Shown here piece after piece: positions 1 through 64,000 of a DNA stretch of 64,000 nucleotides. The notes under the pieces are model-generated. The model saw nothing but the letters and a program-made list of their open reading frames with translations, had not been told where the DNA came from and searched no databases. Position 1 is the first letter of the stretch, and each line of letters starts with the position of its first letter. The position numbers and the translations under genes were made by a program. The DNA comes from Octopus vulgaris (taxonomy: Eukaryota): the NCBI GenBank assembly GCA_951406725.2, contig OX597839.1, positions 36,332,001 to 36,396,000 on the forward strand, read 5' to 3'.

Positions 1-818
1 AGGTATTGATTGTTGGTTTATTAGTCTTTTTTTTTTATAACACTTGTTTGTCATTTGACTGCGGCCATGCTGGAGCACTGCCTTTAATCGAGCAACTTGA
101 CCCGGGACTTTTTTGATCTTTGAAGGTGCAGAGCCAGCAGATGATTGGTTGGCTGTTGAAATAACAACAGCACTGTTTGTAGCAAATGTAAATAAGCACA
201 GACAAACAGACAGACACACGTGTGTGTATATACCCACACGAATATGCTTTGCTTAGCTCAGTGCTATAGTAGGAGAGTCTTACCCTGGGTGGTGTGCAGT
301 GGAACTGCCCTTTCATCCTTTTGGGGGGGTTGATGAAATAAGTACCAGTCAAGTACTGGGGCCAGGGTAATTTACTGACCTCCACCATCAAATTTGCTGG
401 CCTTGTGCCAAAATTTGAAACCATTCTTATTGCTGACAGAATCATTGATGCACCAAACAAACTATTTTAGTAGCAATACTTCTGGCTTTATATGTTCTCA
501 GCTCAAATGCTATCAACGTTGACTTTATCTTCCATCTTTTTAGGGGTCAAGGCTGGGGTCAATGTAATCAGCTCTCCCCATCTCCTTAAACATTACTGGC
601 TTTGGACCAAAATTTGAAATTGCTGTTGTTGTTTTTACTTATTATTATTATTATTATTTATTATTTATTTTTATTATTATTATTATTTATTACTATTATT
701 TTTATTATTTATTTTTTTAATTATTATTATTTATTTTTATTATTATTATTATTATTTATTATTATTTTTATTTTTATTTTTATTAATATTATTATTTTTT
801 TTTCTGTTGCCATTTCAG

Positions 819-1483
819 TGCTGTCTGGTCACCATAATAAATCTGCTTCCATCAGTATGTCACTATCGCAGCCCACACCTTCCTCACGGACGTCTGAGAT
901 AATGAAGGGTTGGAGACAGTCGTCTCCTCCGCAGCCGTTAATCCGCAACAACTTTGCTCCGATTGCAATATCTCCGAGTCCATCGCCGACGTTGCACGCG
1001 ACCAATTTGTCGATCAATCACCAATCTACGTCTCAGCAGCCGGCCCAGCAACAGCACTCGGCGCAGTCCCTTGCTGCGCACCAACTGTTGCCTGGCAACC
1101 CTGCCCAGGCTCATACTCAACCTCCACAGCAACAACAACAACAACAGCAACAACAACAACAACCGCCGCCGCAACAGCAACCGGCGCCACCACAGCAGCA
1201 GCAGCAGCAACAACAGCAGCATATTGCTCGTTCCAGTCCAAACGTTCATCCCTGCTCTGTTGGTCCGTCTTCAGTGTCGTCCTCTTCCACATCCTCATCA
1301 TCGCCAGCCACATCAGTGTCTGTCACTGTTTCCTCCGCTCATCCTATGACAGTAGCATCGACTGCCCTCCAGATACAGCATCAACTGCAGGCCCAGCAAG
1401 CAGCTGCTGTAGCGCACCAACGAGACCGCGAAAGGGAGCCAGCACCAAACCAGTCTCCTGCTCATCAACCTTCTGGACACCAG
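819..1483 (+). CDS. spen: spen/SHARP internal coding exon (Q/P/S-rich low-complexity region); upstream exons lie outside the window
   Basis: Acceptor catttcAG at 817-818, donor CAG|GTAAGG at 1484. Open frame (xLSGHHNK...PSGHQ) is the genuine part of ORF 602..1546. Phase-0 end joins the 4451 exon in frame. Confidence 0.85.
1127..1219 (+). repeat. Coding CAA/CAG polyglutamine tracts in the spen exon
   Basis: Encodes QQQQQQQQQQQQPPPQQQPAPPQQQQQQQQQ. Confidence 0.9.
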
Positions 1484-1551
1484 GTAAGGGCCCTTTTTTT
1501 TTTTCACCCTAACTCTCTTCCCTTCATGCTTGAGGTTCTTTGTTAAATCAT

Positions 1552-1772
1552 CTCTCTTTTACTCTTTTACATGTTTCAGTCCTTTGACTGCGGCCATGCT
1601 GGAGCACCGTCTTTAGTCGAGCAACTCGACCCCGGGACTTATTCTTTTTGTAAGCCCATTACTTATTCTATCGGTCTCTTTTGCCGAACTGCTAAGTAAC
1701 GGGGACGTAAACACACCAGCATCGGTTGTCAAGCAATGCTAGGGAGACAAACACAGACACACAAACACACAC

Positions 1773-1805
<33 letters not shown>

Positions 1806-1962
1806 CGACAGGCTTCTTTCAGTTTCCGTCTACCAAATCCACTCACAAGGCATTGGTCGGCCCGGGGCTATAGCAGAAGACACTTGCCCAAGATGCCACG
1901 CAGTGGGACTGAACCTGGAACCATGTGGTTGGTTAGCAAGCTACTTACCACACAGCCATTCC
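1552..1962 (-). mobile_element. tRNA-derived CORE-type SINE, family A (octopus OR-like); further copies ~41-230, 6597-6970, 23295-23490, 28583-29000, 45055-45219 (-) and 21720-22088, 55652-56062 (+)
   Basis: Head ggctgtgtggtaag (A box)...ggttcagtccc (B box), CORE-like accttgggcaag, central (TA)n/(TG)n, tail gactgaaacaagtaaaagag. Many near-identical copies. Confidence 0.9.
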
Positions 1963-2461
1963 TTGCCCACAAGGGCCTAAACATAGAGGGGGCAAACAAG
2001 GACAGACACATGGATTAAGTCGATTACATCGACCCCAGTGTGTAACTGGTACTTAATTTATCTACCCTGAAAGGATGAAAGGCAAAGTCGACCTCGGCAG
2101 AATTTGAACTCACAATGTAACGACAGACGAAATACTGCTAAACATTTCGCCCGGCGTGCTAACGTATCTGCCAGCTCGCAGATATAAAATACTCTCAAAG
2201 AAGGGTACAACTCACACAAACACGTATGCATCACAGGCTTCTTTCAGTTTCCATCTACCAAATTTTCACTCACCAGGCTTTGATCAGCCTGCAGCTATAG
2301 TAGATGACAGTTGCCCAATGTGCCACGCAGTGGGACTGAACCTGAAACCATGTTCTTGGAAAGTGCACTTTTAATCACCCAACCATGCCTGTGTCTTCAC
2401 ACACACCATTTAACAGATGCTAAAGGAGGAGGAGGATGACATACATTTACTCATCTAACCG

Positions 2462-2918
2462 GCTTCCGTGCCAGTGGCACATAAAAGGCACCGTTCGAGT
2501 GTGATCGTTACCAGCGTCGCCTTATTGGCACTCGAGCCCCGTGCTAGTAGGGTGTTAAGAGCACCATTTGAGTGTGATCGTTGCCAGAGCGGCTATCTGG
2601 CCTCTGTGCCGGTGGCCTGTAAAAGACACTATTTGAGTGTGATCGTTACCAGCATCGTCTTACTGGCACCTGTGCCGGTGGAATGTTTAAAAGATTCGGG
2701 CGAGGTCATTGCCAGTACCGCCAGACTGGCCCTCATGCCAGTGGCACGTAAAAACCCCCACTATACTCTCGGAGTGGTTGGCGTTAGGAAGGGCATCCAG
2801 CTGTAGAAACTCTGCCAGATCAAGATTGAAGCCTGGTGCAGCCATCCGGTTTGCCAGCCCTCAGTCAAATCATCCAACCCATGCTAGCATGGAAAGCGGA
2901 CGTTAAACAATGATGGTG
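2462..2918 (+). mobile_element. RTE 3'-UTR/tail repeat; further copies ~8192-8342 (+), 19115-19285, 19397-19810, 56093-56300, 63157-63635 (-)
   Basis: ggcgttaggaagggcatccagctgtagaaac...catgctagcatggaaagcggacgttaaac(gat)n is shared with the RTE 3' UTR at 59810-60000. Confidence 0.85.
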
Positions 2919-3801
2919 ATATATTGTCAGCGTTTTATTTCCATTTTCCTAGTCTTGCATGGGTTGTGCTGGATTTCTCTAACACAGCATTTCATAACAT
3001 GTGGCTGCGAGCAAAGCAGCAGTGCACACCTACCTTATTCTTTACTGAACTTGTTGCTAAGTTACCTCACCTTGTTCACAGCATCCCAGTACATTGCTTG
3101 CATAGCTCTCACAATTTATTCATCTACACTTAGGCTTTCTAAGTGACCAACAGACTCCACATTGTGGAACTTTGTCAAAAGCTTTCTTCTGAGCTAAACT
3201 GCTCCTGCAGTGGCCTCTGTAAAAAGATTGTATTCATAATACTTTGGCCTGGTTCAAATGTAAACTGCATCTCATTTAAGCTAATTTTTGTTATAATTAA
3301 CTGTTCTGTTAGTTTTTTTTGTTGTTTTTATAACTTGGTCATCCAGTTTGATACTCTTGTAGTTTCTGCTTTTGAGATGACCGTCTCCTTTAAGCCTTGT
3401 AGTTCATGATGATGATGATGATAATGACAACACTGCTTATACAAGTTATTGAGAATAACACCTCTCTGTACTGTTTATTTCACTGTGCAGCTGACTTTTG
3501 TGTCCCCTATATTTTGACAAATGTTTCCTGTGTCTCAGCTGAAAGATTTGTTCACTTTTCCCTTCCTTTCATCTTAATAAACCTTCCCAACCCTGTTAGC
3601 CGTCAGCTGTTGGAATAGCATTTCTGTTGTCGTTCCTTCTTCTCTTTGTCAGTTATAATGTGAGTGTGTGGCTGTCAAGCTGGGCTCACGTTTTAGCCAA
3701 GGTTTTGTTTTGAAACTTGGAACATGCTGCAGAACATTAAGGAACCTCTTACTTGCAGGTTCTCTTTAATCTCTCTGTCTCTTTCCACACTCACACACAC
3801 A

Positions 3802-3835
<34 letters not shown>

Positions 3836-4450
3836 GTATCTATCTACACACACACACACACACAATAAGCAAAATTTCAGTTTCCAATTCTTTCTAAAAT
3901 AAAATTTCTTTCCAGGCCAGAATTTTGTTAATTTGTTCTTGATTTTTCATCTCTAATTCGATTTTGCAGTTGATTATGCCAAAAGACCCTCAGACACAAC
4001 CGTTTTATATTTAGAATTGTGTTATTTTCTGTTTTTTAAATTGCTTTCTTGTGAATCTTTGAAACAGTGAGCGTGAAACGATTTTGATTGTTTTCAAGAT
4101 GATCAGAAATTTTTAAAAATTGAAAAACCATTTCCCAAATATATTTGCAACCTGTAATATTGAAACAAAGAGATTCTCTTATGAAGTAAAATATTTAGTC
4201 ATTCATTTATATTTCAAACCAAAATTGTCCTCTTGTTGTTATTGTTGTTCTTACCAGTGAAGATGTGAAGATGACCCCTTCCCTATACACGATTAGTGTT
4301 TCTCTATATCTCCCTCACACACACCATCCTTCGGAAGCAGTTACAAAATTGTCCAATTGTTGCCATTGTTTATTTTCCTTTGTTGTAATGTTTTAATGTT
4401 GAAACTTGGAATTTAACAAAACTTAATCATAAATGTGTTTTTATTTCCAG

Positions 4451-5215
4451 TTGTCTTCGCAAGGAAATCATTCCCAGCATAATACTCCTGTTTCCGCTCA
4501 CCAGAGTCCATCTGTGGAGATGAGAACAGTGAGTTCAAGTGGAGCTGGTGGCGTTCATCGGCTCACTTACATTCTTGACAATAAGGCAAGCCAGCAGGCA
4601 TCAATGGAGGCTCGGCTCGCTCAGCTTTCTCAGTCATCTCATCCGTCTGTCTACCCAACCGACAGACGCGTAGAGAAGATAGCAACTACTCCAAGTGCTT
4701 TCTCGCCTCCGGCAGTCCATGAAGTCCAGCAGCCGTTCTATACAACAGACAACCTGCATGTCTCGCGCAGCATGCCCTTTCCACAGACCCATCTCCCTAT
4801 TCAAATGGGACGTCTACCTGTCGACCACGGGCTTGCTGTCTATGCTAACGCCCAACATGGCTTCATAACTGTACCAGAGGGCACCATCGTTCAAACTCAG
4901 GCACATCACCCCCATTATCAACACACGGGATACCTGAGTCAACAGCATGGCATGGGCCTAGAGCGGGTCGCTCTAGAATCTCGACCTCCGTCTAGGCCAC
5001 CATCTCGACCTGACAAACGGCCACCATCAAACCCCAACCAAGCCACTGGAGGTTCAACTGCAGTTGTAAAGGCCCACGTCCAGCAACCACCACCTGGATC
5101 ACCTGGTTTAGTCCATTCGGATGGTGTGAAGTTATTACACAGCAACTTGTCAGTAACACCACAGTCTATCGTTAATCCAAATTCCTTTGCCTATGATACA
5201 ATTGCTATGTTACAG
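4451..5215 (+). CDS. spen: spen coding exon (LSSQGNH...YDTIAMLQ), ends at the start of the SPOC domain
   Basis: tttccAG acceptor at 4449-4450, CAG|GTAAGT donor at 5216, phase 0/0. Terminal DTIAMLQ aligns with DMVQLLK, which precedes KYPIVWQG in human SPEN (recalled sequence). Confidence 0.9.
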
Positions 5216-5779
5216 GTAAGTCTTTCTTTCTTTCAAGTTTTTTTTAAAAAACAAACAAGAATTTGCTCTCTGAAGGGTTGCCTCTTGCCGTTATATTTTT
5301 GATTGCTTCCATGGCTTGAATAGACCCCCCCCTCTTTATCATTGTTTCATGTCCAATTTCTATGCTTGCATATGTATGGCAGAATTTGTTGGGGATTTTT
5401 TTTTTTACAGCTGGATGCCCTTCCTGTCCCCAACCTTCACCTGTTTTCAAGCCAAGTAATAGTTCACCAAGGTTGGACATGCTTTTCACAGAAGAATGGA
5501 AACAACACCATTTGTATGATGGTGCTTCTTGTTTACAACCATAATGTCAAAGCAAAGGTGTATACACACACCTTTAAGTTTCCATTTCCCAGATCTACTC
5601 ACCTTTGGTATGACAAATGTTATAAAAGTCATTTGCCCATGGTGCTGTACAGTGGGACTGAACCCAAGACCTTACGATTGGGAAGCAAGCTTCTTAACTA
5701 CACGGTTGTTAAATTTAATGTTCAATTCTTTGCCATCACTGTGGTATAAAATTAACTTTAAATCTTTCTTTTTTTTCAG

Positions 5780-5809
5780 ATGATTCATGAAGTTTCGTTT
5801 ACACAGAAG
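5780..5809 (+). CDS. spen: Candidate 30-nt microexon of spen (MIHEVSFTQK), probably alternative
   Basis: Polypyrimidine tract + cAG (5763-5779), 30 nt without a stop, AAG|GTAAGT donor at 5810. Phase 0/0 matches both neighbours. Confidence 0.65.
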
Positions 5810-7092
5810 GTAAGTGAAATATTAATTAGTTGATTAATAATCATTTAGTTACCTGTCACTATAGCACACTACCTTGTCATAGTTACACAATCTAGTCATG
5901 GTTATGTTTTTTGCACACTACCAAGTGATGGTCATCGGTCTCTGACCACAATCTCGTGATGGTTGCCTGTCTCTGACGTGACCTGGTGATTAACTGTCTC
6001 CAATTAACACACAAAATGGTCGATTCCTTTTAGAAAAGCATTATTAAAGATGTTATTAGCTTAGTTGAAGATTTGGTGTATTTGTGTAGTGCCAGGTCAG
6101 TTCTTATTATGCAGACTCAATGTGTTTACAAAAGATCCTTGACTCTGTGATGTTTCATCCTTTTAGCATTAAAACTGGCCTAAATATTCTAGAACCTGTT
6201 TTATGATCAAACTGGCCGGATCTGGCCTCTCACAGCTACCCTACAATGCCATTCTAAATATAAACAATGACATTTTTTGAAATCTTGCAGTATGAAATAA
6301 TTCATGATTAATACAAAATCAATGTGAATTAATAAGTATTAAATTTGCCAAATAAATCCGAGTGCTAAAGGGTTAATATTTGAAGTTTCTGCTTTATTTA
6401 AGGATCTGTTGTTGCAGTTGTTGTTTAAACTCAGGTCAATCCTGATTTAAGTGCACCAACATTTGATCAGGCATTGCGTCCAAACTCAGCTTGGACTATA
6501 TGATCGAATGTGTCCTTCCTTCCAATTTTTAAAAATGGAAGAATGTGATTCTGTAGAGACTGGCTGCTGTTTATGTCAAGTCAAGTGACCATACTCTACT
6601 CTCTCTTTTACTTGTTTCTGTCATTTGACTGCGGCCATGCTGGAGCACCACCTTTAGTCAAGCAAGTCTACCCCAGGACTTACTTGGTCTCTTTTGCCGA
6701 ACTGCTAAGTTACGGGGACGTAAATACCTCAGCATCGGTTTTCAAGCGATGTTGGGGGGGACAAACACAGACACACAAACATATACACACACATACATAT
6801 ATACATACGATGGGCTTCCTTCAGTTTCCGTCTACCAAATCCACTCACAAGGCCTTGGTTGGCCAGAGGCTATAGTAGAAGATACTTGCCCAAGGTGCCA
6901 TGCAGTGGGACTGAACCTGGAACCATGTGGTTGGTAAGCAAGCTACTTACCACACAGCCATTCCTGCGCCTATGTTGTAAAGAGACTTTTTCTACATGTA
7001 ATATACTGGGGTTCCCCAACTTAAGTTGTACCGTGTATGGTTTGTCTGATATTTGTAATCTAACCTAAAACTGTTTTTCTCTTTCTTTACAG

Positions 7093-7296
7093 AAATATGA
7101 AATAATGTGGCAAGGTCTTCTGGCATTGAAAAATGATAATGTAGTTGTGCAGATGCACTTAATGTCAGGAAATAGGCAGTTAATAGCACCATCTATGCCA
7201 CAGCTAGCTTCAGACTGCACCATGCAACCACTACGAATAAGCCAACGGATGCGCCTCGAGCCAATCCAGGTTGAAGGAGTGGCAAAACGGATGCAG
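7093..7296 (+). CDS. spen: spen SPOC domain exon 1 (KYEIMWQGLLALKND...LRISQRMRLEPIQVEGVAKRMQ)
   Basis: Matches SPOC motifs WQGLLALKND and LRIxQRMRLE of SPEN/SHARP. ttacAG acceptor, CAG|GTAAGT donor at 7297. Confidence 0.96.
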
Positions 7297-7412
7297 GTAA
7301 GTTATATTGACAGGTGAATGGGGTTGAATGGATAAGTCTACCAGTGTACAAGCTCATGTGCAAGAGATGTGGGTTGTGTCAGTGTGAGGAATCTTTAGTC
7401 TTGTCAAAGACA

Positions 7413-7625
7413 TTAGTTAGTTAGTTAATTTTGGCTCAAAAGCAAATAGCAAGGCCATGTAGGGGGACATGGACTTAAGTACAGGGTGGTGTTCATGTAA
7501 AGAGTTCAGGCCACTTGAGGTCAAGGGAGACTTTGAACAAAGCGGTCGTCGGCATCTTCACCATCTCGTCTGGCAGCTTGTTCCACGGATCTGCAACCTG
7601 GACGGAGATAGTGCTTGTGTCATGG
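7413..7625 (-). mobile_element. CR1-clade LINE 3' end in a spen intron
   Basis: SVQVADPWNKLPDEMVKMPTTALFKVSLD is a CR1/L2-type C-terminus; (TAAC)n tail. Confidence 0.8.
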
Positions 7626-8543
7626 TGGGGAAAAAAAACATCCAGTACATTCTGTAAAGTGGTCAGTGCAAGTGGATTATAAATTGCAGGATCCAACACA
7701 TTATAACTAGCAGCTACATCCAATATTGTGCGTGTGTTTCAATGTCTACCTTTCCATGCTGGCATGGGTGAGATGGAGTTTACTGTGGAAAATTTTCTAT
7801 GGCTGGATGCCCTTCTTGTCACCAACCCTTCTTTCTGAGCAAGATAGTATTTCCTCATGTTCGGATATGTTTTCTCAGAATATTGGAAATGAATGACACC
7901 GCTTGTGTGACAGTGATGCTCGTTTACATCATGTAACATCAAGACAGGGAGATATAAACTTAGACACACACATGATGGGCTATTTTTAGTTTCCAAATCT
8001 CTACTCACAAGGTTTTGATTGACCCAACGCTGTAGTAGACGACACTTGCCCAAGGGGTCACACTGGGACTAAACCCCAAACCATGTAGTTTTGAAGCAAA
8101 CCTCTGAACTTCACAGACATGACCGAGTCGTATGTGTGTGTGTGTGTGTGCATGCTTTACATAGGGCATCAGCACATTTGCTTTATATATGACACTCGCG
8201 GAGTGGTTGGCGTTAGGAAGGGCATCCAGCTCTAGAAACACTGCCAGATCAGACTGGAGCCTGGTGCAGCCCCTGGCTTCCCAGACCCCGGTCGAACCGT
8301 CCAACCCATGCTAGCGCGGAAAACGGACGTTAAACGATGATGCTGACACTGGCTTGGGTGCTTTCTAAGTGGTACTGGCACCTGTGAGCCCACAAGACGG
8401 ACTTTCAGCTGAGAGAGGGAGTGGAGAGCATAGCTGTAAAGGACATGCCTATGTATATGTGTTGTTTGTGTAAGTATGTATGTGGAAGGGGATAAAAAGT
8501 ATCAAGTTTAATGTGTTATTATTGTTTGGTGTTTTTTTTACAG

Positions 8544-8702
8544 TTGACGGAAGAGTATTGTATGCTGTTGGCCCTGCCTAATGGCCAAGACCATTTTGAA
8601 ATAATGCACCAAACTAGAGCTCTGAACAATGGTTTTATAAGTTACCTGAGCAGTAAGCAAGCTGCTGGAATCGTTAATGTGTCCAACCCAGAATCTCAGC
8701 AG
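8544..8702 (+). CDS. spen: spen SPOC domain exon 2 (LTEEYCMLLALP...FISYLSSKQAAGIVNVSNPESQQ)
   Basis: SPOC motif FIxYLxxKQAAGIxNV. tttacAG acceptor, CAG|GTATAC donor at 8703, phase 0/0. Confidence 0.96.
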
Positions 8703-9059
8703 GTATACTTCTTTTATAACATATTGTATTTATTTTGTGCTTTGTAATTTACACAAATCCCTTCAGCTGTAATTAGTGGCTAATTGATGATAATTGGTAA
8801 AATATCTTGATTATGGATGGCTGAAGGAGAAGGGTGGCAATATTATCTGATTTCAACCCAAGGCCAGAAATTTTAAGGGGAGACCCTTAATACTTGACTG
8901 GTTCTTTATTGTATTGACCCCCAAAAGGATGAGAGGCAAAGTTGACTTTGGCAGGATTTGAACTCAGAATGTAAAGTGCTGAAAGAAAAACTGCAAGGCA
9001 ACTCCAGTACATGATTAGTATTTTACCTGTCCGAGTCAGATGTCATGATTGATCGTTAG

Positions 9060-9224
9060 CCACTACACACATTTTTTTCTCTCCTTGTTTTTTCTGTGTC
9101 CCTTTCTGTAGAAGAGCGTAGGCTCGAAACGTTAAAGACTTGTTCTATTCCTGAGCGTTATACTAATACATCTGTTTGTTTTGTACACCACCTGTCTTCG
9201 CCTTTTATTTTTTTCGTAAACTCT

Positions 9225-9268
<44 letters not shown>

Positions 9269-9730
9269 CTTTACTACCCACAAGGGGCTAAACATAGAGG
9301 GGACAAACAAACGGATTAAGTCGATTCCATCGACCCCAGTGCGAAACTGGTACTTAATTTATCGACCCTGAAAGGATGAAAGGCAAAGTCGACCTCGGCG
9401 GAATTTGAACTCAGAACGTAACGGCAGACAAAATACGGCTACGCATTTCGCCCGGCGTGCTACCGTTTCTGCCAGCTCGCCGCCTTTATATATATATACA
9501 CATACACACACCATTAAAACTAAAGATACACCCATACACCACTAAAGATACATGCCTGTATATAGCCACTACACACATTTTTTTCTCTCCTTGTTTTTTC
9601 TGTGTCCCTTTCTGTAGAAGAACATAGGCTCGAAATGTAAAAGACTTTTTCTATTCCTGAGCGTTAAACTAATACATCTGTTTGTTTTGTACACCACCTG
9701 TCTTCGTCTTTTGTTTTTTTCGTAAACTCT

Positions 9731-9791
<61 letters not shown>

Positions 9792-10290
9792 CACCATTAA
9801 AACTAAAGATACACCCATACACCACTAAAGATACATGCCTGTATATAGCCACTACACACACCATGTTTCTCTCCTTGTTTTTTCTGTGTCCCTTTCTGTA
9901 GAAGAGCGTAGGCTCGAAACGTAAAAGACTTTTTCTATTCCTGAGCGTTATACTAATACATCTGTTTGTTTTGTACACCACCTGTCTTCGCCTTTTATTT
10001 TTTTCGTAAACTCTCCCTATATATATATATATATATATATATACATACACATACACACACCATTAAAACTAAAGATACACCCATACACCACTAAAGATAC
10101 ATGCCTGTATATAGCCACTACACACATTTTTTTTCTCTCCTTGTTTTTTCTGTGTCCCTTTCTGTAGAAGAACATAGGCTCGAAATGTAAAAGACTTTTT
10201 CTATTCCTGAGCGTTATACTAATACATCTGTTTGTTTTGTACACCACCTGTCTTCGTCTTTTGGTTTTTTTTCGTAAACTTTCCCTAGTA
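9060..10290 (+). repeat. Tandem array of four ~270-bp Penelope-tail/retrozyme-like units with hammerhead-like motifs, in the last spen intron
   Basis: Units start (ccactacacac) at 9060, 9566, 9849 and 10115. Each contains ctttCTGTAGAAGAGCGTAGGCTCGAAACGT(T/A)aaag or a mutated version and an internal (TA)n. Unit 1 carries a SINE insertion. Confidence 0.85.
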
Positions 10291-10396
10291 TTTTACTTGG
10301 TTTGATATATTTCTTCATTTGACCCAAGAAAAAAATAGAAATCTTATTAGTTCAGCCTGTGATTCTAATAATTATCTCCTTTGTATTTTTTTTCAG

Positions 10397-10525
10397 CCTG
10401 CTTATGTCGTCCATATTTTCCCACCATGCGAGTTTTCTCGCCTGAAACTACGAGAGGCCGGATTTGAATTGATGAACCAAGTGTCTGACTTTGCTCATCT
10501 TGTGATTGTGATTACCACGGTCTAG
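10397..10525 (+). CDS. spen: spen terminal coding exon (PAYVVHIFPPCEFS...HLVIVITTV*)
   Basis: Matches the SPEN C-terminus PAYVLQIFPPCEFS...HLMIVIASV. tttcAG acceptor at 10395-10396, TAG at 10523-10525. Confidence 0.96.
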   Translation, partial: PAYVVHIFPPCEFSRLKLREAGFELMNQVSDFAHLVIVITTV

Positions 10526-13500
10526 TCGAATTCTGGCCAAATATTGGATTGACATGCCACACAAAGTCATCAGAAGAGGGGGCTGTACCCTGCTGTGATT
10601 CTTGTTGTTGTTGTTGTTGTTGTCATCATCAAAGTTGTCTGCAGACAAACCAATCAGCATCAGCCCAAAATCGATGACAACACACAATATGATATGGAGG
10701 TGATGGGTAAACTCACCAGTAGAATCAGCAGAGAGCTGCTGACTTTCTTGTACCAAATTGTCATGGAGACAATATTAGGTGACCACCACCACCACCACCA
10801 CCACCACTTACAACCAACTCCTCTTCTCTCTGTTCTATATTTACAACCAAACCATGTTCACTGTATTTTGCATACGTTTCATATATCCAGTGGAAAGAAA
10901 AGTTGGCGATGATTTAAAAGGGGAGACGAAGGACAAGAAAAAAAAGATCTAGTGCTGAAATCTGTAAGAGTTTGGTCGCGTGATTATCTCGACGACGATG
11001 TCCCTGTTGATTGCATAACTAGACTTTTATTTTCTCAGTGAAATCCTCATCCAAAGTGATAAACGGACTCAAAGTGTGTTTGTGTGTGAGTTCCGTCTTC
11101 CCAGTGATGACTTTCTATCAATGATACCGCTTCCAAAGATCTTTAAAGGATGAGTACACCATTTAGGAATTAAAAACAAAACAAAAAAAAAAAAAAAGGA
11201 CATTTGTGAATGAGGAATTAGATCCAGACCAACGGGATCTTATATATTATTATTATTAATATTATAATACACAGGAAAACTTCAAAAAAAGCCCTCCCCT
11301 CTTTTAATTTTAAATTTTTTTTTTTTTTTTTTTCAAAAGTGAATTTTTTTTAAACAAACAAAAAAAGCAAAATTTTATTTTATTTATTTAATACTTTCCC
11401 CCCTGCCTCGTTACACACTGACCACCACCCCCTTTATTTAGTGACTCCACCAGGGTTTCAACCAATACTGCTGCTCAAACCCGACCCCCCCCCTCTTGTA
11501 CTGCAAGTCCCAGTCGTTGTGGGGGAGATTAATGACAATAATTACATACATACACTGCTTTATGTGACAAGTCTCTCTATATCTCTCTCTCTCTATATCT
11601 CACTCTCACACTTCGGAGCAGTCTTGTAATAAGGTGAATCATGTAAACAAGGATTTTTTTGCTCTTGGAAGGCAGCTAAATCTTTCTTCACACTTCTCAA
11701 AACTATTTCTTTCAATAGTTATTTTAAAACCCTTTTTTTTTTTTAACCCTTTCTAGCCCCATTAATAATTTTAGTTCAAATATTTTAATTTTTGTTGGTT
11801 TAATTAATATAATTGAAAGAAAGAGAAGAAAAAAAATGTTTTAAAAACAAAAAAAACCCCAGCCCCTCCACAAGCTATGTATATGTATGTAAAGAGAGAG
11901 TGCCCTGCCAGCCACTCCACCCCCATTTCTAATCAGTTCCTCTTCTTTCTCATCTTCCCTATTATTTTTTTTTTATTTTCTTTTATCAAACTTTTTTTTT
12001 TATTTCATTTCTTGGCATTTTAAAGAATTTTTTTGTTCTCTCTCTGTCTTTCTCCTGCCCCTCAAACTGTTGTATATATTGTAATTAAAATGAGGGGAGT
12101 GGCTGAAGTGATAGTCAAACGACACTGTAGGCTGGCTGAGTGCACCCCACCCCCTTTCTATCACGTGATCTCATTACCCTGCTGCTGGCCAGCTACTGCT
12201 ATTTCTCTCCATAAAAGAAGGACATGCTTCAGAGGATGGCAGTTGGCTCCTGTGGCTATTTAAAAAAAAAAAGAAAGAAGAAAATGAAAATATAAATGGA
12301 TTTGAACAAAAAAAAAATGAAATGAAATGAACATAAAATATAAATAAATGAAATAAAATAATAAAAAAAAACAACTTTTCAAAACACCACTCCCCTCCCT
12401 TGCAACAAGTTTTAATCTCTTTCTCTTCCTTCCGCCAGTGACTAAACAGAGCAATTGTATGGTGGAGGGAGGGACACAGTTTCCTCTCCCTCTCTCTCTT
12501 ATTCCCCCCCCTTCCAAAGCTACAAATTTTCTCTCATTCCCTTTTTTTTTTTTTTTTTTCCAAGTAAAACACCAAAGTTTGGTATTAACGCCTCTCTCTA
12601 CTTTGGGGGCTCAGGTTAGTCCACGATTTCACTCCCCAAACCCCAGCCACCAGGGAAGAGTGAGACGAAACACACAACTGCTTGGTGTTGATCAAAAAAA
12701 AGAAAAAAAGAAGAAAAAAAAAACAAAAAAAAAGGAGGAAAAAAACAAAAATGAAAAATTTCAAAAAAAAAAAAGCAAGAAAAACTAAAAAGTGAAAATT
12801 ATTTTGTTAATGTTGTTGTTGTTGGTCATATATTGTTTATGACTGTAAACAAAGCCAGATGCTTTTAATTTGCGCTTCGGCACGAATGGCATAAACATGG
12901 TCCCATTTGTTATTTTATTTTGATCAGAAACTACCTATCCAAGCAAATAATAATAATAATATAAATAATAATAATAGTTGTAGTAATGATGATGACATTT
13001 TTAGAAAAATGGTAGTCATTCCATGATTCCACTGGTTGCTTGTTATCGACCTCTGTCCAGTTTCTTGGGAGTCCAGAGTTGTGATAGCAAACCAGTGGAC
13101 GAAAGGAAGAAGCAAAGTTGTCTTTCTCATTACAACAGAATTAAGGGAAAAAAAAGAAAATAATAAAAAAAAAAAGAATTCTCTGAAAAAAAGAGAAGGC
13201 CAATGTTTATGTGTGTGTGCGCGTATGAAAGACGGAGAAAGCGCGTGTGCGTGAGTGACCGAGAATTTGTACAAAGATGATGCTATCTTCTGTAAATTAA
13301 ATCCTGTTATATCAGTTACTGTTGGAACCTCTCTGTTTGGACAGGTGCTGCACTTCTTATTGAACCTGACACTCTCTCTCTATCTCTCTGTCTCTCTCTC
13401 TATCCCATCTCTCTTCATTACGCTCAAACCATTTTGGGACCTGTTGGTTGGTGTATAAAAATTGTTGTAAATAGATTTTCAATGTACATCTTGTATATTT

Positions 13501-15010
13501 GTCAACAAACAAGCCTCATTTATGTCATCAGTTGGTTTCTCCTTCATAGAAAAAGTCTTAATTGTTTTTTGCTGCTCTCTGAATAAAGAAGTAAAGCAGA
13601 GCTTGATAAACAACTCTCTCTCCTCTCTCTCTCTCTCTCTGCTCTATCTCTCTCTCTCACCTGCAATAGTTGCATATAGATCTGTGGATTCTTTGCGAGT
13701 AGCAGAGGATGGCAGTGGCGGCTGCGAACTACTGCAGAGGGCTGTGTGTTTGTACATATGGCAGTTTAAGTGTGCGAGCGTGCTGGTGCATGTATGTGTC
13801 TTTGTATGTTAACAAACAAACACACGGACACACACGCACAGACACAGACACACACACTGAAAATTAATAAACAGGAGCTGCCCAAGCGAAATGGAAGTGT
13901 TGAGTGTTTGTGTGTGGCCGGCTGTGTGTGTGTGTGTGTGTGCACAGATCTTGTCACTGACTCTGGGTGTAATTGTTATATGTACAGTTGTGCTGTGTGT
14001 GATGGGTCGCATGGTCTTTGAAAGTGTGATAGTTAGACATGGAAATTTGGAAATTGTGCCGTTGGTTGTATAAAAAAAAAAAGATAACATAAAAATATAA
14101 AAGGTAAAAAAAAAAGCAGGATAGAAGCCATGTAATACTGAATGATGTGGGCGAAATATAAGACCTAGTTAGATTACTTTAAAAAAAAGAAGAAAAATCC
14201 ACCCTTTTAAGTGAAACTCCTCCACCCACCCCATCCACCCATTTTTTTTTTTTTAACCTTCTCTCCCTCTCTCTTGTCCCCCTTCAACATCTACAAGTCT
14301 TTCAATTCTTTGTTGGTTGGTTGATGTTCCTCCGCAGGAGCATAGTGGCTCCTTGATGACTGTTTTTTTTTTTCTCTCTCTCTTGTAAAACTCTCGTTTG
14401 TCGAGTTTCCCAAAACAACAGTCATACAAAGTGAAGGGCCTGCTGATATATTTACGTTCCAACTGTACCCCCCACATCTCTACCTATTTTTTAATCAATT
14501 CATTTGAGAGAAGAAAAAAAAAGAAGAAAACTTTTAAAGAATATTGAAAGCAATTTGTTATTATTAAGTGATAAACTTCTCAAATTGTGTGAATATTACT
14601 CGGTTTACACAACTAAAATATAAGAAACCTCAGACTGAAGTAGAGGAAATACAAGACGTTTTTCATTTTTCTTTTTTTTTTTCTTAGGTGAATTCCCCTT
14701 CCACCCCTTCCTGTGTCTTAATTTTTCAAATTTTCTTTTATTTTTTAAAAAATCCTTATCTCCCCCCTTCCCCCCTTACTGATCTCTGTTTCTGAATTAA
14801 AAAAAAAAATTTTTTTTTTTTTCTGGTTCTTCTCCCCTCTTTCTGCCTCATGTTTCTTTATTCTCAACATGAGCCTGGCCGGAATTGGTTTTTAACTTGC
14901 CGCGCTTCCAATGCCCGGTTCCAATTGCTATCCTATAGTCTTCGCTCATTCTTGGCTTGTTTAAAAAAAAGAAAAAAATAATAAAATAAAAATGAATTGT
15001 ACTGCACATT
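10526..15010 (+). other. spen: Putative long spen 3' UTR (~4.5 kb)
   Basis: Follows the stop codon, has homopolymer A/T tracts and no recognisable SINEs, and has tandem AATAAA at 14980-14990. The end position is inferred. Confidence 0.55.
14980..14990 (+). terminator. Candidate polyadenylation signal (overlapping AATAAA x2) for spen
   Basis: AATAAAATAAA followed about 70 nt later by T/GT-rich sequence. Other AATAAA hexamers occur upstream, so the assignment is uncertain. Confidence 0.4.
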
Positions 15011-15625
15011 TCATAACAACTGTCCATGTCAAAGTAAAAAAAAAAAAAAAAAAAAATGATGAGTTTGTTATTTTTTTTTTTTTATGTGTGTATGTAATAT
15101 TACCTGTTTCGATATGTAAATCTGTTTCGGAGTCATCTTACTGGGTAAATTGCTCCTGTGTGTCTTTTATGTCAAATCTCTGATGAAGAATATTTTGGCC
15201 AGATTTACAAAATTGTTCAGCATCTTTTTAACTACTAAATCTTTCCTTTCTCCACATTCCATTTACAGTCGGTTCAAACTACATCTGCTAAGGGGTGCCG
15301 TAACTTTGTGAATGTTGTCTCCAGTGTAAACTTCTATGTTGTGTAGGTAAATCTAGTCAGTTTAGCAGATGGGAACTGCTCCCGACAGGTAGGAAAATGT
15401 TAACCTGGTCCAAGGAAGGACTAAAATTCAGTTCTGTTTGCTAGCATTTCCTTAATCCTTTTATCATATTTCTCTTGAAATCCATTGACTTTGTTTTTAT
15501 TTTGAATATTATGAAAAATTTAGTAAAAAATAACTCATTATTAATCTGATGTCTCGAACAAATTTACATGAAACTTTGATGGAAGGTTGAAATTTAGATC
15601 ACTTTATCATTATTAAGCTAGAATA

Positions 15626-15788
15626 GGCGCAGGTGTGGCTGTGTGGTAAGTAGCTTGCTTACCAACCACACAGTTCCAGGTTCAGTCCCACTGCGTGGCA
15701 CCTTGGGCAAGTATCTTCTACTATAGCCTCGGGCCGACCAAAGCCTTGTGAGTGGATTTGGTAGACGGAAACTGAAAGAAGCCTGTCG

Positions 15789-15821
<33 letters not shown>

Positions 15822-16392
15822 AGGCGCAATGGCCCAGTGGTTAGGGCAGCGGACTCGCGGTTTCGATTCCCAGACCGGGCATTGTGAGTGTTTATTGAGC
15901 GAAAACACCTAAAGCTTCACAAGGCTCCTGCAGGGGGTGAACCCTGCTGTACTCTTTCACCACAACTTTCTCTCACTCTTTCTTCCTGTTTCTGTTGTAC
16001 CTATTTCAAAGGGCCAGCCTTGTCACACTCTGCGTCACGCTGAATCTCCTCGAGAACTACGTTAAGGGTACACGTGTCTGTGGAATGCTCAGCCACTTGC
16101 ACGTTAATTCCACGAGCAAGCTGTTCCGTTGATCGTATCAGCTGGGATCCTCATCGTCGTAACCGATGGAGTGCTCCTATATATGTGTGTCTGTGTTTGT
16201 CTCCCCAACATCGCTTGACAACCGATGCTGGTGTGTTTATGTCCCCGTCACTTAACGGTTCGGCAAAAGAGACCGATAGGATAAGTACTAGGCTTACAAA
16301 GAATAAGTCCTGAGGTCGATTTGCTCGACTAAAAAGGCGGTGCTCCAGCATGGCCGCAGTCAAATGACTGAAACAAGTAAAAGAGAAAGAGA
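15626..16392 (+). mobile_element. Family-A SINE with a family-C SINE (15823-16177) nested in its central microsatellite
   Basis: Family-A 5' half 15626-15790, (TA)/(TG), family-C ggcgcaatggcccagtggttagggc..., then family-A 3' half 16178-16392. Confidence 0.88.
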
Positions 16393-17181
16393 ATAAATTA
16401 ACATCTAAAATTTGTAAGTTTTAATTTAAATCATTTCAGAAGTTGCTATGATCAAACTATGAGTAGTATCAAGCATTTTGCTATAAAAAGAATTAAACAA
16501 CAAACTTGACTTTTATATACATTTAACTATTTACATTTGAATGGAAGCAATCCAGTGAAAGTGGACCTCCTGTGTACTTAATCACAATTTATTTCATTAA
16601 TTATTGACCAGTTTTCGCAGATATTTCTTTTATTATTACACTGATAATTGTAGATTTTACAAAAGTTTCAGTGTTTATAGTCTTAGTGTTCAGTTGGCAA
16701 AGTGCAAGAGGCAGAAATATGCATTCACCATTGTCACTGATATTCCTGGATGGTTTTCATCTGATACATGATGTATCTGTGCTTCATCCATAAAAGGCAG
16801 CCCTGGATGAATAATACTGCAGTTAATTGGCCTTTTTGTGAAGTAGACGGATGATTATTGTAATCTAATACTGCTTTTGTTGCATATAACACACACGCAT
16901 ATGCATATATATATATATGTGTGTGTGTAGGATTGCGGTTTCGATTCCCAGATCGGGTGTTGTGAGTGTTTATTGAGCGAAAACACCTAAAGCTCCACGA
17001 AGTTCCGGCAGGGTGGTGGTGGCAATCCCTGCTGTACTCTTTCGCCACAACTTTCTCTCACTCTTTCTTCTGTTGGCCTGCTCGCTTAGCCAGCGGGGTG
17101 GTGTCATTTAAGGGCTAAAACAATGCGAAACGCATTGTGATCAGTGATGTGTAGCAACATCTGATAGCCTGGTCGGTCACG

Positions 17182-17215
<34 letters not shown>

Positions 17216-17220
<5 letters not shown>

Positions 17221-17495
17221 ATGATGGCCATCCACTCGTGACCTAGGAAGACCATTGCTGACCTTCAGGAACATTGTGCGCTCTAGGACTAACTTATATT
17301 TTGCATTTGCGGCTCCGTTGGTGGCTAACGAGCCCTGCTCTTGATAAGCATACACGACTGCAAACATTGCAGACCAAGCTTTCCCCATTCACTATACGAG
17401 CCGTGCACTTTCGCGCAGCTCGCTTAAGTTCTTCATGCTGGATACGTGCTCTCTCAAAAGTGTCGGTCCCCTCCTTAACCTGCTTCATCCATCCT
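17216..17495 (-). mobile_element. 3' end of a second RTE-type LINE with a C-terminal C2H2 zinc finger
   Basis: ORF 17294..17488 ...LVCNVCSRVCLSRAGLVSHQRS, short 3' UTR, (CAT)n tail abutting (TA)n. Confidence 0.8.
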
Positions 17496-17575
17496 ACATA
17501 AATATTTTTATAAACAAAGCCAAAAGGCTTTACGAGTTAAGGAGAGAAAGCTACTATGGAAGGCTCATTGTATCA

Positions 17576-18030
17576 CTGTATATAACATATTGATATTTAT
17601 TCCCCGATTTGAAGTGACAATTTTTAAATATAAACAAATGACTGAAAAGTGATGAGCTAACCTCAGGCAGAATCGAACTCCCAAATCGATGCTTTCATGG
17701 CTCCTTGCAAATCTGATTGGCCAAATGCCCACCCATCAATTTCAGTCAAATTTACTTAAACTGTGTTGATACTACATGAATGATATTTTTATAAACAAAC
17801 CCCAAAAGGCTTTGCAAGTTATGGGGAGAAAGCTACTATGCAAGGCTCATAGTATAATAACTGAAATTGATGGGTGAGTGTTTGGGTATTCAGATTCGCA
17901 AGGAGCCATGAAAGTGTTGATTTGTGAGTTCAACTCTGCTTGAGGTTAAGTCGTTTTTTCAGTCATTTCTTTATATTTAAAAATTGTTGCTTCAAATTGG
18001 AGAATAGATATCATTATGACATATATACAG
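17576..18030. mobile_element. Foldback element with ~170-bp diverged inverted arms
   Basis: 17576-17746 (ctgtatata...aatttcagt) is the reverse complement of ~17860-18030 (actgaaatt...tatatacag). Confidence 0.78.
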
Positions 18031-20601
18031 TTCTGATATATATATATATATGTGTGTGTGTGTGTCAAAGAAGTGCAGGCTGTGTATACCTGAAGGAACA
18101 CTCGTCCGTATTAGATCAAAGAACTGCACCTACCTTCTGAACGGGCCAGACTTTTTCTTATATAAATGAATGCATCTTCACTTACACGACTACCTCTATG
18201 TAAAGTATCTTATTTTTGGCATTGTGTTGACACAACGAACTTAAAATACCTCAGATATTCAACCGGTAACAGTTTTACTGGATAAAGGGAAATAACCCAT
18301 CTCCCAATTATTTCCCTTCCCATTAGATACTTTTTCTTAATTTTTCTCTCAGTTTGCCCCCTGTTTCTTCAGAGTAAGCCAAGTTTTATGAACCTGATCG
18401 ATTGTAGAATAATGCATGCTACACTCTTCAAACTCATACGAACACTGCACTATTCAAAGGGTGAAGTTAGATGCCGCTTGTGCATGAATTTTTGAGGCTG
18501 TGTGGTTAAAACATTTACTCCTTATGATAGCAATATTCCTGAAACTGGCCTTGTGTGGTTCTGTGATACAAATTTCCCCATTTTAAAGGAATCGTAGATT
18601 TAGACCTTCCATCAGAGTTTCATGCTAAGTTATGTTTCAAACATCAGATTAACGGTGACAAATCGATCTTACACTTTTTTTTTTTTTCAAAATTAACAAA
18701 AGAAAAGGCAGTGTATGGCAACCAACAGTTAGTGTTTGCATTCCAAACCAACTTAGACATCTATTGCCTGTCAGAAGCAGTTTATTTCTGCTAAACTAAC
18801 ATAGTGTGTGTGTGTGTATTATGGGAGACCTGATAAAACATGAGTTGCAGCTTATGTTATTTGTTCACTGCATACATCTCATTCTTGCAATTACCTGCAT
18901 CCTCTACTGAAGGTGTTCCTAATGTAAATGAATGTTTAACCTCTACAGTTTGTCAGGTGAACACGTTATTGCATTATGTTACACAGATTAATTGCTACTG
19001 GAATTAGACTGGAGGATCACATCCACTCAGTGTTTCTCAGCCCCCATCCCCTGTTTTTTTTCCTATGGACCCCTTTTGATTTCCTATTTTACTCAGATGG
19101 ACCCTTGTAGCCATTCATCATCATCATCATCATTGTCCGTTTTCCATGCTAGCATGGGTTGGACGGTTTAACTGGGGTCTGTGAAGCCGGAAGGCTTCAT
19201 CAAGCCCAGTCAGATTTGGCAGTGTTTCTACGGCTGGATGCCCTTCCTAACGCCAACCACTCCGTGAGTGTAGTGGGTGCTTTTTGCTTTTTCAATGTTT
19301 AAAAAATCCTACAATATGTTTATAATTAAATATTGTTAGGAATTGTATAGAAAAATTAATATATTTTGTGTATTGCAGCAGTTTATTTGCACATAATCAT
19401 CATCATCGTTATAACGTCCGCTTTCCATGCTAGCATGGGTTGGATGACTTGTCTGAGGACTGGCAAACCAGATGGTTGTACCAGGCTCCAATCTTGATTT
19501 GGCAGAGTTTCTACAGCTGGATGCCCTTCCTAATGCCAACCAGTCCAAGAGTGTAGTGGGTGCTTTTACGTGCCAGTCAGGCGGTACTGGCAATAGCCAC
19601 GCTCAAATGGTGCTTTTTATGTGCCACATGCACAGGAGCCAGTCCAGCGGCACTGGCAACGGCCTCGCTCGAATGTTTTCTTCATGTGCCGCCAGCACAA
19701 GTGCTAGTAAGTCAACGCAGGTAATGATCAAGCTCGAATGGTGCTTTTTACGTACCACCAGCACGGAGGCCAGTTCGCTGCTCTGGCAACAATTACGCTC
19801 GGATGGTAAGTTTTAACTGAATCATATACGGACCCTGCTTGAGAACCACTGCACTATGTGGGTCCCTAAACTCACCAGTTGCAGTCATACATCTAACTGT
19901 ACACACAACATCATACTATATATCATATACATATTCAAATGCTCATAAGTTAAAAACTTTAATGGAGTTTCTTTATCACTCGATGCTGTAGAAGAAACGT
20001 TTGCCAACTTACTACAACAAACAGGTTGCCCTCACCTTTACTGATTTTACTGAAAGGTAGGCGCGGGCATGGCTGTGTGGTTAGGGAGCTTGCTTCCTAG
20101 ATACATGGTTTCGGGTTCAGTCCCCCTGCGTGACACTTTGGGTAGGTGTCTTCCGCTATAGCCCTGAACTGACCGGAGCTTTGTGATTGAATTCGGTAGG
20201 CGGAAGTTACTGCCGTGCGTGTAGGTGTTTGTGCCTCTCCGAAAGAGAGAGAGAGTAAATATTCATAACTTATTACACCCCACTCCCTTCAGTTTAGGGA
20301 ATTTACTTTGTGAGTTACTTGGTGACATCACTGGGGCTGGTACCACATTATAAAGAATCTCGTACACTTTGGCATAGCTTCTCCAGTTGGATGTTCGTCC
20401 GAACCCCAACCATTTTATAAAGTAGATAATGGAGATTGAGCCAGTCGTTTAGCTCACCAGCATCAAAAACTGATGTTAAATGCTGATGATTTTGAAGAAC
20501 TTTGTGACTTTGGTACATACAAGACTTGCAAGTTGATAAGAGCATTACAACATACAGGTTAGAAATTCAAGTTGCTAATTTCAGTCCAATCTTTCATTTA
20601 A

Positions 20602-20821
20602 CCCTTTCGTTACCAACCCGGCTGAAACTGGCTCAGGCTCTGGGTACAAATGTCCTGTTTTCATAAGTTTTTAATTAAAATCTTCCACCAAACCTTAGTC
20701 ACAATTAATGTTCCTAACACTAACTGAATGATAACTAAGTTATTTTACTAAATTCTTCATTAGATTTAAAATAATTGGGAGAAACACAGAGTATCTCAAA
20801 ATAAATACAGTTACGAAAGGG
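20602..20821. mobile_element. piggyBac-like MITE (TTAA TSD); inverted copy at 52356-52574
   Basis: TTAA-CCCTTTCGT...ACGAAAGGG-TTAA. Confidence 0.88.
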
Positions 20822-21155
20822 TTAATATCCCATTAGATGGGAATTCCTTTATTCCTTGTTTAGATGGGTTGGGCAATTTTACTGTTTCAAGGACTGCATC
20901 ATGCTCCACTACTTTCAGATGGTTTCTGCGGCTTGATACCATTCTTAAGGCCAACCACTTCACGGCACTAGCATATAGTGTGGTCACTGTGCCTCTTGCA
21001 AAAAACATACAACCCTCGGGAGAGATTTATTCTAGGAAATGAGGGGTTAACTGGCCAATACAAGTAAACAAACCAACTCCAAAACTCTTCCACCTATTCC
21101 ATTTCTCACACTGCAGGCTCCCTCAAATCCCCTCCAGCCAAAACTTATTCTAGTC

Positions 21156-21358
21156 CAGTGCTTTTCAACCTTTTTGCTAAGGCGGAACCCCAAGGAAACA
21201 TTCCACTGGCTCGAGGAACCCCTGTGCAATAATTTAATTGTCTTATATGCACACATATCTGCACAGGAGAATTAAAAATTACTGTCGATTTTAGCAGTTT
21301 TGTAACTTCTTGTGGAACCCCTGGACTGTACTGGCGGAACCCTGGTTGGAAACCACTG
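21156..21358. mobile_element. hAT-like MITE
   Basis: TIR CAGTGCTTTTCAACC / GGTTGGAAACCACTG, internal ggaaccc repeats, imperfect TSD tctagtc/tttagtc. Confidence 0.8.
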
Positions 21359-24077
21359 TTTAGTCAATCTGTGGGACTTATCTCAAGATTTCTGCTATGA
21401 CCTCTCCTACTGAAAGTTACACCATCGACCATTCACTCACCATACTGAATAGAATTTTTTAAATGGGTTTGATCAAGTGTCTGCTATTATCGCTGGAGGC
21501 CAACCAAGGCATTTGGTAGACAGAAACTGAAAGCCCGTTATGTTTGACTCGGTGTTATCTTGTCTTAATACCACATGATAAACTAGTATCACCATCATAC
21601 AAGGACTATCCTTCCATTTGAAACCAGCTGTTAAAAAGCTACTTCAAGAAATTTTATTCGATCCAAGGAAACATGGAACGGTAGCCATTAAAAGAATGGG
21701 GATATATATATATATATACACAGGAGTGGCTGTGTGGTAAGTAGCTTGCTTACCAACCACATGGTTCCGGGTTCAGTCCCACTGCATGGCACCTACTATA
21801 GCCTCGGGCCGACCAAAGCCGTGTGAGTGGATTTGGTAGACGGAAACTGAAAGAAGCCTGTCGTATATATGTGTATATATATATATATATGTTTGTGTGT
21901 CTGTCCCTCTAGCATTGCTTGACAACCGATGCTGGCGTGTTTATGTCCCCGTCACTTAGCGGTTCGGCAAAAGAGACCGATAGAATAAGTACTGGGCTTA
22001 CAAAGAATAAGTCCCGGGGTCGGGTTGCTCAACTAAAGGCGGTGCTCCAGCATGGCCGCAGTCAAATGACTGAAACAAGTAAAAGAGTATATATATATAT
22101 AGGTTCTGCCCTAGTGACACCTAGGAATCCTGTAACCTTTGTTGGCGTTCTTCATAAAATGTAGCAAAGAATTCTTGTTAAACAAAGTTTCCTTTGTTAA
22201 TAAGCATGAAATTTAAATGTAAATTAAAGCCTTATAGTTTGAAAAGAAATTTCCACATGTGTTTACAAGAACAATCGAAAACTTGGTACACGACACGATG
22301 AGGTATTTTTAATTGCTAATAATTAATTAAAATATAATTTGCTGTTAATGATGCCGCTTGACAAGGGAGGCAACTTTAAAAAGAAAAAAAGTATAATTTC
22401 CCCTTCTAATGGACAGTTTATACGATATATTCTCTTTTGCATGTCTTTGTCGTTAGTCTACGGCCATGCTGTAGCACCGCTTTGAACGATTTTAGTCGAA
22501 CAAATCGACCCTGGTACTTTTTTCTTGAAGTCTGATAATTTACATCGGTTTGTTTTGCTGAACTGCTGTGTTACAGTGACGTAAACAAACCAGTGCTGAT
22601 GATCAAGTTGTGGGAAGGGCACACGATGGGCTTCCGCACAGTTTCCATCAATCAAAGTCGCTCACAAGCCATTAGTCAGCCAAAATGGATATCGTAATGC
22701 CTTTTCGTTTACAGCTAAACCCGCCAACCAATTGCCCCAGAGAGACGTTGACATTTCTGAAGAAGAAAACTGGAATAAATTGGGATTAAATAACCAAACT
22801 ACAGATAAACCAACGGCATTTTTGATCTCCAGCTGATGCCTTTGGGAAAGTAAGGGAAGCACTCCGTCGGTTACGACGACGAGGGTTCCGGTTGATCCGA
22901 ATCAACGGAACAGCCTGCTCGTGAAATTAACGTGTAAGTGGCTGAGCACTCCACAGACACGTGCACCCTTAACGTAGTTCTCGGGGATATTCAGCGTGAC
23001 ACGGAGAGTGACAAGGCCGGCCCTTTGAAATACAGGTACAACAGAAACAGGAAGTAAGAGTGAGAGAAAGTTGTGGTGAAAGAATACAGCAGGGATCACC
23101 ACCATCCCCTGCCGGAGCCTCGTGGAGCTTTTAGGTGTTTTCACTCAATAGACACTCACAACGCCCGGGAAAGTATAATAGCCACGACTCAAGTAAAACA
23201 CTTGTCTCGTATCTTTTCGAATTATAAAAGATTTAGGAGCATCTGGAAACGTACAAGATCGATGAAAGCGGGGGAAACTCTTTTTATTTGTCGCAGTCGT
23301 TTGACTGCGGCCATGCTGGAGCAACACCTTTAGTCGAGCATATCGACCCCAGGACTCATTCTTTGTAAGCTTGATATTTATTCTATCAGGCTCTTTTGCC
23401 GAGCCACTAAGTTACGCGGACGTAAACGCACCAGCATCAGTTTCAAGCGATGTTGGGGGGACAAACATATAGATGGGCTTCTTTCAGTTTCTTATTTCTT
23501 TACTGCCCACAATGGGCTACACACACAGGGGACAAACAAGGACAAAGGGATTAAGTCGATTATATCGACCCCAGTGCGTAACTGGTACTTATTTAATCAA
23601 CCCCGAAAGGATGAAAGGCAAAGTTGAACTCGATGAAAAATAAATGAATCTAAACATTTTTTTCCAAACTTATTTCCATTAGACTCAAGCAAAAAAATCA
23701 TTTATGAATTTTTTCTCTCTTCGAAAGTCCTCTCCCCACCCCTCGGGAAAAAAAAGCAATATGGAAACAGCCGAATTTCATTAAAAGATATCCACCCCCT
23801 CGGAAAAAGTTTTCCCTACAAATTTCTTTATAATCGTAATCGATGCTGTTCGAAAGGTATTGATATAAAATTTCATTAAAAGATATCCATTTTCCTAAAA
23901 GTTATGAGGGAAAAAATCGGATCTTGTGAATTTTCCAAAAGTCCTTTCCCCACTCTTCGGGTTCGTTTGCGCAAATTGCTTTCATATTCGTTTAATACAT
24001 ATTTCTAACACCTATTACACTTTTGTTTTGGCGACCGGGAGTTAAAGTAAACATTAACCAATTTGTGTATATATATC

Positions 24078-24343
24078 GGGACCCCCTTCTGTCACGACAC
24101 TGACCATGGGATTGCACCTAGAAAGTTACCCTCCTAGTCACAAGTCTGGGCAAGGTGGTTTATGGAAGACCAGCAGTCGCCCATGCATACCGGTCTCCCC
24201 TCTCCACGCCACCAGTGTTATCCAAGGGAAAGGTCGATACAGCTTGGCACCTGTGACGTCGCAACTCATTCCTACAGCTGAGTGAACTGGGGCAACGTAA
24301 AATAAAGTGTCTTGCTCAAGAACACAACACGCAGCCCGGTCCG
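24078..24343 (-). mobile_element. 5'-truncated CORE-SINE (family E) lacking its tRNA head, fused to the TFIIA fragment
   Basis: CORE-like gtgttgtgttcttgagcaagacactt on -. The tail matches 29641-29688. Related head-bearing copies are at ~54480-54575. Confidence 0.8.
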
Positions 24344-24436
24344 TTTTTCTCAGAAATGCTACTGCGGGTCCTGTTCTTTGGTCCAGCATCTCTAAGTAGT
24401 TCACTTTCATTTGTTGACAACTGACCAACAGGGTCA
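24342..24436 (-). pseudogene. 95-bp duplicate of TFIIA-like coding sequence (source 26402-26496)
   Basis: Ungapped alignment at offset 2060, 6 mismatches in 95 bp, same orientation as the gene. Confidence 0.93.
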
Positions 24437-24472
<36 letters not shown>

Positions 24473-24988
24473 ACACTAAAAAAAAATGGATAAAAAAGCA
24501 CCATAAAATTAATAGCTATCGTAATCTTTTTAGAAAAATGAATTTGTTTTCACCAGACCTTCCAACCGGTTTTCCTCTATATTTGTGACATTTCCTCGGC
24601 TTTCAAATAGAGTCAAGTCACTTGCTGTGACATAAAATGAATGTCCTGACCAGGTGTAGCTAATCCCAGCCATCCGATCAGAACACAGAACAGGGCAAAT
24701 AATCATAACTATGGATGCTGTGTTCGTGCTGGTTTCAACATCGTTTACAATTGCAACTTAAAGAGATTCCGAACAGAAATCGAAACCGCAATTCACGGAC
24801 ACCATTTGCTGTTTGTTTAGCTATCACAAAGAAATACAACAAAGATTAAATACTAACCACTATGGGACCTCGACATGGTATATCTACTAGAAACAATAGT
24901 CACGTCTCCCTCATATTTCACCTTATTGCCTTACTAAAACAAAACAAAACAAAAAAATCGGAACACGGAATAGCACGAGATATGTCTG

Positions 24989-25222
24989 GGATCTTTTCCT
25001 TTTGATGGACGGAATTCAACACAATTTCTAGTTAACTAAACAATTTGAAACTTCGTATACTGGTAGAATGTGTCAAAAGAAAACATTATTTTCATTTTCC
25101 GTCCATCAAAAGGAAAGGATCCTAATGTTTTCTTTTGACACATTCTACCAGTATACGAAGTTTCAAATTGTTTAGTTAACTAGAAATTGTGTTGACATGT
25201 GCCGTTCAAAAGGAAAAGATCC
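24989..25222. mobile_element. Merlin-like MITE with perfect internal 73-bp inverted repeat
   Basis: Exact 8-bp TSD TATGTCTG (24981-24988, 25223-25230). TIR GGATCTTTTCCTTTTGA. GG termini with an 8-bp TSD suggest Merlin (inference). Confidence 0.88.
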
Positions 25223-25391
25223 TATGTCTGAATAAAAACTGAAATGTTCCTGACTGGAATGTGTTATCATAGATTGACCAGGTCAAGGCTGACCTGGGGC
25301 TAAACAACTGTGGTTAAAGGGTTCATCAATAATTTAAGATTTATAACAAAAACATTGACTGCAGAGACTTGAATTAAATTTGCTCGGTGCG

Positions 25392-27251
25392 CTACCATTC
25401 AGCATCTCCGACTGCCTTAGAGAACAACATATCTCGACCAAACAGGTTCAAAATGCCGTCTTTTAACTGAAACTTCCATTTGTTTTTAATGCGAGAAATT
25501 TTCACAAACTGGCAGACGATAACGTTTTCTGATTCGAACATGGCGCAGATGTCTGCATCGCTGTCGTCGTCCGCGGTATTTAACGGGTCGGATTCAATAC
25601 CAATGTCTACAATTGCTTCGTCAATTTCATCGCTTATGTTGCTACTTCCAGATTCGCTGCTGCTATCTTCATCTTTGCTTGTGTTGTTGTTGTCAGAGGA
25701 AGAAGTTGAACCAGTGTTCTCACCATCACATTGACGAGACATATTCAAATATTTTCTTTTGACCCTGACTGAAGACACGTTTGTGCCATTGCCCAAATTA
25801 TGTCCAGATAGGTCCTCTATTTCTGCGTCAGTAGTTCCGTCCATTTGTAAAATTTCTTCTATAGTTTTCATATCTTCCTCACTTAACTGACATATTTTTC
25901 CGACTCCACTTCCTTTACAAGAATTATCCGAAGACGATGCCACAGACATGATGGAGGTCTGGCCCAGTGAGTCATTTAACAAAGTAGGTTTATTATTATT
26001 ATTATTGTTATTATTGGCGGTGGTGGTATCAGCTGGAGGAAATTTAGGGTGTTCATCTGGAATGTAACTTTGACAATTTTGCGAAAGTGGGCCAGATATA
26101 TCCTCGAGAAAATCTTCTAGAGTGGACGGAGTGTTGTCTACCGACGTTCTACTCTCGTCGTAAAAAGGAGGCAATGGTTTAACTACAGGGTAACCTGTAA
26201 AGTTATCTTGGTGGGAAAGTGAAGAGACGGGAAGACGATTGGGCTGATTCGAACTGCAAAAGTAATTCTGCTCCAGATTTCCTCCGTGACAAGATGGAGC
26301 AAAAGAGGAGATTCGAGAAGTTAAAAATTCACTGTTCGCTTTACTGGTTTCTGCTTGTGTGGTTATTAAACTCTTCTGTGCCTGCTGAACCGAGTTACTA
26401 TCGTTTTTCTCAGAAATGCCACAGCGGGTCCCGTTGTTTGGTCCAGCATCTCCAAGTAGTTCACTTCCATTTGTTGACAACTGACCAACAGGGTCATTTG
26501 CATTGCTGTTGTCATTATTATTCTGTTCCTTGGCAGAATTAACGTTTGTATGTACAGCAGCCGTGCTAGAAATAACTCGGTCGGTAGCATTAGACAGAGA
26601 GGAACTAGTCGTAGTCGGTGCAGTACTTTCACTAATTACAGCAACGTTTAATGGTAAAGGGGTTTTGGTAGCCGGGCCGTGTAATTTGGAAGGCGATCTT
26701 CCAGCTTGGTAAATGGAAGGCAAATTGAAATTTGAAGGAGGACACCGAGAAGTCGGTTTGTTGTTATCGTTAACAGAATGGGACTCACCTGAATTTTCAG
26801 ATGTCCAAGCAGTAGGAACTGGCTGCAGTAGATGTTGTTCTGGCGGGAGAATAGCCAAAAAATGTCCATTACGGTTACGTTGAAGAGAGATTCCGGCATT
26901 ATTTAAATCCCTGATTTGCTGGTTGTAAAGTCCATACGGAAGGGCTATGGTAGCAGTCGTACAAGAACTTCGTGGTCCGCGCATGCGAGGCCCTGCCAAA
27001 TGAATAGAAGGAACAAATAGTTCAGAATTGTTGTTGCTACACGCAGGAGAAATAATTCCATAACCATCAACATTTGTTCGGTTTACTTTAGAAAATTCAA
27101 ACACTTTAGAATCGTGGATTTTCTTTAACCACGCTTCTTTCATGTCCGTAAGAACAGTTTCATCGATACCTTCTTCTATAAATAGTTCGCGGCTGGACTG
27201 AACAACATCTTCTACGACACTTTTATAGAATTTAGCAACAGGGTCGCTCAT
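25392..27251 (-). CDS. GTF2A1-like: Intronless TFIIA large subunit (alpha/beta precursor)-like protein, 619 aa; probable retrogene paralog
   Basis: N-term VAKFYKSVVEDVVQSSRELFIEEGIDETVLTDMKEAWLKKI is the TFIIA alpha helical domain. C-term ENVIVCQFVKISRIKNKWKFQLKDGILNLFGRDMLFSKAVGDAEW is the TFIIA beta-barrel. Also has a taspase-type site QMDGTTD and an acidic region. Single uninterrupted 1860-nt ORF. Confidence 0.95.
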   Translation of the reverse strand: MSDPVAKFYKSVVEDVVQSSRELFIEEGIDETVLTDMKEAWLKKIHDSKVFEFSKVNRTNVDGYGIISPACSNNNSELFVPSIHLAGPRMRGPRSSCTTATIALPYGLYNQQIRDLNNAGISLQRNRNGHFLAILPPEQHLLQPVPTAWTSENSGESHSVNDNNKPTSRCPPSNFNLPSIYQAGRSPSKLHGPATKTPLPLNVAVISESTAPTTTSSSLSNATDRVISSTAAVHTNVNSAKEQNNNDNSNANDPVGQLSTNGSELLGDAGPNNGTRCGISEKNDSNSVQQAQKSLITTQAETSKANSEFLTSRISSFAPSCHGGNLEQNYFCSSNQPNRLPVSSLSHQDNFTGYPVVKPLPPFYDESRTSVDNTPSTLEDFLEDISGPLSQNCQSYIPDEHPKFPPADTTTANNNNNNNNKPTLLNDSLGQTSIMSVASSSDNSCKGSGVGKICQLSEEDMKTIEEILQMDGTTDAEIEDLSGHNLGNGTNVSSVRVKRKYLNMSRQCDGENTGSTSSSDNNNTSKDEDSSSESGSSNISDEIDEAIVDIGIESDPLNTADDDSDADICAMFESENVIVCQFVKISRIKNKWKFQLKDGILNLFGRDMLFSKAVGDAEW

Positions 27252-27298
27252 ACTCCGAGGATTCGAAGAAACTCTTTCACCTGTGTCCTGTGTCCCTG

Positions 27299-27367
27299 TT
27301 TAAATAGTTGTGGTTACGAAGCAAACTAATTTGTATATGTAAAATAGCTGTAGGAAAAGGTGACGTA
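27299..27367 (-). promoter_or_regulatory. Possible core promoter of the TFIIA-like gene (TATA-like TATTTAAA and CRE-like TGACGT)
   Basis: TATTTAAA on - at 27299-27306, about 48 nt upstream of the ATG. TGACGTA at 27361-27367. Short motifs only. Confidence 0.3.
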
Positions 27368-27510
27368 GAGGGAGGAAATGTTTTTAAAGAAAGTTGTCGA
27401 CTGTAGCAAATATATTATTCCATTAATGAAACATATTTTCGTTATCTTCATTTTTACGTCGTTTATGAACCATTTTTATTCATTACAAACAACTGTGGTC
27501 GTGAAGAGCT

Positions 27511-28057
27511 GGCAAGACCCCCTCCCAAACCACCCTTAAAATTTTTTTTTTCGACACAACCCCACCTCTTTTCGGCTACGGGGAATACGAATCTGCAAAA
27601 AAAGAATTGGCCAAAGATTGACATTTCTAAATTACCACCCCCATTTCCTTCATTTTAAACTTTTTCCCTTTTTTTTTAATATGCGGAAAAATACGGAGAT
27701 TATGATTCTAAAAAAAAAAAAAAATTTCCAAAAATCTTTGTAAAATTTTTTTAAAGAATTTTTTTTCTAAATATGCAGGAAAATACGGGCATCATGATTC
27801 GGACAAAACTTTCAAAACATTTCTGTACTTACGGTTGGGGTTTTAGGGTTAGGCTTAGGGTTTTAGGGTTAAGATTAGGGTTTTAGGGTTAAGGTATTAG
27901 GGTTTTAGGGTTAGGGTTGTAGGGTTAGTGTTGGGGAAAAAAGTCAAAATTGAAGGGGAGAAAAATTTCACAATACCGATTTTTGGCAAAAAAAAAAAAA
28001 TTACAAAAATAAAGAGATTTGGGAGAAAATGGGGTGAGAGTGGGCAGAAGTCTTTCC
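27511..28057. mobile_element. Merlin-like non-autonomous DNA transposon carrying degenerate TTAGGG repeats
   Basis: Exact 8-bp TSD GAAGAGCT (27503-27510, 28058-28065). Imperfect TIR GGCAAGAC.../GGAAAGAC.... Confidence 0.75.
27833..27935 (+). repeat. Interstitial degenerate telomeric-type (TTAGGG)n tract
   Basis: Repeated ttaggg/ttttaggg/ttagggtt units. Confidence 0.9.
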
Positions 28058-28470
28058 GAAGAGCTTGTCAGTCTACATTCAGAAATAGATTCTGCAATAT
28101 GTTTCGGCTTAAAAAATACTCAACCCAATCTACGTAACTGCAAGTAAGTGGGGTCCTGAATTGGCTGTCGGATGCAGCAGAAGGTCAATTCATAAAAAGT
28201 TCATGGAATAAATAAATTACAGTGAATTGAGTTGTGTAGAGCGAACCAAAGACTCGGACACTTGTCTGGGAGAGAAAGAGTAGGGGAGGGGAGAAAGTTT
28301 AGTAGTGGGGGTAAATCACCAATGAAGGGGACAATACGAGAGGAGGAGGGAGAAACATACAGTGTTTATGAAGTAGGGAGGAGTGTGAGTAGAGGGATAT
28401 GGGAAGGTGGGAAACAAGAGAGAGGGTGGGGGGTATAAGTTAGTAGCAGAGAGACAGAGATCAGAGGTCA

Positions 28471-28797
28471 CTATTGACCTAAGGTTAGTCTCCTGACATG
28501 TGATCAGTTTATTTACCTGAGGTCAGCATATTGACCTTAGATCAGTTTCTTGACTTAGGATCAGTTTATCTCAGGTCAGTATTCTCTTTTCTCTTTCTCT
28601 TTTACTTGTTTCAGTCATGTGACTGCAGGCCATGCTGGAGCACCGCCATTAGTCGAGCAAATCGACCCCGGGACTTATTCTTTGTAAGCCCAGTACTTAT
28701 TCTATCGGTCTCTTTTGCCGAACCGCTAAGTAACGGGGACGTAAACACACCAGCATCGGTTGTTAAGTAATGCTAGGGGACAAACACAGACACACAA

Positions 28798-28836
<39 letters not shown>

Positions 28837-29160
28837 CGACAGGCTTCTTTCAGTTTCCGTCTACCAAATCCACTCACAAGGCATTGGTCGGCCCGGGGCT
28901 ATAGCAGAAGACACTTACCCAAGATGCCACGCAGTGGGACAGAACCCAGAACCACGTGGTTGGTTAGCAAGCTACTTACCACACAGTCACTCCTGCGCCT
29001 ATGTTGACCTTCAGTCAATTTTTTTGACCTGTGATCAGTTTATTTATCTGAGGCCAGTATATTGACCTTTGGTCAGTTTCTTGACCTGCAATCAGTTTAT
29101 TTACCTGAGGTTAGTATATTGACCTGGGGGTAGTTTATTTATCTGAGGTCAGTTTATTTA
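28471..29160 (+). repeat. Degenerate minisatellite (tgacct..gatcagtttattt) split by a family-A SINE (28583-29000)
   Basis: The same motif recurs on both sides of the SINE. Confidence 0.75.
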
Positions 29161-29576
29161 CTGTCTCCTTCCAATACCAGTGATACAGGTGCCTCTAATG
29201 TTCCTCTTAAGCAGTCTCATGTCAACATGAGCATGACAGAAGTACAGTTAAGGGCATGCAAGCCAACATTATCCCACTCAACCACCTTTGACCAAAAATG
29301 TATGTATGTGTCCACATCTGTCCTCTTACCTCCAGATAACAAGCCTGTCCCTTTACTGGAGAATGCATGGAACTTGAAATCATCTCCCCCTTGTCAAGTG
29401 GATCTGGTTTTAAATTGCCATTTGGGAATTATGATGCATCGTTTAGAGGTGGGGATAACTTTAATAGATCAAGAATATTTGTTGTATGGTATTTGATATA
29501 CCTGTGTGTATATCTCTTTCTCTCTCACCCTATATATATATATATATATATATACTTGTGTGTGTATCTCCACCCC

Positions 29577-29644
<68 letters not shown>

Positions 29645-30372
29645 CCCCCTTCGGTCATGAATAACCATGAGATTGCACCTAGAAAGTATACATATATATA
29701 TGCATTCATACATGTGTGTGTGTGTGTGTATCTTTATTCATTAGAACTCTTCCTAAAAGGAAGAAGCTGGTTTCTAACAAAGAAAAAAGCTTAGTCACTG
29801 GAATTTGGATAACGACCATGATAAGTGTTTCATGTTGAACTTTAGAAGCTTCACATATCTTTCCTGTTTCATTTAGTGATTAGTATCTTGAAGTGGGTGT
29901 CATCCACTTTCTTCCTTCGACTGAAAGTCCTCGTGTTCTAGATTGTCACTTGAAAATTTTTTAACATAAACCAAATGCCCACGGGCATATGGCATAGTGG
30001 TTAAGGGCATGGGCTACTAACTCCAAGATTCTGAGTTCGATTCCAGGCAGTGATCTAAATAATAATAATAATAATAACAACAACAATAATAATAATAATA
30101 ATAACAACAACAACAACCCCTCTCTCTCTTTCGGAGAGGCACAAGCACCTACACGCACATATGCACACACGGCAGTAACTTCCACCTACCGAATTCAATC
30201 ACAAAGCTCCGGTCAGCTCGGGGCTATAGTGAAAGACACCTACCCAAAGTGCCATGCAGTGGGACTGAACCCGAAACCATATAGCTAGGAAGCAAGCTCC
30301 CTAACCACACAGCCATGCCCGAACATCGAAAAATACCTTTGGAATGAGAACCCAGGTTCGAAATTTCCCCAA

Positions 30373-30418
30373 GACACCTGAAGAAGGCTGGAGGGTATAT
30401 CAGCTGAAACGTTGTGTT
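30373..30418 (+). ncRNA. Minimal type-I hammerhead ribozyme-like motif in a Penelope-like element tail (~30330-30466)
   Basis: gacac-CTGAAGA-a-GGCTG-(10 nt)-CAGCT-GAAAC-GTT-gtgtt: stem I gacac/gtgtt, intact CUGANGA and GAAA core, stem II, palindromic ACGT stem III. Confidence 0.65.
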
Positions 30419-30599
30419 AACAACAAACAAGATGAGGACAGATGTCCGTCGAATGTAAATAATGTATAAACCAAATGCATCAATAATTACTGGTATTCAG
30501 GTGAGTTTATAATCAGGGCAGAGGAATTGCAGGTTTTTGAAGTAGTTATCCTTTATCTTTTACTTCTTTCAGTTATTGGACTGTGGCCAGGCTGGGACA

Positions 30600-30990
30600 C
30601 CGTACAAGTGGAGGGAACCTGTGGAGGAGGTAGACCCAGGATACCTGGGATGAGGTGGTGAAGCACGACCTTCAAACATTGGGCCTCACAGAGACCATGA
30701 CTAGTGACCGAGACCTTTGCAGATGTGCTGTGCTTGAGAAGACCCAGCAAGCCAAGTGAGATTGTAGCCATAGCAGATACCAGTGTCACATAACTGGCCT
30801 GTTTAAAAGTACCCCTTCGATCGTCAGGCAATAGGCTGTGCTTGAGAAGACCTGTTAAGCCAAGTGAAATAGTAGTCGTGGCTTATGCCAGTGCCACCTG
30901 ATTGGCACCTGTGCTGGTGGCACGTAATAAAAGCACCATTTGAACTTGGTCGATGCCAGTGCCATCAGACCTGGTTCCTATGCTGGTGGC
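30600..30990 (+). mobile_element. RTE LINE fragment, same family as 59810-60565
   Basis: gtggagggaacctgtgga...gatgaggtggtgaagcacgaccttc matches the reverse complement of ~60290-60425. Confidence 0.8.
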
Positions 30991-31446
30991 AAATTTCTTA
31001 ACCACACACCTATACCTGCACTCGTTTCTGTCAATTTGGAAAGTTGCCAACATATCCCCTATGTTTAGAAAAATCTTACCATCTGATATAAAAAAAAAGG
31101 AAGAATTTCTGATCAATTATTTTATTAAATCGGTTTTTTTAAAAATTGATTTACTAGAGGAAATATTTTAAATTATTGAACTCACAATAAACTTTTATCA
31201 ATTAATCAACAAGGCTTTCATTTCTACCATGCCACTCACTCTACAATTACTCAACAACTCTCTTGTCTAGACACTTGGACAAAATCAACAGATAATAACG
31301 AACACTTGATAGATATTTTCTACATTGATATAACAGAATTTATTGAATTCTGATGGTCACAACAACTTCATAAATGTAATCTTATCATTTTAACACACAA
31401 ATAATCAAACAGGTCAAATATTATTTGTCTAACAGAACTCAATTTA

Positions 31447-31945
31447 TTGGGTTGTCCGGAAAGTTCGTGCCGATTTTTAAAGGAAAGAAAAAGGTCAATA
31501 AATACTTGCCACTACATTTTTAATCAACCAAATATGAACCATTTTGTTGCACAATGCATCTCCATCTTTCCTTTAACTTGAAAATACCCTCTTCCCAGAA
31601 TTGAGGTGGTTTCATGGCAAAGAATTCATCAAGGTATCTTTTTACGTCATCGAAGGTATTGAAATTTTTACCATTAAGACTTATTCTGCAGAGACCTGAG
31701 TAAGTGGAAATCCGAAGGAGCAATATCTGGTGAATATGGGGAGTGGGGTAACACATCCCAGCCGAGCTGCAGCAATTTTTGTCTGGTTCCCAAAGCATCA
31801 AGTGCTGAAAATGAACTTTCTTATCTTCCGTTTTAAAGGGTTACAGAATTAACACAGGTTATAGGAACATAAACCTTCTCCCACGAAAAGATAGCTTAAA
31901 CTATGCTCTAAATGGAGGTGTAGTCAAACCCTATTTTATGGACCT
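31447..31945 (-). mobile_element. Internally deleted mariner relic (transposase C-terminus plus TIR)
   Basis: TIR tattgggttgtccggaaagttcgtgccgatttt. Frameshifted PHSPYSPDIAPSDFHL and LNGKNFNTFDDVKRYLDEFFAMKPPQFWEEGIFKLKERW. Confidence 0.88.
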
Positions 31946-31970
31946 CATGGTTGTGAGGCAAGCTTCTTAA

Positions 31971-32644
31971 CCCTTTAGTGTTCAGATTATTCTATCAAAC
32001 GTAATGCTTATTGATTCCCATTGATTTGAATTAATCATGCATTATCTCATATCTTCAAGATCTTGATGGTGTAATTACTTAATCTAGAATAACATTGTAG
32101 GGTAGGTGTGAGAGCCTGGATCTGATCAGTTTGAACATAAAACAGATTAGCTATTTTGGCCGGATATGGCCAGTTTAAATACTAAAGGGTTAAACATGCT
32201 CCCCTCTGTCAAACCTTCCTCAGGCTCTTATCTTCCTGTCATTCCTCTAATTATGCTTCTTTGCAGCAGCTGCTCTAATTTTATGAAGGCTGAGCTACAA
32301 ACAGTAGAACCTCACAGTACGAGTGCCCCATTATATGAGTAATTTGCTGCACAAGCTGAGACTTGTGCGAATCCTAGGCTTGAAGTACGAATGGAGATCT
32401 GCAGTAGGAGCACACAAATTGTCCCATCTTTAACCCTTTAGCATTTAAACCGGCCAAAAGTATTCTACCTGTTTTATGTTCAAACTGGCCAGATCTGGTC
32501 TCTCACACCAACCCTACAATGTCGTTTTAAAAATTAACAGCTACCTCATCAAAATCTCATAGCTCCAAGATAATGCCTGATTAGTTCAAAACAATGTGGA
32601 TAAAAAAGGATTAATTTTGGCAGAATAATGCAAACACTAAAGGG
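31971..32644. mobile_element. Two oppositely oriented piggyBac-like MITEs (31971-32189 and 32434-32644); more copies ~6159-6372, 50093-50312, 51958-52177
   Basis: TTAA-CCCTTTAG...CTAAAGGG-TTAA at each, with a shared internal sequence. Confidence 0.88.
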
Positions 32645-34035
32645 TTAAAGGTAATTCAGTTAATAAAACCAGTTTACATATTTCTTTTGCATTCTCCTTT
32701 TTATAATTGTCATTTTACTTGTAACTGTACCTTTTCTGTTTTAAAACCCATAAAAGATTAATTTTGAGTGTTCTTTGGGGGGCTGGAATGGATTAATTAT
32801 ATTTTAATTAATTTCAGTGGAGAAAATTGATTTGTAAAACAAAGTAAATTCTAAGAGGAGTTCGGTCATGGAACAAATGAAACTTGTACAGCAAGACATC
32901 ACTGTATTTCATCTCCTTTCATTAATGCCAGCTGTCCTTCTCTCTGGAGCCTCTTACCCTTGTCATCTATCCCCTATTCTCAATATCATCCCATCTCACT
33001 TTATTTTTCCACTGCTCACCCCTTTCTGTACCACCCATTCTCTCTCTCCCCTTTTTTCCTTCCAAACCTCATCTTATGACTGCCATATCTCATTCTTAAT
33101 ATCCTCTCCCAACTGCCACTGACTACATCTGCACTTTAGTACCCATCATCTCCATCTCTGTCCCTCTTTTACCCACTAATCCCCACACATCATTTCCTAC
33201 TGCTTTATTAGTCTTTGGTTCTTCACCCTTTCTGTGCTCCCACTTATCACCTCCTCCTCCTTCCTCAGCCTCTTCTATTTTTCATCACTTTCCCATCAAA
33301 CTCATATTTACTATCAACTACATCCACCTCTTATTTCTTTACTGCCCTCAAGGGGCTAAACAAGGACAGACAAAGGGATTAAGTCGATTACATCGCCGCC
33401 AGTGCGTAACTGGTACTTAATTTATCGACTCTGAAAGGATGAAAGGCAAAGTCGACCTCGGCGGAATTTGAACTCAGAACATAACGGCAGATGAAATACC
33501 TATTTCTTTACTGCCCACAAGGGGCTAAACGCAGAGAAGACAAACAAAGGGATTAAGTCGATTACATCGACCCCGGTGTGTAACTGGTACTTAATTTAGC
33601 GACCCCGAAAGGATGAAAGGCAAAGTCGACCTCGGCGGAATTTGAACTCAGAACGTAATGGCGGACGAAATACCGCTAAGCATTTCGCCCGGCGTGCTAA
33701 CGTTTCTGCCAGCTCACAGCCTTCCTTCACATGCACACCCACCTCTAACCATATCGGTTTCCACTCTGACTCATGCAAACTTATCCTGTTCTCTACATTC
33801 TGACATCTTAACCACCACCACCTTGTCTCTGTTTCTTGCTACTCCCACTATTTATATAACATGGGATAACCATGTTTAACAGGCAAGACTCAAGCTCTTG
33901 TCTCTCCGTCATATTTCAGTCTCTTAACATCAAGCATAGAACTACCTCCCTTTCTACTTTACTCCCACTCTGTTGTGGGGGCTTTTTGGTCTTGCAAATT
34001 TCTTGGTGACCTCACTAGTGCTGGTGCTACACAAA

Positions 34036-34480
34036 ATGTACCCAGAGCGTTTGGCTGCACTAAACTTGCCTAGTCTCGAACATCGCCGTCCCAGGGGTGA
34101 TATGATCAACATTTATAAGTATACGCATGGCCTGTATCTGACCAACTGCTCCAAATTCAACGAGAGGACACAGCCTGAAATTGGAAAGATCACACTGCAG
34201 GCTCAACATTAGAAGCTGCTTTTTCGTACAGTGTGTGACCGGACCACCACCTGGAACAGCCTGCCAAACTGTGTGGTCGCAGCTCCATCAGTCAATGCCT
34301 TCAAGAACAGGTTTGACGCACAATGGAGGAAGCTTCCTGCAAAATTTGAACCTGTCTGTTACTATTAGCTACATGTGTCGAAGTGTTATACCACACAGGA
34401 CAAATTAATTGTACTAGTGGAAAAGGACCTGTGAACAAGCTCCTAGGAGCTTCAACACGGAAAGTATCCAGTATCCAGTA
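34036..34480 (+). mobile_element. CR1-clade LINE 3' end
   Basis: YPERLAALNLPSLEHRRxRGDMINIYK and frameshifted WNSLP..VVAAPSVNAFKNRFD; tail gtatccagtatccagta. Confidence 0.85.
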
Positions 34481-35379
34481 ATAGACCTTGTAAAGTGGTT
34501 GGGTGCTGGGAAGGGCACCTAATCATACAAAACCCTGCAAAAACTGACAGTGCAGCTTGCAAACTGTCTCCCCCACAGCAGAATCGAAGGTAGATGTTAA
34601 ATGATATGTGTTATATAATTTTGAGAAATTTAAACTCTCTTTTTTACTGAAACTTAAGTTTTATTACTTTAAAATTTTTATCATTTCATATCTATTTAGA
34701 TTTGTGCACCACCTAATCATTGTTGGTTTGTTTACGAACTTAGCGGTTCGCCAAAAGAGAGACCGTTAAAATAAGTATCAAACTTTAAAAGAACAAATAA
34801 ACAAGTACTGGAGTCGATTTGTTCGACCAAAACCTTTCAAGGCGATGCCCCAGCATGGCCGCAAGCCAATGACTGAAATTAGTGAAAAATAGAAGTAACA
34901 AAAATAATATCAGTGAGAGAAAAAATATATACAAAACGCTTATAAAAAAAAAACAAAAACGAAGTAATGAAACTTTTTTTTTTTTTATTGAACCGATTTA
35001 AGGCGGCGAGATGGCAGAATGGTTAGCACGTCGGTCAACTTGCTTAGCGGCATTTCGTCTGTTTTTACGTTCTGAATTTGAATTCCGTTGAGGTCGAGTT
35101 TTCCTTTTATTTTTTCGGAGGTAGATAACACATCAAGTATAAGTCGAACACTGGAGTCGATGTAATCGATTTACCTCCTCCCCGAAATTACTGGCCTGGT
35201 GCCAAAATCTGAAACCAATATTAAACAGATTCCAAATTAATATGAAACTTTTATTTAGACGCAAGAGAGATAAAAAAAAAAAAACGAATTCAAAACCACA
35301 GGAAAATCACTTGTTTCAGAACATCACATCTTTTTCTCGCAATTATCATCGCTTCGTCTCAATAGGTGAAAAAAAGACA

Positions 35380-35735
35380 AGCGATCTTTCGTGTCTAGTA
35401 GACCTTTCCGTCGATTTCCATGGGCTTGCGGGAACTTTTGAAGTAATGAGAGCGAAAGAGACACATTACTCTCTCTGTCTCTTCACACACACTAACAGAA
35501 GCACTTCACTTACACAACATACTGTCTGTCTCCCACACCCCATCAAACACACACACACATGTACATCAATGCTCCCATGCACGGTAACTTCAAAAGAACT
35601 TCCCTCGTCATACAATCGCTTTCTCTTAGTCTCTTTCGCTCTCATTACTTCAAAAGTTCCCGCAAGCCCATATGTAAAAAAAAAAGTTTTTTTACGGAAA
35701 TCGACGGAAAGGTCTACTAGAGACGAAAGATTGCC
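35380..35735. mobile_element. MITE with long TIRs (Merlin-like)
   Basis: 35381-35462 is inverted relative to 35629-35735, with an insertion in the right arm. Flanks aaaagaca/tcaagaca look like a decayed 8-bp TSD. Confidence 0.8.
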
Positions 35736-36237
35736 TCAAGACAGTTTAATGTAGATTTGAGCTGCTTTTATTCATTACTTGAAAGTTTATCGAGAATTAT
35801 ATAAAGAAAAACTCAAAAAACGACCTAAACAACAAGAAAAGAAATGAATGAACAGAGAGAAAAAAAGTGGCATCGCCGGACCTATTTCCATTGGATATAA
35901 TATGGTTACACCGTCAGAAAGTCAAATGTAGTGGTTTCGGCAATTTCCGTAAATGTCCGTGCGAGGAGCGAGAGCTTCTGTTTGCTTCCAATATTTTCGT
36001 AATTAAATCATAAAATATCAATAAAAATATCACTTTTTATGTCTTACAATTGTTTTTTATGGTCTTGCTTTTTTTATTACTTCCTTCGTCACTTGTTTGC
36101 GCTAACACATCAAATCTGATCCACACGACTACCAAATCAGTTACAACTGTAGGCGTAAACAAATTTACTTCATAATCACGAGGTTCTGGGATCAATCCCA
36201 TTGTATGGCACCTTGGGTAAATGTCATTTTTCTATAG

Positions 36238-36388
36238 CAGTCATGAGCGAAAAGTGACCCGCGGGTCTTTTAATGGCATGACAACGAAAAATTACGTTGA
36301 AATTTTTTTTTCTTTAGCTGCGTGGCCCGCCTGATGACGAACCATGTCTCATGCGGCCCGCTTCTGGAAAAAAAATTGCTCATGCCTG
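36238..36388. mobile_element. hAT-like MITE inserted in an old family-A SINE
   Basis: TIR CAGTCATGAGC / GCTCATGCCTG; TSD TTCTATAG/TTCTATAA. Confidence 0.78.
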
Positions 36389-37892
36389 TTCTATAACCTC
36401 AAGTCAAATCACCTTGCGAGTGAAATTGGTTAGATGAAAACTGTAAAGAAGCCCGTCGAGGGTATTATACCCGTAATTCAAAAAGGTACACCCTTACACA
36501 TACTGTGTCAGGGCTGATTCTGACTGGTAGTACACGTGTCTGTGGAATCGTTCACGTTCATTCGGGACTCGGTGGTTCAGTTAATCAACCAACAGAATCC
36601 TCACCGCTGAACGATGGAGATATATACATATATACCGCCACTGTTATAACCAATAGGAATAAGCTGATCACCCAAATGGACCGTATTTACCCACCCCAGA
36701 GAAATATTAAACGAAAAACCGTCCCAATAAATGTGTGTGTTATAAAGGGGAATCAACCACCCCCGCCAACAAAAACGTATATAGGCATAATTTTTCATAT
36801 TGAGACGGAAAGAAATGTAACTTAAATGCTACATCATGTTTTTAAGAATTAAATAACAAAAATAATAGTTTCCTGTTTAGGTAGAAAGCAGTAATTTTAA
36901 GAGGGGGTTTTTAGTCGATACCACTGGATCCAATATACGCCTGATACCAAATTTTATCGAGCTGCGGAGAGATGAAACGTAAAGTCGACTTCGGCGAGAT
37001 TAGAACTCTGATAGTAAAGATCCAGAAGGAAACACTGCAAAACACTTTTTTTCTTTTTTTTTTACCCCAATGCTTTACTGATTCTGTGAATCCACTGCAG
37101 ATAATAATAGCAATAAGACTAGATTAGGCTCACTACTATTTCAGATGTATGTGTGTGTGTGATTTTTATTTCTTGCAATTAAAATAAAATAGAAATATAT
37201 ATGAAAAATATTACAATTTTATAATTTACGTTACTAATTACTTAAAAATAATTAGTCAGAAATAAAGATTGTTCGTTTGATTTTTGCTATGAGAAATCTA
37301 TCTAATCTCAGTCTGCAGGAATGCACTTCAACATATTTGAATCTGCAACTAATGGTTTCCTGCTGCTGCACTAGAAGCCGGATGCCGTTGGATTCGAATC
37401 GTAAATTGGCTTAAAAACAAATTTTCCTTTTCCAAAAGCCTCTTGTAATTCAACAAAAAAATTGTAATTTTTAAAGATAATTAATTCTCCTCCAGTTAAA
37501 AATTCCTTAAAGTTTTCATTTCATTAACGTTTATAAATTTAGTTGCTGAAACTTAAGGTCGACATTACTGGTTTCCTGAGCGACATGACATGTTGCTATC
37601 GAAATTGAACATTCACCCTCCCACCACTTCGCTATCTACCATCGCACTTCAACAGCAGTTCGTTATAATCTCCCCAACATAACTGGTTCAAATAGACATG
37701 TGCGAACATCATAAGGAAAATAGAAGGTGATCGAGTCAATAGCCATATGTACTCTAATTATGCTACACGCACTGGCCGTGCTCATAGTCATTATATAATC
37801 ATTTTATACTAATGACAAGATAATCGTGTCAATTAGCCCCGCGCACCGAATTTCATGCAATATTTGTAACATTTATTTATTTAAAGTTGTGC

Positions 37893-39673
<1,781 letters not shown>

Positions 39674-40459
39674 ACAGGAATTAATTACAAAAAAATAAAA
39701 ATGAAATAAAAACGTCAGCAATATTATTTTTAGTCAATCGTAAAATTAATTAGTTTTTCAATTTACCCAATTTTTAAAATCTTGTAAAATATTTCATTGA
39801 GAAATTATTATTATTATTATTATCAAAATCTCCTCCCCTCCCCTTCCTCATAGTATTCCAACCTATTTCTCCTCAGTTCTCTCTCCGAAGACACATGTTA
39901 CTGTTTGAGCACAAATTTAATTCATTCATCACATAAATGATCTTTCTCACCTTCTTAGATTCTCCACGATGTAATATGTAAGATATTATGTCATAATAGT
40001 ATCGTGAAAAACTTTTTTGTCTCTCATTCTCGCCTCACCTTAAAATCAGGTTCAAAACAGATAACATTTTACATCAATAAGAGATTTTTTAAAAATCAGA
40101 AAACTTCTTTCTTATATAATTAATTTTGTTTAAAGAGTTCAGCAATGTAAGTACGAGAAAATATATTAAAATTAAATCTAATTAGAATATCATAAGAATT
40201 TATAAACTTTCGAGAGAACGTAAAATAATTCTTTTTGTGGAGCTGGATCTCGAAGCACACGAATGCTAATCCAAAAGGGTTTTTCAACTCAATATTTACA
40301 TGTTATTTTCAGCATTAATATGCTTCATTTGAGACCTAATTTAGAAAGTTTTAACACGTAAAATATCTTAATTTTGAAGCCCTGTTCCGTTCAGTCTTTC
40401 TGGCCTTGCAGGAAATATAATCCAAATGAGTTTTTTCCCCCCTCAATCCAATTTTTACG

Positions 40460-41022
40460 ATATACTTATACAAGTGTGTCACCACCACCACCACTAGACT
40501 TTGTTTCCTCACAACTTTCAGAGGGGGTAGATTATGAATTACATGGGAATTTGTTGAGAAAGTGTGGAAGAAGTTTCGGATAATTTACACGAGTGGATTT
40601 TGTTTCTTCTTAACTTTCAGAAAAATGGATATTTTCAAAAAAAAATAAAACTTTCTACTAATGCCTTTCCGATTACGATATAATCAGAATTTAAATGTGA
40701 AAAAAAAAAAAAAAATAAAGTGGTCTGTGTGCACACAGTAACACGTCTCATAATTTCCCCCAAAATTTCAAGTTTCATTTTGTAGATATGTGATGCGTGT
40801 CAATGTACGGGTGTGCGCTGACCAATTTTTTTTTTTTGGCATGAAATTCCAATATAATTGCTGCCTGTTCCTCACCTCCGAAAAAAAAATTTTCGGAACA
40901 AATTCCGATATAAAAATCAATACCACGTGAAAGCTATTTGTAGAAAATTTCATTAAAAAATATCAATTTTCCTGAAAGTTAAGAGGAAACAAAGTCGGGA
41001 GGGGGTACACTTGTGTAGGTAT
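40460..41022. mobile_element. Old MITE with inverted ends; related sequence at ~23650-23990
   Basis: atacttatacaagtgt...gactttgtttcctcacaactttcag versus ctgaaagttaagaggaaacaaagtc...acacttgtgtaggtat. Confidence 0.6.
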
Positions 41023-41211
41023 GCCATATCTACATGCTTTTATTTATAGCACGAGATCTAATTAAGAATTTTTTTTTCTTTCTTCGCTCATGTTTGTGTT
41101 TTCTTCCGTTTTGGGGTTTTTAATTTAATGTGGCTTTTATATTATATATAGATATGTATCATATATATACGTGTTATACATGTATTTATTATCTCTGTTG
41201 GTAATAAAAAC

Positions 41212-41615
41212 ATATTTAATAACTTAAAAAGAAAAAAAAAACGTATTTAATAATTTAAAAAGAAAAAAACATTTAATAACTTGAAAAGGAAAAAAACAGC
41301 AATAATAAAAAATAGTAAAAAAACATTTGATAACTTAAAAAGAAAAAAAAAAACGTATTTAATAACTTAAAAAGAAAAAAAAACGTATTTGATAACTTAA
41401 AAAGATAAAAAAACATTTAATAACTTAAAAAGATAAAAAAACGTATTTGATAACTTAAAAAGATAAAAAAAAACGTATTTGATAACTTAAAAAGTAAAAA
41501 AACGTATTTAACTTAAAAAGAAAAAAAACGTATTTAATAACGTAAAAAGAAGAAAAAAACGTATTTAATAAATTAAAAAAAGAAAAAAAAAACCGTATTT
41601 AATAACTTAAAAAGA
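41212..41615 (+). repeat. ~30-bp minisatellite (acgtatttaataacttaaaaagaaaaaaa), roughly 13-14 units
   Basis: Directly visible tandem units with a variable A tract. Confidence 0.92.
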
Positions 41616-41659
41616 AGAAAAGAAAAAACAATTAAGAAAATTTAAACGTGAAATATCTT

Positions 41660-41800
41660 CTCAAGCCTGCCCCTCCCCTCCCGCCGTTCCGTTCTGTTCT
41701 GTTCCGTCCGGTCTTTCTAGTCTAACAGGAATTATGTTAAAGCGGGTCGCTGGAGATAAATTCACCGTTTTACTCTGCATGCTGTTGCATTACCGCCAGA

Positions 41801-41835
<35 letters not shown>

Positions 41836-41880
41836 TCATCAGTTTAGTGTGAGAGACTTTGAGTGAAAGCAGAGGCGCTC
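41660..41880 (+). promoter_or_regulatory. Candidate CTDNEP1 promoter/TSS region
   Basis: Local GC/CpG-rich patch (cccctcccctcccgccg), a poly-A tract, then an initiator-like ATCAGTT at 41838-41844, 1.2 kb upstream of the ATG. Confidence 0.45.
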
Positions 41881-43026
41881 CTCTCTTTACTATTTCCAAC
41901 CAATACAGCTTGGAGTAAGAGCTACTATTGACACTAATACTACTACTATTAGTAGTAGTAGCTGCTGTTAGTGCTGCTGGTGTATTGGGTTTTTTTTTTT
42001 TTTTTATTCATTTAGGTTTTTTTTATACAACATTTAATACCAAATATTAAGGGCAGCAGCAAGGAAGGAAGGAAAGAAATACCACCAGGAACCCCCTGCT
42101 ACTGCTTCAACCACCAAGATCGGGAAAAACCTATGGACCTAGTATACACACATCCATATATACACACCATACACACATATTTTTATATATATATATATGT
42201 GTTTTTATGTGTTGTAATTCATAAGTTTACATAATATACATACACACACACATATATATATCTATATGAATCTGTGCTGCGTGTGTATATATATTCACAC
42301 TGACTTCGTATAATATACACGTATTTACATGTATCTACACACACCCTACCTCCATTTAATATAATATATATATATATACACGAAATATATATACACACAC
42401 ACATTAATATAATACACATATATAACATATTTATATATATATATATACATGTCTGTATACACACATTACCTCTCTATAACACATATATACAACCACTATT
42501 AACTCCCTTTTTCAAATATATATATATACCATCAAATAAACTACCAATGTGTATATCACACATTTATATACCACACACACTGTTTTTTTGAAGTGTATAT
42601 ATAAATACATATATATATATATAAATACAGAAATATATGTGTTAGCTATATAAATCTCTATATATTTCTACACATAGATTCTTAAATATATATATATATA
42701 TCTATCAAATAAACTCCAATGTGTATACTACACATATATATATACCACACACACTGTTTTTTTGAAGTGTATATATAAATATATATATATATGTGTTAGA
42801 TATATAAATCTCTATATATTTCTACACACTAATTCTTAAATATCTATCTATCTATCTATATAGATATAGATATATATGTGTGTGTGTGTGTTTGTTTTGA
42901 GTGAAGAGAGGTAAGACTTGGTGGTGGAGAGGGTCTTGCTTCTTGTGTTCTGTGGAGATTCTTCTTCTTCTTCGACGCCTCAAGCAGGTAACTTCTCTTC
43001 TTCCCTCAAAGATCTGTGACCATTCC

Positions 43027-43038
43027 ATGCTGCACTAA
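43027..43038 (+). promoter_or_regulatory. uORF M-L-H-stop overlapping the CTDNEP1 start (TAATG)
   Basis: ATG CTG CAC TAA at 43027-43038; its last A is the first base of ATG 43038-43040. Confidence 0.6.
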
Positions 43039-43136
43039 TGATCACCTACTTTGTTATGGGATTACGAGGTTTCTTCATATTAGCAGCCAAAATATGGAGT
43101 TTCATATGTTACATATTCAGAAGACAGATACGTTCG
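43038..43136 (+). CDS. CTDNEP1: CTD nuclear envelope phosphatase 1 (Dullard) first coding exon: MITYFVMGLRGFFILAAKIWSFICYIFRRQIRS
   Basis: Manual translation matches the human CTDNEP1 N-terminus ([27 protein letters not shown], recalled). TCG|GTAAGT donor at 43137. No exon 2 recognised in the window. Confidence 0.92.
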
Positions 43137-43319
43137 GTAAGTAACAATATATATATATATTTTGATGATTTTTCACAAAAGTGAAGAGTAAAAGGAGGGG
43201 GAAAAAGAAGGCCAAAAAAAGGATGTTTCGGTTTTCTTTTCGTTTATTCCATTATCTATAGTTTTTGGTTGTAATGTTTTCCCCCCTTGTGTTTATATAA
43301 ATGAATATATATACATGTA

Positions 43320-43449
43320 TATATAGTATGTGGGGGTTTGTAAAGATTTGTGTATGTATAAAGTATATATATATATGTAAAGATGTGTGTGTATGTATAA
43401 AGTATATATATATAGTATGTGGGGGTTTGTAAAGATGTGTATGTATAAA

Positions 43450-43487
<38 letters not shown>

Positions 43488-43597
43488 TGTGGGGGTTTGT
43501 AAAAATGTGTGTATGTATAAAGTAGATATATATATAGTATGTGGGGGTTTGTAGAGATTTGTGTGTATGTATAAAGTATATATATATATATATATAT
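43320..43597 (+). repeat. Minisatellite (agtatgtgggggtttgtaaagatgtgtgtatgtataaag(ta)n), ~5 units
   Basis: Directly visible, 180 nt into CTDNEP1 intron 1. Confidence 0.88.
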
Positions 43598-43849
43598 TGT
43601 GTGTGTGTATATCGTATCTATCTATCCTGTATATGTGTGTATACATGTATGCATATATATTTGTACGTATGTGTATATTTGTCGTTGATTCTTAACCGAT
43701 TTTCTGTTAAGATCGAAATCAAATGATTCTCTGTTGTTTTGCCGATGCTGCTATACTATTAACTGTTAGACATGACCCCCTACAATCGACTGTTGGTTCT
43801 AATACACTCTATGGCCATCCATCTATCTATCTATCCCCTACTCTCTACT

Positions 43850-43899
<50 letters not shown>

Positions 43900-44169
43900 C
43901 ACCTTATATTTAACTACATATCGACTCTTATTCCTCTATCTATCTATCGATCTATCTATCTCTTATATAATCTTACCTCATAATACCTCTACTCTGTCTC
44001 TTTCTCTATTGTTTATTTCCTAATTTCTTACTACCGTCACCTCCACTTTCTTCTTCTTCTTCTACACCTTTTACCCGATTCACAATTGACATAACTATTC
44101 TATAATATAATAATATTTCTACATTCGATGCGAGACTATAATATATTACAAAGTTACACATATAATATA

Positions 44170-44222
<53 letters not shown>

Positions 44223-44528
44223 TTTGGCCAGGCACAACGCCAACCTTGTAAAGAGGGGAATTTTGAGCAATCGACTTTATATATGTATATATATATGTTA
44301 AGTCGATTGTAATGTGTACACTAGATTATTGGTGCCTATATTGTAGGTACCCCGGCAACCTGATTTCATTCGAATTCTGAACACCCATTATATATATATA
44401 TATATACACTAAGTAATTAAGGGTTTAGCAACGATTTGCCTCACCACACACCGAATTTAGAAATAGCAGTCAAAGAGTTTTGGCTATTCTTTCTACCTAA
44501 AAAGGAGATCTCAGTAAAACCACAGCAC

Positions 44529-44577
<49 letters not shown>

Positions 44578-44821
44578 TCACGCACGCATATATATTGAGA
44601 GATACTGAAACTAGATATTATTGTAAATATATGTGGAACCACCGAGTACGGCTCACCAGACCTTGCTGATGGATAACTGTGTCATCCGAGGAAAGGAGGA
44701 TGATCGCATCCTGAGAGAGGAAACACGAATAGCGATGGTGTGTTTTTTTAGTCTCTACCTTTCGTGTATTGAGTACTCGCCCTCCCACTCGCTTCCTCTG
44801 TTCCTATGTAGGTATACACTG

Positions 44822-44875
<54 letters not shown>

Positions 44876-45019
44876 CAATGATAACAAAGGGTAAAGTATT
44901 TTGGTTTCTCTAGGAGTCTCTTTTTAGAAGTAGAAGAAATAGCTAAGATGTTTTTTGGCTGCTATTTCTAAACTTCGGTGTGTGGTAAAGCAAATCTTTG
45001 CTGAACCCTTATTAATAAG

Positions 45020-45051
<32 letters not shown>

Positions 45052-47116
45052 TATACGACAGGCTTCTTTCAGTTTCCGTCTACCAAATCCACTCACAAGG
45101 CATTGGTCGGCCCGGGGCTATAGCAGAAGACACTTGCCCAAGATGCCACGCAGTGGGACTGAACCCGGAACCATGTGGTTCGTAAGCAAGCTACTTACCA
45201 CACAGCCACTCCTGCGCCTCTCAATATATATATATAATCAATAATAACAAAGGGTAAAGTATTTTGGTTTCTCTAGGAGTCCCTTTTTAAAGTAGTAGAA
45301 GTAATAGATTTTTTTGGCTGCTATTTCTAAACTTCGGTATGTGGTAAAGCAAATCTTTGCTGAACCCTTATTTTATAAGTATATTGCTTTTCATCCTTTC
45401 GGGGTCGATAAATAAAGTACCAGTTTCGCTCTGGGGTCGATGTAATCGATTTAATCCCTTTGTCTGTCCTTGTTTGTCCCCTCTATGTTTAGCCCCTTGT
45501 GGGCAATAAAGAAATAATATATATATATATACAAACACACACTTATATATACATATAATACACACATATATATATACAAACGTACAGACTCATTTATATA
45601 TAATGCTTAGCTCTAGGTTATATCTGATCGAGCCAGGCTTATAATATTAAGTTCGTTCCACTTGTGACCATCCTGTATTTTAGTGTATCCAGAATTCATT
45701 ATTTAAGGAGCCCTTCCTTAAAAAAAAAAAAAAGGAGCGGGGGAGGGGTCAGTGAAAAGAAAAAGGGGGAAAACCCACTGGTAGGATGTATATTTCGAGG
45801 GGAACGTGGTAGCTGCTATTTCTGCCAGGTTGTACGACCACGTATCGGCGGCTCCCTCCCACACACAGACACACACACACACACACACAATCCAATGTTT
45901 TGTATCGTGTGACCCACACATATGCACTTGACATATTTAGCAACTCTTATTTACACCGAGCTCTGTGTGTGGAGAGAGAAGGATGTAATATTGCTTAGAC
46001 ATAGATTTCTTGTTTTATTGGAGGGGAAAGACGATTGGTGTGGAATCAATCAATCAATCAATCAATCAATTAATCAGAGATCAAATATGGTAGTGGCATG
46101 TGGGGGTTTTTAATTGATTTATTTATTTATTTATTAATTAATATATTATTATCAGTCACCGGCCATGCTGGGGCACCACTCTGAAGACTTTTTTAGTCGA
46201 TCAAATCGAGTCCGATACTCACGTTTTTTTTTGCCCTTCTCCTTGAAAGTCTGGCACTTTTTCTATCGGTCACTTTTCTGCCGAACCGCTACGCTACGGG
46301 GGACGTAAACAAACCAGCACTGGTTGTCAAGTGCTGGTGGGTGAAACATAATTCACATAGGCTTAAATAACTCGGAGCTATTATAGTAGAATACACTTGC
46401 CCAAGGTGCCGCCCAGTAGGACTGAGCCCAAGATCACATGGTTGGGAAGCCAGCCTTTTAACCACAGCCACCTCCGTGTTTATTCTATTATTATTATAAA
46501 TCCTTAAATCCTTAAAAATGTTTTAGCCCGAAGGCCGCGGCCATGCTGGGGCACCACCGCTGAAAAAGAATTTATCCACTCGTCCCTATCGTTATTTATT
46601 TTTCGTGATATTTTTACTGTGACCCGGCTTTTAAAAACTGAATCTTTAAAAAGATGAATAAAGTCAGCCACCACTGACTGGTGTGTCAATGAATGGAATA
46701 AAGATGGAGCGAGAGAGAGATTGTGTGATGATGTTTCAGCAGAGATGAATGAGAGAGCAACTAGTGTAGAATGAGTCAGTGGCAAGGATTGAACCCGTAA
46801 GCATGATGTGTCGTGTAAGCTGAAGGCGTGTGCCACCCGTTCGGCCAAATCGGTGTGTTTTTCTCAAAATAGGATATAAATTTAGCGAAAATGGATATCG
46901 ATGAATTGGGAAAAAAGAATTCTTTTTATAGATTTATAGATCGTTTGTGTATGTATTATCGTGCGTGTATAATATATAGACAGGTAGACACAGATATAAT
47001 ATTTGTGTGTGTGTGTGTGTGAGCGCACACACATATATTATATAACACGCAAACATACATTTGCGTGTAATGTGGATGTGTTTCTATTGATCAATATTGT
47101 GTATGCGTTTTGCTAC

Positions 47117-47161
<45 letters not shown>

Positions 47162-47338
47162 TTGCGTATGGTGTCGATCAATAATCGTGTGTATATATAT
47201 ATATATGCGTGTGTGTGTGTGTGCTACATTATATATACACACACACACAAACGTGTGTGTGTATACACGTGTTTTAAAACCGTGTGATGTTTACTGCCTC
47301 ATATCTGTCTATCGATTAATAGTGCACGTGTATGTATG

Positions 47339-47377
<39 letters not shown>

Positions 47378-48596
47378 GCACACATCTGTATGGATATATG
47401 TATATACATACAGAGACACGTGCGTGTGTATATATGTACACACATGACATATGTTTACTCTGTCCTAGAAGCCTCAAGATTTCCATCATAAATCTCTCCC
47501 TGATAACAATACCTTTATCTCTGTTCAGCCACTTTTATCAACTAAAGTCTATTCTATCTTATCTGTGTTTTTGTTATTGTTTTTGTTAGCAATACCACTG
47601 AGAAAGGTATCAACACCACCACACCCTCTTCATACCTCGGTTGGTTAGAGTAGTACCCCTCGCTTGCGACGTCGCCCCGCCTCCTATCTTTTATATTTTA
47701 TTTTAAAAAGGCTTTTAAAACCGTCTGAGGGAACGTCTGGGTGTTGATGTTCTCAGGAATGTGGCGGTGACGGTAGCAGCTGATGCGGATCCAAAGCTCA
47801 AGTATTCGGTAGCACAACAATTGCTGATAATGAAAGGAAAAAAAAAAAAAAGAAATTCCTAGTCGATGATGTTATGAAAGAAACAGTTTCTGCTGTTGTT
47901 GCCCTGGTTTCCTTATCTGTATATGGCTATCTCTCTCTTTCTTTCTGTAGTGGCAAAGCATGAACGTCACAGCACAACTCAGAGCTTATGTGCTTTGGCC
48001 AGCCAGAGACTTGTCGAGAAGAGGTCAACACTGGAATGACCTGTAACGGTTCCAATTAATCTGAGAACGGAATGAACGCCACACAACCGTCTTCATTGAA
48101 TACGAGCATTTAGGCTGAAATTCCACCTTTCGTCCTTTTGCGAGGACAATAAACTGAAGTACTGGCCGAGCCCTGGGGTGGGGGGGTTGATGTAATCAGA
48201 TGCCCCCTCCCCCAGGATTTCAGGCCTTGTTCCCCTATAGTTGAGAGAATTATTATTATTAGGACGGCGAGTTGAGAGAATCGTTTGGTGCATCCGATAA
48301 AATGCTTAGAGGTATTCCTTCTGGCTCTATACGTTCTGAATTGAAATGCCGCCACAGCCCAACTTCGCCTTTCATCTTTTTCGGGTCGACAAAATAGAAA
48401 TATCCGTCCAAGTACCGGGGTAGATGTAATCGACTGAACACCCCTCTCCCTGGAATTACTATCCTTGTGCCAGAATTAGAAATAATAATAATAATAATAA
48501 TTAATTCTTTTATTGGCCACAAGGGCTGACAAAAATTAATTATAACATAAAGGGACAAAACAGGACGAAAGTTACAAAGGGTTATTATTATGACAC

Positions 48597-48714
48597 CCGG
48601 ATTAAATGTTATACTATTTAGTTATGTCCCTTTATGACCGGATTAAATGTTCTACTATTTAGTTATGTCCCTTTATGACCGGATTAAATGTTATACTATT
48701 CAGTTACGTCCCTT
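48597..48714 (+). repeat. 41-bp tandem repeat x3 (ccggattaaatgttatactatttagttatgtccctttatga)
   Basis: Units at 48597, 48638 and 48679. Confidence 0.9.
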
Positions 48715-50332
48715 CAAACCTCGCTGAAGTCACCATCCATCCGGTGTATTTAAATTTAGTACCCGTTATGAACTAGGGTCGGTTGATTCCTACCTCTGTC
48801 TACCCCTCCTCATTCACATGTGACCATCCCGCCTTTGTATTATAGTTTATGTACGGGAACAGCATCCTTATTCCAAGAGAGTAAAATATGGTTTGGGGGA
48901 AAATTAGCTGCTATTTCTATGTAGTGTCTACGATAGATGTCTGCCAATGTAGTAAAGGAATCGCCGTTGGAACTGTTTCTCTTTCTCCAGAAAGGCATGA
49001 ACGTCACAACTTCTCATGTCCTCCCTTTTCTTCAGCAAAATTTCCAACTTTAGATACTCTAATTTTAATCTTTTGCTTGTTTCAGTCATTCAACTGCGGT
49101 CACGCTGGGGCACCGCCTTGAAGATTTTAGTTGAACGAATCGGCCCCCAGTATTTATTTTTAAGCTTGTATTTATTCTACCGAACCACTATGTTACAGGT
49201 AAGTAAACAAACCAACACCGGTCGTCAATCGTTGGAAGGGGAAGACAAACATACAGGCACGCATGAACATACACCATGGGCTTCGACACAGTTTCCGTCT
49301 ACCAAATCCACTGACGAGGCATTGATTGGCCTGACGCAATTATAGAAGAAGACACTTGCCCAAGGTGCCAAACAGTGGGACTGAACCCGAAAACCACATG
49401 GCTACAAAACAAGCTTATTAACCACAGCTATTCCTGCACCTGTGAAAGGTTCACGAATCTTGGTTGTCTTTACTCTAAGGTTAATCACATGATTTCAGGT
49501 TCAGTCCCACTGCATGGCACCTTGGGCAAGTGTCTTCTGCGATAGCCTTGGATTTGGTAGACAGAAACTGAAAGAAGCTCGTCGTGTGTATGTGTGTGTT
49601 TGTCCCCCACCACTGCTATACAACTGCTCTTGGCTTGTTTATGTCTCTGTAACTTAGCGGTTTGGCAAAAAGTGATCAACAGAGTAAGCATGAAGCTGCA
49701 GATAAAAAAAAGAAATGTACTTTTCTCTCTTTCACTCCTAAACATTTCTTTTCCCCCCTCCTCTCTCTCTCTCTCCCTCCTCTGAGGTGAGTGTTTTTAA
49801 GGAAGCATTTGCATATCAAAGGAGAGTGGGAAGGGAGGATATTGTGGACTGCCTTATTTCACCTTGTCACTCTCACCACCACCACCACCACTAAACCACT
49901 CCTACCACCACAGCCACTTTCATCACAACCTTCACTACCACCACCACCACCACCACCACTCATGGTTACTTCTCCAGTCACAACCACCAACACACACACC
50001 ATCATGAACTACTACCCCTCCACAAGCTAATGGAGCAGCCTCTACATGGTTTGTTTTTCATACTAGACATAACCGAATTGCAATCAATTCAACCCTTTAG
50101 CATTCAAATTTCTTTGTCAAATGTCTTGTTTAATTTATCCACATTGCTTTGAATTAGCCACACATTATCTTGTAGCTACAAGATTTCAATGGTGTGTTTC
50201 TATATTTTTAAAGTAACATTGTAGGGTAGGTGAGAGAGGTTGGATCTGGCCAGGTTCAGCATAAAACAAGTAGAATATTTAGGCCGGATGTGGTCGGATT
50301 AAATGCTAAAGGACTAAACAGGCAAGGGTGGA

Positions 50333-50713
50333 GGCACAATGGCCCAATGGTTAGGGCAGCGGACTCGCAGTCATAGGATCGCGGTTTCGATTCCCAGACC
50401 GGGCGTTGTGAGTGTTTATTGAGTGAAAACACCTAAAGCTCCACAGAGGCTCCGGCAGGGGATGGTGGTGATCCCTGCTGTACTCTTTCACCACAACTTT
50501 CTCTCACTCTTACTTCCTGTTTCTGTTGTACCTGTATTTCAAAGGGCCGGCCTTGTCACTATCTGTGTCATGCTGAATATCCCCGAGAACTACGTTAAGG
50601 GTACACGTGTCTGTGGAGTGCTCAGCCACTTACACGTTAATTTCACGAGCAGGCTGTTCCGTTGATTCGGATCAGCCGGAACCCTCGTCGTCGTAATCCG
50701 ACGGAGTGCTTCC
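50333..50713 (+). mobile_element. tRNA-derived SINE family C, full length; other copies 16928-17185 (+), 22855-23168 (-)
   Basis: tggcccaatggttagggcagcggactcgcag...ggtttcgattccc head (A/B boxes) followed by a shared body. Confidence 0.88.
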
Positions 50714-51086
50714 ACACAAACAGGCAGGGACATCTGTGATAATGTATCTTCCATAACTCAAGAAAGCCAGGATAGTTAGGACAGGTGAGTGTTGACTGAG
50801 GGTTTAGTTGTCACTCTCTCTCTTTATCTCACATTCCACTTTACCTGTTTGAAAACATAATAATTCTTACCAATCTGACAGCCTCAACATGTGTGTGTGT
50901 GTGTGTGTGTGTATGACACACAGCTGTAGGTGTGGCTGTGGACATGTGGTTTGCTCCCTAGTTACCATGGCTCTGAATTTCGTTCAACTTTGTGTTTTAT
51001 AGCTTCAGGCTGATCAAACCTTTGCTAATTTGTTTGTTTGTACTCCACCTGCCTTCGTCTTTTGTTTTTTTCGTAAACTTTCTCTT

Positions 51087-51125
<39 letters not shown>

Positions 51126-51366
51126 AACAGCAGATGAACTAACACTAAGCTTTTTGCCCGGCATGCTAATGTTTCTGCCAGCTCACCACCTTCTATTGAG
51201 TCAGATTTTCTGTGGCCAGATGCCCTTTCTGTTGTCAGCCCTCACCTGCTTCCAAGTAATGTATTGGTTCCCCCTTAACCAGGCATGTTTTTCATGGAAG
51301 TTGGAAACAAACAACTTTATGTGACAGTGTGCTCCTTTACAACCATCATGTGATGCCAAGACAAAG

Positions 51367-51410
<44 letters not shown>

Positions 51411-51481
51411 CAGGTTTCTCTCAGTTTCTGTCTATCAAATCCACACGCAAGGCTTTGGTTGGCCTGAAGTATATTAGAAAT

Positions 51482-51712
51482 GGCGGCGAGCTGGCAGAAA
51501 CGTTAGCACGCCGGGCGAAATGCGTAGCTGTATTTCGTCTGTCGTTAGGTTCCGAGTTCAAATTCTGATGAGGTCGACTTTGCCTTTCATCCTTCCGGGG
51601 CCGATTAATTAAGTACCAGTTACGCACTGGGGTTGATGTAATCGACTTAATCCCTTTGTCTCTCCTTGTTTGTCCCCTCTGTGTTTAGCCCCTTGTGGGT
51701 AGTAAAGAAATA
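51482..51712 (+). mobile_element. tRNA-derived SINE family B; copies 1963-2179, 9265-9486, 23491-23630, tandem pair 33331-33716 (-), 35001-35220, 45386-45514, 63866-64000 (+)
   Basis: ggcggcgagctggcagaaacgttagc...gagttcaaattc...gcctttcatcctttcggggtcgataaattaagtacc...agtaaagaaat. Confidence 0.9.
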
Positions 51713-54700
51713 TATATTAGAAACTCGTGCAAGGTGTCCTGCAGTGGGACTGAACCTGAGACTACATAGTTGTGAAGTAAGCATCTTAATCACACAGCCA
51801 TGCTTCTACTTACTAATACTTGACTTTCTGCTAAGTTTACCTTGAGGTCTGTTAATTCTAAGTCTCGCTTCTATCTGTAGGATTACTTTTCTAAATTCGC
51901 TACTGATTCAGTTGTAAAAACTAGGTTATCAGCATTTGGGAATTCTTATGGTCTTAACCCTTTAGCATTCAGATTATTCTGTCAAATGTAAAGCTTGTTT
52001 ATTCTCACTGTTTCCAGTTAATCATGCATTATCTTGTGGCTTTGATATTTCAATACCACAACTGTTTATTTTAAGAACAACATCTTAAGGTAGGTGTGAG
52101 AGGCCTGGACAAGTGAGTTTGAACATAAATCAGAATATTTGGTTGGGTTCAAAATGACTGGTTTGAATATTACAGGGTTAAACTCCTGTTATTGTTTGGA
52201 TGGCTATAATAAATAAAAAAAGGGGCTGAAGATCTACCTGGGACCCCACTTCAACGTGTGTATCAATGGATTATATTAATTACACTTTTCATACCTACTC
52301 TATTTTTGCATATCAAGCATTATCATTGGTATCAAGGTCCTACCTCCTTGTTTAACCCTTTTGTTACTGTATTTATTTTGAGATGCTCTGTGTTTCTTTC
52401 AATTACTTTAAATATAACAAAGAATTTAGTAAAATAACTTAGTTATCATTCAGCTGGTGTTAGGAACATAAATTGTGACTAAGGTCTGGTGGAAGATTTT
52501 AATTCAAAACTTATGAAAACGACATTTGTACTACAGAGCCAGAGCTGGTTTTGGCCGGGTTGGTAACGAAAGGGTTAACATCCTATCTGAATGTTAAATT
52601 TGTTTCTGACCTCACTGCTAATTCTCACCTTGTTCACTGCAGCTCTGCACATGGCTTGTTTGATTCTTACAAGCCGTTCATCTTCCTCTGTGACCCACCA
52701 TGGAACTGTCAGAGGTCTTTTCTTGGTTGGTAAACAGGTGCAGGCATGGCCTTCTGGCAAGAAGTTTTGGGTCAGTCGTCCCACTGCATGGCACCGTGGA
52801 CAACTGCCTTGTACCATAACCTCAGGCCGACCAATACCTCGTGAACGGATTTCTTTGATGGAAATTGAAAGAAGTTGATGTCTCCTTGTCTTGACATCAT
52901 GTGGCAATTTTAAATGAGGGTCACTGACATGCAAGCAGTGTCCTTTGTTTCCAGTCTGTGAAAACCATGTATGGTGAGGGGGAAATATTAACCTTGCTCG
53001 GAAATACGAGGGTTGGTGACAGGAAGGGTATCCGGCTGTAGAAAATCTGCCTCAACAAAAACCATCTGACTGATGTAAGCATGGAAGAGTTAACATTAAA
53101 TTGACAATGATGACTAAATGCCCACAACAGAGGCTTACTCTTGGCCAAGTATTTGCAATTGCCTCACGGGAAACTGGTATCTATATTCCTTATTACTGGC
53201 ACAAAGCCAAAGCATGTATCATCTCTTTGTAATCTCATAATTTTCATAAACTCTTCCAACAGTTTGATACCTCTTTAGTTTCCTCTTTTGACACCTCTAC
53301 CGTAAATCCTTGAGTATAATCCGCACTTTTTTTCCCCAAATTTAAAGGTCAAAATCCCTAGTGTGTGTTATATACGAGGTTAAAAATGAAAATTAATTTC
53401 TGAGCAATGTCTGAGACTCTATTTCTAGGGGCAGACTTAGTCCATAAGCAAGTTTAACACTATGTTGGCTGTCTTTAGCAAAGTCCACTTTGTTGCAAGC
53501 GTTGGGGTGGAAGAAGGTTTCCGGTTTGAGGATACCTCACTCCTTCCCATCATTCTTAGAAGTCTTGTAAAGGGTCACATCTTCTGCCTTCAACCCTGAG
53601 AAGACGGCACCCATTACACTGCTCTCTTGCTGCACACACATTTATACAAACATATGCTGGCTGGGGGTTGGGGCTTCTTTTAGTTTCCGTTTTCTGAATC
53701 CACTCATAAGGCTACAGTAGAAGACCCTTGCCCCACTAAAGTGCTGCAGTGTGGGACAGAACTGAAAACCGTGGGTTTTAGGAAGTGAGCCGCATAACCA
53801 CACAACCAGGTCTGCACCTATGTTACGATTGCTAAGCTGTGAATAACAAGCACTTACCAGTGAAAGGATTCAATACTGGGTGTATTTAAATTTATTATTG
53901 AAAAAGGAGGAGACTGTGAACATCGTGTTTCGTCTGTCTCTCTTGATAATTATTGAAACAGCAAATTAGGATATAGAATCTAAGGTTATTTAGATTTCAT
54001 TGTAGTTGATAGTATTTTTATAGGTGTAGGTTAATGAGCTTCTTTCCCAACCATGTGGTTGCAGGTTCAGTCCCATTGTGTGGCACCTTGGAGGCAAGTG
54101 TCTTTTACTATTACCGTAGGCATTGTCAATGGATTTTATCATCATCAACCCCTGGACATGGCTGTCTAAAGTCTTAGGGACTCTTAGGATTGGTCACCTG
54201 GTTTTCATGGTGTGGTAAGTAACTGAGATCTCAACATTTCTTCCCTGAATGGGACGGGACGCCAGTCAGTTGCAAGGTCATTCTTTCGCAGCTGAGTGGA
54301 CGACGAGCGTTCCAGTTTATTTGATAAATCGAACAGGCTGCTCGTAAAATTAATGTGCAAGTGGCTGAGTACTCCACAGACATGTGTACTGTTAAATGTA
54401 ATTCTCTGGGAGATTCAGTATGACACAGAATACGACAAAGCTGGCTCTCATTTTAGCCAGCTGAGCAATGTGCAATAAAGAGTCTTGCTCAAGGACACAA
54501 CAGGCCGGTGGGAATTGAACTCGTGACCCTGCGGTTGTGATCCCAATACCCTAACCACTAAGCCATGCACCTTCACTAGTCTCCCTTTCACTTAGTGAAG
54601 AGGACTGGACATGAAGTGCTTTTCTCAAGATCACAATGAAGAGCCGGGTCTGGGAATTGAAACCGCAATCTTACAATCACGAGTGCAACAATGTAACCAT

Positions 54701-57014
54701 TAGGTGATGGTAGAAGGAAAATGTGTGGAAGCCCATTGTGTGAGCACATCTTTGTGTATGTATCCCCGATCACTCGATAACCAGTGTTGGGTTGTTTACA
54801 TCCCCGTAACTTGGCAGTTCACCAAAGGGATTGATACAATATGTACTAGACTTTAAAAAAAATATGAAGCGTTGGAACCTGTTTTTTTTTCTGTTTGTGA
54901 CTAAACCCTTGAAGATGGTGGCTCCAGAATGGCCTCGGTTCCAAAGACTGATATAAATAAAAGACTAATAAAATAAAGGAATAAATTATTTGGGTTTGGG
55001 AAAGAAAGATTATTTGCATTAACGAGCTGGGTTTGGTTAATTAGAGATTTTGACCAGTCTTTACATGATAGTAGTTGGTATTCATTTTTTTGGTTTTTTC
55101 TTTTGGAAATGAAAGGGATTTTAAAAGTAAACTTTGGGTGATAAAAGATTCTATAAATAGTTTCCAGTTGGGTCGTTAGTTTGGTTAAGATAAAAATGAG
55201 GTTGTGTTAGTTTCTGGGACATGGTGAGCTCTTGGTGCGGGGTGGGGGGTTTAAACCAGTCTTGGTTGGGAGGGTGTGTCGAACGGGTGCTTATATATAT
55301 ATATATGTGTACACTTGCATTGATGTACATGTGTGGGTTTAAACCTATGTATGTGTGTGTGTGTATGCTTGTACTTAAGTATGTATGTGTATGCTTTTAT
55401 CTGTACGTGTGCACGTGTACCTGTACCTATGTCTGTGTATTCTTTCACCTGTCTGTGTGGGTGTAAATGCCAAAAGCAATGAATGTGGCGTCTTAGATAA
55501 ACAAAAGGTAACTAAAAAATCTACACACCTACACACACACACACACACAGAGTAAGTCCAAGAATGGAGGTGTTGGTATCACATTTATTTTTCCTTGTAG
55601 TCATTGCTTGGATCTTTGAATCACCTTTAATTTGATTTGATATATATATGTAGGGGTGACTGTGTGGTAAGTAGCTTGTTTACCAACCACATGGTTCCGG
55701 GTTCAGTCCCACTGCATGGCACCTTGGGCAAGTATCTTCTACTATAGCCTCGGGCCGATCAATGCCTTGTGAGTGGATTTGGTAGGCGGAAACTGAAAGA
55801 AGCCCGTCGTATATATGTATATATATATATATGTGTGCGTGTATGTTTGTATGTCTGTGTTTGTACCCCCAACATCGCTTGACAACCGATGCTGGTGTGT
55901 TTATGTCCCCGTCACTTAGCGGTTCAGCAAAAGAGACCGATAGAATAAGTACTGGGCTTACAAAGAATAAGTCCCGGGGTCGAGTTACTCAATTAAAGGC
56001 GGTGCTCCAGCATGGCCGCAGTCAAAATGACTGAAACAAGTAAAAGAGAGTAAAGAGTAAGAGTATGCTAATACATGCATATTGAAAATATACATCATCA
56101 TCATCGTTTAACGTCCGCTTTCCATGCTGGCATGGGTTGGATGGTTCGACCGGGGATCTGGGAAGCGAGGAGGCTGCACCAGGCTCCAGTCTGATCTGGC
56201 AGTGTTTCTACGGCTGGATGCCCTTCCTAACGCCAATCACTCCGTGAGTGTAGTGGTTGCTTTTTACGTGCCACCGGCACAGGTGCCAGGCGAGGCTGGC
56301 ATGTGTATATTTTCCTCCTGTGTATATTTTCCACTCGTGCAAGGTTGTTGCCCAGGGGGACTGAACCTGAAAGCATGTGGTTGCAGTGTGAGCTTCTTAA
56401 CCACACAGCCATGCCTGTACTTGTAAAACACTTTGGATGATAAATTGTGGTCATAATTGGATTTAGAGAGAGAGAGAGAGAGAGAGAGAGGAAGAGGGGA
56501 TGAAGTTGCATTGTGTATTAAAGAGAGACAGATTAGCCTAAAGTAGTGGTTCTCAGCTGGGGCCCAAATGACGCTCAGGGGTCCATATAAGATTTTATTG
56601 TTAAAATTTATCTGAATGCTTAAGTTTGTGTCTCTAGATAGTTATTGAGCACATTCTGACAGCAAACATCGCCTGGGAAGGGTGGTGGTGGTGGTGGTGG
56701 TGAGGAGATTTCCAAGACAAACATCTTGATGTCGAGATTGGTGAATGTGCAACGCATTTGAAATGACGCTGCACATAATAAAGAGTGCAGCAAAACAAAT
56801 GGTTGATATTTACTGTTCACCTGAAAGAGTATGCGCATGCAGATAGGTACTTACATATATATACATACAAGTATGTATGTAAATATATGCATATGTGTGT
56901 ATGTTGTGAGTGGGTATACATACACACATATATATATATATAATGTATATATACAGGCATATATTTATGCACGTGTAGGTATGTTGTGTGTGTGTGTGTA
57001 CACATACATATATA

Positions 57015-57054
<40 letters not shown>

Positions 57055-57142
57055 TATGTGGGTATGTTGAGTATGTATGTGTATACACACACACACATAT
57101 GTATATATACACACACACACACACACATATACATATATATAT

Positions 57143-57228
<86 letters not shown>

Positions 57229-58507
57229 GTACACACACATGTATGTGGAATCTTGTTTTTCTCTGAGAACTGATCTATCTATATATCCTGTGTCAGCTTT
57301 ACATATGGTGTTGTGTAATGTAATACACCGTTTGGGCTACATCCACCCCGCCTTCACCACCCACCACCACCACCCACCACACTTACCTACCTTACCTCTC
57401 TACATATTGTTATATCATACTTATTTTTCTCCCTCCTTCTCTCTCTCTCTCTCTCTACAAGTACACGTTACACTCACTAATCTCTCTCTCTCTCTCCCTG
57501 CTTATATTTTTTCTTGTGTAATCTGTATAGACTGATATGTGTTTGTGAGTGCTTGTTTGCTCTCTCTGTGTGTGTATATGTATATATATATATATGTATA
57601 TAACTGTATTGTAGGTTTTTTTTGTGTCTATAAGCATGTGCTGTAAATGTTTGTGTGTGCTATTTTGTGTGTAGTTTTGTGTGATATTCGTGTGTGTGTG
57701 ACCAGCCAACACGTTTATCAGAGATGTGAGCTTTATGATGTGGTGTATAGTAGTGGAGGGATTAAAATAGGAAAAAGGCTGGGTACATGTACACTAAAGA
57801 CGTACATTGTCAGTGTGTGGTGTGTGTGTGTGTTTTATTGCAGAGGAGAAAGCGGGTAGGACTATGATATGTGTGGGTGTGTTGTTGTTTTTGTTGTTGT
57901 TGCCCTGAGGCAGGGATAGGGACTGTGTGAGTGCGTGTATGCATGCTTGTGTGCGTGTGGGTGTGTGTTGTTGCGAGGGAGGGAGATGTTTTGTGGTGTG
58001 TGGGTGGATTTTCTGTAAAGGTATTGTGTGTATACTGGGTGTCTATACTGGGTGTCCTGTTGCTCAGTATTAAAGAAGTGGGAGAGAGAGAGAGGGGCTG
58101 TGTGAAGTGGGCCCCCTAATCTTCACAGTAGTACATGCCAAAACTTGAACATTCAAAACCATCACTGGAGAGGAAGACACGTGTGCAAGTGTGTCTGTGT
58201 GTGTATGTATACGTGTAGGTATATGTGTTTATGTATGTGTGTGTGTATATATATATATATGTATATGTATACACTCACTTGCTGGAAGCTGATGATTCAC
58301 CCTACTTCTGCTTGGTGTTCTTACCACATGCGACCCTCCGGATGATTCATTCTTTTTTGTCGACTCAAGGATCAGATGATGTTGCACTAAAACTCTGAAT
58401 GGTGACAGTAAATTGCCAAACTCCACTAAATAACTTTTACACCAAGTATTGAGTGCGTTTTTTTAAAACTGTTATTGAATGATGGAAGTTAGTGTTATAC
58501 GTATGTA

Positions 58508-59063
58508 CAAGGGTGAGTCAAAAAGTGATGCCATTTTGTATAGGACAGGTATAATTACCAACACAGGAACATATATCATACATCAAAATGAAGCTGGTCC
58601 TCTGTGGATCACACCCCTACTTCTCAACGTAGTCCCCATTTCTCTCAATAGCAATGTTCCACCTTTGAATGAGAGCATGTATCCCAGCCCCGTAAAATTC
58701 TGCTGACTTGTTCTTTGAGCCACTTCTTCACTACCTCCACACTCACCAGATTTAGCGCCTTCAAGCTATCATCTCTTTGGTGCCACAAAAGAGGGTTTGA
58801 GAGGCACACATTATTCCAGTAACGAAGACGTGAAAACTGTAGTGAAGAAATGGCTCAAAGAACAGTCAACAGAATTTTATGGGGCAGGGATACATGCTCT
58901 CATTTGAAGGTGAAACATTGCTATTGAGAGAAACGGTGACTATGTTGAGAAGTAGGGATGTGATCCACAGAGGAACAGCTTCATTTTGATGTATGATACA
59001 TGTTCCTGTGTTGGTAATCATACCTGTCCTAAACAAAATGGCATTACTTTTTGACTCACTCTG
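58508..59063. mobile_element. Palindromic mariner-derived MITE built from two transposase 3' ends
   Basis: TA-CAAGGGTGAGTCAAAAAGT TIR. Decayed peptide HSPDLAPSSYHLFG...KEGLRG...WLKEQSTEFY...NGDYVEK on +. Left arm 58508-58734 is the reverse complement of 58839-59062. Confidence 0.88.
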
Positions 59064-59809
59064 GCAACTTGGGCAATTGTCTTTCTTTTGCTATAACCCC
59101 AGGCTGACCAGCACATTGAGTGAATTTGGTTGATGGAAACTGCTTGGAAGCCCATTGTGTGTGTGCATCTTTGTGCCTGTTGTTTGTCCCCACCACTATT
59201 GCTTGACGAGTAGTGTTAGTTTGTTTATGTCTCTGTAACTTAGCAGTTCAGCAAAAGAAACTGATATAATAGGATTGAGTACCAGACCTGAGAAGATAAG
59301 CACTAACATTGATCTTTCTCACTAAAAGCTGTTTTAAAGTTGGTGCCCCAGCATGACTGCAGTCCAATGACTGAAACCAGCACAAGAGAAAAGATAAAAA
59401 ATATTTAGAGGGTGGAGTGAATAATTAGACCTACATAACGGAGATGTAGAGAGATATGAAGAAATAGGATGAAGAATTACAAATAAAAGCGGTTGGAATA
59501 ATAGATTTGTGTTCAATATTTGGTAAGAGGGAGGAAGAATAAGGAGAACATCAAAAGATGGAATCAGGGTTGGTTCAATAATTGGATATTTTCCTGGTTT
59601 TTATTGCTTAGAATTCCGTACGAAGAGAGGAAGAGCTGGTGGAATCATTAGTATGTCAGACAAAATGCTTAGTGGCAGTTCTTGTAGCTTTAATTTTTTA
59701 GTTCAAATATTGCTGAGGTCAATAAAATGAGTATTGGTTGAGTATTTGGGTAAATATAATCAACTTCCAAATTGCTGCCTTTAGGACTACTGTCTTGTGC
59801 CAAAATCAT

Positions 59810-60565
59810 TCATCATCATCATCATCTTCGTTTAGCGTCCGCTTTCCATGCTAGCATGGGTTGGACGGTTTGACCGGGGTCTGGGAAGCCAGAAGGCTGC
59901 ACCAGGCTCATGTCTGATCTGGCAGTGTTTCTATGGCTGGATGCCCTTCCTAACGCCAACCACTCCGTGAGTGTAGTGGGTGCTTTTTACGTGCCAGATG
60001 AGGCTGGCAACGGCCACAATCGGATGGTGCTTTTTACGTGCCACCGGCAGGAGACCAGTCGGGGCGGTGCTGGCAACGGCCATGTTCGGATGGTTATCTT
60101 ACGTACAACTGGCACTGGTATCACAGCTGCAATTTCCATTGATGTTGATCGATTTCGATTTTCACTTGCCTCAACAGGTCTTCACAAGTAGAGTTTTGTG
60201 TCCCAAGAAGGAAAGGTATGCATAAGTGGACTGGCTACATCCCATGTAGAGGCCACGGGTTATGGTCTCACTTGTCCTGCCGGGTCTTCTCATGCACAGT
60301 ATACTTCCAAGGGTCTCGGTCTCTAGTCATCTCCTCAGTGAGACCTAAAGTTCGAAGGTCGTGCTTCACCACCTCGTCCCAGGTTTTCCTGGGTCTGCCT
60401 CTTCCACGGGTTCCCTCAACCGCCAGGGTGTGGCACTTTTTCACACAACTATCTTCATCCATTCTCGCCACATGACCATACCAGCGCAAACGTCTCTCTT
60501 GCACACCACAACTGATGCTTCTTAGGTCCAGCTTTTCTCTCAAGGTACTTACACTCTGTCGAGTA
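59810..60565 (-). mobile_element. 5'-truncated RTE-clade LINE (ORF C-terminus, 3' UTR, (GAT)n tail)
   Basis: ORF 60268..60543 RRLRWYGHVARMD...EGTRGRGRPRKTWDEVV is a typical RTE C-terminus. Its 3' UTR matches the dispersed tail copies. Confidence 0.9.
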
Positions 60566-60733
60566 TGAACTATTAAGATGGTGAGCTGCCAGCATCACAC
60601 TGAGTAAAATCGTGGTGGTACTTTGCCTGTTGTTACATTCCGAGTTCAAATTTTGCCGAGGTCGACTTTGCATTTCGTCCTTTTGGGGTCGATAAATTAA
60701 GTACCAGTGAAACACTGGGGTTGATGTGATTGT

Positions 60734-61990
60734 TCAGTGCATCAACAGCGAAAGAAGATACGTGGCAGGATATTTAGTAAACAAGCAAACAAGACCTGCT
60801 ACAGTATGCTGCTAATGGAGAAGGATTTACCAAAAATGGACTTGAGAGTGATCAGGAATTCTGATCACGAATAGCCAACGAGAGAGAAGGAACTTTATTC
60901 TGCATGGAATTACATGATCAGGTCCACCATGAAACTAACAACTTAAAAGACCAGGAAGCATCATGAAGGTGGCTCAGCAAGGGTGACGTAAAAAAAGAAT
61001 CCAGAAAGCCTAATCGTTGCTGCCTAGGACCAGGCATTACATACCAACTCAGTGAAAAGGGATATATATATACCACACAAGTGCAGCGAACCTCTGCAGA
61101 ATGTGTGGGAAGAGGGTCGAAAGTGTGACTCACATTGTTAGTGTTTGTGAAAGTCTTGTGCAGAAAGAGTACAAGTGCAGACACGACAAGATAGCCCAAA
61201 ACTTGGCTACTGTGCTGGAAGTATTGATATGAGGTAACAGGTGCTTGGTACCAACACACACCGGAAAAGGTTATGGACGAAAAGGGGAAGGCAAAAATCC
61301 TCTGGGACTTTGACTTCCAGACAGACAAGGTGTTAGAGCACCGAAGGCCATTAACCTTTAGGAGGGACAAACAAGAGCGCCTAATAATTGATGTGGCAGT
61401 GCCAGGAGATCAACTTATCATCGTGAAAGAAAGAGAAAAGATTGAGAAATATGGAGACCTGAGAATTGAGATCGCCAAGATGTGGCAGCTACGAAAGTCA
61501 GACATAAAGGTTATCCCTGTTGTCATTGGAGCATTGGGTTCAATACCACACAAGTTGAAGAGACATTTGGAAACTTTCAAAATACCCTACAACAGGGGTG
61601 GGCGAACTTTTTTGATCGCGGGCCACACAGTGCGTCTTTGGAACCTTGGCGGGCCTCATTTATAAAAATCAAGTGAAAATATTTTTAAAGGCGGTTATAG
61701 ACCTATAAACACACGATTGAAAGGAAATTTTGTGAAATATTCCTCTTGGCGGGCCGCATGAAAACCTATGGCGGGCCGCATGCGGCCTGCGGGCCGTAGT
61801 TTGCCCACCCATGCCCTACAATGTAGGCGTATTGCAAAAATTGGCATTATTTGGAACTGCACACACATTGCGTAAAGTAGTCTGTCTGTCTGAGGTCGTT
61901 GTTGTGACTTGATAGACAGAACAAACTCCCCCGCTAGACGATATCTTCAGTCAATAACATCACATATTTGATACTGTGTGATGTCTTAAA
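60734..61990 (+). mobile_element. Decayed 3' part of a restriction-like-endonuclease (R4/Dong-type) non-LTR retrotransposon
   Basis: CCHC remnant (CRMCG..ESVTHIVSVC..EYKCRHDKIA) and RLE motifs KILWDFDFQTD, IIDVAVP, EKIEKY, VIPVVIGALG. Frameshifted and split by a hAT MITE. Confidence 0.85.
61593..61813. mobile_element. hAT MITE inserted into the RLE-type LINE
   Basis: Exact 8-bp TSD CCCTACAA (61585-61592, 61814-61821). TIR CAGGGGTGGGCGAAC / GTTTGCCCACCCATG. Confidence 0.92.
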
Positions 61991-64000
61991 TAATAACGAA
62001 ATTTGGTACAGGGCCAGGAATTTCAGGGAAGGGGACGAGTCAAGTACCTCAACTCTTGTGCTCGACTGGTACTTATTTTATCAATACCGAAAGGATGAAC
62101 GGCAGAGTTGACCTCGGTGGAATTTGAACTTGGAATGCAGACAAGAAATAATGCTTCTAAGCATTTTGTCTGAAGCAGTAACAATTCTGCCAGCTCATTG
62201 CCTAAGTAGAGAGAAAAAAAAAAATAATAATAATAATTTGGGTATTAATCATATAATATTGCGAACAGAGTTGCTGAACAAAAAAAAAAAAAAAAGAAAT
62301 TAAATAAAAAAGATAAATAAAAAGAATGGGGTTCTTTTTTATGAGACAACTTGAACTAAATTTTGGTTGTTTATAAAAGACGAAAACAAAAGAACCAGTT
62401 TGAAATGTAGGTAACAGAAGAATTCTTGATGTAAAAGATTGTTGCGTTACAAGAAAACAGAAAGTAGTTATGTCAGTGTGTGTCAGACAGCACAGAAATG
62501 GTGTTGTAGGAATAAGAAGCCTTTATTTAAAGGGATTGTTTCTATACAACAGTTGTATGAGAAACAATTACACCATGGAAGGCGCATGTTAGCCATTTCA
62601 AAAACACACAAAGACTCTTAACCACTTAGACTTTTTACTGCGGAAGGTGAATATATCCACTTAAAATTTCTTTACCCTTAACTGCGGAAAGCAGTTTTAT
62701 ATACACCAACCTATCTTTTCTTGAAGAATGTCAGGCTTGAAACTAATTTTTTGTTGAGATGTGTCGAGTTTATTGAGGTAACGGGATTTGCAGAAAAATA
62801 TCAATTCTATTTTTTGGTAGATATTTAACACCATTACTGCAATAACAAGTCAGGTGAGGTACTGGCAGATGGACTGTTGCATCCTCCAATTGATCAATGT
62901 CCAATATTTTAAATCCAGGTTTGTCCCTGTTAACGAGGGCGACCGGATCTACCTCACTCTTACAGTAACCACTCTCACACCATCTCGCCAAGTTTTGGGC
63001 ATCTTCCCCTCTTCAAGCCGACCCTCCCAATTTCCGCCTCCGCCTGTCCCTTCCACATTTTCTTTGCTCAACCTCGCTTTTGCGGTTCATTCACTTTAAA
63101 CTCGTCCCCCATTTGTTGGTATTTGCTTGGGTCATCCTTGGCTGCTTGGAATAAACATCATCATCATCATTTAGCGTCCGCTTTCCATGCTAGCATGGGT
63201 CGGACGGTTCAACTGGGGTCTGGGAAGCCAGGAGGCTGCACCAGGCTCCAGTCTGATCTGGCAGTGTTTCTACAGCTGGATGCCCTTCTTAACGCCAACC
63301 ACTCCGTGAGTGTGGTGGGTACTTTTTACGTGCCAACAACACAGGTGCCAGACAGAGCTGGCAAACGGCCACAGATGGATGGTGCTGTTTACGTGCCACC
63401 GGCATGGGGGCCAGGCGAGGCTGGCAACGGCCACGAACAGATGGTGCTACGTGCCACCGGCATGGGGGCCAGGCGAGACTGGCAACAGCCACAAACGGAC
63501 GGTGCCTCCATGCGCCACCGGCACGGAGGCCAGTCGGGGCGCTGGGCTGGCAACGGCCACGATCGGATGGTTCGCCTACTTGTCACCGGCACTGGTATCA
63601 CAGCTGCAATTTCCATTGATGCTGATCGACCTCGATCCAGGGTCAAATACATATTGGCTTCAAACACACCAGCATCGGTTGTCAAGCAATGATGGGGGAA
63701 ACAAACACACACACACACACACACAGATATATTCATGACAAGCTTCTTTCAGTTCCCATTTACCAAATCTAGTCACAAGGCTTTTGTTGGCCCTGGGCTG
63801 TTGTAGAAAACACTCAAAGTGCCATGCTGTAGGACTGAGTCCGAAGCTGTATGGTTTGGAAGCAAGGCGGCGAGCTGGCAGAAACGTTAGCATGCCGGGC
63901 GAAATGCATAGCCGTATTTCGTCTGTCGTTACGTTCCGAGTTCAAATTCCGCCGAGGTTGACTTTGCCTTTCATCCTTTCGGGGTCGATTAAATAAGTAC

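What the first reader, a model, noticed from the sequence alone, without database searches (positions are those of the whole stretch)
5780..5809. Hidden 30-nt microexon inserting MIHEVSFTQK at the SPOC domain N-terminus
Seen: strong polypyrimidine/cAG acceptor and AAG|GTAAGT donor flanking 30 in-frame nt, phase 0/0, invisible to the ORF track. Established: human SPEN reads DMVQLLK-KYPIVWQG contiguously, matching the skipped form DTIAMLQ-KYEIMWQG. SPOC binds phosphorylated SMRT/NCoR. Inference: a lineage-specific alternative exon may tune corepressor binding. It also begins with ATG, so it could start a SPOC-only product.
Basis: partly seen in the sequence, partly recalled or inferred. Interest (0 to 1): 0.7.

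Follow-up and report, generated by a model that had tools for sequence, protein, structure and literature searches.

The report
Cephalopod microexon lengthens SPEN SPOC domain
A 30-base exon is spliced into this animal's (likely an octopus) SPEN repressor gene and adds ten amino acids at a point of the SPOC domain where the other animals examined have none; it is likely included in most transcripts and likely leaves corepressor binding intact, so it looks more like a fixed lineage change than a switch.

Summary
The exon is real. 5780-5809 lies between a T-rich acceptor and a consensus donor, phase 0/0. In 8 of 8 runs laid (6 studies, 3 organism labels) one contig joins 5215>5780 and 5809>7093 at GT..AG. 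No skip junction was seen; contigs drop rare forms and tissues are unknown, so skipping is not excluded, but inclusion is likely the main form. The gene is SPEN (RRM, giant exon, SPOC). The insert is absent from the cnidarian, arthropod, vertebrate-type, annelid, bivalve and gastropod homologs checked. It falls at the inferred helix-1/strand-1 junction, beside a Pro that is kept in 329 of 333 homologs but lost here. The phosphoserine-binding residues K3516, R3548, R3552, R3566 and K3606 are kept and lie in later exons; by a review, helix 1 borders a groove next to the acidic face, not the basic patch. There is no UGC near the acceptor. So 'alternative exon tuning corepressor binding' and 'SPOC-only start' are unsupported. 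Verdict: a real lineage-restricted microexon, likely constitutive-type, of modest interest.

The parts
5780..5809 (+). 30-nt microexon, phase 0/0, 10 codons, included in SPEN mRNA
5752..5779 (+). 3' splice signals: branch-point-like TTAAC at -28, T-rich tract directly on the CAG; 88 nt free of AG; no TGC between branch point and AG (nearest at -49)
   Evidence: branch point is predicted
5810..5815 (+). consensus 5' splice site GTAAGT (after AAG)
4451..5215 (+). upstream SPEN exon; low-complexity region ending in the inferred SPOC helix 1
   Evidence: start from splice signals and contig offset
7093..7296 (+). SPOC exon (Pfam PF07744 positions 6-66); holds equivalents of K3516, R3548, R3552, M3553, R3566; Glu in place of the conserved Pro at its third codon
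8544..8702 (+). next SPOC exon; holds the K3606 equivalent
   Evidence: (loose end at 7296 reads into it)
10397..10525 (+). last coding exon, ends in TAG

Best explanation
This is a real 30-nt exon, spliced into SPEN mRNA, that adds ten residues at the inferred end of SPOC helix 1 and is likely included by default in most transcripts, likely leaving the phosphoserine-binding patch intact. SHOWN: exon, frame, both junctions; absence of the insert in the outgroup proteins examined; retention of the patch residues; loss of the neighbouring Pro. INFERRED: the exon was born inside an old phase-0 intron (an acceptor stands at the same codon in L014 and L019, and read-through ORFs P0031 and P0071 show an intron there) after cephalopods split from bivalves and gastropods. 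Strong core signals (consensus donor, T tract abutting the AG, branch-like TTAAC at -28) would let it be recognised without a tissue-specific enhancer. The ten residues would lengthen helix 1 and its link to strand 1 on the surface, and the Pro-to-Glu change would relax that junction. SMRT/NCoR and Pol II CTD binding would be retained; any new effect would be at the helix 1/4/6 groove.
For: Inclusion joints in 8 of 8 runs from 6 studies, each inside one unbroken contig that also carries both flanking exons; only two joints in the uncut table. Splice signals as strong as those of the flanking exons (pyrimidine fraction 0.82 against 0.65-0.88); constitutive microexons are reported to have stronger signals than neural ones (10.1101/2020.02.12.945683, passages). 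No UGC between branch point and AG, a feature of eMIC targets (PMC8797185). Spacing from the helix-start acidic residue to the Trp is 10-13 in 94 of 96 scorable proteins (the other 2 are intron read-throughs) and 10-15 in all 114 scorable of 120; here it is 12 without and 22 with the exon (counted by hand). Pinctada, Saccostrea, Batillaria and Ridgeia proteins are contiguous. Pro kept in 329 of 333 scored, related proteins; also lost in the closest unnamed relative P0368. Patch residues named in PMC9834408 are all present. Helix 1 lines a groove with helices 4 and 6, whose side is opposite the basic patch (PMC10660550 section 5.2).
Against: Contigs show presence, not absence, give no inclusion rate and carry no tissue label; only 8 of 18 holder runs were laid, and hid 125 joints. 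The skipped form fits a homolog profile better (226.4 against 221.3 bits), so it remains a plausible functional isoform. About a quarter of SRRM3/4 microexons lack the UGC (79% and 74% have it; 10.1101/2024.09.17.613571), and the 88-nt AG-free zone is eMIC-like. The SMRT peptide binds near strands 1 and 3 (PMC4981400), and the insert abuts the start of strand 1, so an indirect effect is possible. Pro loss is not diagnostic: Batillaria has Gln there with no insert. The three organism labels are at least 99% alike here, so conservation across cephalopods is untested. No usable structure model: the one fold was of an insect SPOC at pLDDT 44.
Confidence: 0.62

Rival explanations
1. A regulated cassette microexon: included in the tissues that dominate these runs, skipped in some tissue, cell type or stage, switching SPOC between an ancestral and a lengthened form and so changing partner choice.
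For: The skipped form restores the ancestral spacing and scores 5 bits higher on the homolog profile. Frame-preserving, phase 0/0, long AG-free zone. Octopus splicing is highest in neural tissue (PMC9699675, passages). Run tissues are unknown.
Against: No skip joint in 4 of 4 runs with a full joint table, none among the shown joints of 4 more; contigs run unbroken through both junctions. No UGC near the acceptor and no weak acceptor.
Confidence: 0.25
2. A nearly neutral, recent exon gain confined to this species complex, tolerated because it lengthens a surface link, with no effect on function.
For: Seen only in organisms at least 99% alike over these exons. Unique sequence, one match in the genome, so no sign of a wider family. 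The insert is far in sequence from the patch residues.
Against: This junction has kept its length from cnidarians to vertebrates, which suggests constraint. The neighbouring Pro is also lost in a more distant unnamed relative (P0368, 93% identical cluster), hinting that the junction changed earlier. This rival concerns function and age and can coexist with default inclusion.
Confidence: 0.1
3. The ATG starts a SPOC-only protein from an internal promoter in the intron.
For: The exon begins with ATG in frame, and the downstream exons encode almost the whole domain.
Against: The ATG sits directly behind a used acceptor, and all 8 contigs reach it by splicing from the upstream exon. A product starting here would lack the inferred helix 1. 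An exon beginning with ATG needs no special explanation.
Confidence: 0.03

Closest known systems
SPEN/SHARP/MINT (split ends) SPOC domain, PF07744; PDB 2RT5, 7Z1K, 1OW1
   Same: RRM, very long middle exon, C-terminal SPOC; E about 5e-17 to the human chains; phosphoserine patch residues kept
   Different: Ten extra residues between inferred helix 1 and strand 1, and Glu for the conserved Pro; no such insert in any homolog scored
Constitutively included microexons (30 nt or less; MicroExonator 'included' clusters, 10.1101/2020.02.12.945683)
   Same: Length 30, frame-preserving, strong splice signals, only inclusion seen
   Different: Inclusion rate by tissue not measured; lineage-restricted and inside a folded domain
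eMIC / Srrm3/4 / Srrm234-dependent neural microexons (PMC8797185; 10.1101/2024.09.17.613571)
   Same: Short, multiple of three, long AG-free zone, branch-like site
   Different: No UGC near the acceptor, tract abuts the AG, no UC-alternating tract, no sign of skipping

Membership tests
SPEN (large Spen family protein) | C-terminal SPOC domain | tested here: met
   PF07744 E 2.3e-11 and 2.6e-4 on two exons; profile match to the last residue before the stop
SPEN (large Spen family protein) | N-terminal RRMs | tested here: met
   RRM_1 E 2.2e-9 in one upstream exon, L003; other RRM exons not scanned
SPEN (large Spen family protein) | Very large protein (unlike RBM15/Nito) | tested here: met
   Open frames of 2405 and 1977 codons in adjoining loci L002 and L001
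SPEN (large Spen family protein) | Basic patch K3516, R3548, R3552, R3566, K3606 | tested here: met
   Residues from PMC9834408 mapped through alignments; K3606 by motif position
SPEN (large Spen family protein) | Binds phosphorylated SMRT/NCoR | not testable with these tools
   The spliced domain could not be folded or docked
Microexon (30 nt or less) | Length and canonical splice sites | tested here: met
   30 nt, AG/GT; definition
Microexon (30 nt or less) | Spliced into mRNA | tested here: met
   Both joints in 8 of 8 runs
Alternative cassette exon | Skipped isoform exists | tested here: inconclusive
   Not seen in 8 runs; contigs drop rare forms; 125 joints hidden
eMIC/Srrm-dependent neural microexon | UGC between branch point and AG | tested here: not met
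   Nearest TGC at -49, upstream of TTAAC at -28; about a quarter of true targets also lack it
eMIC/Srrm-dependent neural microexon | Weak acceptor with tract set back from the AG | tested here: not met
   T tract abuts the CAG; pyrimidine fraction 0.82; no MaxEnt score computed
eMIC/Srrm-dependent neural microexon | Long AG exclusion zone | tested here: met
   88 nt, but other exons of the gene have 35-97 nt
eMIC/Srrm-dependent neural microexon | Neural-specific inclusion | not testable with these tools
   Runs carry no tissue labels and are contigs

The most novel reading that the evidence does not exclude
Cephalopods rebuilt a junction of the SPOC domain that is fixed in length in other animals: the microexon makes a new partner-binding surface at the helix 1/4/6 groove, and regulated skipping in some tissue or stage switches SPEN between the ancestral and the new form.
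Probability: 0.15. Interest if true: 0.6.

Novelty: new variant of a known kind. Interest (0 to 1): 0.3.

Why it matters
SPOC is the effector end of SPEN in Notch, nuclear-receptor and Xist silencing, and its helix-1/strand-1 junction kept its length in every homolog scored here. A natural ten-residue insert shows that the junction can be opened, and gives a ready variant for testing the groove next to helix 1, which a review lists only as a potential interaction site. In practice, gene models that miss the exon give the wrong protein for this lineage. If the exon is constitutive and leaves binding unchanged, it is a curiosity of domain evolution.

Tried and rejected
No RNA holder listed as such on record: no evidence either way. 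No contig covers 5216-5776 at 99% likeness apart from repeat pieces, and none ends loosely at 5780 among those shown: contigs cannot show starts, so this was not used against an internal promoter. A bacterial promoter scan is irrelevant to an animal gene. No spliced cephalopod SPEN protein was retrieved: one search covered 120-2000 aa (best identity 63%), one search gave 5 middle-exon proteins without SPOC, one search listed 120 of 862, nearly all arthropod, one search gave one close cluster (P0263/P0368) of genomic ORFs that cannot show the exon, one search gave 13 loci of at most 57% identity. The full protein, about 6000 aa by my estimate, probably lies above the reachable length. ESM Atlas: no usable hit for the exon; only SPOC clusters for P0010. 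AlphaFold of an insect SPOC failed (pLDDT 44); only its helix 15-21 / strand 24-32 call was noted, as weak support. Hydrophobic moments across the insert (0.2-0.3) neither prove nor exclude helix extension. One search used wrong exon ends and was redone. Repeat-derived origin rejected: one genomic match. Literature: searches listed no paper on this exon; Ariyoshi and Schwabe 2003 was not held. The annotation in data S1 of PMC9699675 was cut in storage and its PDF supplement was not searched; either may hold the exon. Earlier scan notes: none.

Full report
Observation. The exon is as described. The upstream exon ends at 5215 with CAG|GTAAGT, a T-rich tract and CAG end at 5779, thirty stop-free bases follow, and AAG|GTAAGT closes them at 5809; the next exon is 7093-7296. 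By pattern alone this is suggestive, not conclusive: 34 of 1000 Markov simulations of the intron gave a similar in-frame pattern, and the window holds 16 looser matches.

Splicing. One search listed 22 runs, 18 holding the upstream exon; none is on record as RNA, and all are assembled contigs. I laid 8 of the 18. In X1, X4, X6, X15 and X2, X8, X12, X17, covering studies P1-P6 and organism labels A, B, C, one contig per run goes from the upstream exon through the 30 bases into the SPOC exon, skipping 564 and 1283 nt with GT..AG ends. In one search (99% likeness) these were the only two joints and none was hidden, 125 joints were hidden. No 5215>7093 joint was seen. Contigs drop rare variants, so skipping is not excluded. 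That inclusion is the main form is an inference: from my own knowledge, not tested here, a well-covered skip path would break the contig or replace the longer path. The three organisms differ by at most two bases over these exons, so they show no deep conservation.

The gene. The window is G000:C26:36332001-36396000 of a 2.8-Gb genome. The exons at 7093 and 8544 match SPOC, an upstream exon matches RRM_1, and a middle exon holds over 4300 open codons. The SPOC exon had one match in the genome. The 3' exons are 4451-5215, 5780-5809, 7093-7296, 8544-8702 and 10397-10525, ending in TAG. This is SPEN.

Comparison. Among the 120 proteins listed, 96 could be scored; the distance from the helix-start acidic residue to the conserved Trp was 10-13 in 94, and the other two are intron read-throughs; 24 started too late or lacked the motif. 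Among the 120 of 862 listed, 114 were scorable, all at 10-15. Here the distance is 12 without the exon and 22 with it. The representatives search (150 of 331 listed; 105 new proteins read by eye) brought named lophotrochozoans: Pinctada, Saccostrea, Batillaria and Ridgeia, all contiguous at this point. These are single annotated models and could miss a small exon. The intron itself is old: an acceptor precedes the same codon in L014 and L019 of 12 loci printed, while most others run through without an intron. The third residue of the SPOC exon is Pro in 329 of 333 scored proteins (of 399 held, many related); here it is Glu, and Gln in the closest unnamed relative P0368, but also Gln in Batillaria, which lacks the insert. 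No spliced cephalopod protein or DNA was reachable, so the age of the exon within cephalopods is open.

Structure. The human SPOC construct starts at 3496 and the SPOC exon aligns from chain residue 9, so the insert comes just after the first eight residues. That these form helix 1 is recalled and only weakly backed by a poor model (pLDDT 44). The residues that anchor phospho-SMRT/NCoR and pSer5-CTD, K3516, R3548, R3552, K3606, with R3566 and M3553 (PMC9834408, passages), are all present and encoded downstream. PMC10660550 (section 5.2 read whole) puts helix 1 at a groove with helices 4 and 6, and those helices on the acidic side opposite the basic patch. Against this, PMC4981400 (passages) places the SMRT peptide near strands 1 and 3, and the insert abuts the start of strand 1, twelve residues before K3516. 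The skipped form fits a homolog profile slightly better (226.4 against 221.3 bits). The spliced domain could not be folded with the tools, so the shape of the insert is untested.

Regulation. eMIC-dependent exons have weak acceptors, long AG-free zones and UGC near the acceptor (PMC8797185, passages); 74-79% of human SRRM3/4 targets have that UGC (10.1101/2024.09.17.613571, passages). This exon has the AG-free zone (88 nt) but a tract abutting the AG and no TGC after the branch-like TTAAC at -28. Constitutive microexons with strong signals are a known class (10.1101/2020.02.12.945683, passages), and this one fits it best.

Mechanism and odds. Most likely (0.62) the exon arose in an old phase-0 intron in the cephalopod line, is included by default through strong core signals, and lengthens the helix-1/strand-1 link on the surface while the phosphoserine patch stays intact. 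Rivals: a regulated cassette skipped in unsampled tissues (0.25), a recent neutral gain (0.10, partly compatible with the first), and a SPOC-only start (0.03).

Novelty. Searches listed no paper on this exon (listings only; also read in passages: PMC10111866; PMC9699675; 10.64898/2026.09.05.749416, with no mention of spen). RNA-based annotations, including data S1 of PMC9699675, which I could not read, may already include it. It is a new variant of known things, a microexon in a SPEN gene. Interest 0.3: real and a little surprising for SPOC specialists, but without evidence of regulation or changed function.

Noticed in passing
window 5793-5809: The 3' half of the microexon reads like an acceptor (T-rich, then CAG before the last codon), so a 3-nt exon at 5807-5809 is conceivable and may hint at its origin; no such joint was seen.
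   Followed up: partly
window 7233 and 7215: A>G at 7233 in 7 of 8 runs (not X6), third codon position and synonymous; C>T at 7215 only in organism C. Contigs cannot tell allele from A-to-I editing.
   Followed up: no
G000:C26, about 36314905-36327900 (L002, L001): SPEN middle exon of over 4300 codons; the whole protein is about 6000 aa by my estimate.
   Followed up: partly
window 25395-27299 (-): Uninterrupted 635-codon frame matching TFIIA alpha/beta over nearly the whole profile (PF03153, E 4.5e-47); looks like an intronless gene or retrogene.
   Followed up: no
window 3600-3659: Another acceptor/donor pattern (60 nt or 7 nt) in the previous intron; contig offsets fit a direct 1483>4451 splice, starting at the CAG repeat at 1192, so probably unused.
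   Followed up: partly
window 9752-10287: Two copies of a 266-nt unit, with similar pieces further upstream, in the last SPEN intron.
   Followed up: no
window 38001-40000: GC content of 7%, probably an AT microsatellite block.
   Followed up: no
window 61228-61662 (+): 145-codon frame that looks from recall like a fragment of a non-LTR retrotransposon endonuclease region; no Pfam hit.
   Followed up: partly

Follow-up and report, generated by a model that had tools for sequence, protein, structure and literature searches.

Penelope-like elements (PLEs) of metazoans carry minimal type I hammerhead motifs in their pLTR sequences (Cervera and de la Pena 2014, PMC4209133), and these motifs, which cleave weakly and only as dimers, are among the closest described systems to the sequence analysed here. 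The likeness extends to the location in the pLTR, a short helix I, one additional base inserted after position 9 and before 10.1, the G10.1-C11.1 pair, a palindromic 15.2-16.2 step without a helix III loop, and the prevalence of solitary truncated element ends. The motif described here differs in its core, which reads CUGUNGA where the alignment rows consulted in the supplement of PMC4209133 have CUGANGA (the core variant given there is U3-A8), in a helix II of 4 bp as opposed to 7-8, and in its highly uniform sequence.

The PLE hammerhead has been studied in vitro with PAc, a Poseidon element from Anolis (Frangieh et al. 2024, PMC11167929); it cleaved only in the presence of the element protein, and cleavage was dispensable for insertion. 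Reverse transcription of PAc starts at +111-118 and the cut lies at +26, i.e., 85-92 nt apart, and, as in the family described here, the hammerhead is positioned about 85-95 nt upstream of the 3' end of the insertion, with AT-rich sequences as targets. The PAc hammerhead overlaps the start codon of its element, whereas in the present family the ORF begins only several hundred bases later and encodes a protein with a Neptune/Nematis-type Cys linker. The Neptune/Nematis clades of PLEs, which carry an endonuclease (Craig et al. 2021, PMC8557442), resemble the present family, a candidate member, in an RT followed by a C-terminal GIY-YIG domain, a CX4CxxC linker, an insertion bias for (TA)n and partial tandems. 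Metazoan non-LTR retrozymes (PMC7229834; bioRxiv 10.64898/2026.07.22.740005) are similar to the array at this locus in their tandem units (266-284 bp), a GC content below 45%, a type I hammerhead and their derivation from PLEs; unlike them, the array unit does not form a dispersed family of tandems (it occurs at four loci), possesses no two consecutive intact motifs, and has a monomer that is not strongly self-paired.

Changes at core position 6 are costly in other hammerheads. Single mutants of the CUGA turn have low activity (PMC9901934), and natural or engineered A6C ribozymes are slow in Mg2+ and active in Mn2+ (PMC3088659, PMC7151607). At position 17, G impairs minimal hammerheads (PMC3884650). 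Phage Bcep176 has a hammerhead with a natural A6C change (PMC3088659, PMC7151607), which likewise places a pyrimidine at core position 6; it carries C and not U, however, and is a single monomeric phage ribozyme active mainly in Mn2+, whereas the motif studied here is present in ~18,000-21,000 exactly matching copies for which cleavage is predicted. Hammerheads in Penelope pLTRs are known as such, and what would be new here, judging from sequence, is a U6 core that pervades a family. No natural U6 PLE hammerhead was found in the literature listings that were searched; Lunse et al. 2017, which reportedly deals with small variants of the PLE hammerhead whose cleavage takes place in dimers, may contain one.

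Four pLTR ends in the last intron of a probable spen-type gene

The window, a stretch of 64,000 nt of Octopus vulgaris DNA (contig OX597839.1, positions 36,332,001 to 36,396,000), contains the following features around the array:

8544-8702, + strand: upstream host exon, SPOC-like, of a probable spen-type gene; open frame, spliced contigs and a weak Pfam SPOC match (E 9.4e-4, below the cut-off)
8703-10396, + strand: last host intron, GT..AG, which contains the array; open frames and a 1694-nt joint in X1 and X6
9027-9227, + strand: unit 1 (type A), a pLTR end from the Penelope-like family with 5' truncation and no spacer upstream
9102-9137, + strand: minimal type I hammerhead motif of unit 1, U6 A7 core, U17; predicted cut after 9133
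9228-9266, no strand assigned: (TA)n tract located at the 3' end of the element, 94 nt 3' of H17
9262-9487, + strand: unrelated interspersed repeat inserted in the (TA)n tract, with many other copies in the window
9507-9563, + strand: 57-bp spacer, copy 1
9564-9733, + strand: unit 2 (type B), pLTR end with a damaged motif at 9608-9643 (A.C in stem II, ATGT)
9790-9846, + strand: 57-bp spacer, copy 2, after (TA)n 9734-9791
9847-10017, + strand: unit 3 (type A)
9892-9927, + strand: minimal type I hammerhead motif of unit 3, U6 A7 core, A17; predicted cut after 9923
10056-10112, + strand: 57-bp spacer, copy 3, after (TA)n 10018-10047
10113-10285, + strand: unit 4 (type B), with its motif (10158-10193) damaged and without a (TA)n tail
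10397-10526, + strand: last host coding exon up to the stop codon; open frame, spliced contigs

An earlier note on this DNA, made from its letters, had described four units of ~270 bp in sense orientation within the last intron of spen, between two SPOC exons. Four related units (starts 9058, 9564, 9847 and 10113) are indeed present on the sense strand of intron 8703-10396; their start-to-start spacing is 506, 284 and 266 bp, and it is uneven because the unrelated 226-bp repeat at 9262-9487, which we take to be SINE-like, sits between units 1 and 2. Read as open frames, the exons flanking the intron join in frame and then run into a stop codon; the SPOC part of the claim fares less well, as the upstream match is weak and a Pfam search of the downstream exon gave no SPOC match. 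The host gene is presumably spen, in line with that upstream match.

The order of the units is A-B-A'-B', and intact and damaged motifs alternate. At 9102-9137 and 9892-9927, the motif of units 1 and 3 has the sequence CTTT-CTGTAGA-A-GAGC(gtag)GCTC-GAAAC-GT-H-AAAG, exactly as first reported, with H17 at 9133 (GTT) in unit 1 and at 9923 (GTA) in unit 3. Helix I, helix II, G12, A13, A14 and A15.1, U16.1 and H17, and the palindromic 15.2-16.2 step are present in units 1 and 3 and not in units 2 and 4, in which stem II contains an A.C mismatch and ATGT replaces ACGT; folding gives stem II a pairing probability of 1.0 in the former and 0 in the latter. The consensus core C3 U4 G5 A6 N7 G8 A9 is not matched in any of the four, all of which have U6. 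Because A6 is lacking, the motif is not counted as a consensus hammerhead, and we have filed that of the family as a hammerhead variant and not as a consensus minimal type I member. An Rfam scan of positions 7000-12000, the kind of covariance-model search proposed at the outset, returned no hammerhead match at E<=10.

Elsewhere in the window, a lone 55-bp stub at 51028-51082 represents the extreme 3' end of the same Penelope-like element, with the motif absent. Unrelated features are a 635-aa uninterrupted frame on the minus strand (25395-27299), possibly an intronless gene or a retrocopy, and a short interstitial run of TTAGGG-like repeats (27838-27932).

A Penelope-like family whose expanded subfamilies carry U6

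The four units derive from an abundant, endonuclease-bearing Penelope-like retrotransposon, of which they represent 3' ends (pLTRs) with 5' truncation, in keeping with the Penelope link that had been suggested from the motif. Exact copies of a 22-mer taken from the motif number 17,870 in the genome, a downstream anchor has 21,094, and a flank-anchored pattern has 19,900 matches compared with 3 for a reversed control; the motif is therefore not a chance occurrence. Most copies are solitary and 5'-truncated and end in (TA)n, with the element 3' end located 94-96 nt past H17, and long copies extend upstream into a GIY-YIG-type frame. In four near-full-length regions (L101-L104), the direct pLTRs that flank the coding region each contain a CUGUUGA motif (twice in 4/4, 4.2-4.9 kb apart), and the coding region between them combines an RT with a C-terminal GIY-YIG endonuclease. 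The pLTR pairs are repeats of 500-1150 bp with 92-95% identity. The RT and CxxC/GIY-YIG-like frames of these regions are broken by frameshifts; in L104, the Pfam RVT_1 match has an E value of 8.9e-7, just under the cut-off, and no Pfam GIY-YIG match was obtained at E 0.01. L104 is 28% identical over about 490 aa to L047, which itself has Pfam RVT_1 and GIY-YIG matches. A CX4CxxC linker is found in L101-L103 and L105, one Cys being changed in L104, and this linker would fit Neptune/Nematis, for which PMC8557442 gives a CX2-5CxxC linker that separates RT and endonuclease. Element ends also occur in inverted pairs at distances of 140-650 bp (L009/L010, L178/L179, L193), which is the known fold-back layout of PLEs.

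The core deviation from CUGANGA, initially noted as a caveat, proved to be a property of the family. For an unbiased sample, we turned to the downstream anchor, which lies outside the motif, and took its first 90 matches, all from the first 11 Mb of one contig; 21 of them were dropped since no motif was found (18 truncated at or inside the motif, three damaged). Among the 69 copies kept, N6 is T in 67 and A in two, N7 is variable (T29 A22 C12 G6), and N17 is mostly A (A54 T13 C1 G1). The flank-anchored matches concur: the first 100 of the 19,900, counted by eye, have T at position 6 in 96 cases and A in none, with two rows being unrelated or rearranged. CTG followed by a non-T base occurs in 602 of the 17,870 exact copies, the first 100 of which comprise 71 C, 19 A and 10 G (by eye). 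Hence, U6 is the state of the expanded subfamilies of this family and not a local lesion or decay.

How strongly the motif is constrained can be read from the polymorphic columns (at least 15%): 0/28 in core and stems against 13/50 downstream (p=0.003) and 38/110 in the flank (p=7e-5), values that are optimistic since the columns share a tree, and with indel noise in the flank alignment. Within the 36 columns from stem I to stem I, only N7 and N17 are polymorphic, while the two bases just outside stem I differ by subfamily. Such a pattern bears on the reading that the motif died with A6>U and that one master copy after another has passed it on by chance. Few master lineages are involved, a 28-nt stretch can escape change, and the columns are not independent of each other; yet the contrast of 0/28 with 13/50 (p=0.003) goes together with an N7 that took four states within the very same stretch, and we regard a dead relic as quite improbable. 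The constancy of U6 itself calls for restraint: 74% of the downstream columns also never vary, and a single N6 change without reversion therefore does not show that U6 has been favoured by selection.

Constraint need not mean catalysis. Loop II, which is nominally free, and the A between positions 9 and 10.1 are invariant (0/5 columns polymorphic), and the covariation in stems I and II that had been proposed as a check did not materialize, the helices being invariant and without any compensatory change among the 69 copies; other hammerhead families in the genome have the same layout with different helices. With loop II and the extra A fixed and no stem compensation, the constraint could therefore be on sequence for protein binding. 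Along these lines, the units would have the same origin, and the U6 motif would be non-cleaving, its fold or sequence being kept for binding by the element protein, for instance to place the start of reverse transcription ~95 nt downstream. Such a role would sit well with the crippling effect of A6 changes on other hammerheads (PMC9901934, PMC7151607), with PLE insertion in vitro proceeding without cleavage (PMC11167929), with a loop II as invariant as the core and stems that do not covary, and with an alternative helix favoured by U6: when the monomer is folded, U4-G5-U6 can pair with A15.1-C-G, giving -7.8 and -8.6 kcal/mol compared with -7.4 kcal/mol for the form containing stem I. Pure binding would not lead one to expect, however, that the only polymorphic positions among the 36 columns, N7 and N17, are those that catalysis leaves free, or that G17, which impairs minimal hammerheads according to PMC3884650, is found in just 1/69 copies. 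We hold this binding-only role to be the foremost, yet doubtful, alternative.

The direction of the core change was approached with a midpoint-rooted tree of 81 ends (the 69 kept copies, eight further A6 copies and the four window units), from which N6, N7 and N17 were masked. The tree is ladder-like, and eight of the ten A6U7 copies fall into the most diverged clade (support 98), whose mean pairwise distance of 0.195 contrasts with 0.059 in the youngest group. Within the unbiased set, A6 is found in 2/11 members of that clade and in 0/58 elsewhere (p=0.023). Endonuclease fragments compared with L104 point the same way: two A6 copies are 62-68% identical to it, a copy with G7 reaches 70%, and a young copy 92-95%. 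We infer that A6>U was likely a single event in an old lineage, and that the remainder of the fold persisted in later subfamilies while N7 changed repeatedly.

Other hammerhead families reside in the same genome. A second repeat family (L210-L239, with a copy at window position 30378 on the plus strand) has 2,251 exact copies, a canonical A6 core, a 5-bp helix II and a 10-nt loop, and no coding partner linked to it emerged; position 6 is A in 97 and U in one of the first 100 copies, so U6 is not a genome-wide trend. An independent origin of U6 in this second family was considered from about 50 of 91 matching rows (by eye) and set aside, as these are scattered mutants of an A6 family. A separate young PLE family (L047, L052 and relatives) with many open 781-aa frames has a minimal hammerhead with a U3-A8 core pair; this family, retrieved in the GIY-YIG search, was rejected as the parent because it has this motif of its own. 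At locus L113, a further hammerhead-like motif of yet another family (canonical core, long helix II) was seen by eye ~300 bp upstream of the first unit.

Origin of the array and its relation to the host gene

The 57-bp spacer that separates the units is rare. Five near-exact matches exist, and BLAST finds six at four loci: three in the array, two in the dimeric loci L109 and L113, and one at L119, where it precedes a solitary end and is interrupted by another repeat. All four loci are on contig C26 at 33.5-36.3 Mb, i.e., within 2.8 Mb of a 2.8-Gb genome. A segmental duplication as their source was rejected because no shared unique flanks were found when the 3-kb loci were compared. At three multi-unit loci the sequence upstream of the first unit is element-native and not spacer, and the arrays are therefore not rolling-circle products; both units of L113 bear the marks of another subfamily. 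Site differences number two between units 2 and 4, five between units 1 and 3, and 8-10 across types, which would agree with duplication of an A-B pair. We consider it likely that the array multiplied locally at the DNA level; local ectopic conversion or local retrotransposition of a chimeric RNA are possible origins.

These data also bear on the retrozyme reading proposed in the earlier note. Retrozymes form a dispersed family of tandem non-coding monomers, whereas the spacer occurs at four loci, and a tandem second end within 500 bp was found in at most 1/90 sampled copies (L200); two further copies of this sample show no more than a local duplication of 31 nt, and another has a neighbouring end in inverted orientation. 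Along the array, moreover, intact and damaged motifs alternate. With two retrozyme features lacking, we do not class the array as a retrozyme; stem II is kept in only two of its four motifs.

The same note envisaged dimeric self-cleavage of the spen pre-mRNA or the production of small circles; in the form considered here, units 1 and 3 are the dimer partners, and the array acts as a retrozyme or in regulation. Two intact sense motifs do lie 790 nt apart, minimal hammerheads need a tandem layout (PMC4209133), and all dimer pairs between units form on paper; the active dimer fold, however, lies at least 9 kcal/mol above the minimum-energy fold in 5/5 pairs tested, and units 2 and 4 are decayed. 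The presence of the spacer-plus-end unit at four loci implies that it has been copied, yet the genome contains no spacer outside these loci, and the element-native sequence upstream of the first unit at three loci does not fit a rolling circle. The unit 3-to-unit 4 monomer, the most regular of the candidate circles, folds no better than shuffled sequences (z 0.21); the other three candidates reach stronger z-scores, with long (TA)n tracts or the inserted repeat being part of what was folded. The spliced product, finally, is present: 1694 nt with GT..AG ends are skipped in contigs of X1 and X6, two probable RNA runs from two studies, while contigs of two large runs (X15, X16) lack the joint; such assembled contigs carry no ends, strand or level, and their depth was not counted as evidence. 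Intron 8703-10396 is removed normally in X1 and X6, and we judge self-cleavage or circle release by the spen transcript to be very improbable.

In the A7 subfamily, U6-A7-G8 reads TAG and creates AG sites at 9111, 9617, 9901 and 10167 of the window, each preceded by an 88% pyrimidine tract that is free of AG for 50-51 nt. The true 3' splice site at 10396 looks weaker (75% pyrimidine, AG-free for 39 nt), and 3' splicing at 9111 would bring a stop after seven codons. No joint at the motif TAG sites was found among the contig joints listed, with 233 further joints beyond these and with contigs that drop rare forms. Cryptic splicing at the motif TAG is a more plausible route to an effect on the host than cleavage; nevertheless, the array is probably ordinary transposon debris that leaves the host gene unaffected.

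What the U6 hammerhead may do

We lean, with somewhat more confidence than doubt, towards the explanation that the units are Penelope pLTR ends whose U6 hammerhead cuts slowly, and only when folded by protein, and that it is inert in the host intron. The element protein would nick (TA)n, and reverse transcription would begin at an internal site, ~95 nt downstream of the motif, and mostly terminate early so that stumps remain. A6>U would have occurred once in an old lineage, with later masters still needing the fold. At the array locus, a chimeric unit consisting of spacer and end may have joined a resident end, the pair then being duplicated to A-B-A'-B'. Residual dimeric or protein-assisted cleavage with U6 is predicted and would be relevant in the RNA of the element itself.

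A bolder version combines a natural CUGUNGA hammerhead that truly cleaves in tens of thousands of PLE copies, with a U6-A15.1 safety catch released by the element protein or Mn2+, and a captured spacer-plus-end unit hopping locally within a single chromosome as a nascent retrozyme; we consider this combination unlikely.

In the one study that has addressed whether Penelope hammerheads must cleave, cleavage in vitro depended on protein and was dispensable for insertion. The family described here constitutes a natural experiment in this respect: a core change that cripples other hammerheads has been carried through several waves of copying with the rest of the fold apparently fixed, and A6 relatives in the same genome serve as controls. 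Searches based on CUGANGA would overlook the entire U6 family.

Follow-up and report, generated by a model that had tools for sequence, protein, structure and literature searches.

A single-exon TFIIA alpha/beta paralogue in Octopus vulgaris, probably of independent cephalopod origin, with a proposed role in germ cells

We describe here a second TFIIA alpha/beta (TFIIA-L) gene of Octopus vulgaris, which is almost certainly a functional paralogue and was probably derived independently in cephalopods. Our preferred reading, to which we assign a probability of roughly 0.55, is that this 619-aa protein goes back to a retroposition in an early coleoid and would replace the ordinary TFIIA-L in germ cells, in the manner of vertebrate ALF. 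The literature searched, which lay outside subscription journals and supplements, contained no description of a cephalopod TFIIA paralogue. All positions refer to the window, the whole 64-kb stretch of DNA that was analysed.

The gene and its surroundings

25392..27251, minus strand: single-exon TFIIA-L (alpha/beta) paralogue of 619 aa, by open reading frame, Pfam and PDB match
24989..25222, no strand assigned: high-copy inverted repeat with 109-nt arms (90%), 170 nt past the stop codon
24342..24436, no strand assigned: local 95-bp copy (94%) of bases 26402-26496 of the reading frame

The frame runs from an ATG to a TAG without an internal stop, and the intact single-exon gene recognised in an earlier note on this DNA is thus confirmed. 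The protein matches the Pfam TFIIA family (PF03153) with an E of 1.3e-47 and 164 bits against a curated cut-off of 36.2, and its top PDB match is human TFIIA alpha/beta (E 2.8e-33), in an alignment that spans both ends. The closest named protein relative is from Octopus bimaculoides (87%), and the names given to such long proteins in databases are TFIIA subunit 1 or serine-rich protein. An N-terminal extension as in the 671-aa RefSeq model of O. bimaculoides was rejected, since it lacks conservation and a stop lies 16 codons above the ATG in the frame studied here.

The gene had been described as adjoining intron-rich genes. One such neighbour exists, a gene of the spen/SHARP type with a SPOC match at E 1.2e-12. 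Its final coding exon reaches to position 10522 (+), about 15 kb away and tail to tail with the TFIIA-L copy, but no second gene was seen on the opposite flank within the 64-kb window. Nesting of the copy inside spen was rejected because it is located 15 kb past the spen end. The 3' part of spen/SHARP occupies 857-10522 (+), and upstream of the window the gene has one open frame some 4,380 codons long.

The inverted repeat is a MITE-like hairpin that is very deep in public contigs and may fall within the 3' UTR of the TFIIA-L copy. The 95-bp copy is the sole other match in the genome of its source piece, lies 2 kb downstream of it and ends at a (TA)n run. A degenerate TTAGGG-like array was observed at 27835-27946, some 600 bases before the ATG.

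Parent gene and origin

The window belongs to contig C26. Searching the 2.8-Gb genome with both protein ends returned one other TFIIA-L locus, on contig C11 (40,656,622-40,702,030), while the weaker hits on C1, C10 and C20 proved on inspection to be noise. Rebuilt with a named Argonauta protein as guide, this gene comprises 9 exons over 45 kb and encodes 303 aa, with GT-AG at every junction, the exon 4/5 junction being possibly off by a few residues. It shares 272 of 308 residues with the named Argonauta TFIIA-L and has the usual C-terminal motif and a single Q-x-D-G site. The paralogue with an intron-containing parent elsewhere that the earlier note had envisaged is thereby established, and the case that the 619-aa frame is the only TFIIA-L gene did not hold.

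All 8 parental introns, some of which fall inside both conserved domains, are missing from the copy, whose frame runs unbroken across every junction position. Because the parent has eight introns and the copy has none, this is the signature of a retrocopy; retroposition is very probably how the gene arose, and it likely dates back to an early ancestor of the coleoids. A duplicate made at the DNA level that later shed all eight introns is possible but less economical. Neither AATAAA nor ATTAAA occurs in the 990 bases past the stop codon, and poly(A) or target-site marks are not expected at such an age. With canonical TFIIA-L/GTF2A1 (PF03153; 1NVP, 1NH2; the C11 parent) the copy has in common the N-terminal helix pair, the C-terminal three-stranded sheet, the basic cluster, the terminal Trp, the Q-x-D-G motif and an acidic stretch; it differs from its parent in being twice as long, in its lack of introns and in its terminal domains, where 62 of 112 positions are identical.

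The absence of introns says little by itself about specialisation here, because the only Taspase1 gene of the genome is intronless as well. It is a single open frame of 378 aa with an intact catalytic D/T (L033:1267-2430, minus strand, equivalent to G000:C4:107195779-107196942), from which it follows that wholesale intron loss occurs in this genome. No intron-containing Taspase1 copy was found in the genome, and the single-frame gene is possibly a retrocopy that replaced its parent. Glycosylasparaginase-like exons were seen twice in tandem at G000:C5:51.18-51.22 Mb.

Orthologues, age and rate of evolution

Orthologues of the long form were found in O. bimaculoides (617 aa) and in three distant sequence clusters, whose proteins of 796-864 aa stand at about 41% to the 619-aa protein in word-based searches and appear to come from squid- or cuttlefish-type animals. 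For one of these distant forms, the call on a 701-kb contig suggests a single exon there. A profile search of 1.84 billion representatives yielded 1655 matches at E<=0.001, of which 3 were full-length (630-1216 bits), the fourth match scoring 189 bits. Searches that did return the Argonauta short form turned up no Argonauta long form.

The gene tree groups the five long forms in one clade (99/100), the shape of which mirrors that of the short cephalopod-type copies; their deep placement, in contrast, was not settled by five tree builds. A duplication confined to Octopus, in which the long Octopus pair is forced together with the octopod short pair, was rejected (p-AU 1.5e-8). Furthermore, a four-residue gap in the middle motif is present in 4 of 4 short cephalopod-type copies and in 0 of 5 long forms, and the split between long and short forms thus predates this deletion. 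Judged from these comparisons, the long copy is much older than Octopus.

The terminal domains of the long form evolved faster than those of the parent. Between the 619-aa copy and the distant long forms 76-77 of 112 positions are identical, in comparison to 96-97 of 112 between the parent and the distant short forms over a similar-looking distance. The stem of the long clade has a length of 0.84 versus 0.14 for the short copies, and the Octopus branch 0.39 versus 0.14.

The expanded linker

25887..26831, minus strand: expanded low-complexity linker, aa 141-455, predicted disordered and fast evolving
26091..26123, minus strand: family-specific acidic amphipathic motif 1, aa 377-387, with an LEDF core
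25827..25886, minus strand: second family-specific acidic amphipathic motif, continuing into Taspase1-type site 1, aa 456-475, Q469-M-D-G-x-x-D475
25713..25733, minus strand: Taspase1-type site 2, Q507-C-D-G

The conserved ends and the long serine-, asparagine- and proline-rich linker first noticed in the sequence were both recovered: the ends align to human TFIIA, and S, N and P make up 36.8% of aa 141-455, a segment predicted with a pLDDT below 50. Over aa 141-375, 32 of 235 positions are invariant in five orthologues. Motif 1 is present in all five long forms scored and in none of the 190 other TFIIA-L proteins, with a hydrophobic moment at the 95th-100th percentile of its own linker and a net charge of -3 or -4. 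Motif 2 has 13 of 20 positions invariant in the five orthologues, and its helix pattern is likewise found in 5 of 5 long forms and 0 of 190 others. AlphaFold places both acidic motifs below a pLDDT of 50, and an ESM Atlas search with aa 360-520 gave no usable match; we take these motifs to resemble activation-domain or docking helices. As far as the alignments indicate, the distinctive, family-specific conserved features of the long form sit in the linker.

Site 1 fits the Taspase1 consensus except at P2, where Octopus has Met and the other long forms have Phe or Leu; the consensus as given in the cited passages has F, I, L or V at this position, with Met outside it (PMC3102056, PMC9121324). 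Site 1 resembles the verified Taspase1 sites of TFIIA and of REV3L to the extent that the sources quoted present them (PMC13408197 for REV3L), and Taspase1 cleavage is stated in the cited section to govern how stable TFIIA is and where it is located in human cells (PMC5668323). Site 2 is off-consensus and decayed in Octopus and consensus-like in the distant orthologues, with 4 of 5 positions invariant, and the distance from site 1 to the next Q-x-D-G is 38 residues in Octopus and 183-225 in the distant forms. The doubled Taspase1 motif was considered as a novelty and rejected. It is recurrent rather than special, because 46 of the 190 other TFIIA-L carry two Q-x-D-G, in a set that the query profile biases towards two-site proteins, and this count suggests repeated doubling of the site across many animal lineages.

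Proposed role

As germ-cell replacement, the long form would pair with TFIIA-gamma via both terminal domains, would clamp TBP or TRF2 together with upstream promoter DNA in the normal way and would be cut by Taspase1 at site 1. Its specificity would come from its expression pattern and from the two new acidic amphipathic linker motifs, and a new exposed Phe, F604, would add to the docking surface. The motifs and F604 would dock partners that the 303-aa parent cannot bind. The long form would take over from the 303-aa TFIIA-L in a particular cell type, which from precedent only would be the germline.

The cited passages describe ALF as germ-cell specific and as binding TRF2 (PMC3142196, PMC5006001); in vertebrate germ cells it stands in for the ordinary TFIIA-L, joins gamma and TBP or TRF2 and undergoes Taspase1 processing. 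They describe Moonshiner as a TFIIA-L paralogue acting in the fly germline (PMC12992792, PMC7586837), where it forms a complex with TFIIA-S and TRF2 that is recruited by Rhino/Deadlock to piRNA loci (PMC12992792). Because both are germline TFIIA-L paralogues, we lean by analogy towards a germline-biased use of the long octopus form. Like ALF/GTF2A1L (433-501 aa), it is encoded by a second TFIIA alpha/beta gene, is longer than the somatic copy, keeps both terminal domains and the cleavage motif and is faster evolving. ALF is multi-exon, whereas the octopus copy has a single exon, belongs to long forms of 617-864 aa with two family-specific acidic motifs and, to go by its mollusc-type middle motif, is of separate origin. 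Moreover, germline expression and TRF2 binding have been shown for ALF and are predictions for the octopus copy.

It is rather unlikely, although well worth weighing, that the paralogue serves embryos, neurons or other soma, or acts as a broad, low-level and partly redundant TFIIA-L. None of the sequence evidence for function favours one tissue over another, and 19 of 24 listed public sequencing runs from 7 studies, of kinds guessed or unknown and none recorded as RNA, hold part of the stretch. Run X17 covers the frame at a depth of 29-54 and lacks cover at 24470-24868, 27396-27661 and 28061-28440, while X1-X3 cover the frame piecewise at a depth of 3-5 and X2 covers the flanks also; such contigs show neither level nor RNA origin. 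Five runs with the same species label contained next to none of the words of the stretch, which is no proof of absence. What speaks for germ cells is that the two TFIIA-L paralogues described in animals both act in the germline, that retrogenes are often testis-biased and that evolution faster than that of the parent fits a restricted role better than redundancy.

We consider it improbable that the long form is a Moonshiner-like adaptor, whose linker motifs would tether TFIIA-gamma and TRF2 to chromatin-bound factors at piRNA loci or heterochromatin. Such an adaptor would be in line with the two conserved acidic amphipathic motifs absent from the 190 other TFIIA-L, with the bursts of change on the stem and the Octopus branch and with the presence of a TRF2 gene in the genome, and like Moonshiner the octopus protein is a TFIIA-L paralogue of one lineage that exists alongside the canonical copy in an animal with TRF2. 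However, its partners and any link to piRNA factors are hypothetical, and the long form retains the full canonical promoter-contact set and the cleavage site. Moonshiner is short and uncleaved, whereas the octopus protein is expanded and keeps its Taspase1-type sites.

The genome searches found one TBP-type and one TRF2-type gene and one match each for TAF12 and TAF7, all of these counts being lower bounds. Within these bounds no co-duplicated TBP, TRF2, TAF7 or TAF12 was seen, and there is thus no sign of a whole duplicated germline initiation complex. Pfam searches of the genome, which are blind to short exons, gave 0 matches for TFIIA-gamma. A more specific version of the germ-cell replacement can be proposed only tentatively, in which a germline TFIIA evolved independently for a third time, as a coleoid retrogene with activator-like acidic docking motifs. 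Released or exposed by Taspase1 cutting, these motifs would let it drive a gonad programme (or transcription of piRNA sources) together with the ordinary TBP/TRF2 and without the duplication of any further basal factor.

Terminal domains and promoter contacts

27084..27251, minus strand: helical domain at the N-terminus, aa 1-56, with helices at 4-26 and 31-47, by AlphaFold and superposition on 1NVP
25395..25607, minus strand: C-terminal three-stranded beta domain, aa 549-619, by model and Foldseek match to 1NVP
25503-25505 and 25440-25442, minus strand: rare residues V583 and F604

By its likeness to 1NVP, the N-terminal domain is predicted to be the TFIIA-gamma-pairing half of the four-helix bundle (pLDDT 81-92 for aa 11-50; rmsd 0.6 A to 1NVP chain B). 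The C-terminal sheet is modelled with strands at 576-588, 591-603 and 606-618 and an rmsd of 1.4 A to 1NVP, and the Foldseek matches of the model are 1NVP chains B and C. The basic cluster R587/K589/K591/K593 (25473-25493) and W619 are intact. Counted back from the aligned terminal Trp, with no gap assumed over 46 columns, K584, I585, R587, K589, K591, K593 and W619 correspond to K250, V251, R253, K255, R257, K259 and W285 of yeast Toa1. In the part of the literature cited, replacing the K250/V251 pair or the four basic residues by alanine is lethal, and DNA contacts at TATA are described for them (PMC10716077), and W285A is listed as a growth-defect allele (PMC2275077).

Altered contacts with TBP and DNA, as put forward in the earlier note, are not supported by the sequence, because all of these mapped contact residues are kept. 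The motif that it had called usually conserved (aa 580-592) proved to be the human wording. Among 190 other TFIIA-L proteins fetched, 185 matched the anchoring pattern; V583 is indeed found in 0 of these, but F582 occurs in 47, S586 in 14 and I588 in 9, which makes three of the four flagged changes common ones. Among the 181 with a tail of equal length, F604 occurs in 0 and L601 and M608 in 1 each. F604 is common to the whole long clade, whereas V583 and L601 are Octopus-only, and the distant orthologues carry the common E in place of V583. From the modelled strand limits and the superposition on 1NVP, F604 would lie far from the DNA-contacting hairpin, in the turn between strands 2 and 3 at the opposite end of the sheet, possibly as a new exposed hydrophobic spot away from the contacts. 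Despite these rare residues, a factor with changed TBP/DNA contacts that reads different promoters or competes for them is very unlikely, given the retained contacts, the restriction of V583 to Octopus and the probable position of F604.

The middle motif and the relation to ALF

26850..26957, minus strand: middle motif of mollusc type, aa 99-134, predicted as a small beta-alpha-beta-beta unit and taken over from the parent gene

This motif scored 32-43 bits on a gastropod-type profile of 4 sequences in comparison to 2-5 bits on a vertebrate profile of 6 sequences, and the best outside matches to the long clade's own middle motif are mollusc-type. Its predicted fold reaches a pLDDT of 58-76, which is moderate confidence, and a fold prediction of the motif has a mean pLDDT of 49. 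These 36 residues form a conserved motif shared by mollusc TFIIA-L proteins (P0042-P0045, P0054), within a linker supposed to be featureless. Babylonia areolata has two distinct TFIIA-L-like proteins of 307 and 263 aa (P0043, P0044), and a separate gastropod duplication is possible there.

The trees were built with some rows omitted (u55 as a long row, the vertebrates in one build, the long rows in a control). With vertebrates included, the long clade joins the vertebrate rows (82/86 and 93/88, not starred and with a long-branch warning), and with vertebrates left out it is sister to the short cephalopod-type copies (85/78, not starred). Grouping the long forms with the short cephalopod copies was not rejected (p-AU 0.15, 0.07 and 0.44). 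In the control without long rows the short cephalopod copies join the vertebrates too, and that level of the tree is thus noise. Because trees with vertebrates draw the clade to them, it is the middle motif and not the tree that carries the case for its independence from ALF; descent from the vertebrate ALF duplication is not borne out by the motif, and the tree neither shows nor rejects it. The motif speaks for an origin separate from that of ALF and, together with the lost parental introns, supports the independent cephalopod retrogene suggested at the outset. That the long clade is instead an ALF orthologue or a copied vertebrate mRNA, to which the pull towards the vertebrate rows and a few shared C-terminal residues (R606, S611) might point, is hardly credible in view of the bit scores, the mollusc-type matches, the unrejected grouping with the short copies and the control.

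Purifying selection

Run X17, from a close relative (organism B), provided two contigs spanning 25193-27265, for which the full list of differences was taken, minus a short repeat at 25982-26027. There are 38 differences from the frame, 21 synonymous and 17 replacement, and the sole indel within the frame is 3 nt long. This corresponds to a pN/pS of 0.23 with equal rates and 0.31 with a transition bias of 4 (p 8e-6 and 4e-4). Outside aa 141-455 we counted 10 synonymous and 1 replacement difference, and inside it 11 and 16 (pN/pS 0.44-0.59, p 0.03-0.13). A-to-I editing was rejected as a cause of these differences, with no excess of the relevant changes (T>C 10, A>G 6, G>A 11, C>T 7); editing would only add replacements. 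The 619-aa gene is under purifying selection, and for its terminal parts neutral evolution is refuted. A processed pseudogene or neutrally drifting copy, which the near-neutral linker and the long branches of the clade might suggest, has next to no chance against a substitution pattern of this kind and an open frame of 617-864 aa in every relative found.

Significance

The long form is an old, overlooked basal-factor paralogue, for which a germline role and a linker function are proposals. Because its contact surfaces are kept while its linker is new, it would allow a direct test of whether specificity evolves in the TFIIA linker, which is usually treated as dispensable. If the gene is gonad-biased, it would represent the third independent germline duplication of TFIIA-L after ALF and Moonshiner, in a third branch of the animal superphyla, and TFIIA would be the place where germ cells have repeatedly rewired initiation.
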